A stretch of DNA of 64,000 nt. It comes from Octopus vulgaris (Eukaryota). The notes under the pieces are model-generated. The model did not search any database. It saw nothing but the letters and a program-made list of their open reading frames with translations, and was not told the DNA's origin. A program made the position numbers and the translations under genes. The DNA is taken from assembly GCA_951406725.2 (NCBI GenBank), contig OX597817.1:117614001-117678000 (forward strand), read 5' to 3'. Of the stretch, positions 1 through 64,000 are shown one piece after another (position 1 is the first letter of the stretch; every line of letters begins with the position of its first letter).

Positions 1-659
1 GCCTAGTGGGAGTGACTTCACTTATCATACATGAAGAAATCCTTCCTCGTCTACCTTTTCATTGTGATCTATGCTACGTACTTTACTTAGTAATTGAGCA
101 GTCGTGGCCAACTTCTTACTGACTTGTTTTGTGAGACTGAGTTAATTACAGTCTTATTTGAAACCGTAAATCCATCAGTGCGTCCGCTAATTTCACAGAC
201 TTGCTTTTTATCATTGAGACTTGATAAGTGATACAGTGATCGTTTTCATTGCTACTCTGCTAAGCTGGCTGCAAACTGCTTCAGACAAAACGGTCTTAGA
301 CAAGACATTATCAATCAGCATCCAGACCATGTTCTTGGAATCTTGGCCATAACTTCAACGATTGTCATTATTTTGTGAGATTGGAAACCGTCGATATTTG
401 ACATTATTTGTGCAACAATTAAGTAATGGTAAATAATAGTACTAATTACAGAAAAAGGTTATTGCTAATCTAGATGTTATTCAGTCTCGAATGGTAGTAA
501 CAGCTGCTAAAGTCAAAAACAAAAACATGATTTGGGATGCGAGTTTATCGTATCTTGTGTAGGACTGTTTTATTTAGGTCAGTGTGCGGCCGACGTTACC
601 AATTCATTATTAAACTATTGTTTGTTAATGGTGTTTCAGAATAAATAGATTTCTTTTTA

Positions 660-2090
660 ACTCATAATTATGTCAAGAAAATTAAAACGAACTTTGAAAG
701 AAGAAAACAGGATCTTAGAAATTGCAATATCTTTTAGCAAATAGAGGAGGCAAAATGTCTTGTTTTGTGATACCGCAATTGTAACGGTTAAGAAATTCAA
801 TACACAGCAACTTTTTATTCTCTTCATAAAGACAATAAATATGCCAAATTAGAGGGTGAGTCTGGAAAGATAAGCATTGCAGAATTTGAAAGATGGAAAA
901 CAAAAGCAAAGGCAATTTTTCCAGTCTGTGTTGTATCAAAGAAATGCTGCAACAGAAGTCAGCTATATAGTTGCATATTTACTTGGAAAAAATGGTAAGC
1001 CATTTAGCGATGCAGAACTCATAACGAAATGTATTTTAGAAGTGGTAAAGTTAACAAATATAAAGAGGTGCCTCTTTCAAGGACTAATACAGATCGACAG
1101 TATCAATTGGCCTGTAATGTAAGAGAACAATTGAAAGCTATAATCCAAAAAGATGTATATTGCGCAGTAGCTTCCACAGATTCAGCACAACTATTGTATT
1201 TTTCGTGCTATAACTGATGATTTTCAATTATATAAAGAATTATTTCATCAAAGGAATGATGTAAGGGATAGATATTTTTAACAACTAATTTCGTAAATAA
1301 TATGTGCACGGATGGTCCGCCAGGATATGATGGCTGAAAATGACGGATTTATTGCATATCTTAAAAGAGTAACCAAAGAACCAAAGGTACTGACTTCTTT
1401 TCATTATATTTTACATCAGCAAAATCTCTGCAAAATGTCATTTTAAGTGACACTTTGCAGAAGGTTATAAGTATTGTAAACTATATTCGAGAAAATGCCC
1501 TGAAGCATCGTCAATTTCGAAACACGCTGATGATGCGTGACAAAGTAATTAATGTGAATTTGTCTTATCACTCAGAAGTACGCTGGTTGTTGCAAGGGAA
1601 AGTATTAGTTATACTATTGTCTTTACGAAGGCAAATAATTTACTTTTTCAAAGGAAACAACAAACGTGATTTATCAGATCCAAATTTTTACAGAGATGTT
1701 GCATTTTTATGTGATGTGATGTCAAAATAAAATGAGTTAAACATTTTGTTGCAAGACAAAATAATTGTATTTATAACATGTGACAAAAAATTTGGGCATT
1801 TAGAAAAAATATCGTTTTTCAAGTTCCTTTTAGTTAAATCAAATTTTTTAGAAGACTTTCCTTAGCTTAAATAGGTAATGAGGGAAAAAGAATATATCTA
1901 TAAATCGTTTGAAGAATGCGAGTGAGTTTTAAACTCATTAATAGAAGAATATAATAAAAGATTCAATGATTTTGAAAAACATAACATCACTCTGAAACTT
2001 GCTTTTCAGCCTCGCTTAGTTGATGAATCAGAAGCTCCCTAAGAGGTACAAAATGAGCTTATTGAAATGTCAAAAAATGCTACACATTTG
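660..2090 (+). pseudogene. Degraded hAT (Buster/SPIN, GTF2IRD2-like) transposase
   Basis: Fragments SYIVAYLLGKNGKPFSDAELITKC, VPLSRTNT, STDSAQLL, HYILHQQNL and VISIVNYIRENALKHRQFRN...YHSEVRWL.QGKVL...DVAFLCDV; many stops and frameshifts. Confidence 0.85.
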
Positions 2091-2099
2091 AGCATGTAT

Positions 2100-3470
2100 A
2101 CAGTTTTGATGAAAGTGCAATTTTTGAGAAACTGATGTCTACTCGGGTATCTAGTTTTCGAGAAGAATAATCAACATTAGGTTTTAAAGCATAAGAATTA
2201 CCTGCTGCTTCTTCTGTGAGGAAATTCCGCTGGTGATATGAAGCTAAAGTCCCTACGTTCATCATTCCAAAAATTAATAAAATGTCATTACGAAAAAAAT
2301 AAGTGATACTTTAAATCCGTAGGTACATGTAAACAAATATACAGGCGAATAAAGTTTGTTTCCAACGAATTTGATGTTTAACCACCACCAACGTTAGTCG
2401 TGTTAAAGGTAGTAACGATGATCATATTAATGATATCGCTGCTAAAAAGTAAGAATTGAATTAACACCAATGAACTGCATTACAATTGCATTTACATGCG
2501 GAAGAATTATTAATTCGGTAAAGTTTACTGATGCATGAACGAGAAATATTACGTGAAAGGATATGTGTACTAGAATAATGCAGTTTGGCATTGTTTTTAC
2601 CGATACGCTAGTATACGAGTGGAGCGTAGATAGTTCATTATTTTGAATATATAATTATCTTTAGTCAGAGGAGCAGTAACTTATAAATTGAAGTATTTCT
2701 GTTGCAGTGTATTCTATTTGCAGTTCTATAAATTTCAAAAACAATTTTGACTTTTGTAGAATATCCGTTACGAGCTTGGGCACTGAATCATCTTAGGTGG
2801 TTTTTAAAGATTTGTTGGTTAGTAGAAATATTAGAAACTCCGAGCAAAATACTTTTTCCAAGCGTATGACTAATATTTTTGAGGTTGTTTTCGTTTACAT
2901 AATTCAAACACACATTGTGTGCACGATAAGGATACAAGAAACCGTTAGAAAGTTTAATTATAACATCGAGGGAATTTGTGATATTAGTATATATTTCGAC
3001 TGCGATCTGGTGATCATATTCCTACAAGAAATGGCGTAGTTCATTGCAAATCTTCTGTATATGCTCTGGGTTTCTACTGATAAAAGCGAGAAAAAAGCAC
3101 GTGCAATCGAGAAAGATCTGTTACTTCCGCCAGATCACTAGCTCCAATGCAGTTATCGGAAGCAACTCTAACATTTTTCTAACCTGAAATGTAGTTTTAA
3201 TGAGTTTTTGAATAGTTTTTCTTGTTGATAATATTATATCAATATCTGACATGTCTATATGTGTGAATGGTTTTCCAAACAGAATACAACTTTTTAAAAA
3301 TATATTGGCGATGCTGTTTAGATATTCATTTACGCATAAGTGTTCGCATATAACATATGTATGCATACAAAGAGAGCACTATTTCCTTCTTTGAATATAT
3401 ATGTTTAATGGTCATTTTCATAGCATTTTTGTATATCTTAATAACTGAGGAGATGCTGGAGCAGATTTCC
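2100..3470 (-). pseudogene. Second, highly degraded hAT-like transposase relic
   Basis: Minus-strand fragments such as KPFTHI...DIILSTRKTIQ...VIW...FLDCTCFF occur in hAT motif order; judged by eye only. Confidence 0.4.
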
Positions 3471-3479
3471 ACCCCGACA

Positions 3480-6125
3480 TCCGAAATATAAATACATATA
3501 TTTTGTTGTATTTGGGGAAAAACATGCAATATATATTTGGTGTTCATTTGCTTCAGCTTTATTTTATATTAATTGAGTCTCGGCCAGAGTTCTTTCTTCA
3601 CACTTCTCTGACCTAATCAGTGGTCCTTTACTTTTTGTGTCTCTCCTTCCTAACGATCTGCCATTTTTTATTCTGTTGCATGTGTCATTATTTGCGCATG
3701 CGTATATCCCTGTGTGTGTCTATGGTTAGTAAGTGTGTGTGTGTGTGGGGGGGGGTAATCTGTATGGTAACTGCATAATGAGCATCCCCTGTGAATTCAC
3801 ATTCATTTAATTTCATTTCATTTAATTAATTTATTTATTGTTTCCTTTTTCTACTTATTTTTTTGTATTAATTTAATTTAATTCAGTTTCAATTTTATAT
3901 TTTGTTTATGTATATAATTATTTAATTCCATTTATTTATCTGTGTATTTTATTAGTTTCATATTATTATTAGTTTATGGGGATCTTATCCTGTCATAGGT
4001 TGTGTGTGGCGTGTGTGTGCTAGTATTCCATTCTAGTTTTCTATTTAGGCTAGGCTGATCTATTAAGAGTGTAGCTTCCGTAAAGTGTTTAAGCGTTGCG
4101 TCCGTTGTATGTGTGTATACGACTATAACTTATTCAATGAATATCTAGGCAAATATGACGTTAGACGTTTCTGCCCCATTAGACGTTTAAAAGTTAGACC
4201 CCCTGCAATCACTACTACGGCTAGGAAAACCCCTATAGAGAGATGGAGCGTGTGGACCAGAGCAATACAGACCCCCGTAACAAATATTAAGTAAAGAATA
4301 TGATGGCGCATGCATTAGGAGCTAGTATAATTGTTACTCTAAAAAGCCACACGGTCAAGTTTAACAACAAAATAAACGCACAGGACAAAGGAGCACCCAT
4401 CGAAGTTAGCATCGCCGTTGATGTGGCCGATTTTTTTATGATATGGTTGGGCAGGAGGCTTAAAGAACGTCTTGTACAGAACTGAACTCCATACTCATGA
4501 ACATGTACTCTTGCTTTGTCAATAATATGAACATAGTGGTAAAGGCACCCCTCCACCAAAAGAGAGTACCCTTGAATAGAAATAGAAACTAACTTTGGAG
4601 AGCATCCAGCAAATAGCTAACTCCATCCACCAGAGTATTAAGGTCACGATGGACTACCCTACAAACACCCTAAAACTAGAACACTAGCAATAGATACAGA
4701 ACTCTAGCTGGAAACAGTGAATAATAAAACCCAAATACTCCATTCCCAGTATGCTCAACCTATGGCCCACAAATACTACTGGAACTCAGCTATCACAGAC
4801 AATGCCTAATTCAATATGTTGATGGCAGACCTCATCAGAGTAATGAGAAATATGTCCCACATATGCGACCCTACAAAGTTATAGAGACAGATACAACACT
4901 TCGGTCATGGCATGCAGTTCTGAGGATACAGCCATAGAGAAAGGATCAGAAAGGAGCCATGAGGAAATTTGAAACTATCATACATAACGATATGATTGGG
5001 ATTTGCTCACTCTATAGGAGCAAGCCATGGAATAACCATTAAAAGGACTAAGAAGAAAATAGGGAAGGCCAGCTCATGGTATGATAACCACAAATACCAG
5101 AGTGTTATGTTCGTCGACACCACTCCTAGAGACGAACTGGCGTACTGCTTTAGAAGGCCTCCTACAAAAGCTTTAGCTAAGAATTAAGGTTGGAGAAAGG
5201 CCAGGTAATTCTGTCAATCACTAAGAGAACACCCTATACTGATAGGAAATATGTTGTATGTAGATTTAACCCACAAACAAACTGTAAATTTAGGAAAGTA
5301 GTCTATAGAATAAAATGTACAGAGGGACGGTGCAGAAACAAAACAATGACATACGTAGGGAAGACAGCACGGAGCATAGGAGAGCGGGTAAATGAAAATT
5401 GGAGGAAACTTAAGAAAGAGAAGAGCTCATCGGTTCTATACCAGCATACCGAGCGGGAACACGGAAGCTTACTCAACAATATAGAAGTTAAAATCTTGTC
5501 CACATATAGAACGGACGCAACGCTTAGACAAATTACTCACATAATTAATCAATCTAGCCAAAACAGAAAACTAGAACTCACACACACCACAACCTATGAC
5601 AGAATAAGATCCCCATAAACTAATAATAATATGAAACTAATACAATTCACATATAAATAAAAGGAATTAAATAATTAAACACATAAACAAAATATAAAAA
5701 ATTAAACTAAATTTAATTAATACAAAAAGACGAAATGTAAACTAAGTAGATATAAGCAATAAATAAAATAAATTAAATTAAATTAATATGAGTAAACAGG
5801 GAATACTGATAACGCAGGTACCATACACATCCACCCCACACACACACTAACTAAACATAGATACACACAGGGTTATACGCATACGAAAATAAAGACATAT
5901 ACAACAGGAATACAAAATGGCAGACCGTTAGGAAGGAGAGACAAAAAGGAAAGAAGGAAGCAAAGGACCACTGAGGAGGTCACATAAGTGTAACGAAAGA
6001 AAGAACTCTGGCTGAAATACAATTAATACGAAATGAAGCTGAAGCAAGTGAATATAGCGCGTGTGTTTTCATTGGCTTAATTGACAGCATGACCATCCCC
6101 AAATAAAACAATATCTGTTTCAACA
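3480..6125 (+). mobile_element. Degraded Penelope-like element with an inverted copy of its 3' end placed at the 5' side
   Basis: GIY-YIG fragment VVYRIKC..C...YVGKTARSIGERVNE..SVLYQH at 5190-5618; RT thumb remnants at ~4500-4900; ~3500-4090 is the reverse complement of ~5520-6120. Confidence 0.85.
5965..6020 (+). ncRNA. Hammerhead-like core in the PLE terminal repeat (second copy at 3575-3626, minus)
   Basis: Consensus of the two copies is CTGATGA-ggtcagag...ctctggcc-GAAA; stems I and III are not evident. Confidence 0.5.
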
Positions 6126-6164
6126 CCCGAGTTCACATCAAGTATCTTGCAAAGCGGATACATA

Positions 6165-6211
<47 letters not shown>

Positions 6212-6221
6212 TATATATCTA

Positions 6222-6315
<94 letters not shown>
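6165..6315. repeat. (TA)n microsatellite
   Basis: Direct reading. Confidence 0.95.
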
Positions 6316-6318
<3 letters not shown>

Positions 6319-6358
6319 GCCATACTTATAATGGGCCATACTTAGTTTTTGATAACTT

Positions 6359-6392
<34 letters not shown>

Positions 6393-6540
6393 AAGTTATC
6401 AAACATTAAGTATGGCCCATTTACATTAACGCTTACGTTCGGTGACCTTGATATATTATTATTTGAAACATTGTAAATATTTTCTCATGTCGATAATATG
6501 TTTTGTTACGAAAGAACTGAGGTAACGTCAGTTTTCTTAC

Positions 6541-6692
6541 CTTGAATTGTAAGTTGTTGGTATCTGGCGGATGCGAGCTTCAAGAAACCGGTTCATTGAA
6601 TCTGCGCAATGAGGAAATGCGATATACAGGAAGAATATGCTACTCTTGTCCGTATTAAGCCAAAATCTTTCAAGGTCCAACATCAACGGCAT
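6541..6692 (-). CDS. Probable first coding exon of a host gene; N-terminus resembles a secreted or Cys-loop receptor-like protein
   Basis: Open frame MPLMLDLERFWLNTDKSSIFFLYIAFPHCADSMNRFLEARIRQIPTTYNS(R) ends at a strong donor AAG|GTAAG (6541/6540); candidate acceptor ttttccag near 6727; unique, more GC-rich sequence. Confidence 0.45.
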
Positions 6693-6892
6693 TTCTACAA
6701 TGAACAACTGCTCACCTTAAAACATCTGGAAAATTCGATCACACAAACCCCTCCTTAAATTTGTAAACAGAGATTGCTTCCAACCCATGTTGCGTAATTC
6801 TATTTCATGGACTTACTCATTTAGACACATGAGAGAAATCCCACTAAATAGTCACGATTAAACAAACCCAGGACAGTCAAATAATGCTTGTC

Positions 6893-6925
<33 letters not shown>

Positions 6926-7381
6926 AAGGAAGAGAGAGAAATAAAGAAAGAAAGAAAGAAAGGAAGAAAGCAGTATGACAGAGCGTGAGAGAACACCATG
7001 GAGTTTTGGGAACGTATTCGTATCAAATCTCTTGCTTTCAACGATCAGACATGATCTTATCTGTTCAAATATTATCTTAGTTTTATCTACTTTGTTATTG
7101 TCAAACGTTTGCAGGAATCCTTACCTTCGAAAATTTAAATCTTAGTCATTCTTATGTTTGGAATATATATTAAGATATTTCATTTTATGCCATCATTTTC
7201 GTGAAAAATTCTTAACACTATAAACGATGTTGAATGTATTCTATAATTTTAATAAGAAATATAAAATCGATATACCTCATAAAATTATTGGTTGGATAAT
7301 CTCCTTCCATAAGCCCTTTATCTCTATACCTTTCTTTATGCATCCATTCCCCATTATCCTTTCTGCATAAACAAACTTTCC

Positions 7382-7600
7382 ACATACATACATACATACA
7401 TACATACATACATACATACATACATACATACATACATACATACATACATGCATGCGTACATATATATATATATGTTTATACATACATACATACATACATA
7501 CATGTGTGTATATATATTTACATATATTAATATCTCTCTCTCTCTATGTATATGTATATGTATATGTATGTGTGTATAGGTGTATGCGCGTGTGTGTGCG
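7382..7600. repeat. (CATA)n/(TA)n/(TG)n compound microsatellite
   Basis: Direct reading. Confidence 0.95.
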
Positions 7601-9769
7601 GTGTATATATAAGTTCATACAGAAATGTTCTACTGTTTTTCATAATTTAATACACCTTCACTCGAACACACATTATCCATAAAAAACACACGTATCTATT
7701 ATTGTATGCTTCACTTATGTATTCAGCTGATATGAATTTCAAATCTTAATATTTTATATCCTATATTTTATTGAAGTTGAAATATTTTTAGAATGTACAT
7801 ATAATGTATCCTGGTTTTAAGTTATCGTTTATAATCGTAATTACCAATAAAATAGTTATTCTATTGAAATATTTGCATATTAATGCGATTAAGGATTTTG
7901 AAATAGTTACCAGAGGTTTTTAAATAATATTGTATTGCACTTTTAAGCGTGACTTCTAGATACGCCTAAGTTCACAGAAGAGAAATGCATGCCTTTATTT
8001 GAGAAACGCCGAACAAAGCGTTATATTAATGTCTCATAGATCTACGCTTTCTTGTCATTTGTGTCGAGAAAAGCACTGCAATGAAAAGAATTTGTCCTTA
8101 TGCTTTTAGCAGATAAATGTAAAAATACTGTTATTTTCTCAAATGTTAAACATAAATTTTTAATATGTAAAATCGATCTGAACGTTTGTGTAGAAAAGGA
8201 AAATTAAAATAAATAACTATGGATGATAATTGAATATGTTCGTAATTAGATATTGAGACATTATAATGATAGTTAAAAATAACTAATCAAATTAAGTAGG
8301 TTCCGTTAATATTATACACATTACGCTGCGCTCGTTTGAATCTATACTATTATATAACTCATGTTTATATTAAATCCTGCTCGATTAAAGGGAACATTTA
8401 TCAGTGTTGGCTTGAAATTTATGTTTGCGAAGCGACATATCTAGCAGAAATTATACACATTAATTCTGACTTAGTTCATAGATTAAAGGAACAGTCTGAC
8501 GAACTAACTTGTATACATGTTTACATACAAACACATTTGAGATCTTTAGCAATATATTATTAAGAGAAGAAAATAAGGTATTAATTTTCCATTCGAATAT
8601 AGGTTTAAAATATATTTTTTCGCCCATAATATTGCATTTTAACAATTTTAAGAGTAAGAAATACAATTCCGATTTCTATGCATGTATATTCCTATTCCGT
8701 AAATATTTTGTTATGGAAAAGCTAATAGTATATAGACAATTTCTTATTAAATATTCATAGTCAAAACAGTAATACATACAGAAGAGTGTGCTTTATTGCA
8801 GTGCAGATGTATTTACAAACTATTAATAAGTAGAATAAAGATTTTAGCAATAGTAAAATAAAGCAAACTCTACAATATACTACAAATATGAATGTGAATT
8901 AGATTTAGCATGATCTTGAAGTAAAAACAATTTGCGTTCTCATAAAAACTATTTGCTCTCTCAATACCAAACTAAATGTGTTGAAATATTACTGACTGTT
9001 ATCAAGTATGTCTATAAGTAAGCTAATACAATATGGGAAAATATGAAGGAAGTGATCTTGATGTAGTAGTACTTTATAATGAATATAAGCATATATGATC
9101 GATAATTCATAAATGTGCTAATGCCAGAATCTATATAGGAGGACAATCGATTAGTATATTATAAGTTATTGTTTTTCTAATAGCGCAGGACTGAAAGACG
9201 AGAGGTACTTTTGTCTAAGTTTTTATGACAAATTATATCATTCTAAGAACCATATAGTCTGAGTTTGGTGAATTGCTTTTAACTTCTGTAACCTCAAAGG
9301 AGATTTGTGAAAAATCTCTGGAATATTTAACTATGATAGGTAAGTTTGCCCACAGGTGAAAATGTAATTATTACTGTAAAGTTAATTTACTGAAGTGCCT
9401 TTCAGCTCTTAGTCGGAACTGGTCAACATTCTAGCCGCAGCCGCTTATTTTATAGGAGTATGTAGGACTAGTATAAGACTTTCACTGAAGAAAATAGTGT
9501 GAGGTTCACTTGCTTGTGTAATAACTGAAGAAGCCACAAAGAAACTCCTTTGTTGATTATAAGATTCAGTAGGGGCAGATAGAACTAGCTCTTTTCAGTG
9601 AAGTACCTTCGTACTCGCCCCAGTGCAATTACTCTTGTCTACTACAACACAGCTTTATACAGTTTAAAATCTAATTTTGTAAACAGAATATCTAACGTGT
9701 TATGTTTTTAGCTGCCTTTTATAATGTAGTCTGTTTTAGAAGGTATGTATATGCATGCATGCATGTATG

Positions 9770-9801
<32 letters not shown>

Positions 9802-10173
9802 AGTGAAAGAAAATAGGCGCATGTATTCTGTTTGCTGTAAAATTTAGATAATATTGATGTGTTCGCAATGTAATCGCACCGGTATGTCACTCCATCTATG
9901 ATGAAGGAATGATTTCGTACACTCCCCTGTTGCGTAACAAACGATTCTAATATGCATTTTGTAATCTTTTAAGGAATTTGTATATCGCAACATAAGTGTA
10001 CAGTAAAATATGCAGTTGTGAAAAACATCAATTTTCTGGACCATTAACTTTATATTTTACAATTTATGTTATCCGTTCGATCGATTCCCGATACAATATC
10101 AGTTACTTTCTTTCTTGATATGCATGAGATTTTCTCTCTCTCTCTCTCTTTCTTTCCCTTTACACATACATAC

Positions 10174-10235
<62 letters not shown>

Positions 10236-10394
10236 GGGGAGGGAGAGACAGAGAGAGAGAGTATGTGTGAGAGATATATATAGACAGACACAGACAGACA
10301 GATAGATATTTAGATAAATAAATAAATAAATAGACAGATAGATATGCTATCAGGTATATATACATATTTTTTCAAATTTGCCATAGGACCAGCT

Positions 10395-10568
10395 ATTTTG
10401 GGGGCGGGTCTGAGTCGATTACATCAACTGGCACTTACTTTATTAATCCCGAAGTGATGAAAGGCAAAGTCCACCACCGCGGCATTTTAACTCAGAATGT
10501 ATAGTCGGGAGAAATACTGCTAAGCAATTTTGTCTTGCGCGGTAACGATTCTGCTAGCTCACCACCTT
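10395..10568 (-). mobile_element. SINE family B (head ggcggcgagctggcagaatcgttagc, B-box gagttcaaattcc)
   Basis: Reverse complement matches the copies at 13125 and 30256. Confidence 0.85.
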
Positions 10569-11843
10569 ATATCTACTCACATATTAATTAACAGAAAACT
10601 GAGACTATATTCGCGTTGATGATATATAAATTACTTTCAATTGAAACTGCTAATGCACTTTCATTTAGCCTCGCTGTGTACATCTAATTGCATTAAACAT
10701 ACGAATATAAATTTGATTTATTACATGTACAAACACACACATGAACATATACCGTGAGGACTTTAGTGCGATAATATGTCACCAGCTTACGTACAAATAA
10801 ATAACATGTGTCTGTCTGTTTTTCACAGCTTTTTTCATAATTAGTCAGAATCTGTTTTCTATCTGTGTAGAATGAACGAAGTAGATTTCTCTATTTAAAG
10901 TACAATGACAAATAAAATAATCGGCTCTAGCAGTTCTTAAGCTTTCTCTGTAGAAATGGCCATGGGGTTTATACAATGGCATTTTCACAACGGAGCTCTT
11001 ATTTTCGAAGAAGTAATGTTATATGGCATACTAAATGCTCATATAATAGTGATTTTTTTTACATCAATAGAATTAAATTTGTGTTCTATGTGTGAATTTA
11101 TTGAGTGAATTGCTAGTTTTATTAATACCGGAATGATGACAAATGTAATGGAATGTAGTGGCAGTGACGCTTAGATGGAAGAGTAACGTATCTCAAATAG
11201 CCAAACATTTACTTCATTATCCTATTGAGGCTTATATTTAATTGAGTAGAAATCTTTGCATGTTAGAAAGTTTAAGATGGTAACGATATTTCTTGTTGCT
11301 ATTTCACGTCTTTAGGCGAGAGAAGCGAAATAGCTTTATTTGTGGGATGGAATATTTATTAATGTGTTCATTTGCTTAAATCTATTAGCACGACAGCATT
11401 CAGCATAGATTTTGTATGAGTCATTGGTCAGCTCTGATAGAATGGCGTAGGTGGAGGAAGGGTTAATTTCCGTTCAGTATGATGCTAGTGTTACACAGGC
11501 CATATCTCCAGTAGATATGGAGTCTATTATAAAAAAGTTACGCAATAAGAGACACGTATATTCAGAGCAGTATAAATATTTTTTATGGAGATTAATAATG
11601 AAACATCTAATTCTATGCCTTATATAATAAACATAGAAATCAAATCGACCTAAATTTATAGTCTACCGTCTTAAAGGAATAATACATCGGATAATATAGC
11701 CGCTAAATCAGCTAACAAAAATCAGGAAGTCCACAGTAGGAGCGCATTTGATCAAGGGTGGTTTTGGTGTCTAAGGAAGAAAGATCTAAAGATGTATAAC
11801 TGCAATACACACACATGCATACATACATACATACATACATACA

Positions 11844-11874
<31 letters not shown>

Positions 11875-12101
11875 GTATGTATATATATGCATTTGCAATG
11901 CCAGTTTAGGCGAAAATTCCAAAAGAAAAATTGCGAAATATAAGCGGTTTTAAGCAGTAGATAGGCACTTCTTCAGACTTGCGTCAAAGTCATGCTTTAT
12001 CCCTCAGGTCCGCACCTCCTTTAACATACAATATATATTTTCTAGGAAATGTTTTAGTTAGCCTGGTTGTTTCTTGGCACTACTTCGCAGCGGGTTATGA
12101 G

Positions 12102-12411
12102 CAGTGGCGGGCTGGCCAAGTTGCCAGCTTGACTTATGGCAAGTGGGCCCCTGCACCACGAGAATCCATATATGGGGGCCCATGTTAATATCTAAAGGGC
12201 CCATCCCCTCAGGTCTGAGAATTTTTTATTCGCTCCTGGAAGAATGCATTAATTATTTCAGCCTGGCTGTATTTGTAGACAGTTGAAAATGATACGTTTA
12301 AGAAGAAAAACATTAAATGCTGGCATTGTAGTTGTGGGCTGGCCCCTTTGTAATGCGAGTGGGAATCCTTAGTCTCCTGTCTACCAATATTGTCAGACCC
12401 AGTCCCCACTG
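12102..12411. mobile_element. hAT-type MITE with 8-bp TSD
   Basis: Imperfect TIRs CAGTGGCGGGCTGG / CCAGTCCCCACTG; TSD GTTATGAG at 12094-12101 and 12412-12419; internal GGGCCC motifs. Confidence 0.9.
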
Positions 12412-12715
12412 GTTATGAGTATAAACTAATTAAGTTAACCACTTGAAATCGTAGGCCTGTTTTGACCTCTTTGCTCGTACAACCTCCGGTATGCTTCTGA
12501 TTTTTGTATAAATCTGAATGTTCCTTTTTAAAATATTACTGTTGTTTGTTGGTTATAATCAAGTTTCTACATTTCCTGTTTGTATTTGTTTAAAATTCTA
12601 CCTGAAGATGTTGGATTGAGGCTATAAATTGAACTCTACCGAACAGCTGTAGTAAATTTTTAAACTCGATTTCTTTATATTTATATACTTATAATATTTA
12701 ATGCACCTTAAAGTC

Positions 12716-12747
<32 letters not shown>

Positions 12748-12802
12748 AGCCCTCCTATGTGTACATGTGTGTCTGCGCGCGCGCGTGTATCTTTTGTCTT
12801 TC

Positions 12803-13644
12803 ATTTGTTTCAGTCATTAGAATACGGGCATGCTTAGCTAAGCCTTGAAGTATTTTAGCCGGCGAATCGACCCCAGTACTTATCTTTGACGCTGGTACTT
12901 ATTTTATCGATTTTGTTTGCCGAACCGCCAGGTTACGGAGATATGAACTACCAGTACCGGTTGTTAAGCGGTGGTGGAAGACAAACATAGACATACACAC
13001 ACAAACACACGCGAACGCATACAAGCACACACACACACGCGCGCGCACACACGCACACACGCATGTATATACCTCGGGCTTCTTTGACTTTCCCCTGTAC
13101 CTAATCTACTCACAAGGTTTCATCGGTGAGCTGGCAGAAACGTTAGCACGCCGGGCGAAATGCTTAGCGGTATTTCGTCTGCTGTTACGATCTGAGTTCA
13201 AATTCCACTGCGGTCGACTTTGCCTTTCATCCTTTCGGGGTTGATTAAATAAGTACCAGTTACGCACTGAGGTCGATGTAATCGACTTAGCCCCTTTGTC
13301 TGTCCTTGTTTGTCCTCTCTGTGTTTAGCCCCTTGTGAGTAGTAAAGAAAAAGGTATTTCATCTGCCGCTACGTTCTGACTTCAGATTCCGCCGAGGTCG
13401 ACTTCGCCTTTCATTCTTTCAGGATCGATTAAATAAGTACCAGTTACGCACTGGGGTCGATATAATCGACTTAATCCGTTTGTCTGTCCTTGTTTGTCTC
13501 CTCTCTGTGTGCAGCCCCTTGTGGGCAGTAAAGAAATGAGAGACTACAGTAGAAGACAGTTACCCAAGGTACCACACAGTTGCACTGAACCCAAATCCAC
13601 GTTGTTGGGAAGCAAACTTCGTACCACACAGCCAAGCCAGGGCG

Positions 13645-13645
<1 letters not shown>
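12803..13645 (-). mobile_element. tRNA-headed SINE family A interrupted by a SINE B dimer
   Basis: Matches copies at 36701 and 59337; its 3' part is at 12803-13120 and its head at 13545-13645. Confidence 0.85.
13124..13540 (+). mobile_element. SINE family B with two tandem ~180-bp body units
   Basis: Unit ggtatttcgtctgc...gtaaagaaa repeats at ~13169 and ~13352. Confidence 0.9.
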
Positions 13646-13689
<44 letters not shown>

Positions 13690-14528
13690 GTATACATACA
13701 GATATACATATATATACATGTGTGTGTATATATATATATACACATATATGTTTTCTCGCATATGTGCATATATATACTTATATTGTAGCTTAAGTATAAT
13801 TAATTGGCTTGCGTAAATTTTTAGAATCTTGTTAAATTCTCAAACAGATTTCAATACTTATTTGCTTTGAGAATTTTAATTGTTTAACTCATATAAAATA
13901 TATTGCAGTAAACGTTTTGTCTCTAATCACAAGCTACATACATTCTCTATAGAAATAACACGTATCAAGTAATTTCAATAGCACTTTTGTTGAATGAATA
14001 TACGCCAGGAATCTAATAATATTACAATGCAACAAACAATTGTTTATTGTTGAAATATTAGGAAATTTCTATTTGATAATAAACTTGATATATAAAAATG
14101 CATCGTTGCGTGTATCAATGATGGTAACTCGACCGAAGATTGCATTTGAAAATTATCAGGAAATGCCTCCTTGTTGTTAGAGACAAAATTTAGAATTTTT
14201 TAATATGTTTGTCATAGTTTCCAAGATAATAAAGTTTGTTCATTTTATGATATAACATGCTTAAGCCGCATTCAATACTGGCTATATTGCATAAAGTTAG
14301 AGGGAGATAGAATATAATAGTGTTGATGCATGTAATACAAATTAAGAGAAAGGAAGGATACAAGAGCTGCCAGACATGTATAAATTCCTAATTGAAATTA
14401 TGTAATTCGCAAAACTACCCGTGTGCTAATTAATTGTTTAAGAGGACGTTACTTTTCAAATTTATGTTATTTACTTCCTCACAAGTTCTCACAGTAGACT
14501 ATATATATATATATATATATTTATGTGT

Positions 14529-14590
14529 CTGCGTATATATATTTATGTGTCTGTATATACATATACAGACACATAAATATATATACGCAG
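14529..14590. repeat. Perfect inverted repeat with 30-bp arms and a 2-nt loop
   Basis: ctgcgtatatatatttatgtgtctgtatat-ac-atatacagacacataaatatatatacgcag. Confidence 0.9.
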
Positions 14591-14997
14591 TCTTGTACAT
14601 GGGGTAAGAGAGTTAAATTGATGACGTCGGTGTCTAATATAAAGAGAGTTATTCTGAATATAACGTTTGCCGTTACTTCAAGTTTTTAAAGTGTATAGCC
14701 AATCTGTGAATAATTGTTTTGTAATGAAAATAAAATGTTTTAATCCAAGATTGCGTCACTGATTAATATTTGGATAGTTAACATATGCAACAATTTTTAT
14801 AGTAAAGAAGGCAGTAATCTTCTTCTGGAACGTGCTAGCTTCGTCATAGGAACCTCCTTGCTTGATTTAGTAGCAAAATATGAGGGAATTGGTTTCTTTA
14901 GCCACATTGTGGCATGTGGACCGTATATGAAATGTATCTCATAACTGGATGTATTTACATTATAGAATAGTTTGCTTAAATTTGAACTTATTTTTAA

Positions 14998-15215
14998 CTC
15001 TTTGGCATTTAATCTGATCATATCTGGCAAAAATATTCCAACTGTCGTATTGTTTAACTACCCAGATCTAAATATTCATACCTACCGTACAGTCATTCTG
15101 AAAATGCGCAACCACATCATCGAAATCTCGAAGCCACGAGATAATGCATGATTAGTTCAAAGCAATGTGAATAGATAAGTATTACATTTGAAAGGGTATT
15201 CTGAATGTTAAAGAG
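14998..15215. mobile_element. piggyBac-like MITE with TTAA TSD
   Basis: TTAA-ctctttggcatt ... aatgttaaagag-TTAA. Confidence 0.7.
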
Positions 15216-15569
15216 TTAAATATAAAATGACTTCCTCTACCAAAGTCTGCTGTAGTGAAATAGGCTATGCATTCGAGTGAAATAGACTTTGCATGAGACG
15301 TCCGGAAATAACTATCAGACAATGACTGAAACTAGAGGGATGATACATAAATAAAATAAATTTTACTGTATAAATGCACAAAAAAATTCACTTATATAAA
15401 CACACTCAAGAACATACACATGCATTCTTATACACACATATTTACATGTATATCTGCATATACATAATTACATCACTTATCAGATTATACTTCTTATATT
15501 ACATAGGAAAGCATTACGTCATTGGCAAATCATTCATTCAGCTACCATAAAAGGCCTTGAAAGTTTTGA

Positions 15570-15720
15570 GAGGAGGCAAGTCGATTACATCGATTCCAGT
15601 TCTCAACTGGTACTTTTTTCATCGACCCGGAAAGGATGAAACGAAAGTTCTCGCCGGAATTTGAACATAAAACGTAAAGACGGACAGTATCCTGTCAAGA
15701 ATTTTGTACGGCATGCTATC
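15570..15720 (-). mobile_element. SINE family B, degraded
   Basis: Reverse-complement match to the family B body. Confidence 0.75.
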
Positions 15721-17199
15721 ATTGACAACAAATGATGTATGCATCTATAACAAGTGTTCTACTCTCCATATGTCGAAATTTGAGTACCTACCAACAAAGA
15801 GGAGCATATTTAGTGAGACCTGTTTTTACCATATTTCCCTTTCTCTTAAGCATTTTCACTGCTTAAATAACCTTACCGTAGTAGCAGTTTTATCTATCTT
15901 TCTTTGAATAAAATATTTCACCGTGTTTTAATCAGAGCTAGTTATGTCTACGCCTCTGTAATTGGTTACTTGATCGCATTTCTTTCTTCATAGATATAAT
16001 CACATCTAGTTTTTGACCGGAAAAAATTCACTCATTGTATAAATTCTAATCTTGCTCTTGCATTTAAATTCAATATTTCTACTACCAAATGTGCGGGAAA
16101 CACCTGGAGAGCAATGTCAAATTTTAAAATAGATACTAAAACTTTAAGCATGCACCCTTCTAGTAACTGAAAGTATTTTAATATTTATGAACGCTTTAAG
16201 CCTAAGCATAACTATTTGTATTAATTTTCTATTAGTGAAACCCGTGCAAAATTAATTGAGCACTTAATCATTTTATAAGCATGTAATGAACCACAGAAAT
16301 ATAAAATGGGAAGAGATATTTGGAAGCAACATTTCCTGAATGTAAATGTTATGTCTATTAATCATTTCAAGTGATTCTAGATTCTGCATGTAAAAACAAC
16401 ACCGTGAGACTAGGTTACTGTTTCATTTTATTAATTTTCTTTGTCTAATTTAAATTGAAAAATCAATATAAATATATTCGTTGGTAATTATGAAATTAAG
16501 AAGCGCCAATATGGTTAATAATTAAAGTGTTGTAATTATCACTGAAGGCCGTAAATGGGACTTAATTATTCTAAAATATCCACGTATATATTCCTACATA
16601 GAATATTTTCGTATGGTCTTGTTATATGCTTCGTCATCGTTTCTGTTATAATGAGACATTTTAAAATGAAATTTAGATCTTTTACTACGTAGGGAGGGAT
16701 TTGAGGAATGTAGATATTTATTCTGTTCTTTCCGAGTGAAATTCAGGAGACAGAATCTATGTGGGAGCTTGTATGAACTCTACTTTTGTCCAGCCTTATT
16801 ATGCAAACTCTGCATGAGTTTAGGCTAATGGCACAGGATTACGAGGTATACTCAGTCACATAAACCTCGAAACTGATGCAAGGTCTGTATACGTATGTGC
16901 ATATATTTGTAAAAGTACAAATGCAGAAATTGAAAATTTTAGTAACAAAATACAATATAATTTGTTATACATTTTAGATCTGCTGATGTTGGTTTTATCA
17001 GAATTAGAATAGTTTCTTCGATTGTCCTTTCCATTAAAATTCACGAAGGAAAAGAGAGGACGGGAGAGAAATTTTTTAAAGATTGAACTCACATTCATGA
17101 CTTCTTCAGAAAGATATATTTGTTTTTATACTCGCAGACATGCAAGCAAGCACAAATATAGACATACGTGATATAACTTGATAATGAAAAAAATACAGG

Positions 17200-19280
17200 T
17201 TTTGAGATGATATGACCTACACAGTATTGATTGAGTGAATCCATGTTCAATGGAGAATGTTGATATCGTTGTTGCGAACCATAACCCAAAATGCATAAAA
17301 TTTCATTTGTGAAATGGTTTTCCGTGGTTGAAGATTAAACTTTGGCATGTCAATGCGATAGCCATCGTCACCATAGGGGAACAGTAATAAATATATTGGA
17401 GGGCATCATGCGCAGGATGAAGTTCATTAATTTTGAAGGCGCGAGTCTTGCCATTCAAGAACAATATGACGGTTTGAAGTACACTCATTGAGACTTGTTA
17501 TAAGCACCACAACTTCGTCTGTTTAGGGTTTGTTAAAGCAGCCCTGATGCTGTCCTGGTGGAGTGCAGTCACATCGAATGATAACCTTAAACTGATTGGT
17601 GTTAGCATCTGTACCCTTAAGAGCAATTTGAAAATGGCTACGTAGAGGTTTATGGTATGAAGCATATATTGAAGGGGCTGCAGAAGAGTTGGTCTAGTTC
17701 CTGTAGCAACTGAAGCTGTTCGTGCAATTTCCTTAGGTCCGTTCTCCATAAAGTAAATCTGCAGAAAGCTATGTTGATCGCCATCTTGTGGAATATGAGA
17801 GCCAATTTGGTGATAAACTTGGCTTTGTAATTTGAAGGTGGGCATGTAATTTCCATCTCTTTTTGGTGTATGACCAAAGCGTGTCATTTGGAAAACGGAA
17901 TTTTAGGCTCTTTTATTCCGAAGAAAGTGTTTAGAATCTGGATGGTCTGCAAGCAGTAAAGACTTCAAAGGTTCGATACCGACTTGTAAATGAGGCAAGT
18001 TAGCTATTCCATTGGAGCAGCATATACTGGCAGATTCTGCTGGCCACCTCATTAAATTACAATGAACGCAAACTGTAGACATGTTGCCAATGAGGATATG
18101 TGAGTGTGGTGCGTAGTCTTCATGGGGGCTGTATTGAAAGGCCTTGTTAGACCAGCAACTGGCAGAAATCCTCGAAAAGACATTAGAACGCATTTTACGC
18201 TGATAATCAGCCCCAAGCTTTGTGGCCCTTTGTCCAACAGTCTCTAAAGCACGGCTTTTTGAAGTAGAGGCAGTATCGCGAGCATGGCAGAGTTCTGCTT
18301 GTTGAGCTGTCTGTGACGCTCTGGTGACTGCAGTAGAAGCAGCATTGTGAGCACGCCAAAGCACACACTGCTCTTCCGTCTCGTTTGCTCGGAAGCATCA
18401 CAAAACGGAAGCATTTTTTGTTTTTCTGCCAATGTGTCTCTTGCTCTTTCGAGGCATCCTATCGGAACTCTGTAATTAAATGCAAACACGAAAACTTCAA
18501 ATGGGATATAGGGTTCGGCAATATGTGATGTTGATCGATAAAGAAGCAAAACTTGAGGATGAATAAGCTACTAGAACCGACCGAATAGTGTTTTTTTTAG
18601 AATGTAACTGATGGATTCGATCTGTGAAATTCTTAAAAACATAAGAAGAATTTGCCAAAATATCATTCAATTATGCTTACTGATAAAGAAATAACTCGTA
18701 ATTTGAAATGGTGATACTAATATTCCTTCTTCATGAAATGGAATTAAAGAATAAGTAATGGGAATGTACGTGTCACATTAAGTGAGTCACGCAAAAGTCG
18801 AAAAATACAGTTCATTTTTTGTCCTATGTAAGAAACTGTTAGCTAAAGTTTTAGATATTTGTCACCCAAATTTCCACGTTCAATTACCAACCAATTTGTC
18901 GTTTTCTACTGTCAATTGAATTTTGCTGTGAGAAAATATTCACAGAGTTGATTGATCGCCAATTAGTGCCATTTATTCGTTAAAGTTAATATTTTATTTT
19001 ATTTTTACTTAGTCAAAATAATTGATTTGTCTTCTTGCTCTTTTGAGTCAGCTTATTTATTAAACACAGAATGAAATGCCTGCACGCACGTGTTCGATTA
19101 CTGTTCATTCTAGAGTGATATCGATTTTTACTGTAATCGCATATGTTCTTTCATGAAATTTAACTGGTGCACCCACTGTGACGATTTTAACTATGTGTAA
19201 AATTTCAGCGCACTCAGTTGAAAAATACGGCTGTTATAATATTTTGCACACACACAGACAGAACGGAATTTATATAACAA
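17200..19280 (-). mobile_element. Helitron relic: 5' end plus N-terminal Rep/Helicase coding region, disrupted and 3'-truncated
   Basis: CVHCNLMRWPAESASICCSNG...HFLRNKRA*NSVFQMTRFG...PTFKLQSQVYHQIGS...FLQIYF, then INELHPAHDALQY; Helitron-style 5' terminus (tatataaa..ctgtctgtgtgtgt..gaaattt) near 19200-19280. Confidence 0.9.
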
Positions 19281-19386
19281 ATATGAAATTCTAGGTGTTT
19301 GAGAATGTCATTATATTTGTGTCAGTTTATGGACCAAGTGTGTTAATTTACAGAATAATATCTATCTATCTATCTATCTATCTATA

Positions 19387-19421
<35 letters not shown>

Positions 19422-19514
19422 ATATCTATCTGTCTGTCTGTCTGTTCATCTGTCTGTCTGTCCATCTGTCTGTCTATCTATCTTTCTATCAAACTATCTT
19501 TCTATTTATCAATA

Positions 19515-19605
<91 letters not shown>

Positions 19606-19619
19606 ATACATTAAAAGAA

Positions 19620-19797
19620 GGGGAAATAAAAGCAAGGCAGGACAAGCTTATCGGATCGTTTAGATTATTTTAATGGTGAATCGAAGTAAGCAAATGTAAA
19701 TACTAATGTATGAGTCAAAGTTTGCTTACTTCGATTCACCATTAAAATAATTTAAATGATCTGATAAGCTTTTCCTGTCTTGGTTTTGTTTTCCCTT
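19620..19797. repeat. Foldback inverted repeat with ~75-bp arms
   Basis: 19620-19694 is the reverse complement of 19721-19797 (aagtaagcaaa / tttgcttactt), with a few mismatches. Confidence 0.9.
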
Positions 19798-19890
19798 TCC
19801 ATATAATTTATATCTGCTGACTCGGAAATAGGCTATGGATCCCCTAACCTAGCCGCCGCTGTGAACTTGTATCCTAGTGCGTTATCATCT

Positions 19891-19950
19891 GGAGCTCTCA
19901 GACAGCGTACCTATTAGTGTGGAGCACTCAGACAGCGTACCTATTAGTGT
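19891..19950 (+). repeat. 30-bp tandem duplication
   Basis: ggagc(t/a)ctcagacagcgtacctattagtgt x2. Confidence 0.95.
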
Positions 19951-20059
19951 AGATCACCAGTAGTTTAAACCCTTCCTATTCTGTACGCACACTCACAAAG
20001 ACACGATTATCAATTTGTATTGCAAGATTCCTGATCTGAAATTGTGTATTGAAACAGAT

Positions 20060-20315
20060 ATTATATTTCGTGATGGTCATTTTTTTTTTGGCCAGATAAA
20101 CACACGCACTGTATATTTTTCTTTACTCATTTATTACTATTCTTATTTAATTTTTTTATTTTTATGTTAACTCATGTCCATTGTCCGGACAATAGACATG
20201 AATAACATAACAATCAAAAATAAAATAAAAACAGTAATAAACGAGTAAAAATAAAGTATATAGTGCATGTGGTTATTTGGCAAATAAAAAAAAATGACCA
20301 TCTCGAAATACAACA
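20060..20315. repeat. Spacerless foldback palindrome built from PLE-type 3' tails
   Basis: Centre TTGTCC|GGACAA at 20181-20192; outer arms resemble the PLE tail at 6050-6125. Confidence 0.85.
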
Positions 20316-20334
20316 ATATACATTTTTTTAAATT

Positions 20335-20672
20335 CTTTTATGTATTTCAGTCTCTTGACTACGGCAATGCTGGAGCACCGCCTTTAGTTGAGCAAATCGA
20401 CCCCAGGACTTATTCTTTGTAAGCCTGGTATTTATCTTATCAGTTATTTTGCCAGACTGCTAGGTTACGGGGTCGTAAACACACCAACATCAATTGTCAA
20501 GCGATGCTGGGGGAGGGGGGTTAAATGCAGACACACAAACACGTGCGCGCGCGCACATACACACACACACACATATATATATATTTCCGTCTACCAAATC
20601 CTCTCACAAGGCTTCGGTCGGCCAGAGGCTATAGTAGAAGACACCTGCCCAAGTTGCCACGTAGTGGGACTG
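20335..20672 (-). mobile_element. SINE family A, head truncated
   Basis: Matches other family A copies; stops at gtgggactg. Confidence 0.85.
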
Positions 20673-20680
20673 CTTTTATT

Positions 20681-21113
20681 TTAATTTTTATTATCATTTG
20701 TCCGACGAGTCCCCGGGAGATGAGTAAAGGGACAATCCCTGTGCAAACACAAACTGTCTCGCTGGGAATAGCGGCAGGTTTGGGGACTCTTTGCTTGAGA
20801 TATTGGTGGTTGTGGTGGTGTTGTAATAGAGTATGTATTATGGCGGTGGCTGTTGTAGTTTGTGGGGATAGAGCGTTTTGTCCCAGGTAAATGGGTGAAT
20901 TTGCAGTCAGTATCAGTGCATAATCTATGGCGGAGAGAATAACGGCAAATGATGGGGTTTCGAATGGGTGTGTGGGTGCGTGTATGAGTTGTGACATGTG
21001 TAGATGATAGTTTGTTGAGGTTTTGGCGACCTTTGTGACCTGTGGGAGGTAGAGTTCTTGAACAAGTAGTAGGAGGTATATTCCTTGAGGTAGTAGTGAT
21101 GGTAGTAGTAGTA

Positions 21114-21201
<88 letters not shown>

Positions 21202-21850
21202 GCAGAAGAGATGTTGACAGTGATGATGATTGAGGAGGTGGATTCCATGAGATAGCGGTAGACAAAGATGTTTTTCGATTGATAGTGGTTGTAGTACTAG
21301 TAATAGTAGGCATAGGAGATGATGTTGACAGTGATGATGATTGAGCTACTGGGGCACTGAAAAGAAGGGGTGGTGCTTCCTGCTGTGAAACCCTGTTGAC
21401 TGGGAGGGTCATTCTAAATGAATCAAAGAGTGATTCATACTGTTGTTGTTGTTGTTGTTGTTGCCACTTTGGTTGTTCTTCAGGTTGTTGTTGTTGATGC
21501 TTCTGAAGTTGTTGATGTTGCTGTAGCTGTTGTTGTTGTTGTTCAGGTTCTTGTTGAGGTTGTTGCTGTTGATGCTACTGAAGTTTTTGTTGTTGTTGCG
21601 CCGGTGATGCGTTCGAAGAGAAAACACATCCCAGTTTATCCAAGAGTTTATTGATTAATTTAAAAGCAACTTCGATTTGCTCTAATTTATTTTGTATCTG
21701 CTGTTCAGATCGAGTTTTCAAAAGGTGAACTGTCCGTTTAGAAATTTCGTTCAGACACGAAACACCTATGTTTTTCGTTTGGGTAAGGCAATGCCATATG
21801 TTTATTAGAACGTCGATTTCATTATCAGACCAGTTTTGATGGTTAGCCAT
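20681..21850 (-). pseudogene. Intronless ~389-codon frame: Myb/SANT-like domain + polyQ + polyT + two CCCH zinc fingers, with one in-frame TAG at 21575-21577
   Basis: ORFs 21575-21850 and 20681-21412 share one frame and the gap reads HQQQQPQQEPEQ...YESLFDSFR; N-terminal NWSDNEIDVLINIW..RSEQQIQNKL; fingers CRYSLRHRLCTDTDCKFTH and CRYSQRDSLCLHRDCPFTH. Confidence 0.75.
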
Positions 21851-22182
21851 TCTGGTGGATGTATTTTATTAAATTTTATTTTATTTGTTTGTTTTGTTGA
21901 TTATTTTTATTTATTTATTTTTTTGTGGGTTCCCTGATTCCTTGATAATTCCTGGAGAAGTATGTAGAATAGATTGTACAGAATGTTTGCTGTAATACTG
22001 AGAGATTTGTGATTGTATTTGAATTATGAATTTGCAGTTATTTTATCTTTCTCTTCTTTTTTTTTTCTAATGTTTAATGTGTGGGTGATCCTTCAGTTAT
22101 CAGAAGGTGTTGGACGAAGTGTATATATAAATAAATACTGTCACATAGGAGTGTGTGGTTTTGTTTATTTGGTTGTTTGAAA

Positions 22183-22221
22183 TTAATGACCGGCGGAGAG
22201 GAGTAAAAACACGCCTTTATA
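22183..22221 (-). promoter_or_regulatory. Candidate TATA box and initiator for the Myb-CCCH frame
   Basis: Minus strand TATAAAGG followed ~32 nt later by TCATT, ~335 nt upstream of the ATG (context ccagaATGG). Confidence 0.35.
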
Positions 22222-22323
22222 CTTCAACAATCAACGGGTATACTTAGGGTTTTCCCTCACCTGTTTTCGTCTTTTGTTTTCTGTAAATTCGAACTATATA
22301 TGTATACATACATATATACATAC

Positions 22324-22390
<67 letters not shown>

Positions 22391-22429
22391 ATGCATATAT
22401 ACGTACATATATGTACGTACCTACCTCTA

Positions 22430-22630
22430 CATGTATATATATACATACATATATGGGTACAGGACACAAAAAAACGTTGAACACAATGAGAAACGAAAAC
22501 ATAAACACAAAACCAAGGAAATGGACATTTTTTTAAACAACGAAAAAAAATGAGTACAGGACATACAAAACAAGGAAAATTCTCCTTCTTCAGTCGCCTT
22601 AATTTCATCTACTCCACGTTACACAAGAAT
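22430..22630 (-). mobile_element. PLE-type 3' tail fragment (same family as 53600-53830)
   Basis: Shared ggagtaga..(c/t)tga(a/t)gaagg..tgtcctgt..ccatatatg. Confidence 0.5.
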
Positions 22631-23074
22631 GTAACAAGAACGAAACAATAAAAAAGTGGTCAACACGTGTGCAATAAGGAAACGAAAGAACATGCAGTGA
22701 ATACAGAATAAATGCTGAAAGAATGTTTATGTCATAATGATAATATCGTAAAATATGCAAAATCCTGTAATTCTTTTTGACTTCTTTGTTTTCATTTTGG
22801 TGGTGGGGTTTAAAAAAAGAAACTTTTCGTGTGTTGAAAAAATGTGTTGGAATGTATTCGGAACACAAAGCATTGATATGACAATGAGAGAGCCTCTGCA
22901 ACAGTATAACTTCTTAAAGACATTATGTTGTTACAAATAATAGCCTTTTCTCTTTGTCTCTCCCATCATCTCTCCCTTACCTCTGTATATATATGTGTGT
23001 GTGTGTGTATGTGTGTGTGCGCGTGTTTGTGTATACTCAAATACACAAACATACACACACACACATGTATTCTT

Positions 23075-23465
23075 GAATTCTTTTACTTGATTTAATCATT
23101 TGATTGCGGCCATACTAGAGCACCGCTTCGCTTTTAGTCGAAGAAATCTACTCCCGAACTTATTCTTTGTAAGCCTAGTACTTATTCTATCTGCCTCTTT
23201 CACCAAACTGCTAAGTCACAAGGACCTAAACACACCAGCGTCGGTTATCAAGCGATGGTGGTGAGACAACGACAGACACACAGAAATATATATATATATA
23301 TATATCTACGATGGGCTTCTTTCAGTATCCCTATACCATATCCTCTGACAAGAGTTTCATTTTATCGGCTCGAAGTTATATAGTATAAGACAATATCTGT
23401 AAGTGCCACGCAGCACCATGTGGTTGGGTAGAAAGCTTTTTACTACACAACCATGCCTACGCCTA
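23075..23465 (-). mobile_element. SINE family A
   Basis: Full match including head and internal microsatellite. Confidence 0.85.
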
Positions 23466-23658
23466 TATAAAAGAAAGTATGCTTAGCAGAGCGTAGTTTC
23501 GAACGGCAAGCACTGGGTTACGAGCCCAGCACGCTTTCACTGCGCCACTCTGCTGTCACTTTACTACATACATACATACATACATAAATACATACATAAA
23601 AAAAATAACACATGCATATATATATATATGTGTGTGTGTGTGTACGTACGTATGTATG

Positions 23659-23689
<31 letters not shown>

Positions 23690-25199
23690 GTACGTACGTA
23701 CGTATGTATGGATGGATGTATGTATATATCCATGCACGTCCGTATGTACGAATGTTCGTATGAGAGCATATATAACACAGGAAATGAGGGTTATCTGGGG
23801 GTTGCTTCTTTGTCTTGAGATGATATATACTAGATTTTGAATAAATAACTGTATCAGATTTCCTTTGTTTCATTATTTCAATTTCATATACCTAAGAAAT
23901 CTTTCGTTTAAGTCTTTCATCATCATTAATTTAATTAGAAAGTTTCTTTCTCTAATAACTGCGTATATGAAGGCATGCATGTGTGTGGGTATCAGTGTGT
24001 GTGTGTGCGTGTGTGCGTATGTCTGTCTGTCTTGAGTAGGTCTACTATTATGATTGTTATTAAGATAATTGTTTGGCAGAATGTTTACAGTGTCTGACAA
24101 AATGCCTTGCTTTGTTTACTCCGTTCTCAATTCAAATTTCACCAGAGCCGAATTCTCCTTTCAACCATGTGTAGTTCGTAAAATAAGGGAGGAGTTAATG
24201 CAAAGTAAACATGCCTTCCAAGCATGTAGAAATTGTGGCTAATTTTCTACTTATTTATGATAGTATTTGTGCATATGCTTCGTTTGAGAGATAATCGCAT
24301 GTGCCATTTCAGATTTACACAAAAATGTGAAAGTATTTCTGGAGATATTCTCCTAAGTAAAGCGCAGTTTTTCTTCTGTGACACACAGGATAGATACATG
24401 CACTCAATATCGTTTAAAAAAATACCGAACCCCATCACTAGGTGAAATATAACGCAACATAAATTCAGAAAGCAAGTTTAATAGTGTGTGTGAGTACAAA
24501 GTAGAAATTTCATTGATTGATCTTACGAATTTTGGCTCTAATGTAGCAGAAAATGGTAAGAAAGAACATTAGGTATTCTAGCTTTGTGTTATTTTATTTT
24601 ATTTGATTATATTATCATATTGCCATAAAGTATTTGCACTAGAACATTTATTCACACTTTGCCTTAGCTTCTTACACTTCTGCATATTTTTCTACTATAG
24701 ATGTTATTCGCACATCCTGTTTCTTTACTTTCCATGTTAACAATGTAAAGTAACCAAAGAGATGATGAAACAAGAGAAAAGACTAGGTCAACACAAAGGA
24801 AGCGAGAAAGAGAGAGAGAGGGTGAGGCCGCGGTGCAAAACCTGGAGATAAGAGAAAGCATGCGACAATCCCAACAAATAAAAAGGAAAGGCACGTCTAT
24901 GTGATATCTATGTTAGCAAAATTGCAAGTCAAAAAATGTAATAATATGAACTGTAAATAGCTCGCTGATTATTTGAGACAACATCGTGAGAGAAGTCCAC
25001 CGAAGTAACCTGGCCGAAAAATAGCAGATAGAAAATGAGTTGGAACTTCGAGAACGACCTCGTGTGCTTTGGGAAAATTTGACCGAAATAAAGTAGCTTC
25101 ATTGGAGAAATGAACGTTAGAAAATTGGACGTCAGAAAAATCTGGATGATATCAGGCGTTGAAATTCGAAAAAGAGCCTCTAAACCATAGCTATAACGA

Positions 25200-27100
25200 T
25201 ACTGTACAACTCTGTTCCCTGAAAGTTTACCGTAATGTGCTCAAACTATTCTTTGATGCGAATAATTATGATGCAAATAAGTCTCGGAAAAATAAGTAAC
25301 TTTTCAGTTATTCCGTTTCCTTTCATTCATTTGACCTGGTCACTAGTGCTACGGAAAAAAAAAATTCATTTAGTTTTAGAATGTCAGAACATGAATATCA
25401 TTCTAAATCCACCTGTTATCGGGTAAAATGATCATCCAGTTTATGCGAAATGCGTATGTTGTATGCTAAATAAGCTTCATAATAGCTGTTAGAAGCACAT
25501 CCAAATATAAAATGTTTCTGTAGTATGATACAGTAAATGAAATGACTTTTCCCAGCCCATACGATGAACTAAACAGAAACTATACGTTTGTTAGAATTGC
25601 CTGAGCAGGTGTATTTATTTAGAGGAAATACTGATTCACCTATGCGTATACAGTACTAGAAACGAAGCGTTGACATCAGAGGATACGATTCTCTTATGAT
25701 CAGTCAAACAACTACCATTTTTATTGACAAAAATCTAGCATTCCATGCAGAAAATAGAGGCATATTTTATGCAAGAAATACACCACCAACTGGATTCTTT
25801 TAACATTTATCTTTCCATATTCCCCACTATGGTATTTTGTTTATATTATGTTTTCTAATAGTGAGTTCGATTTGCACATTGATATGCAGCATGTTGAATA
25901 ACAAATTACCCGGCTTCCAAATTAAGTGAATAATAATGAGTGCTGCAGTTATCATCTTGCATAAAAAGGTTATTTCAGTTTCACAGATTAGGAAATCTTG
26001 TTTAACAATATTTAGCCAATGCATAAATCAAGATTGATGTATTCTGTTTAGTGTTTGTAAGAATCTGAGAATCTCATCTACGTGTTCAACAATAACATGA
26101 ACTCAGGGATAACCCTCCAGATGGAGAAGACCAATATACTTTAAGGATACTAACACTTTAAATTATGTAAATCCCAAACTGTCGGAAATTATAAGTTGAA
26201 GTTATCACTCAAAATTTATAAACTTCATTGTTAGAGAATTCTACACTGATGTTTTTAATAAACCGAGACATATCAATAGATGTCTCATATCTGCAAGCAT
26301 GGATTAGACTTGCCTTGTTTTATCAAGGCAAAGTAACGGTGAGAAATTAAGTTTTAACTTCTTGAAATTATATTCATTTTCTTCAAAAATCCTTATAACA
26401 ATTGCCAGCAGGCTTTTGGATTTTCTCCAACTAACGGAGAAATTTTAATTAAGAATATTTCCTTGCAGCAACAAATTTCTCACCAAAACCATTTTTAACA
26501 TTTTCTATTGGCTAATTCAAGGTAGTTAGATAAGATTAGATATTGGCTTCTCTCAATTTCCTAAATTTTCTGCAGTTAGCTAAAATGTTCTGCTTCATTA
26601 CATAGTTTGTACTGGTTTGTGATGGAGGGGGGGCATTAATCCCGTGACTCAGTCAATTATCCTTCTATCGTAGCAATCATGAATGAAGCCGAAAATTCTG
26701 CGAAGAAATAAATTTTTGCTTCAATTTTCCAGTTTGTTAAGCAGGTTTCAATATTCTCCACGAAGTGAAGCTTTGTCCGTCGTTTTAGTCTTGCATTCTC
26801 AAACATTTAAGCAAGGTTTCTAGCTTTTAGATGGTATCATTTGAAGTCGAACTTCCCTCTTTCTCACCGTCTGCAATTTCAGCTTTCTCTTGTTTTTCTA
26901 AATATTTTTGACGATTTTCCATTATTAGTTTGTTGATATTTTTGGAAGATTCTTTTGAAGATATGCAATATTTTCCCTAAGAAATTTATCCCACTGGTGT
27001 CATGGAACCAGTGGGTCTCGTGGGAAATATAATCATTCTGTAACAGATTTCGTGCAGTGTATTCCAAACATTGTCATTAATCCTCTTGTTATCTGTCTAA
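25200..27100 (-). pseudogene. Very old DNA transposase relic, possibly Chapaev/CMC-like
   Basis: Scattered motifs in plausible order: KCL.CKTK, QDFLIC, FSAWNAR, IHLL; judged by eye. Confidence 0.35.
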
Positions 27101-30100
27101 TTTTCCTAATTTATTTAGCATCAGCAATAATATATAATTGTTATGATTATATATTATTAACGGAACAGGTTGTGCTGATGATATCACCTAATTAATTAAT
27201 TTTACATTTAGCTCTATCTTAAGTAATGAGTTTGGTTTGTGCGTGTTGCACTCTATTTGAAGAATTGGTTTCTGTATCTAACTAAATTTGTATGTGGTAT
27301 AAATATCCACGTTTCAACATTGCGGTAGAGCAATCATGTCCCCTAAACCGCATATTACTACTAGTAAGTACGTGTACTTTTTATAACATTCTTGCCTAGC
27401 AGAAGGTTCGAAACTCAAAGGACACGGATAGGTGGCAAATTTCTGAACCACTCCATCATGACTGCGTATTGAAATTATTAAAGGTAGCGGGATTAAGCCG
27501 GGAAACATATCACTATTGAGACAACCGTACTTGAGTAGGTGATGCATTTTATGAACACTAGAAAAACGAAAAAGGCACGGTTAACCTCGATGGGATTTTA
27601 GATGAATTGCCCAGCACACTCATGCTGTTTTTCCACCGCCCTTTCAATAGTTCAATAATACCGATATTATTTTTCCGGCTGTGAAAACTATTAGAGAGTC
27701 ACTCGAACTGCAGTTGGAAATTAAGTTATTTCCCTTACATTTCCAGATCAAATGTTGATTGTCTAGGCTTTACCTACATTATGAACATGTAATCCAGCCT
27801 AGTACTCACCATAAGATTGCGAACATATATACCAGCCTAGTACTGACGATCAGCTTAATTTTTGAATTTCGAAATTTGCATTTAAAACTTCATTATTATT
27901 CATATAAGGAATCTGCCCGATACACTTTTTACTTCATTTTGTATTCTCACAGAGATTTTATATCCTCTGACAAATATCTTCACCTCTTAATGCTTTACTT
28001 TCAGGCCAATCTTTTATTTTTATATCGTTTATATTTTGCCAGAGCATTTCCTTGTGCTACTAGTACCTGTGAGATTTATATTCAACTCATTTGTGTAGAT
28101 CATACAGCTATTATGTATTGAGGCCTAATAAACTGCTTATATATCGTTCTTCATAAAACAATTTCCTTATGCCTCATCTAATGTCATTATTTTCCTGAAG
28201 GTATCTTAGTATTACTGATTCCTCAATATTTTGGATAGACAGATAAAAAAATAAACAAGTAAATATTCAATATAACGTTATTAGGCAACATAGGTAGTAA
28301 ACGAGTGCAAGCATAAGACAGCTATTGTATATCAATAAAATTTTTCTGACTCCATTTTCTCCAAAACCTGGCACATCGACAATCGATCGCAATTCTCTTT
28401 CCAATCCGCCAAACTAACATTCATTTTTCTTTTTAAAGTATATGCCAGTAATCTATCCTCTCCTCCAGATAAAAAAAATAATAAAGCAATAAAAGTAATA
28501 AAGGCAACGATTTCATTTTAAATTCCTTTAAGAGGTTATCTTTGAAGATTTTTTGCTGAAAATTATAGGTTAATCAAATGCAGTGAAGCCAATTACAATG
28601 TTTTTACTACCGTAACCTTAGGCAGAATAGCTGTCTGTAGAATTGGTGCTTGAAATTTAGGTCAATCTGACTATATAAATTTATTGTTTCATTTCTTTAT
28701 GCATTGCATCAAAAAAGATACAAGATGTTCTGTGATTTTTCTCCTAATGTAATATTTTCAATTTAAAATAAATGTTCTTCGTGAATTCGATAAATTATTT
28801 AGCTTACAACCTTCATTTGGCATTTAAAGAGTATAAATGCCATAAATACATACTATAGGTAGCGAAGGTTTCCAATATTATAATGCATTTACAATGAATT
28901 GTCCTTTTCGTAACTTTGATTATTTTACGTTTCATAATGAATATATGTGAAAGAGTCATGTGCTGCTTGTACGTATATTATCAATTTTGTATCATTTAGG
29001 ACGGAAGGAATATTAAAAGCAAGCAAATAAAATCTTCATATAACATTTTCCGGGCACAGATTACATATTTCATCACAGAACGTACATAGCAATATACTAC
29101 TTTATGCAGCACAAGTAAATAAACACAATACTAGCAAATACAAGCATTACCAAGAGATTCAGTATTGCCTCTCCTATTAAAAGTACATAGTAAACAGTCA
29201 CATATTTACGTTCGGTACTTTCAAATTCTTTGAAAATTGCTATTTTTTATTTTTTTATTCTTCCAAGTGTCGGTTAAAAAAAAAAAAGAAATAAAGCAAA
29301 TGCCGAATGCAAGAAAAATTTTGAGTTGATTTATTCAGTTTGTTTTTATTTATAAAAATACCTTCTTTTAACAATAACAATAGCTTCTCCCCTAAAAATT
29401 GTACAAACTATTTTCAGTAAAAAGCATCTGTTCAAGCATAAAGGTACTATATTGCACTGTATGTCTTATGGCAATTATATAAACAACATCATAATAATCT
29501 GTGGTGTATGTGTATAATTTTTCAATACAAACAACATTTGTCATCCACATTAACAGGAATGATGTTTGCAATTAAACATTCGGTACTAAATTACTAGTAC
29601 TGGGATTAGATGTAGAATGTTTAACATTATCCCAGGTATTACGAAACTAACTCCTCAAGAATATTATTGAGAGATCCTCGTAATGTCATTAATGCATATA
29701 AAGATATTTCGTCATGCTACTTTATTGCTTCCAAAAATGTACAAACGTATTATTGATAGTTATGAAAGCATCATTTGTGAAGTAAGAAATATAAGAGTGC
29801 ACGGACCATTGACTTTACGCAGATGGAATGCATCCAGATATACTAATATATTTATGGGTATTGATCTGAGAGACTGCATTAACTCCAATAATGTAGATGT
29901 ATATACAATAAATTACTTGGTACCACTATATTAAGTGACGTTCAACTTACAGAAATGAATGTATTAACAGCAAGATGTAAATGTTATGCTGCGTCAATTT
30001 TTCAGATAGAATATTAGTAAATCGATTTCTGTAGCATAATACTTCAGTTATCGATATGAAACAGCTCTAAAGGAATTCGATTTCTCTTACATGTCACTCA

Positions 30101-30254
30101 TTGATATTTATTGATAACGATGTTACAGCAAATGAATTCATCACTATTGAAATTGGGATGTCAAGCGCATCCCCAGTTTATCTGAGATTTCTGCAAAACT
30201 TGTGTTTGTATTCTCGTTTTGAAAACAAGCACGAGTACTTATTAATTACATATT

Positions 30255-30829
30255 AAGGCGGCGAGCAGGCAGAATCTTAGCACACCGGGCGAAATGCTTA
30301 GCGGTATTTAGTTTGCCGTTACGTTCTGAGTTCAAATTCCGCCGAGGTTGACTTTGCCTTTCATCCTTTCGGGGTCGATAAATTAAGTACCAGGTACGCA
30401 CTAGGGTCGATGTAGTCGACTTAATACCTATGTCTGTACTTGTTTGTCCCCTCTATGTTTAGCCCCTTGTGGGTAATAAAGAAATAGGTATTTCGTCTGC
30501 CGTTACGTTCTGAGTTCAAACTCTGCCGAGGTTGACTTTGCCTTTCTTCCTTTCGAGGTCGATGAATTAAGTACCAGTTACACACTGGGGGCGATATAAT
30601 CGACTTAATCTGTTTGTCTATCCTTGTTTGTCCTCACTGTGTTTAGCTCCTTGTGGGTAGTAAAGAAATAGGTATTTCATCTGTACGATCTGAGTTCTAA
30701 TTCCACCGACGTCGAATTTGCTTTTCATCTTTTCGGGGTCAATAAAATAATTATCAGTCAAGTACTGGGTCGATGTAATCAACTAAACCCTCTCTAAAAT
30801 TTCAGGCCTTGTGCCTATAGTAGAAAGGA
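30255..30829 (+). mobile_element. SINE family B trimer with 16-bp TSD
   Basis: One head plus three tandem body units; TTATTAATTACATATT at 30239-30254 and 30830-30845. Confidence 0.92.
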
Positions 30830-31124
30830 TTATTAATTACATATTGACAAAGTATTCCGTACTCTTCGGTGTTCTTAAATGTCGTAGGAAAAATTTCATA
30901 TTTTATCGGTGAACTGTTCTTAAATCAACGGCATGCATTATTTAATTTAAGGCAAATTCCAGTTGTTTATGTTGGTAGTTCGAGCTCCTATTGTGCTAAC
31001 TATGCTCTTCTCTCCTCTATACTTGATATAGTATCATGCAGGCTATGGAGTTTCAATAATCGACTTACGTACCCCTTAATTCTTAGGGTTGTTCATTTAT
31101 TAAAAACTATTTTCTAATATAAGG

Positions 31125-31790
31125 TTAAGTGAATCGGCAGAACCATTAGGTGTCGGGTAAATGTCTTACTTTACATCTACCCGCTCTTTACGTCTAATGT
31201 TCGAATCCGGTCGGTTTTCCTTTTATACCCCAGGTGGTCTCGATGAAATAAAACAGTATGAGTACCAAAGTCGATGTAATCAACTTTTCCTCTCCACTCA
31301 ATTTCTTAGTTTAACATCAATGATAGAATGAGTTATTCACAAGGATAGTAGGGCGGTGGAATGTCAGAATCGTTAGAGCATAAAAGAAATGCATTGGTAT
31401 ACTAATTTCAGATTACTACAGTATGCGTTCAAATTCTGCATAATTTGCTTTTCATCTCAACGCGATCAATAGAAGACTGTAACTAGGAAATACAATGTTA
31501 GATTTTATTTAGAAGCCACCTCTTTCAAATTTCTGATTCTGCGCCTACTGTAAGATAAATATTAAATACGACAATAGAATAGACTCTTTAGAGTGTTGGA
31601 AACAATGTCTACAAGCCTTTGTTTCGGTTCTTTTCGTTCTCAGTCTAAATCCTGGTATGGTCAGATTTACTCTTCTTCTTTACAGGATGGAGAGAATAGT
31701 ACACGTCAGGTGCCGAAGTTGATATAATCGACTATCCCGCTCCACCACATTTAAGGCGGTTTGTTTATGCAAGAAATCATTATTAGTTAT
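31125..31790 (+). mobile_element. Three older, degenerate SINE B-like copies
   Basis: Repeated gaatcgttag / gttcaaat / gtcgatgtaatc remnants. Confidence 0.6.
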
Positions 31791-32771
31791 TATTAAAGGG
31801 AACGGTATATTTATAAATTCATTTGTATTGTACGTCGTCTAAACAGCATTGTTATACATTTTTAGGATATTTACATTCTAAATTCAAATTCCGGCACGAT
31901 AAAAGTTGGTTTCTATCCTTCCCAAGTAAATTCCATTCCATCGAGATGAAGTTTGTTTTCATACTTTCCTTGTCAAATAAATGAAATATAAGCCTTCTAC
32001 TGTGGTTCATATAATCATCTGATTCCTCTCCACAAAATGCAAGTCTTGTGCTTATGTGGGAAATTACTAAATATGTCAAATTCACACGAAACGTTAACCG
32101 ATTATGTGTATGGACTAAATAAACAAATAACTCATTTAGTAACATTTTAAAATAGATTTCAACTGCAAATGCTTTTCAAGTTGTTGTATGAGAGATATTG
32201 TGTAATTTTAGCATTGAACTAAAATAGATACCTGAAGATAATTCTAAAGTCTTTAGGCAATGGAACAATTAAAATTATGAGTTCTCTTAATTTAATTGTC
32301 ATACATACATGTATACGTAAATGATTCCAGAAATCGATGCATGCATTTATTTAAGCATTTAAGTATGCGTGTTTGTGTGTGTGTGTTTGTATGCGGGTGT
32401 GTGCGTGTGTGAGTGAGGGTTTATGTGCCTCATATATATATTTGCGCTACTTCACGAACAAAAGTAGATTCTGAAATTTAGCAACTATTGATTCGATATT
32501 TAACATAAAGATTTATTTTTATAATTCCTATAAGGAGATCATTTTGGTTTTCACGCTTTATTCATCTTCGTGATAAAGGAATATAATGACATGAAATATT
32601 CCAGAATTTTTTCTGCGAATAACATAAATTGCTCCTCAGGATCCACAAGAACGGAACAAGGCACAATAGCATGAGGTTTACACAAGGAATGGTTTTACCG
32701 AGGTTGCATTGAAGTCACATATTTAAATGAAATATGATTAATCATTGTGATTAATATTTGTTTCACGTGGT

Positions 32772-32822
<51 letters not shown>

Positions 32823-33475
32823 CAAAAGGAAAGAAGATGGGTAATTAGATTCTTCGGCTTCAGTTAATTAAACTGATTGTAAGTTGCTATTTATTCTACA
32901 AGTATTCAACTGAAATATACGTCGCTATCAAGAAAGCAATAGAGCATGTTTAGGACATCAATGTATTTCCCTAATGATTACGCAATCAAAAAGTAATTAG
33001 TCGTAATTGTAAATTATCTCATTATTTGAAGCTCAAATTCACAATGCCAATTATGAAACAAATCCATCATAGAAAGAGTGGTTGTATTGTGTTCATAATC
33101 CTCTATACCACCTTTGTATTCCCGCTTTCTGCTTCTTTTCCTCCACCATCTCCGTCTCTTCTTCCGCATCATCATCTTCATCATATGAAGCAGAAGTAGC
33201 AGGAGCGGTATTAGCAGTAGTAGACGTAGAAGTAGTTTTAGTTGTATTAATAGCATCAGTAGCGGTAGGAACAATGGCGGTAGGTTAGTGCAATTAGCCT
33301 TTAAGGATACAGACACGGAATGTCCAAACAGTTTTGCATCCATCGATTCACCAGCAAATAGCATGTTTTACTCTACATAGTTACGTCAGATTAAAGAAAA
33401 TTTTATTTCTTTTTTCTTTTACTAGTTTTTACCGAATACCTCTATGTACCATTCCAAATTTACATATGCTTAAAA

Positions 33476-33515
<40 letters not shown>

Positions 33516-33812
33516 TATATATGAATTGATTTTAATATTATCGATTTTATTATCGATTTAAGGATATAATCACGAAACGTGCGTAGTCAATTTAATGTTT
33601 ATTTAATTTAGTGATTTTTAGAGTAATATTTATTATAATATATTTCTCTATGTGATTTAATATAGATAATATCTTTCACTATCAATTGAATTATTCAATA
33701 GAGGTTATTTTTCTTGATTATATAATATTTTATACATTGTGAAATTTTATTTATCATTGCTAAATTGAATTTTTCCCTGTAAGTTTGGAATTTTATATTC
33801 CCTAATATTATT

Positions 33813-33872
<60 letters not shown>

Positions 33873-34548
33873 AATTTAGAGAGGAACCACCATTCCACAC
33901 CTCAGTCAATGAAGAACCGGTCAAAAACCATGCTGTGAAACATATACCATACAAAATACTAATCTAAAATTCTAATAATATATAATATTGAACAGTAAGA
34001 TTAATACAATCATATAATATATAAGAGCAAATACTTTTAAAATCACAGCAAATACCATACAAAGAAACGTTCATCATAAAAATATTAATCTAAAATGAAA
34101 TAAAGTATAAATTGAACAACAAAAATTAATACAATAATATAATGTATAAAAGTAAGTACTTGTACACTGACTACGCGCGATTCATGGCTGAATTTGGACT
34201 ATATAAAATCATATAAGTAAACCATATCCAAGTTCATTTGAACGGAAAAATGATTCTACTCACAAAAGCAGTTACTACTCAGGTCAAATTAATAAAAAAA
34301 ACTAAAAACTAAAAATTTAACTTACCTCATAATATGATAATGAATAGAAAATAAGGAATATATGTATGTATATATATATATATATATATATATCAATAAA
34401 TGGTAGGGTTGTGTTGACCGCACATGGAGAAATGATAAGCAAGGAAAAATTGTAAAAATGCAGAATGCTAAATTGAAAGAAAATTTTAATGCAAATGGGT
34501 GTATGGAAAATGTTTTTGAAAAATTGATAAAATATATAAATATATATT

Positions 34549-34590
34549 AATTCAAACCGGTTTTCGTCATAATGTGACTTTTCAAGAATT
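34549..34590 (-). ncRNA. Minimal type I hammerhead ribozyme, U3-A8 variant
   Basis: aattc-TTGAAAA-gtca-catta-tgac-GAAA-accggt-TT-gaatt; perfect stems I and II, palindromic stem III. Confidence 0.8.
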
Positions 34591-35845
34591 GTAAAGGGAA
34601 AATTTTTTTTTTAAAGTGAGAAAGGGGAAAAAAGAAAATTATATTGTTTTTTGCAAAAAAATAATAATAAATATGTACAGAAATTAAAAAATAAGTACTC
34701 CGATACATTGTGAAGTCTTTGTGTATCTTGAGTTTAATGATTGTTCACGAAAAATTGACCTTGAAGTATTAGGATCCAATGGGGTTAAAGCCATGTGTTG
34801 TTTAGTTTAATTAAGAGTGTTGATAAAACAGGAAGTAGTAGTAATTGTAGTTCTTCAGTTCCTGTGAAGTGAATAAGGGGAGACAACTCTATGGGTTTTG
34901 AGCTCTTCAATTTGTGTTTATCGATTTTTTGTGATAAAGGGTGTTAATAAACCTTAAATTATAAAATTATCATTTTAGCTTCATTTGCATTATCTTTTTT
35001 ATATAATTGTTTGCTAACTTAACATTCAGATTTTAACACTTTATTTATATTATTTTCTAATTATATAAGTTTGCATAAACCAATTTATAATTACATTTCA
35101 GATTGTTATGTCATATATAATAAAATGATAGTAATAATAACAACAATAATAATAATGATATTTAAGGAATATAAGTTTTAGCTTGAAGTGATGAATGCAT
35201 GGTATCCTTATATATTTGTGTTAGTCCATCCATGAAGAATTAGGTAGAAAAAGGAAGTATGATCAACGAGGAGTTTGCATATTAAGTTGCGTTTTGAATT
35301 TTTCAATAAAGAGATATTATATTCCTCATATTCCTTATATATTCCTTTCAGATACAAAGACACAAACACACGCGCGCACATAAACACACACATACACACA
35401 TACACACACACACACTCTGTCACAAGACAATGATAAAAAGGAAATATAATTTATGGTCTTCTTTCTCTCCTTTTTCTTCCTTTCCTTCTTTTTCTTTAAC
35501 AACTCTTTCAGATACAAAACACAAACGCACACACACATGCTCTCTCTCTCACTTTCTCCCCATTCATCACCCTCTTGTACTATCTTATATTCCTTTCCCA
35601 CCACTACACACTCAATAACACTATAAAATGGTCAAAAAATTTTTTCCTCAAGATCTTAGATCCCCTTGGAGTAAACATCCTGACCAACTACAAAAGAAAC
35701 CAGTAAAACAATTTTTTTTCTCCTCTCTCTCTCTACAAAAGAAACCAGCAACATGGGTCGTATATTAGCATGCATACATAAATTGACAGAATGAGATTAA
35801 AAATCCAAGGCTGTAAATAGTTTTCAGAATATTTATAAAGAAAAG

Positions 35846-35894
35846 GTCTTACAGCTGTTTCCGAAGTATTTTTATATATCCCTTCATCAGAGAC
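35846..35894 (-). ncRNA. Minimal type I hammerhead ribozyme, canonical core
   Basis: gtct-CTGATGA-agggatat...atacttcg-GAAA-cagctg-TA-agac; stem II imperfect. Confidence 0.75.
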
Positions 35895-36700
35895 GGTGCG
35901 AGGAAATGATCGACCATTAATTATTGTAGAGAAGTTATGAAATACAGAGTGAAGAGAATGGAAATAGAAGTGAGATACATAAGGATATAATATTTGTAGT
36001 TCCAATTTTCAGGTAGAATGGTGTATATATGCTGTGTTTGAGTAACAATGGTAGTTATATTTGGTCATTCCAAGCATAGAGCCAGCTTTGTAAACAGTGT
36101 TGAACGATCGAGTGGGTTTTTTAGTGTGAATCTAAATTTGGGAATGCGTTTGTAATATTAATGGATAGATGGAGGGAGGAGAGATGTGTATGATTAGAAA
36201 GGGGAGGTAGTTCAAATCAAAAACAGGAAGAGAAGGGGAGGAAGAAGAAAAAAAGAAAAGGGAAGGTGACAAAAGAGAAATGAAGATAGAGGGAACGAAA
36301 GGAAATGAGAGGTGTTTTAGCTAGTGGGCAGAATAAAACGATAGGAGGAAGGGAGAGGTGAGGAGGAAAGAGAGGAAGAGATGAGAAGGTAAGGAATAAA
36401 AGAGTCTGAGCTATGTGAGAAGGGTGGTGTGATAGAGCTTCATTAAGTGATGGGTGTAGAAAAGGTAGAGAGAAGGTAAAGATAGAGTGATGTTTACTAC
36501 CAAAACTAATACGCACTTACATATCACTCTGAAAACTATTTACAGGCTTTGATTTTTTTATCTCATTCTGCCAATCTATATATATGTTTGTGTGTGTATG
36601 TGTAGATAGATAGATATACATACATATGTATGTATATATATATATAGAGAGAGAGAGCGAGACACACACACAGACAGACATACATATATGTGTATATATA

Positions 36701-37125
36701 GGCGCAGGCGTGGCTGCATAGTAAGAGGTTTGCTACTCAACCACACGGTTCCGGGTTCATTCCCACTGCGTGGCACTCTACGCATGTCTTGTACTATAGA
36801 CTGGTGACGAAAAAAGCCTTGTGAGTGGATTTAGAAGATGGAAACTGAAAGAAGCCAGTTGTATATATATATATATATATATATATTGTGTGTGTGTGCG
36901 CGCGTGCGTGTGTGTTTGTGTGTGTATGTTTATCCCCCCACCAACGCTTGACAGCTAATGTTGGTTTGTTTACGTTCCCGTAACTTTGCGGTTCGGCAAA
37001 ACAGACGAGTAGGATAAGTATTAGGCTTACAAAAAAAAAAGCCTTGGGGTCGATTTGTTCGACAAAAACGGTGTTCCAGCATGTCCGTAGTTAAAAGACT
37101 GAAATAAGTAGAAGAATAAAAGAAT
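36701..37125 (+). mobile_element. SINE family A, full length
   Basis: tRNA-like head (tggctgcatagt A-box, gggttcattccc B-box), internal microsatellite, (gaataaaa)n tail. Confidence 0.88.
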
Positions 37126-37544
37126 ATATACCTATACCTACATACGTATATATACTTATATGTATGTATTTTTTGTTTACATAAAAGGAGATTTGTATTC
37201 TCAAAATACCGTTAAACACTATTTACACTTTTAAAATCGCTAACCCCTATTTTACAGGTTATTAGCGAACCTACTTAACTTCTCATTACCTCCCTTTAGC
37301 CTTCTCACATACTAATTACCACTACTCAACTTCACCCCACATTTTAAACTAATTACTGAATTTTTAAATCACTTTATATACTACGCTAGGGCACAATTTT
37401 TCCTATAATCAAATTCCATTTGATAGCTTCACAACCGACCCATTTAACATGCTAAAATTTCCTTATGGAACTTATTGTTTTTCTATGCACTTTTCATCCC
37501 TTTCTAATTGTTCCTTTACGTAGCCCATTGTACACACATATATA

Positions 37545-38250
37545 TATACACACATAGTATATATTTGAAATAATAACCTTAGCCTTATAATACGACTTCC
37601 ATTGAAAATACAGGAACTAACTTACAGGCTATAAATTAGTGTCACATAGGTCCAATTAACTACACCGGATATCGCCAATAGCGATAATTTCCTCGGATTA
37701 CACCGGTTGTCAACTAGCAATTAACGCCAGAGATTAGAACCTACGGCACGTGGTATTATGAAACTAAATAATTATAAAATCTTGGATTTCACGAACTCCC
37801 TTCTCTTCTATCCTCCAACTGGCATATGGAATTATGGACCTCACTAAAATATAAAACTATTGAACTAACGAACGTTTTACTTCTATTTGTCTTTTCTTTT
37901 CCTTACATCTTCTTCCAACTTCCTTCTATTTATCTTTGCCATATAATCGTTCTTATGATGTCCATCTATTGCAACGAGGTAAATGTAAATTTACACCAGC
38001 TTGATAGACTGAAACAGCTATAAACATACTCACATCGTTAGTAAATAACTTTAAAACACCAATGATCTACTTCTGGCTGTTATTATTATTCCATTTCTTA
38101 TCGTTTTTATATATATATTAAAACACGGTTTTACCTTTTAAATTACCTACCACCATATACCTTAAAACAAGAACCATACATACTGAGGTAATATCAGGCG
38201 TGCCTTTGGATACCTCTATCCCTTAGATGGTTACATTACCTCTAACTTAT
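37545..38250 (+). mobile_element. Degraded PLE 3' fragment (GIY-YIG C-terminus and tail)
   Basis: Frame reads RQRLEPTARGIMKLNNYKILDF, resembling the R..LE..I.KL.T..P.G.N end of PLE endonucleases; followed by (TA)n. Confidence 0.45.
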
Positions 38251-38255
38251 AAATT

Positions 38256-38296
<41 letters not shown>

Positions 38297-38347
38297 TTAT
38301 ATTTATATACATATACATATATATCTACATATATAATTATACATATA

Positions 38348-38392
<45 letters not shown>

Positions 38393-38541
38393 TATATTAA
38401 ATTAGAGACAAAACCACTATTATGCAAATCAAACAAAGAAAGACTTAAGCCAATACATAAAATAATTTATATAAATTTAGATATAAATAACCATAAATAA
38501 CCATAAATAAATATATATGTATATATAAATAAATATATATG

Positions 38542-38591
<50 letters not shown>

Positions 38592-38638
38592 AATATACAT
38601 ATATACACACATATATATGTACACACACACATATATAT

Positions 38639-38721
<83 letters not shown>

Positions 38722-39834
38722 GATACAGTTCACTGCTGCAAGTAGTAGGAGCATTGTGTAATTGACAACCATTTCATTAGATTGCAGTGCCTAGTTACTC
38801 TTTTACACTTTTTTTACTCTTTTACTCTTTTACTTGTTTCAGTCATTTGACTGCGGCCATGCTGGAGCACTACCTATCTATATATACATATAATTATATA
38901 TACATATATATATAATGGAAATAAGAAAATGTAGAGGATAATCAATCGAAAAACATCACTCTGTAAACATTCATTCGGATATATTTATTAATTTATGTAT
39001 GTAGAGGTCGGTAGATAAGTAAACACACTGAAGCACACACAAGCACAAGGAGACAGAAGCACATGACCATACACACACACATACACATGCACTCCACACA
39101 CAGACCTAGTATATAGGCACACATGTATACACAACAGGCGCCCGTGCATACTTACTAAAACGCATATGTATAGACACCCTCAAGTACGCACGTACAAGGA
39201 AGCAGAAGTACACAAAGAACCATACACAAACACATAAGCAGGCACACAGATACAGGAATAGGCGGAAGAACACTGGCCCGTGCAACAAGGTCTCAATCAG
39301 ACAAACGTGGTCTCCATAACAGACTAGGTCTAAAGTCATTGAAAAGTTTGAAAGTAACAAAGAAAGAGCTTTGACAAACAAAAGCAAAACAAATAACTTG
39401 CCGTTAAATCAAATTAAACAAATGATCGATTAGTTAGTCGGAATTGAACCTGTGTATGTGTTAATGATATTGGCATAATGACTCTCCATAAACCCAACAA
39501 AATTTGTTTCAACATACGAATTCACATAAAGAATGCTGCAAACCAGATACAGAATCTAAGTAGAAATTAGATAGTTTCCATTGAAGGAAACAATAAAAAT
39601 TCCATATGAAGAAAATACAATCCAACTAAAATCTACAGATACAGTACTTGGATACATTGTCAGTGTTGTCCTTTATGTAGAAGAAATTGTAGGGAGAAAT
39701 AAACACATACAAGTAAACGGCCAACTGATGAATGAGTAGGGTGTTGCAGACCAGTTCGCTTCATCAATTTGAATTTTTACTTCACTTTAAATATCATGAA
39801 ATGTCACCGTTCTCATAATCCTTTACACAAAAGC

Positions 39835-39965
39835 ACATGGCCTGAAATTTTGGCGGAATAGCTACTTGATTGCATCGATTCAAGCACACAACTGGTTTAC
39901 TTATTTTATCGAACCCCAAGAGATGACAGGCAAAGTCAACCTCGGCGGAAGAAATACCGCTAAGC
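39835..39965 (-). mobile_element. SINE family B fragment
   Basis: Reverse-complement match to the family B body. Confidence 0.7.
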
Positions 39966-41299
39966 TTTAAATACATGCACGTATATATGCAGGCATATCT
40001 GTGTGTGTGTGTACTAGTATGTAGATATATATGTTCTATTAGATTTTAACGACTAAGTAGAAAACTTATTTTAAAATGTTTCAGTAGCATATATACTGCA
40101 AAATGAACATGTTGCAGAAGTTTTTGAAAATTCTTTGCGATGCCAATGATTAATTGAAGAATAATTAGAAACCTTGGAAATGCTGCTGCATGCAGATAAT
40201 TTGCAAACTAATTAGGCTTTAGTGGCTCAGACGTAAAGCTTCGTTATCATGTCGCGTATCTATATTGAGTCTAGCGGAAAACTAGTTGTTCAGCAGATAA
40301 TCATGTAAGCATTGAAAAATAATAATGTACGTTGAAGAGCTGTGTTTCATTTATACCAGAAAATATTCTCTTCACAGATGTGAGACATAAATACAACGTT
40401 TACGAATTTACAGACAAACTTATTATATAATGCTGATGTTACATTTCTTCTTAGCGTATACCAATAACCACCAGTAAAGAGATATAGTCCAACGTTCAGC
40501 CTGCAGTAGAACAATGTAAAAAAAAAATATCATCTACATTCGAATCCTATTAGAAAGATAACATTAACTGAAGGAATATCTGAGATTAAAGAAAAAATTA
40601 TGACATATTCCATTGCTAATATTTTGTTGTAAAGATACGTTATATTCTCAGCTAATCCTTGGGAAGAGAGAATTGAGGATGAATGAAAGAAGCAGGAAAC
40701 CTAAGCATACTACAGCAACCCAAAATTTGAAGACAGGAACGAAACTATTCACCGTTTGTACAGCCGCCAAATATTGATAATCAGCCCTATAAAAAGCTTT
40801 AGTTTTATTCTAAATTGATCTGGACACGCCTCTATTAAGTGGTTTACCCAGACTCTCTATGCGGTATCGAGTGAAGTGGAACTGATCGTGAATATATCTG
40901 TTTAGAATTCTGCCAGTTTGTGTCCCGCCACACGCATAGGATATAATAGAATTTACAAAGAGATTTAAGCTTGGCTTAACAGAATTTTAGCGAAGTCAAG
41001 TTCACTTACTATTTATAAGAATAATGAGGTGGCATTCATAGAGATATGAAAAGATATATCGGTTATTGGTACTTTGACAGTATCCCATCCTTTGCATGCA
41101 TGATTCTGTTCAAGTAATTGTTTTCATAATCTTTCATCATAATCAATTAGAATGAGAAAAGGAGAATGAAGAAAAGGAAGAAAGAAATATGAAGTTAATC
41201 GCAAATGCTTCCATATATACTCACCCAACGTTTTATGGAGTTATGCCGATTCGTGGAGATTTTGTAACTTTTAAATTTATGCTTATCATAAATTACTAT

Positions 41300-42250
41300 C
41301 CCTCTTCGCTTATTTAACAAATAATGATCTACCATAAGGTGTTTGAACCCTTTCCGTGTACATATACGGCAAACTGCCTATATATCTGGCAACATTTCGT
41401 AGTGTCATCTGGGTGTTTTAATTTCGAGGTTGTTTCTCTTCTTCTAATTCGGCAGTCGCTCATTCTACCTATTTATGGCGTAATTGCATCAAGGTTTAGT
41501 ACGCTATTCTTTCTTTCCCCGTTGGCTAGTTTAGTAGCTGTTCTGCATCAGACTGTCGTTTACTTTATTGATATCTTGTGTTGCTAAAATTGGATTTCCC
41601 TATCTCTCGTAAAATTTTGGTCTTCACAAATATGCAATAATTTATTTGTATCGACTTTTCCACATGTTTTATATCAAACTTAACAAAGGAGAGTTGGTAA
41701 CCATCAATAAACAAGCAGGGAACAACAGACAGAACATTCTCATATATATGCCAGTGCACGTGGATTTGAATCTAGACATTTCTATTCAAATACCTTTGCC
41801 GCAGTAATGGAATGAAAAGGTCCGTCGATTTACATAGGAAATTATTTGATTTCAATGTAACCAGTTCAAAAATCACGTAGAAGCGAGAAGTTCTTTGTAT
41901 AGCATACTGTAGTCGGCATTTCGTCGAAACACACCTTAGGATTCATTGCAGTCGATATGTCATTAAACTTTGCGCCCTGGAACAACAAACAGCTGTAACC
42001 GTAAAGAAAATAAATCGTACTGACTGTGGTGTGGCCATCACACTTGTCTAGAACAGTGGATACCTTAAAATTTCATTAAAAGCTTTTATTTGAATATAAC
42101 AGGGAATTTATCTGGCACTGAAACTAGCAGAATAAAGCATGTTATTGAAACTGAACTCATGGTCAAAACTAAAACAGTAAAAGCGATCTCCATGTTCTGC
42201 CTACTCATGAAAAATCATTCCAGCTTATATAGTAGCTAGTAAAAAGCTCA
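41300..42250 (-). pseudogene. Degraded piggyBac-like transposase relic
   Basis: QLFVVPGRK resembles the piggyBac DEQLVPFRGR motif; downstream YCGK; heavily disrupted. Confidence 0.35.
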
Positions 42251-43082
42251 ACAACTGTCCAATCAATAAATAAGCTGTAAATATTTTGCGAATGAGTATT
42301 ACGTATCACAAGCAAAATGTCGTCATCAGGACAAAAACTGTTTACTGTTCAGTCGATATAATTGTACCCAATCGATTAGGCTAGCCATAGTTCTTACACA
42401 AATTTGTTTATATGCTCATAAAAGAAATAATTATAATTAGCAATTGGACGTTCGTTTTATTAAATTATAGCCTAAATATTACATTTCAGAGACTGTATTT
42501 TTTATTATTCATTATGCAACTTGTAAAATGAGATAGATACATACATACGTTAACAACATAGAGATGTTTAAATATATTGCTTGATCAATATAATTCTACG
42601 CAAGCATTGTTTGTCATGATGCTATAACTATGTTGAAGTATAATTTAATACAAATGGTAAATATATCGAAAATTATAACATTCAGCAACTATACACATTT
42701 CTAGACAGACAAAGAAGGCTAAATATAATTTTATATAATTTTTTCAAAGGAAGGCAAAAAAAACAAAATCAATGAAATGTTGAATAATTATTACATTCCA
42801 TCATTTAGAAGATTAAATTAAACTACTTAATTTTAAAAGAAATTGAATTTGAAAAGTATCGATTTTTCTTACTTGAAATGTATCCAAACGTTTAAATCGT
42901 TCTTTCAAAGTTTCACAACTCATTAGCAGGAATATCTGCTAGTAGGAATATATAAATTAATCTCCATCGAGGATAAAATGAAAATTTAATGTAATGAGGA
43001 CTGCTTTCAATTTCAAGGGAAGAGATAGGAGAAAAGTATTAAAACACAATTGGGGGAAATTTTATTGTGTGAAGCCATGTTA

Positions 43083-43360
<278 letters not shown>

Positions 43361-45588
43361 TTGCTGTCTTAATCCATAATTACATTACATGTATCGGTCT
43401 GATGAGTTCAAGTTACTGCCTTTACAAGTTATGCAGATAAGTTCGTAAAATGGAATTCACCCATTAAAAATATATACTCACAGACACATACCTTAAATAA
43501 CTCGCATACACAGATTATCCCTTTCTTTCTTTCTCACAAACTCATACACATATTTTTAATACTTGACATTCACTCCCTACATTTGGGGTTTAATAGGTAG
43601 TCGATAAAAAATCTGAAAAAAGGTCAGGTGAAACTAGAATGTGAATCGTTCTGGTCTTAAAGAATGTACAACACGCGCGCGCACACACACACACACACAT
43701 TCTTTCTATCTCACACAATACACTCGCCATCCCCCACTCCAAAGATATCTCTCTTCTCTATCAGTATTCCATTGTGGGTCTCAGCTAGGTTTAATAAAAA
43801 TTTAGTCGGAAAGCCAGGTTTTGTGTTGTAATTCAGGTAGTAGTCTCTGTATTTACCAGAAATTATGAAGCATAGCATATTTGACATCGTTTTGATATTC
43901 TTGTTGTGTGCTGATGTAGTTTAGAAGCTTTGATGTGTGATATTATTATCTTCATTTATATTGTGATCATACCTCTGTGACGTTGAGCGACAGAAGATTG
44001 TCTTGCACCTCGTTAGGGAATATTAAGTCTCTTTATGGACTTAATATTATGGACTTAATTTAGTATTTAGCATACACTATGTAGGTTGCATGTGGTTGAC
44101 GCTCACGCGCTGCGAATTAGAGAAGGGATTCAGTGATGGTATCATCTTCGTACAAGTGGAAAGATTTAGACGTGATTCTTAAGAGGTTTTTGATATATTG
44201 GTGACAAAACAAACCCCAAGGTGCTCCGGTATTAATAGAGTATATCTCGGAGAAAATGTCTATCAGGATACGCCGCTATTGTGTCATGAAACAGGAAGTC
44301 GTTGATACAAAATATGAGCAACGTACTGAAATATTTGATACGCTGCTTAGCTGGAGGATAAGATGATAACTGATTTTCTAGGTTCCACACAATAACAATT
44401 TCCACCTAATTTCTCGAGGAAAGTGGCCTAATGGTTAGTGATATAGACGTTTAGGTGTGTAGTGGACTTGTCTTCGTAAAGCCAAATCTGCTGCATGCCT
44501 TCGACAATTATACTGGTAGCCTTTAAAGAAGTGGGGTTACAGAAGATAATCGAAAGAGATTTTTTAATGACTCTTCTCTGTCGCGTTCGAGTTATTGAAA
44601 TTGAATAAGAACGGTTGTTTATAAAAAAGAGAGGGAAAGAAAAAGAGAGTCGGACATGGTGTATGCAACATGGAGTAGAGTGGAAATTATGCAGCAAATG
44701 TAGAAGCTTACGCTTGGAAGTACTGCCTGGACGAAAAGGTAATTTCAAGTAGAGTTCATTTTGGCAGTAAGCAAAATATTAGGCTGCAGATTGTGAATCG
44801 GAGAAAGCATAAAAACTGTGTGACGAACACAGGCGCTTTTAGCGATTTAGACAAGGGTCGTACACAAGTTATTGTGCTGGTTATAACATATCTTGTCTGT
44901 AGGGATTGGTGATTTTCTTCCAGTGTTTATATGTCTCGTGTTTAGAATTATCTTCACGTCACATTTTTAATGAACCACCCAGGGGACGTACCTAAGATTA
45001 TAGTTTAAGATACCCAGTGTGTTATTCACTAACAGGCCAGCGGTAGTAGAAACATGCAGGATGGAAAAGCACTGTCGTGTGATTTTATATCCAGTGCAAG
45101 TATTTGTCACCAGGCAATCGTCGGTGATACAATAGCTTGTACTTGCGCCATAGAATAGAAATGTATGTGGTACAGAGAATAAATGTTAACTTGTGAGAAA
45201 GAGAAAGAGAAAGGCTAGAATGAAAAAAAAGCACAACGATTCTCTCGAATGTTGTTTACTAGTGTTCAAGAAGTAATCAATTGGATGTATGAGAATGGGA
45301 AAAATTCATTATAGCGAACATGAAAAATGGAGGAGAATGGCGAAAACAAATAGTAATGCAATAGGAGGTATTCGTCAAAGCCAGAAAATATTATTGACAG
45401 AGATAAGTTTGAAAATTGCTGTGGGGTGTGCACATGCGCACGAAGAGAAAAATACATAAAAACACACTCGCACACAAGCACACAAAAATAGGACACGACT
45501 ACACATACAGAAATATACAAACAAACATATACACACACACACACATACATACATACATACGTACGTACAACACCCCAACTACAATGAA

Positions 45589-47742
45589 ATGAAAGAAGAC
45601 ATCGCAGAATTCTGCAGAAAATTAAGACTTACTGAGGAGCTATACGATAAATACAACGAGGACGAATCGTTAGCCAGAAATAGGAGTAACTACACCCCCT
45701 CGAAAGGTAAGAATAAAACACTTGATGATTTCTGTGACCACATATCAAATTACCCATATCAACATATGCACAAACAAAAACACAAACCAAACTTCAGCAA
45801 AAAAGAATGGGCTGAGTTGAACAAATTAAAACTAGATAAAACAATAACAATCAAAGAGGCCGATAAAGGGAGTGCTGTTGTCTTAATGGATACGACATTT
45901 TACATAACTTTGGTACTTTCTATGCTGGAAGACACAACATACTATGAAAAGGCACAAAACTACAGTCAACAAAAAATAATGAGGGAACTAAAATCCATAT
46001 TAAACCCATACAAAGCAGGGCTCACCGACAAAGAATATGATTATATGACCAATTTCACAAGTAAAACTAGCCAATTCTACGGTATACCTAAGATCCACAA
46101 AAGTGAAAAAATAAGCAACGCATGCAAGATAGCTACAGACAAAATAATTAAAGTCCCTAATCCTAATGACCTCAAATTGAGACCCATAATAGCAGGTCCC
46201 GCATGCGAAACCCACCGCCTCAGTAACTTTTTAGACACCCTGTTAAAACCACTCCTCAAACATGTCAAAAGCTATATAAGGGACGACTTAGATATGCTCA
46301 ATCACCTACCGAATACTATAAACAAAAACACCATACTGGTATCCTTCGATGTAGTCAACCTCTACTCCAATATCCCCCACAACCTAGGACTAGAGGCAAT
46401 CCAATTCTGGCTAGAGAATCACGCCAACGAACTACCACACCGCATCAAAAAAGAATTTGTGATAGAAGGGGTTAAATTCATCCTGGAAAATAACTTCTTC
46501 GCCTTCAATGACAACTTCTACCGACAAAAATCGGGGACTGCGATGGGTACACGAATGGCCCCCTCCTTTGCCAACCTAGTCATAGGATACCTAGAGATCA
46601 GTCTGTATCGTAAGGTTCTAGAAAGATATGGCAGCCCTTTCTCCATCTACATAGAAAACAACTGGAAGAGATATCTAGATGACTGTTTCATCCTTTGGCA
46701 TAAAAATATAGAAAAACTCATAGAATTCCAGAAAATTTTAAACGGACTGGACGTAAACATCCAATTCACGATGGAATATAGCCAACAACAACTCCCCTTC
46801 CTCGATATCCTCATTAAGAAAGCTAATAATATAATAGAAACAGACATATACTATAAGCCTACAGACTCTAAGCAATATCTTCCATTCAATTCATGCCACC
46901 CCAGACACACCAGGATGAATATCCCCTTCAATCTAGCAAAAAGGATATGCACTATAGTCTCTAACGCAAACACCAGAGACACACGACTACAAGAACTAAA
47001 AGATACCCTAATCACCAGGAACTATCCACCTTCACTTATTGACAAGTGCATTCAACGTGCCCTTCAACTTAACATCAAGGAACTGAGACATCCCAAATCA
47101 AAGAAAAACTTACAACCAAAAGCCTTACCATACATCTCCACACACAACCCTCTCAATAACGAAGCCTTCGACACCATCCTCCACAACATACCCCTCCTAA
47201 AAAAAGACCACAGAATGAACACAATCCTCCAAACACACACGATCATAAAAAGCAAAAGACAGCCTAGATCCATGAAAAGTCTCCTTACACAAGCCCGAAT
47301 TCACTCTTCAACACAGAAGCCGACAGTAAAAAAATGTGGAAGACCCAATTGCGGGATATGCGACTATCTAATCGAGGGTTCTGAGTTCTCCTTCAAACAG
47401 GGACAACGGTTTACAGTGAAAAGCAACTTCACATGTGCTTCGGAGAACCTAATATACTCACTAACCTGCTCCGGGTGTCAAGAGCAGTACATAGGCCAAA
47501 CAAAAAATGGTTTGCGTAAACGAATGGCCCTGCACAGATCCCAGATAAAAATTCCCCAAAACAGAAAAATAGCTTTTAGCCAACACATAGATACTTGCGC
47601 CAACAAAAAAACACCAAACTTCAGAATTTTCCCCCTCTACCAATTTAGGGACGATACAACCTCGAGACAAAGAATAAGTAAAGAAAATCTCTTTATTACA
47701 AAATACAAGCCACTTCTTAACGGGTCTACGACAAACAATTAA
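45589..47742 (+). CDS. PLE reverse transcriptase + GIY-YIG endonuclease (717 aa, uninterrupted)
   Basis: IKEADKG, FYGIPKIHK, LRPIIAG, SFDVVNLYSNIP, QKSGTAMGT, RYLDD (46672-46683), LPFLD, SCHP; Cys linker CGRPNCGIC; NLIYSLTC..C..QYIGQT..LRKRM..H. Confidence 0.95.
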   Translation: MKEDIAEFCRKLRLTEELYDKYNEDESLARNRSNYTPSKGKNKTLDDFCDHISNYPYQHMHKQKHKPNFSKKEWAELNKLKLDKTITIKEADKGSAVVLMDTTFYITLVLSMLEDTTYYEKAQNYSQQKIMRELKSILNPYKAGLTDKEYDYMTNFTSKTSQFYGIPKIHKSEKISNACKIATDKIIKVPNPNDLKLRPIIAGPACETHRLSNFLDTLLKPLLKHVKSYIRDDLDMLNHLPNTINKNTILVSFDVVNLYSNIPHNLGLEAIQFWLENHANELPHRIKKEFVIEGVKFILENNFFAFNDNFYRQKSGTAMGTRMAPSFANLVIGYLEISLYRKVLERYGSPFSIYIENNWKRYLDDCFILWHKNIEKLIEFQKILNGLDVNIQFTMEYSQQQLPFLDILIKKANNIIETDIYYKPTDSKQYLPFNSCHPRHTRMNIPFNLAKRICTIVSNANTRDTRLQELKDTLITRNYPPSLIDKCIQRALQLNIKELRHPKSKKNLQPKALPYISTHNPLNNEAFDTILHNIPLLKKDHRMNTILQTHTIIKSKRQPRSMKSLLTQARIHSSTQKPTVKKCGRPNCGICDYLIEGSEFSFKQGQRFTVKSNFTCASENLIYSLTCSGCQEQYIGQTKNGLRKRMALHRSQIKIPQNRKIAFSQHIDTCANKKTPNFRIFPLYQFRDDTTSRQRISKENLFITKYKPLLNGSTTNN

Positions 47743-48461
47743 TATACCTCAACTTTAGAATAAAAGAAAAAAATATATATACACACACAAATACTACACT
47801 CCATAGAATCCATTACTAATCAGCCCCTTCATAGCTATATTTACACCCATTCATATTCTCCCTTCTCTGTTTTTTTCTTCTTCTTCTTCTTCATCATCAT
47901 CGTTATCATCATCATCGGCGTCATCATCATCACCACCATCATCACCACCATCTTCTCCTTCTCCTCCTTCTTCTTCTTCTTCTTCTTCTTCTTCTTCTTC
48001 TTCTTCTTCTTCTTCTTCTCATCATCATCGTTATCATCATCATCGTCGTCATAATCATCACCACCATCACCATCATCTTCTCCTTCTCCTTCTTCTTCTT
48101 CTTCTTCTTCTTCTTCTTCTTCTTCTTCTTCTCCACCCCCTACCCCTTAAGTTTGTCACTAATGTTTTTTAGTATAACACCTACGCTAATTCTATAAACA
48201 ATCCTGAATTGAACTGAGACTGCCAGCCGCCACTGACCATTCAAAATACGACCATCAGGGCACTCCCAGATTCTCCCACCCCCTTTCCTCACCAGCCTTC
48301 CCTCTACTACCCTACCAAGAACTCACAACTACCTCGAACACACAAGTGCAAACAAGGGAGTCAGAGAAAGGCAGAATGCCACTTAAATCTGAACACTACT
48401 ATAGAAATATTCTTTTAAAAAAACTTTTCTTCTAATTTTTCTAAATTTAATTATTTAATCG

Positions 48462-48505
48462 TTACAGTTGAAAAGGTCTCAAAATGACCGAAACCGGTAC
48501 TGAAA
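48462..48505 (+). ncRNA. Minimal type I hammerhead ribozyme, U3-A8 variant, in the PLE 3' terminal repeat
   Basis: ttacag-TTGAAAA-ggtc-tcaaaat-gacc-GAAA-ccgg-TA-ctgaaa; predicted cleavage after GUA at 48499. Confidence 0.82.
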
Positions 48506-48589
48506 TGTTCACTATAAAATTATTTTAGCATTTTCTATTTTTTACTTGTTTTTTCATATATATCAACTCGTGTGTTCCTTTTCACCCTT

Positions 48590-48649
<60 letters not shown>

Positions 48650-49472
48650 ATATATATAGGCATTATAAAAACTTACTATGAATTAAAATAAGAATACAGT
48701 GTTTCTATGGGAATGATTTTCTGAAAATAATGAGTCTCATGACAGTCCGTTCCACTGTTTGTTGACACATCCTCTCAGAATAGGCGTAAATGGCTTTCCC
48801 ACACAATAGCATCAATAGGTGTGTTGCTATATAAAGCGGTCACGCTTTATGAAACAACAGCTGAGTTGTACATTTAATAGCTATAGCGTAATTCATAACG
48901 ACGTTAATAGCACAAGTATGCAAGTTAGGATAGCAACATTACTGCCAGCCTAATTCATGACTGATTGATATAGCGGTTGCCCAATGCCACATATCTTTTT
49001 CCACACACCACGTTATAGAAAGATTGTGTCTATCATTTTTCATTTCACATAAATTGTGGCTTTGTAATGTCTAAATTTATTTCAATTTTTCTCAGTAAAT
49101 TTGTTATGCATAAAATAGACGCTGGCCAATTAACGGAGGCGTCAAAAGCACAGAAACACTAATTAAGCCACCTAAACAGTACTAGCCTTATTCATTAGTG
49201 ATTTCTGTATAGGAACTTTTATCAATTGGAGTAACAAGACAGGTACATTAACTGAGCAGAGGTCAACAAACCTGCCAATGAACCTTATTTTTCAGTACAT
49301 CAATAGCATTGAGATATGTTCACATTCTTATCACAGCAACAGTGTGGGTCGGTAGTGATTGAATTTTAATTAATTCTGTCCATGTAAATTACACTTTTAT
49401 GTACAATACACACACATATATATATAATTAAAACATTACGAAGGATATATCATATGCATGTATGTATGTATG

Positions 49473-49529
<57 letters not shown>

Positions 49530-49534
49530 GTAGA

Positions 49535-49897
49535 TGGGAAGGGTCTTCCTTTAATGCTGACATGCAATGTCTGTGCAAGACCCTGCCTCAGTAAAGCTGG
49601 ACTCATGAGTCATCTTCGTAGTCATAAAGCGAGACAGATGAGTGACAACCTGGCCACTGGTAGTGGTGTAACACACCATACTAATCATATCTGTCGGGCA
49701 TTTGGAAGAGAGTGCAATTCGCCAGGAGGACTTAAACGACATGCAAAGGTACATGAAGCCCAGTTACAACTACAGCCGGCTATTACCTGTAAAGGTATTA
49801 GTTGCCAATTCTGTACAAAAGTCAAATTCGATCACAGCACCAGTAACAGCTAAGCTTCGTGCAATGACCATACTCGATAACGAGGGGGCAGCCATAA
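49535..49897 (+). mobile_element. 3' fragment of an RTE-clade LINE with tandem C2H2 fingers
   Basis: CNVCARPCLSKAGLMSHLRSH, CRAFGRECNSPGGLKRHAKVH and a partial CQFC; RTE-like 3' end ctcgataacgaggg..gccata. Confidence 0.7.
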
Positions 49898-50126
49898 TAT
49901 ATGTATGTATAGTTATGCAAACACGACAATATGTGTTAATGTATATTTTTATTGATATTTAGTAGAAGTAACCTAAGTTCGATAAGTGCCAACGCACGAA
50001 GCTCAAGTTTGATAAGTTTGAACGCGTGAAATTCTCGGCGCTTGAGTCAATCTGTTTCTTCTACAAAATATTAATATATATTATATTTTATTATATTATA
50101 TTATATTATATTATATCATATTATAT

Positions 50127-50165
<39 letters not shown>

Positions 50166-50552
50166 GCTGGAGTCAACAAGACGAAGTACAGAGAAACATA
50201 TATTTGTAACCATTACAATTGTTTCCACGTTCTCCAGATTCGCAGTTATCTGGTTATGTAACTGTTTCCCTGGTTTATGAAATCACTATTATATTATAAT
50301 AAAAAAAAAACACTATTAAACAATTCAATAAAGAAAGATGTTATTCGCACCATATAGAAAACAGATACTGTAAAAAACTTATTTTTAATCAATAAAGTAC
50401 AATAAATTGTAAATAGTTGTAAAGAGGCTACGCACGTTATATTCCCTACCATTATATATATATATATATACTAAATATTAGGTTTTATTTCAGAGGTGAT
50501 TATAGCCAAGACGGTAGTTATGGTGCCATTGCAGATTTCCGATAAAGCGGTT

Positions 50553-51100
50553 ATATCATTGTTAAAGGAGACACACACGTTAAGACAAGGCAATCATCTG
50601 AAGTCATATAATTATCATTATTTGAAAAAGTTCTAAGTCTTACAGCTGTTTCTGGGATATCCCAGATATGGGATATTCCGGGAAAATGAGAAGGGTATAG
50701 ATTAATGAAATGACGACATAGAGGACAGAAGTAGAGGAATAAGGAGATGAAGAAAGAGAAGAAACAAGAATCATAAATGAACTTATTTCTACATATTTCC
50801 ACAAGAAGCATAAATGGATTTATTTTTACAAGGTGGGGAAGTTGAAATTTGAACTTTTATGCTTCTTTTTCTTCTCTTTCTTCAACTCCTTATTCTTTTA
50901 TTCCTGTCTTATATGTCATCATTTCATTAATCTACATTCTTCTCATTTTCCCTATTTGTCTCCGATGACGGATTATCCCATAATCTGGGATATCTCAGAA
51001 ACAGAAGTTAGACTGAATCTTTTCCAATAACAATAATAATGCATATGATTCGAGATGTTTGCTTCGCCTTAACGTTTTTTTCATCTTTAACAATTATATA
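50553..51100. mobile_element. Outward-facing inverted pair of HHR-bearing PLE-type terminal repeats
   Basis: 50553-50780 is approximately the reverse complement of 50855-51100; left arm has GAAAcagctgTAagac, right arm has gtct-CCGATGA..GAAA..agac (50958-51013). Confidence 0.85.
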
Positions 51101-52180
51101 TATATATTATATATATGGACGAAAGAAATAAATTCATTGCACCGTTACCGAATATCTGTAAGGTATGGGAAACCTTTCTAGTCTTTTGTGTTCAGTAAAC
51201 TATCTAAAGAAGCTCGGATGTTATTTATTTTATCTCAGTAGAATGAAACATCTCCCTTGAACGTTGGCTTGGTGTGTCCCCAAAGGTAATTTCCGTGCTG
51301 AGTTGTAAAGCATATGTCCTACTTCAGTAGTTTTTTTCCCTTCCGTTTCCGTCGATGTTACCATTAAGTATGCTCGTGTCACCTTTCTTTACTACAATAC
51401 GTACAAATCCTCAAATATATAGATATATAATATCGATTTGAGGTAAGCAAAACACTTCAATCAGCTATAATATTGCACTATATATCTGACCTCTTGCCTT
51501 GTGAAAAGGTATCCTCTATGAAGCAAATATAGAGTAATACCTCATAAGCAATAAATACGTTGGCTAACAATACCGCCAGTGCATGTATTGTACTGACTTT
51601 TCCAATAGATCAATAAAGAAAAAAATAACAAATATATCTGATGGTTCAAATGATATCGAATATGTTTTATTCCGCAGTACATAATTGAACGCACAATGCT
51701 CTTACATCAATATTGGTAAACAAAATATATAAATCGTTTTCCAAAGAATCTACCACACCTAGGGAAGCAGCCACACATTTTGTATAAAATGTTCTCAACG
51801 GATCACAATGTGTCGGAAACATCTGTTTCCGGAAGATAAGCGTATTATCAAGTATTTTTGTTTTTTGCATATATTTACATTTTCAGAAAAATTCACCTGA
51901 GAATCAGCTAAGAGCTTTAAATATTTCCTTGAAAGGAATACTTTTTTTTTATACATCAGAATATGAGAGTCTCTAGGTTCTAATAATATATGGAAAATAT
52001 ATATCAATATTGACAGAAAAAAGTTATCTTTACTACACACGTGCAACAACTCTCAAAATACCCGTGGGTATAGCACTCACATACACACACGCACTGTCAC
52101 ACACAAGCATGGACTTATATGTATATAGTTACTACACAGCTTTAACGACACAAACATTCACAAAATGCCCATGGACAAGA

Positions 52181-52216
<36 letters not shown>

Positions 52217-52668
52217 CGTGTGTTTTTAAATTTCTACATACCTATATTTCTAATTTATATTTTCTCTTGTGTGTGAGTGTGTGTGTATGTATGTGTTTGT
52301 ACGGGTGTGTGTGTGTAAAGAGGCGCATAAATTTTCCTTTGCTTATTTCCTTTATATATCTGTTTATTGAACAACATATCGAGCAAACTATTTGAAAAAT
52401 ATGAGCTATCCACGTGATATTTTAATGGCATTTTTGAAAATTCGTTCTAAAATAATCCAGCGAAATTCGATTTTTTGTCAGCTATATAAATTCAAGGCTC
52501 TTCGATCCGTAGCTAGTTCCATAAATGCAAACGCACGAAACTATCTGCCCTTTAGTCAATATACCGGTGTTGCTAAAATATATGAATATGTATATATATA
52601 AATATATATATATATATGCACACATATACACACACACAAACACACACACACATAAACACACACACACG

Positions 52669-52751
<83 letters not shown>

Positions 52752-52921
52752 GAAATGGAAAGAAAACAAAAGAATGAGAGACCTCGATATTATGTACACA
52801 GAAGAATTTATCTGTAAATATAATGTGACAATTATTCGGAGTTTTAACATGGCTACCGAACAATTGTCACATATTATGTTTACATACATACCCCACCACC
52901 ACACACACACACACACACATA

Positions 52922-53002
<81 letters not shown>

Positions 53003-53599
53003 ATGTATATATATATATATATGTATGTATAGAATTAATAAAATAGGAGATGGAATTTGTAATAGACTTTATTAAGTACAACACATGCTTCAACCCGTCG
53101 TTCTGGCTCTCTTTGGACACATCAGCAAAAACGTCACACTAGAGATTTCTTGTGTCGTCTTGCTTAGCGCTATATGTCCATCAAATACGAGAGTGAATAA
53201 AAGCAAAGAAAAATTATTGATACCCAAAGATTTCAAAAATGAACGTGGAAAGTGTACGTTCCAGTTTAGACGAAATGACGTAATCAGTTTTCGGTATTTG
53301 AACTGTAGAAATTAGAAGGTGAAAGGAAGATAATACTTAGACGAACATGCTTTTGTTCGTGCGCAGACGCATACATGGGATACTTACATACATACTCAGA
53401 GATATACACATACATATATATATATACATACACATATACATACACACTCACGCACATACAAGTATATGCATTCACTATTTTCCTCTCGTTCTGGTCTAAC
53501 GATCCAGTATCTTTGTTTTTGTTCGGTTTCCTTGTATGTCTCTGCTGTCATTTTTTTGTTCCTAACTTTGACCTTCTATAAAGCCTAAATTTATTTTAC

Positions 53600-53830
53600 A
53601 ATTTAAAGGAGACTCATATTATTTTTGAATACTCATATTGTCGTGGAATTCTCGAAATGAGGAGTAGACAGACAACCGACAATTGATGAAGGATCCTTTC
53701 CCTCTGTTAACTTGTCCTGTTTTCCATTTTTCTCGTTGTTTACGTATTTCACACGTTCTCCCGCGTTTTATTTACGCATTCCATGTAATTTGCACCGTTG
53801 GTGACGTCCTATAGCCATATATGGATATAT
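53600..53830 (+). mobile_element. PLE-type 3' tail fragment
   Basis: Homologous to 22430-22630; ends in (TA)n. Confidence 0.5.
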
Positions 53831-53876
53831 GCATGTATATATATATATATGTATGTATATATATATATATATATAT

Positions 53877-54070
53877 ACATGAGGAGGTACTGAAAAGGTC
53901 CTGGCTCTGGGCAACAGAAAATACATGAGGATCAGTTTATTATTTTATTCAACATATTCCCTTCTCAGATTCACACAAACATTGCAGAGGTCTCTTTTGT
54001 TTTGTAAGACTTGTAAAAGACCTCGGAAGTTTGGGCCTTCAACCAGGCCGTTCACAATGTCTTTAAACCC
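53877..54070. mobile_element. Tc1/mariner-derived terminal fragment
   Basis: TA-catgaggaggtactgaaaaggtcctgg resembles mariner TIR starts; internal ttattcaacatattccc motif. Confidence 0.6.
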
Positions 54071-55129
54071 CTTATTTATATATGTATGTATGTGTGTTAG
54101 TGTTTATACATATGTATGTATGCATGTGTATGTGTGTGTGTGTGTGTGCGAGTTTTAATGTATGCACTGTTTTTTTAACAGTGACGCTCAGTCCATCTTT
54201 GCTACTTCAGCTCATCCCATTGTACTTGAGAAATAACCCTCACGCAGTCTGGATTTCAACACAGCTAGATGAAAAATGAATTATCTAAGGAGGAAATAAG
54301 ATTCTCAGCCCGCTATTAAATCTACCATTTTTAATAATAATATGCATGTCAATATAATCAAACGTAATTCACAATAAACAAAAATAAATAAATAAATAAA
54401 CTCAGGAATTAGCCATATTCTAAACACAATTAATAATGTATACACTGGTAGTTTCTTCTTAATTACTCGCGCGCGTGCACTCACACATGCATAAATAAAT
54501 ATTTTACACAAAGTGAGAGAGAGAGGAAACAGGAGAATGAAGAGGGATGAAAAGAGAAAAAGAGTGAAAGCGAGAGAAATAAACCGATTAGTAAAGGGAT
54601 AGGGAGATTAACATATATTGTATTCATAGGTGTTTTCGCTTTACACTATTTTTTCATCCAATTTATGCTACTTAATTCTGTTTTCAAATAAATACATTGA
54701 TTCATATGCACGAATTTAAGGTTTAGTTACACGGATATAGTCAATTTATACGGATCATTAATTTTATTTTGCATTATTAATTGTTTATTTATTTTTGGGT
54801 TTCAAGCTTTATATATTTTTAATTGATCAGAAAATATGGCAATTAAAAAATGTTGCAATATACTTCAGATTGAACAAAAAAAACGTATTTGTGAAAATAT
54901 ATCTTGGAAGGAATTGGAAAATAATTTATTAATCTGTTTTAACGATGAAAGTATAAAATTCTAGTATCTTACAATTAATTCTTCATGATATAGGAAGCAT
55001 AGGATTGGACGTATAGGAATATGTCCAACGTGTTTGTTTTGTTTCTTTCCGTAGTGAATTAACAATTTATAAAGAGAACAACTTAGAATGGGGTTGGAAA
55101 CAAAATAGCTTTTTTACGCTATCAGTTTT

Positions 55130-56000
55130 GTAGTTCTGCCGTGGGAGTCTCTGATATTTCCAATACATAACAAATACATATATAGGCTAGTCCGTTGTCT
55201 TTGTTTTCGTAACGATGTAGCGTATAGGCTGTTACATTATCCAGGATCCAAATTTTGAAGGGGGAATTACGTGATTTGAGGAATATTTGATTTTTATTTT
55301 TAGTAGCAGATCGATACAAGTGCTAAAATCAATAACTTTGTTTCTGATCTTAAAAGCCTTTGATATATAAACAGATCCTATTATATAGAGATACTAAACG
55401 CAAGTCAATAAATGTCTTTTGGCAGTTGCTGCTGTTTGACCCTCGGTCGCTTATGAAGTATGTTATGCAAATAACTGGTTAAACAAACAGCAGTAATCCA
55501 TACATCCGTTGTTCCAGATTTTACCGCTGGTGATGAAACACGAGCTATTGTATTCAAACTCTTATTCACGTGACGTCTATTCTAACATACAGTTAGAACT
55601 AATTTACCTAGAATAGTAGTTCGTTATTAAAGAATAGTATGACAAATTAAAGGAGTTTTTTGTTGCTCATTCAAGCAAATTGAGTGACTGCGTAATTCTT
55701 TTTTCGTTGATTAGACAAGATATACATAGTTGTCATTCACATTCGTATAAACAGTATGAATGTTTTGAAAGAAGTGGTTAGTGTGTGTATTTGCTTATAA
55801 GACCGTTTAAGTGTTGCAGGATAGAGAGAGCCTGCTATTATGTAGTTGGCAACTTAGATCGGCACTAAAACGATACAATTTGTCCTGCATACATAATAAG
55901 TTTATACGCTGTTTCTTTAAACACAAAAGGATATATACAAGTAAAATGTAATGGAGCGAAGGAGCTTGCAATATATGAAACATCATTCACACCAATGAAC
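55130..56000 (-). pseudogene. Degraded hAT transposase relic
   Basis: TTDVWIT...TSYL, then ILDNVTA...ICICYVL, matching hAT order D-W, D, CxxH. Confidence 0.4.
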
Positions 56001-57503
56001 TGTCCAACAACAAAAGTATATATATAGCATAACAACAGGATTTATTTTGAAATACGAATGAGCCATTATTTGCTTGTCAGAAAAATTAGTTATCGTTTCC
56101 AGTTAGCAGTGGAATATTGCAACTAGAAGAGCAAATAGATTTGACGACTTAATTTCCCTGTCAAATACAGACAAACTAAGGCACAGGGGTCATTCATTCA
56201 CATACTTAATTATAACAATGAGTTCGTGTGTAAGGATAAACATGGAGAAATTTAAGCATTCATATATGCTTGCATTACCGACATCTATACAGCAGGGCCG
56301 GAAAGAAGACTGGTAGTTTGTATAACATTATTCATGAAGCAGAAGTCTTAGCAACACTTCAAGAATGCATCTGCCTTTGAGAAACCATAAGATACAAGGA
56401 ACATATACGTACACTCCCCAGTAGGGTTCAAGTTATTGCAGGAATCAACCCAGCGGTTGCAGACAAAGTTATGCATGGGTTGTTACACTTGATATATAGA
56501 ACACTTATTCTGACTCATTTGAAACCATTCGATTTTGATTGTGTGCGCATGTGTTGGGAAGCTTTCATTTTGTCACAGGATAATATTAGACCTTTGCCGC
56601 TATTTTCTTTCCAACGGTCGCTTGCTCGAGAGCTTTAATGAAATTTACTATAAATATATGTATAAAATAATTTTTGCCCAGAGAATAGTAAACCAACAAA
56701 GTATATCTAATATTAACTTTAGTCGCCTATTTTCACACATTTACACAGATGTCTTATGCTACAAGTGTTTTTATATTATTGTGGTTGTTGCTAATTTTAG
56801 TCCTAAATCACTGTGGAGGGAGTTATAACAATTTTAAATATTCCATACGGATGGTTTTAATTAGACAGACTAGTGTGACAGCTGCACAACTACGTAAAGT
56901 CTTATTTGGCCGCCATGCCATGTGAATAATTATCATGTGGTTATTATTATCTTATTGACGAAAGATTGTTGAGATAAAAGTTAGAATCAGCTCTTTTAAT
57001 GCATTTTAGTGCTATTCTGAATAGTATAGACGTCGAAGACAGTAGTTCTGAAATTATACAAATACTTCCTTTTTTCAAGACAATGTCCAGTTATTTTACA
57101 TCCTCTATTCTTATATTTCATGTTAATTCAAAGATGTGTTTTATTCTATGTGAGTAGAAACATTGATACACAGTAAACTTTATTGGCAACAATTCTCTGA
57201 GATTTCAAGCTTGCACTTAAATGGTAGTGCTAAGAAACTCATGGCACTTTAAGTACCATGAAATGTGCAATAGGACATTTAGCTTACTTAGCTAGCAACA
57301 TTAAGTAAATACAAATTGTTGTTGTTAGAAACATCTATTTTAATTTCACTTCAGCAATATTTAATTTTAAATAAATAAACATATAATCTAGTACTCTTCA
57401 GAAAGAGCTGTAGTCCATTCTTGGAAGTGTTAAAAGGATTTGAGTTACACTAAGCGTCAAGATGATGTTGAAGATTACTACAGATAACAGAACGACAAAG
57501 ATC

Positions 57504-57746
57504 TCTCAGTTCTATATGTAAGAGATGAGGAAGTATGTACATTATTTACAATATTTACATTTGATGGATATTTGTCCTCATCTTGTTTGTTGTTAACACA
57601 ACGTTTCGGCTGGTATACCCTCCAGCCTTCATCAGGGCAGATGCCGTAGTGGTTGAGAGCGCGGGCTACTAACCCCAAGATTCCGAGTTCGATTCCAGGC
57701 AGTGACTTGAATGACAACAACAACAACAATAATAATGATAATGATG

Positions 57747-57821
<75 letters not shown>

Positions 57822-57953
57822 TCGAAAAATAACTTAGGAAATAGAACCCACGTTCGAAATTTCCCCAAGACAATTTATATCAGCCGAAACGTTGTGTTAA
57901 CAACAAACAAGATGAGGACAAATATCTGTCAAATGTAAATAAGGTAAATAATG
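57504..57953 (+). mobile_element. tRNA-headed, HHR-tailed non-autonomous element with an inverted 3' copy and 10-bp TSD
   Basis: TSD GACAAAGATC at 57494-57503 and 57954-57963; tRNA-like head 57635-57707 (B-box GTTCGATTCC at 57687-57696); (AAT)n; arms 57540-57617 and 57877-57953 are inverted. Confidence 0.85.
57595..57636 (-). ncRNA. Hammerhead ribozyme core (5' strand of stem I missing in this copy)
   Basis: CTGATGA-a-ggctgg-agggtata-ccagcc-GAAA-cg-TT-gtgtt. Confidence 0.75.
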
Positions 57954-58974
57954 GACAAAGATCGTTTTTTTTTCAGTGTAGCTGATATTAGAAGTTTAAA
58001 GCTGGTACTTGAGGAAACTCGTAGGAACTAAATGCATGTACGTTAACAGTTTTATGAAGACATTCGTACGAAGTACATTACCATTTGCATTAAAATATAT
58101 TTTGAATTTAATGAAAGTAGAACATTATATCGCATGCATTTTGGGGAATATATTAAAACACTTAATTTTCATATATAAAACTTTATTGCACATAAAAGCC
58201 TTAAAGAACATTAACACCAAAGATAATGCTATATTGCTTTAACGAAGAAGGAACGGTAAAAATGTACGTAAAACATTGTAATAAATAAATTAAAAGTAGC
58301 TCGTAAAATAGTTAACAAAGACATCTTGTATTGGAAACTCAAATTGTGTACAGAACACGGAATTAATACGTAATCAATTCCACATGTTTATTGACAAAAT
58401 GTTAGGAATCACGAATTAGTTTCTTGAATAATTAAATAAACACATTTTAAATCTTTTAAATGTCTTAGAAATACAGTAATGAATAATTGAATACTCACGA
58501 TAAGTTATACCTACGCATATATATGCATTGTATGTGCTTTCATATATATATATATATGTATATATATATGCGTGTGTGTGCGTGTGTACACATACATACA
58601 CTAAAAACATACATACATATATGCGTACGTATGTGTATGTGTACGTGTGTGCGTGTGTGTGTATGTGTGTGTGTGTGTGTGCGCGCGTGATTATTAGGTT
58701 GTTGCACTCACGACTACATGCACGTGGATTCCTTTGCTGAATCTGGTTTTGCGTTGGGTTCTCGAGCAAAAACTCATAATTTCAAGCTGCTCTTTGATAA
58801 TATTATCACGTGACGTGGAGCACACTGTGCATCTGTAAAGGCAATGTCACTTAGTTCAGGAAGTGGGCTAATGTAGAGCGCAAACATTTTATCAACATAA
58901 GCATCACACTTGAGCAGATTGTTCGGCAAGAAGAAGCTGAACACACATCTGTACCTAAAGACATGAGAGTCCGT

Positions 58975-59006
<32 letters not shown>

Positions 59007-59074
59007 TACATACATATATATATATATCACGGTGATATGTATATATATATACATGTGTGTGTGTATATATATAT

Positions 59075-59263
59075 ATAGTTTAGATTTGAAGAAAACAAAG
59101 GACGAAAATAGGTGTAGGTATAACAAGCAGGTGTATTAGTTTAACAGTTGGGAAGAATGGAAAAGTCTTTTACATTTCGAACCTACGCTCTTTGACAGGA
59201 AGAACTACGAAGAAAACGAAGCAAAGATGAAATAAAAAAACCGAGATAAAGAAATGTGTATGG

Positions 59264-59265
<2 letters not shown>
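59075..59265 (-). mobile_element. PLE-type tail with degenerate A6U HHR (59166-59203)
   Basis: tcttc-CTGTCAA-a-gagc-gtag-gttc-GAAA-tg-TA-aaaga; tail homologous to 61257-61345. Confidence 0.7.
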
Positions 59266-59301
<36 letters not shown>

Positions 59302-59336
59302 ATAGGGATGTGTAAGGATTATGTATAAACGTGATA

Positions 59337-59492
59337 GGCGTAGAAGTGGGTCCGTAGTAAGAAGCTCGCTTCAAACAACACGTTTCGGGTTGAGTGCCAC
59401 TGCTTGGCACCTTGAGCAAGTCTCTTCTACTATAGCTGCGTCCGACCAAAGCCTTGCGGGTGGTTTTGGTAGATGGAAACTGGAAGCCCGTA

Positions 59493-59562
<70 letters not shown>

Positions 59563-59785
59563 TTATGTATGTATTTGTGAGTCTTGTGTTTATCCTCACC
59601 ATCGCTTGACAACAGACTCGGTGTGTTTACGTCCATGTAATTTATTGGTTCGGCAAAAGCAACCGATAGAATAAGTAATAAGCTACAGAAATTAAGTCCT
59701 AGGGTTGATTTGTTCAATTAAAGGTGTTGCTCTAGCATCGCCGCAGTCAAATGACTGAAGTGAGTAAAAGAATAAAAGAATAAAA
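59337..59785 (+). mobile_element. SINE family A, full length
   Basis: Matches 36701-37125. Confidence 0.88.
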
Positions 59786-59822
59786 TAATATATATGTAAG
59801 TATGTACTCGATACGAGACACA

Positions 59823-59883
<61 letters not shown>

Positions 59884-60167
59884 GAATATGTAATAATGAT
59901 ACACTTATAAATTTCAGCGATATCAAAATATTGGAGCAGAGACATTTGTTATCTTGGTGTAGATCTAAATGCCGTTTACTTGTAATTTTAATAGTTTCTG
60001 ATTTCTCATCTGCCACGTGTCTGTTTTCTTTTCGTATCTTCGGGTACGAGAAATTAAGATGAGCTAACGAATAATGATGTAGTTTACCCAATCGGCCAAT
60101 CCAGTTTCTAGGAAAGAAGAAGGATTTTATACTCCGAAAGCCAAGTTAATATCTTAATAGAAAACTA

Positions 60168-60560
60168 ATCGACGACGTGTCAGAATCGTTGGCACGTCGT
60201 CAGTATATATGTTCTGAGTTCAAATTCCACCGAGATCGACTTCGCCTTTCATCCTTTCGGTTTCGATAAATTAAGTACCAGTTGCGTAATGGGGTCGATC
60301 TAATCGACTGCCCCCACCCCTCTCAAAAAATTTCGGGCCTAGTGTAGAAAAGAATATCTTAATAGAAAATAAGGCAACGACGTGTCAAAATCGTTGGCAC
60401 GTCGTCTGTCTTAACGCTCTGAGTTCAAATTCCGCCGAGATCAACTTTGCTTTTCAGTATTTTGGGTTCGAAAAATTAAGTACCAGGTGATCACTGCGGT
60501 CGATGTAAATCACTTATCCCCTCCCCCGAATCTTCTGGACTTGTACTATAATTTGAATCT
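60168..60560 (+). mobile_element. Two SINE B-variant copies in tandem
   Basis: Each has a gagttcaaattcc B-box and family B body; separated and flanked by AATATCTTAATAGAAAA-like repeats. Confidence 0.85.
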
Positions 60561-60598
60561 AATATTTAAATAGAAAATTAACCAAGTAAAGTATATCT

Positions 60599-61353
60599 CA
60601 CCCCTTCTTCCACTCTACCCCACACCCTTACCCTATACACCTCACCCCTATCCGACTCCTCTCCCCCATATACCTCACCCATATCCCATGCCCCTCCCCC
60701 ACATACCTCACCTCTAACCCCACCCTCTACCTACCCACAACCCCCACTCTACCCTAAACCCCAGCCGAACCCACACCCCACCTGTGCTTTCCCCACTCTC
60801 GCCTCCCCACCTCCCCACAACATCACACCACACTACACTACACCATACAACATTACACATTACATCTCAACACACCACCCACAGCACACCGCTCACACAC
60901 CCATCTTCACATCTTTACACCTACACATACATACACACATCACATCACAACACACCACCCACATATCCATCCCCACATCTCCACACCCACACATACATAC
61001 ACACGTACGTCCAGACAACCAGCCCTCTTTCACACGCACATACATACTCTCTTATACACGCACCTTGGTGTTGGGGCACTTTCGTATTGGAAGTCACTTG
61101 ACCCTGTTATCTCCCCTACTGTCCCTCTCGCGTCTCACCACTGTCCGAAGTCAGGACGCCATGATAGATCGTTAGCTTCTACACGCATTTTTTTCTCTCT
61201 CCTTTTTTTTTCTGTGTATCTTTCTGTCGAAGAGCGTAGGCTCGAAACGTAAAAGACTTTTTCTATTTCTATTCCTGAGCGCTATACTAATACATTTGTT
61301 TGTTTGTACTCCACCTGCCTTCGTCTTTTGTTTATTTTCGTAAACTTTCCCGT
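60599..61353 (+). mobile_element. 5'-truncated non-coding PLE-type insertion with 12-bp TSD and terminal HHR
   Basis: TSD TAAAGTATATCT at 60587-60598 and 61354-61365; C/A-rich body; HHR at 61219-61256. Confidence 0.85.
61219..61256 (+). ncRNA. Minimal type I hammerhead ribozyme, A6U core variant
   Basis: tcttt-CTGTCGA-a-gagc-gtag-gctc-GAAA-cg-TA-aaaga; perfect stems I and II. Confidence 0.78.
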
Positions 61354-61759
61354 TAAAGTATATCTGTATTCTATAGCATTTCAGATTTGCTCATCTACTT
61401 TTTTTCTTTACCATCATACTAAAACGAAAACATGTAGAATGGGATAGAAAATTCCTCAGCTGTTTCCCTCGGGTCAAGTGAGTAGTTGGATTTACTGCTG
61501 TGTTAACTAGAATCCTTTAATATCGTGGATCGCAGTTTGCTTCAAATAGGAACAATTGACCTTGATTTGGATTTGTGTCTTAAGACATTATGGGAGGTTT
61601 AAGAAGATTAAATCAATCTAGCTCTTCATATATAATGAGTTGAAACAATCCGCTGTTGCTATTTACTGATGTAGTCTTTCGTTCACTAACATTTCCTTAA
61701 GCCATTATTCTTCTTTAATTTTTAAAAATCTTTTGTGGATTTTTCATTGACAAGTTATT

Positions 61760-61975
61760 CTTTTATTCTTTTATTTGTTTCATTCATGAAGAATTTAAGT
61801 CATATGAATCGACCCAAGGGCTTTAATCTTTTAAGCATGGTACTTATTCTATTGGTCTTTTTGCCGAACCAGTAAGTTACAGAAACTTAAACACACCAAC
61901 ACCGGTTATCAAACCTGGCGGGGGGGGGTAACAAACGCAAACACATACACACACACTCTCTCTCCCTCCCTCCCC

Positions 61976-62019
<44 letters not shown>

Positions 62020-62085
62020 ACGACAGACTTTCAATTTTCCTGGTCGGGAAGCAAACTTCTTAACACACAGCTACTCCTGCGCCTA
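61760..62085 (-). mobile_element. SINE family A with internal deletion
   Basis: Matches other family A copies. Confidence 0.8.
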
Positions 62086-62679
62086 TGTTTAATCATCAAT
62101 AACTGAAATTCTAATAATGTGAATAGTTAATATCCTACTGATGTATATCAGCATTCAGCTTATATCAAACTGGAAAGAAATATCGAAAAAAAGGAAAACA
62201 AATAAACAAGTGAAAGCTAAAATATCTGACGAAGTGACATCTTCCCGGAAATCGTTTTATTAAATATTCCGCCAGTGCTTTCAATTTATAACGTTATTAA
62301 GTGACGGTCTCATCCTCACAGGGGTAGTCAGCAGCTGCTATAACAGGATATCAACTTGCTGCATATGAAACTTGCACTTGCTGAAACAATTTACACTGCT
62401 AACCGTAATGCAAGCACAATTGGCTTCAAATGTTTAGACAATCACACCGACTGCAATACACATAAGTTTAGACCTTGAGTTATTTTTATCTATTTATCGA
62501 AATGCTAAAGCGTGTTACATATACGGGCACAAAAATAAAGAGTGCCTAAAGTTTATTGGACATAAATATAATCAAAGTTTACACATATACTGACGTACAC
62601 ACGCACATACATACATACATACATACATACATACATACATACATACATACATACATACATACTACACAAAGACACACAT

Positions 62680-62795
62680 ACGCCGGGCTTCTTTCAGTTT
62701 CCCTCTACTAAATCCACTCACGGTCCGAGAGTATAGAAGAGGATACTTGCCCAAACAGTGGGACTGAACCCAGAACCATGTGGTTGGGAAGTACT
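62680..62795 (-). mobile_element. SINE family A fragment
   Basis: gggcttctttcagtttcc...gggactgaacccagaaccatgtggttggg. Confidence 0.8.
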
Positions 62796-64000
62796 ATGTG
62801 TGTGTGGGTGCACAGACCGGTTCATATATATCAGAGGTTCATATATATCAAATACTGATAACAGCATATCATTGTTTTAAATAATGCGCATATAGTAACG
62901 ATATATTTACCAGATATCGTCTACGCTCACCTGGTAGCCACTATAGATATCCTTCTTGGAATTCTTCGTGATATCACTATACATTAAAATGACCAGATAA
63001 AAGACAATTTTGTGTTATCCAGCGACGTAATTCTTAGGTTTTCCATTTTAATCTTTATTTTCAGTTTGTTATATTAGCCATCAATCTATACCTCTTTTCT
63101 AATTCTCATTTCAATATAGTTTTTGTTTAAACTTTTCATAATTTGGGAGCTGGGTTACTTCTTTCTTATTTGTCTTCGGTTTTCTGTCCGTGAAAGTGTT
63201 CCCTAAAAATTATTCTGTACATATTTTGAATTTAAACTTCATCTCCTTTAATTTAAAGCAATTATGCATCATAATTTTCTGTTTATAAATATGGTGGTGT
63301 TTACCATAAAGAAACAGATGTTGAGTAGAATAAAAATATGAACTATATGAGAAGTTAATATTTTTCTGCTATTATGCTAAGCACAAAGATACGCATGCGC
63401 CTTCCTACACAATGTACATTTTGTTACTCTTTTTGTCTTACTATTTCCATATTTTTGACATACAATATATTTTGCCAAAGGTTTACGTTTTATTTTTCTT
63501 TCTGCGTTTTTTTTCTTTCTCTATTTATCACTGTTATGTATTCACCTGTATTAAAATTCAATTGCAAACGTAATGTAAATTCTGAAAAAGGTGACCCATT
63601 ACAATTCTTATTTTCATTACATTTCCATGAAGTTTATTTCCTTTCAGAAAATCGGACATGTTTTCTGTTATGAAACACTCCATTGTATGCAATATCCATG
63701 TTATTGATGAAACTGTATCGCAGGAAGTCAATATTCAATTCAGTGTATTTGCTTCGAGGTGGGAAAATCATTGAATACTTTCAACATCTTAATATTGGTG
63801 TCACTTCAATTCAATTCAACACACAGACGCCTTTACGCCTATTTCGTATCCTGAAGACCTGTCACCAGTAAAGTCACATACACACACACACACACACACA
63901 CACGTGTGAGAGAGACAGAGACAGAAAGAGACAGGGGAAGTGGAGGTGTATGTGTGAATGTATATGCGCATTAAACTGTATGTTGATTAACAGAGAAATC

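What the first reader, a model, noticed from the sequence alone, without database searches (positions are those of the whole stretch)
20681..21850. Hidden Myb/SANT-polyQ-polyT-(CCCH)2 protein split by a single UAG
Seen: two listed ORFs form one ~389-codon intronless frame broken only by TAG at 21575-21577; the sister repeat unit has ctt-cag-AAG-cat where this one has ctt-cag-TAG-cat. It has a trihelix/Myb-like N-terminus, low-complexity Q and T/S tracts, and two C-x8-C-x4-C-x3-H fingers each followed by LPGT. AATAAA follows the stop. I do not recognise this putative DNA-binding plus RNA-binding architecture as a named gene. Inference: ORF1 or accessory gene of an uncharacterised mobile element or virus, or a lineage-specific retrogene. 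Speculative: cephalopod A-to-I editing could recode UAG to UGG (Trp).
Basis: partly seen in the sequence, partly recalled or inferred. Interest (0 to 1): 0.75.

Follow-up and report, generated by a model that had tools for sequence, protein, structure and literature searches.

The report
Dead CR1 copy, unusual Myb-CCCH ORF1
This is a broken, cut-off copy of the first gene of a common jumping-gene family (a CR1 LINE) in an octopus-like genome, so the stop is ordinary decay; the unusual part is the family's protein, which joins a predicted DNA-binding Myb/SANT domain to likely RNA-binding CCCH fingers, a layout not found in the papers searched.

Summary
The frame is real (minus strand, 21850-20681, 389 codons, one TAG). 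It is ORF1 of a CR1-clade LINE. Intact copies are ~4.9 kb, with this ORF1 followed by a 1043-aa endonuclease/reverse-transcriptase ORF2; the genome holds 1,016 exact 3'-UTR matches and 71 exact ORF1-start matches. About 100 RT residues match, by eye, a cluster classified as CR1 in PMC10294476. The window copy is dead: relatives have CAG where it has TAG (10 of 10) and AAA where it has the terminal TAA (13 of 13), the AATAAA is coding Asn-Lys, and ORF2 is missing. Editing read-through and an ORF1-only subfamily are not supported (49 of 51 relatives continue towards ORF2). What remains of interest is family-level: four CR1 lineages here have Myb/SANT plus CCCH ORF1s, whereas the same finger array elsewhere often follows a PHD-like motif (64 of 150 hits; Myb 0 of 150). 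These lineages end in (TA)n microsatellites (16 of 16, 17 of 20; background ~4%). Whether Myb does the targeting is untested.

The parts
20671..22242 (-). Remnant of a CR1 LINE (family A): near-complete 5' end, ORF1, nothing further 3'
   Evidence: ~80% identical to full copies L050/L040 over this span; 5' match starts at ~22242; no ORF2 match anywhere in the window
21851..22242 (-). 5' UTR, with a ~120-bp internal deletion near 22188 relative to other copies
20681..21850 (-). ORF1 pseudogene, 389 codons, lacking the last ~50 codons (incl. the conserved C-terminal amphipathic stretch) of intact ~410-aa ORF1
21647..21838 (-). Myb/SANT-like three-helix domain (aa 5-68)
   Evidence: Pfam PF13837 E 8.8e-6, 26.5 bits vs cut-off 27; family C copy 29.8 bits, over cut-off; model of the family domain has three helices, pLDDT 80
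21575..21577 (-). In-frame TAG, a CAG>TAG nonsense change not seen in the relatives examined
   Evidence: CAG in 10 of 10 relatives' matching motifs; L043 reads CTT CAG CAG CAT
21441..21598 (-). Gln-rich (CAA/CAG) tract, variable in length among copies
21090..21201 (-). (ACT)n poly-Thr expansion, much longer than in intact copies
20879..20947 (-). CCCH finger 1 (C-x8-C-x4-C-x3-H-LPGT)
   Evidence: matches the last finger of the widespread array, 27 bits
20708..20776 (-). CCCH finger 2, duplicate of finger 1
20675..20683 (-). Terminal TAA (AAA>TAA nonsense) and following AATAAA, which is coding Asn-Lys in relatives
   Evidence: AAA in 13 of 13 relatives matched
20340..20670 (-). High-copy SINE-like repeat, entered mid-way at the junction with the LINE (its first part is missing)
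   Evidence: other copies in the window, e.g. 36758-37130, continue past the junction point
22295..22454 (.). (TA)n-rich microsatellite ~50 bp beyond the element's 5' end; likely the insertion site
   Evidence: same context in other copies

Best explanation
The locus is a decayed, 3'-truncated copy of ORF1 of an octopus-type CR1 LINE family whose intact members encode a Myb/SANT-polyQ-(CCCH)2 ORF1 and an endonuclease/reverse-transcriptase ORF2; the TAG is a CAG-to-TAG change not seen in the relatives examined, and it likely arose after insertion. Shown: copy number, element anatomy, clade, the two nonsense changes, the missing ORF2, purifying selection between families, (TA)n flanks. Inferred: a full-length copy inserted beside a (TA)n tract by target-primed reverse transcription, then a deletion fused the A-rich end of ORF1 to the middle of a SINE (2-nt CA microhomology). 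Also inferred: in live copies ORF1p packages the element RNA with its CCCH fingers, oligomerises through its C-terminal helix, and uses the Myb/SANT domain, which likely replaced the PHD-like module of relatives, to hold the particle on DNA or chromatin. Site choice itself is more likely made by the ORF2 endonuclease.
For: At least 150 dispersed matches. 10-kb loci show ORF1 (~410 aa) overlapping a 1043-aa ORF2 with Exo_endo_phos_2 (E 6e-14) and RVT_1 (E 2e-30). Young copies are 97-99% identical over ~4.9 kb and end in a short tandem tail. 1,016 exact 3'-UTR vs 71 exact ORF1-start matches is the LINE 5'-truncation gradient. The ~100 RT residues shown for O.sinensis_33_LINE are identical by eye to family A ORF2, and that cluster is classed Jockey/CR1 (PMC10294476 supplements). 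15 of the 29 other best copies are open through both fingers; 14 are broken in different ways. Families A vs B: pS 0.78 / pN 0.28 in Myb, 0.68 / 0.13 in the fingers. The window copy's private Myb changes are 2 synonymous and 7 replacement on 50/181 sites, ratio ~1 (small numbers). The SINE is entered mid-way and there is no poly(A) or tail.
Against: The frame is unbroken by frameshifts over 389 codons although the copy is ~6-10% diverged from its nearest relatives (14-24 differences in 231 bp); length changes in CAA/ACT triplet tracts keep the frame, which explains part of this. Pooled private changes over 19 copies give pN/pS 0.46, not 1. One other copy (L070) stops at the same A-rich tract. 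The Myb match is below Pfam's cut-off in family A, and fold searches do not separate Myb/SANT from homeodomains (no Foldseek E<=0.001; best Z 6.5). No binding or expression was tested.
Confidence: 0.93

Rival explanations
1. The copy is an expressed or domesticated gene whose UAG is recoded to Trp by A-to-I editing.
For: No frameshift over 389 codons; start codon and most of the 5' UTR present. A-to-I recoding is common in coleoids (recalled, no call).
Against: Ancestral codon is Gln; independent stops in the same tract in other copies; the end of the frame is another nonsense change and the conserved C-terminus is gone; private changes look neutral.
Confidence: 0.02
2. It belongs to an ORF1-only non-autonomous subfamily (like HAL1 or Ag-Sponge) made by premature polyadenylation at the AATAAA.
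For: 5' end present, 3' part absent; L070 ends at the same A-rich tract. ORF1-only derivatives of CR1 are known (Ag-Sponge; PMC5786205 passage).
Against: 49 of 51 relatives with finger 2 continue downstream; the window copy and L070 join different sequences; neither has a poly(A) or the family's 3' UTR, which such elements keep.
Confidence: 0.04
3. It is a Myb/SANT accessory gene of a DNA transposon or virus, or a host retrogene.
For: The domain resembles host Myb/SANT genes in this genome (hhalign with L084: probability 87.5%, 24% identity).
Against: In every intact family-A copy read it lies directly before an APE-RT ORF2 within one repeat unit; 80-86% protein identity to those copies.
Confidence: 0.01

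Closest known systems
CR1-clade LINEs (Jockey superfamily); octopus clusters such as O.sinensis_33/46/25_LINE in PMC10294476
   Same: APE + RT ORF2, two ORFs, short structured 3' UTR with a short tandem tail, 5' truncation; RT stretch identical by eye to cluster 33
   Different: That study classified RT domains; the word ORF1 occurs once in its main text, in a passage I did not see. The lineage (motif LYSLQRRRERY) forms its own branch apart from avian CR1 (38% identity, support 1.0).
ORF1 types I-V of Jockey/CR1/L2 elements (Metcalfe and Casane 2014, PMC4120745)
   Same: Modular, non-enzymatic ORF1 with a small N-terminal reader domain and zinc fingers; modules swap between lineages
   Different: Listed domains are RRM, CCHC, PHD, esterase, Tnp22 and zf/lz; Myb, SANT and CCCH occur 0 times in the text. 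This ORF1 would fall in type V (unclassified).
PHD-like + CCCH-array ORF1 of related invertebrate-type CR1 elements
   Same: Same CCCH array ending in H-L-x-G-T-x-R, same C-terminal SFL helix, same RT branch
   Different: N-terminus is PHD-like, not Myb; family A/B keep only the last finger, duplicated
Microsatellite-targeting non-LTR elements Waldo, Mino, Kibi, Koshi, Dong (PMC3812793 passage)
   Same: Insertion into a simple repeat
   Different: Those target ACAY, AC, TC, TTC or TAA; no CR1 and no (TA)n-targeting LINE is named in the passages seen; there the endonuclease is thought to choose the site
HAL1, HeT-A, Ag-Sponge (ORF1-only LINE derivatives; PMC5786205 passage)
   Same: ORF1 without ORF2
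   Different: Those are amplified families that keep a 3' tail; this is a single truncated copy without one

Membership tests
CR1-clade LINE | ORF2 with APE endonuclease and RT | tested here: met
   Intact copies: PF14529 E 6e-14, PF00078 E 2e-30; absent from the window copy
CR1-clade LINE | RT groups with CR1 references | tested here: met
   Identity by eye over ~100 residues to a cluster classed CR1 in a published tree. My own trees hold only one labelled reference (a bird protein recognised as CR1 from recall) and cannot assign clade alone.
CR1-clade LINE | Short 3' UTR with hairpin and short tandem tail (PMC4316615 passage) | tested here: met
   ~90-nt UTR, 10-nt repeat tail; folds at z -2.3, 6 of 200 shuffles as good. 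Tail unit is not the amniote octamer.
CR1-clade LINE | Dispersed, mostly 5'-truncated copies | tested here: met
   1,016 3' vs 71 5' exact matches; truncation points seen
Proto2 clade | RT resembling Proto2 references | tested here: not met
   Proto2 rows in the published alignment differ clearly by eye
ORF1 types I-IV | RRM+CCHC, Tnp22, PHD(+RRM) or esterase | tested here: not met
   None in Pfam scans of families A-D ORF1; remote RRM not tested by HHpred
Myb/SANT-like (PF13837) | Score over the curated cut-off of 27 bits | tested here: inconclusive
   Window 26.5, family B 25.2, family C 29.8 bits
Myb/SANT-like (PF13837) | Three-helix HTH fold | tested here: met
   Helices 13-29, 35-48, 53-83; tied matches to SANT, Myb and homeodomains, Z ~6.4, rmsd ~3, 60-70 aligned
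Myb/SANT-like (PF13837) | DNA binding | not testable with these tools
   needs a binding assay
ORF1-only non-autonomous LINE | Many copies with a shared internal deletion and retained 3' tail | tested here: not met
   49 of 51 continue; no tail at the window junction
A-to-I recoded stop | A>G at the stop in RNA of this locus | not testable with these tools
   No RNA holder listed; contigs laid were of paralogues

The most novel reading that the evidence does not exclude
Octopus CR1 LINEs carry an undescribed ORF1 class in which a captured Myb/SANT domain replaced the PHD-like reader of a widespread, also unclassified PHD-CCCH ORF1, was shared between two distant RT branches in the same genome, and acts as the DNA-targeting module that steers these elements (and the SINEs they move) into (TA)n microsatellites.
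Probability: 0.2. Interest if true: 0.65.

Novelty: new variant of a known kind. Interest (0 to 1): 0.33.

Why it matters
The locus itself is ordinary decay and needs no editing. The family adds an ORF1 layout missing from the published type scheme I read, and shows a module swap (PHD-like versus Myb/SANT in front of the same CCCH array). It also shows young, intact CR1 copies in an octopus-type genome (97-99% identical, both ORFs open); the octopus LINE paper PMC9115989 does not mention CR1. If ORF1's Myb domain helps choose (TA)n sites, that would be target selection by ORF1 rather than by the endonuclease, which can be tested by domain swaps.

Tried and rejected
Word-index protein search with whole family A ORF1: 0 hits among 7,980 candidates; with the family C array: 1 hit among 3 candidates; the full HMM search then found 1,863, so those blanks meant low sensitivity. 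No RNA holder listed; laid contigs were paralogue mixtures and say nothing on the TAG or expression. A 30-of-30 count of (TA)n after 3' tails is discarded: the query held ~20 bases of the TA flank, so it is circular; the 10-of-13 5'-junction count comes from the same loci and is only partly independent. Family D was fetched as a hoped-for Myb-less control for TA targeting; it has Myb too, so it is no control. Proto2 (recalled as a candidate) was rejected. Metcalfe's type-V CR1 subgroup 2 is mosquito elements in the rows seen, so probably not this class (part 1 of 2). Fold searches gave no significant single match. The RTclass1 paper was not held. The Myb domain was not searched against the large protein library (the one job went to the CCCH array), so its range outside this genome is open. 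Repbase and Dfam entries could not be searched and may already annotate these domains. Paper searches.

Full report
Observation. The finding lies on the minus strand. ATG 21850, TAG 21577-21575 and TAA 20683-20681 give 389 codons with one internal stop. The N-terminus matches Pfam Myb_DNA-bind_4 at E 8.8e-6 (26.5 bits, cut-off 27), and two C-x8-C-x4-C-x3-H fingers each end in LPGT.

What it belongs to. The first 87 residues find 150 scored matches (of 589 candidates) across the genome. Of the 29 other best copies, 15 are open through both fingers and 14 are broken in various ways. In 10-kb stretches the ~410-aa ORF overlaps a 1043-aa ORF with endonuclease and RT domains. Young copies are 97-99% identical over ~4.9 kb and end in a ~90-nt UTR with a short tandem tail. 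Exact-pattern counts are 1,016 for the 3' UTR and 71 for the ORF1 start, as expected for a LINE. The RT stretch shown for O.sinensis_33_LINE in the alignment supplement of PMC10294476 is identical by eye to family A over ~100 residues, and its Table S7 classes it Jockey/CR1; Proto2 rows look different. ORF2 is far from human L1 (95 bits) and R2 (59 bits or less).

The window copy is dead. The codon in CTTCAG-NNN-CATCRR is CAG in 10 of 10 matches among 54 distinct relatives; the window has TAG and AAG. A looser motif gives 39 CAG, 15 CAA, 1 AAG, 1 CGG and no TGG. Other copies carry their own TAA stops in the same tract (L003, L005). The terminal TAA is AAA in 13 of 13 relatives that match the motif, of 29 loci examined, so the AATAAA is coding sequence. 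No ORF2 is found in the window. At 20671 the LINE joins the middle of a high-copy SINE-like repeat whose other copies continue past that point, which fits a later deletion. Of 51 relatives with finger 2, 49 continue downstream; L070 stops at the same tract and L077 jumps to RT. Between families A and B selection is purifying (Myb pS 0.78, pN 0.28; fingers 0.68, 0.13), while the window's private Myb changes are 2 silent and 7 replacement. Against a tidy picture: pooled private changes over 19 copies give 0.46, and the frame has no frameshift.

The ORF1 architecture. A Pfam Myb scan of the genome showed host-like genes (L081-L085) and a third LINE family, C, with Myb, a four-finger Cys/His array and the same C-terminal helix, upstream of an endonuclease. 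A fourth lineage, D (3,543 RT-motif matches; RT 42% identical to A), has Myb plus only the first finger; this was seen whole in 1 of 20 loci and frameshifted in one more, most being 5'-truncated. A profile of the array finds 1,863 clusters at E<=0.001. Among the best 150, 64 have a PHD-like Cys pattern by regex and none matches my Myb profile (best E 0.089); Pfam PHD reached E<=1e-4 in 4 of the 60 scanned; many hits are partial. Of 80 metagenome loci fetched by ORF2, 4 carry the array upstream of APE-RT and none carries Myb; the 3 with enough RT fall in the same branch as families A-D, with PHD-like N-termini. The window's two fingers both match the last finger of the array. In a 36-sequence FastTree tree, A-C group with an Argonauta protein (0.998) and D sits on another sub-branch (0.97), with PHD-type elements between them; deeper nodes are weak (0.6-0.7), so a module swap is suggested, not shown. 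The predicted domain is three helices (pLDDT 80), tied between SANT, Myb and homeodomain folds.

Insertion sites. 3' tails run straight into (TA)n in 16 of 16 family A tails in loci chosen by ORF1 (background 3.4% of window 24-mers), in 5 of 5 family B tails by eye, 3 of 4 family C and 17 of 20 family D (background 37 of 913 blocks). A further 30-of-30 count was circular and is dropped. Three PHD-type metagenome elements are not followed by (TA)n, but they come from other hosts. No Myb-less relative was available in this genome, so the link between Myb and TA targeting is untested. The review PMC3812793 credits the endonuclease for microsatellite targeting.

Mechanism. Shown: identity, decay, anatomy, TA flanks. 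Inferred from known LINE biology: ORF1p packages the RNA (CCCH fingers), oligomerises (C-terminal helix) and tethers to DNA or chromatin (Myb in place of PHD); ORF2p nicks and reverse-transcribes. Confidence in the identity and decay 0.93; in Myb as the targeting module 0.2.

Literature seen. PMC4120745: passages, section 6, part 1 of supplement 1 (no Myb, SANT or CCCH in the text). PMC13343379, PMC5203782, PMC3708506, PMC9115989, PMC3812793, PMC4316615, PMC5786205: term passages only; Myb and CCCH occur 0 times in the first two, CCCH 0 times in the third. PMC10294476: passages, section 9, searches in supplements 19 and 23 and in files 1-12. PMC7846101: passages and one supplement row. Nine paper searches listed no paper on a Myb or CCCH ORF1.

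Verdict. Observation confirmed; ordinary pseudogenised LINE ORF1 at the locus; a new variant of a known kind at family level. Interest 0.33.

Noticed in passing
window 20340-20380 (minus) versus L255/L270: The 3' end of the very abundant SINE-like repeat resembles the 3' tail of one family D CR1 sub-lineage (GGCGGTG..CCAGCATGGC..CTGAAACAAGTAAAAGAG), so that LINE likely mobilises the SINE.
   Followed up: partly
L031 3278-7525, L045 2294-6697, L011/L049: Some copies have ORF1 and ORF2 fused in one frame (1416, 1468 aa); probably single indels in the overlap region, but the 120-nt ORF1/ORF2 overlap with T/A runs could also be a frameshift site.
   Followed up: no
families A, B, C 3' UTR (L040, L045-L048, L141-L148): A ~45-nt 3'-UTR core is nearly invariant across families whose RTs are only 70-88% identical, while the tail unit differs.
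   Followed up: partly
window 45460-47742 (+): Intact-looking 760-aa RT + GIY-YIG ORF, a Penelope-like element; a second GIY-YIG fragment at 5181-5618.
   Followed up: no
window 17498-18567 (-) and 1365-1730 (+): Fragments that look, from recall, like Helitron Rep/helicase and hAT/Buster-type transposase; no significant Pfam hit.
   Followed up: no
window 13169-13536 and 30303-30758: Tandem copies of a 184-bp repeat unit.
   Followed up: no
L083, L084 (two loci 18 kb apart on one contig): Host-like Myb/SANT exons with no LINE ORF2 seen; similar to the ORF1 Myb (hhalign 87.5%), a possible donor class.
   Followed up: partly
P0125, P0133: Two CCCH-array relatives contain 2A-like (I)E(P/T)(N/H)PGP motifs, as reported for APE-type LINEs in PMC3708506.
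   Followed up: no
L151 1203-2750: ORF1 with two PHD-like modules in tandem ahead of the CCCH array.
   Followed up: no
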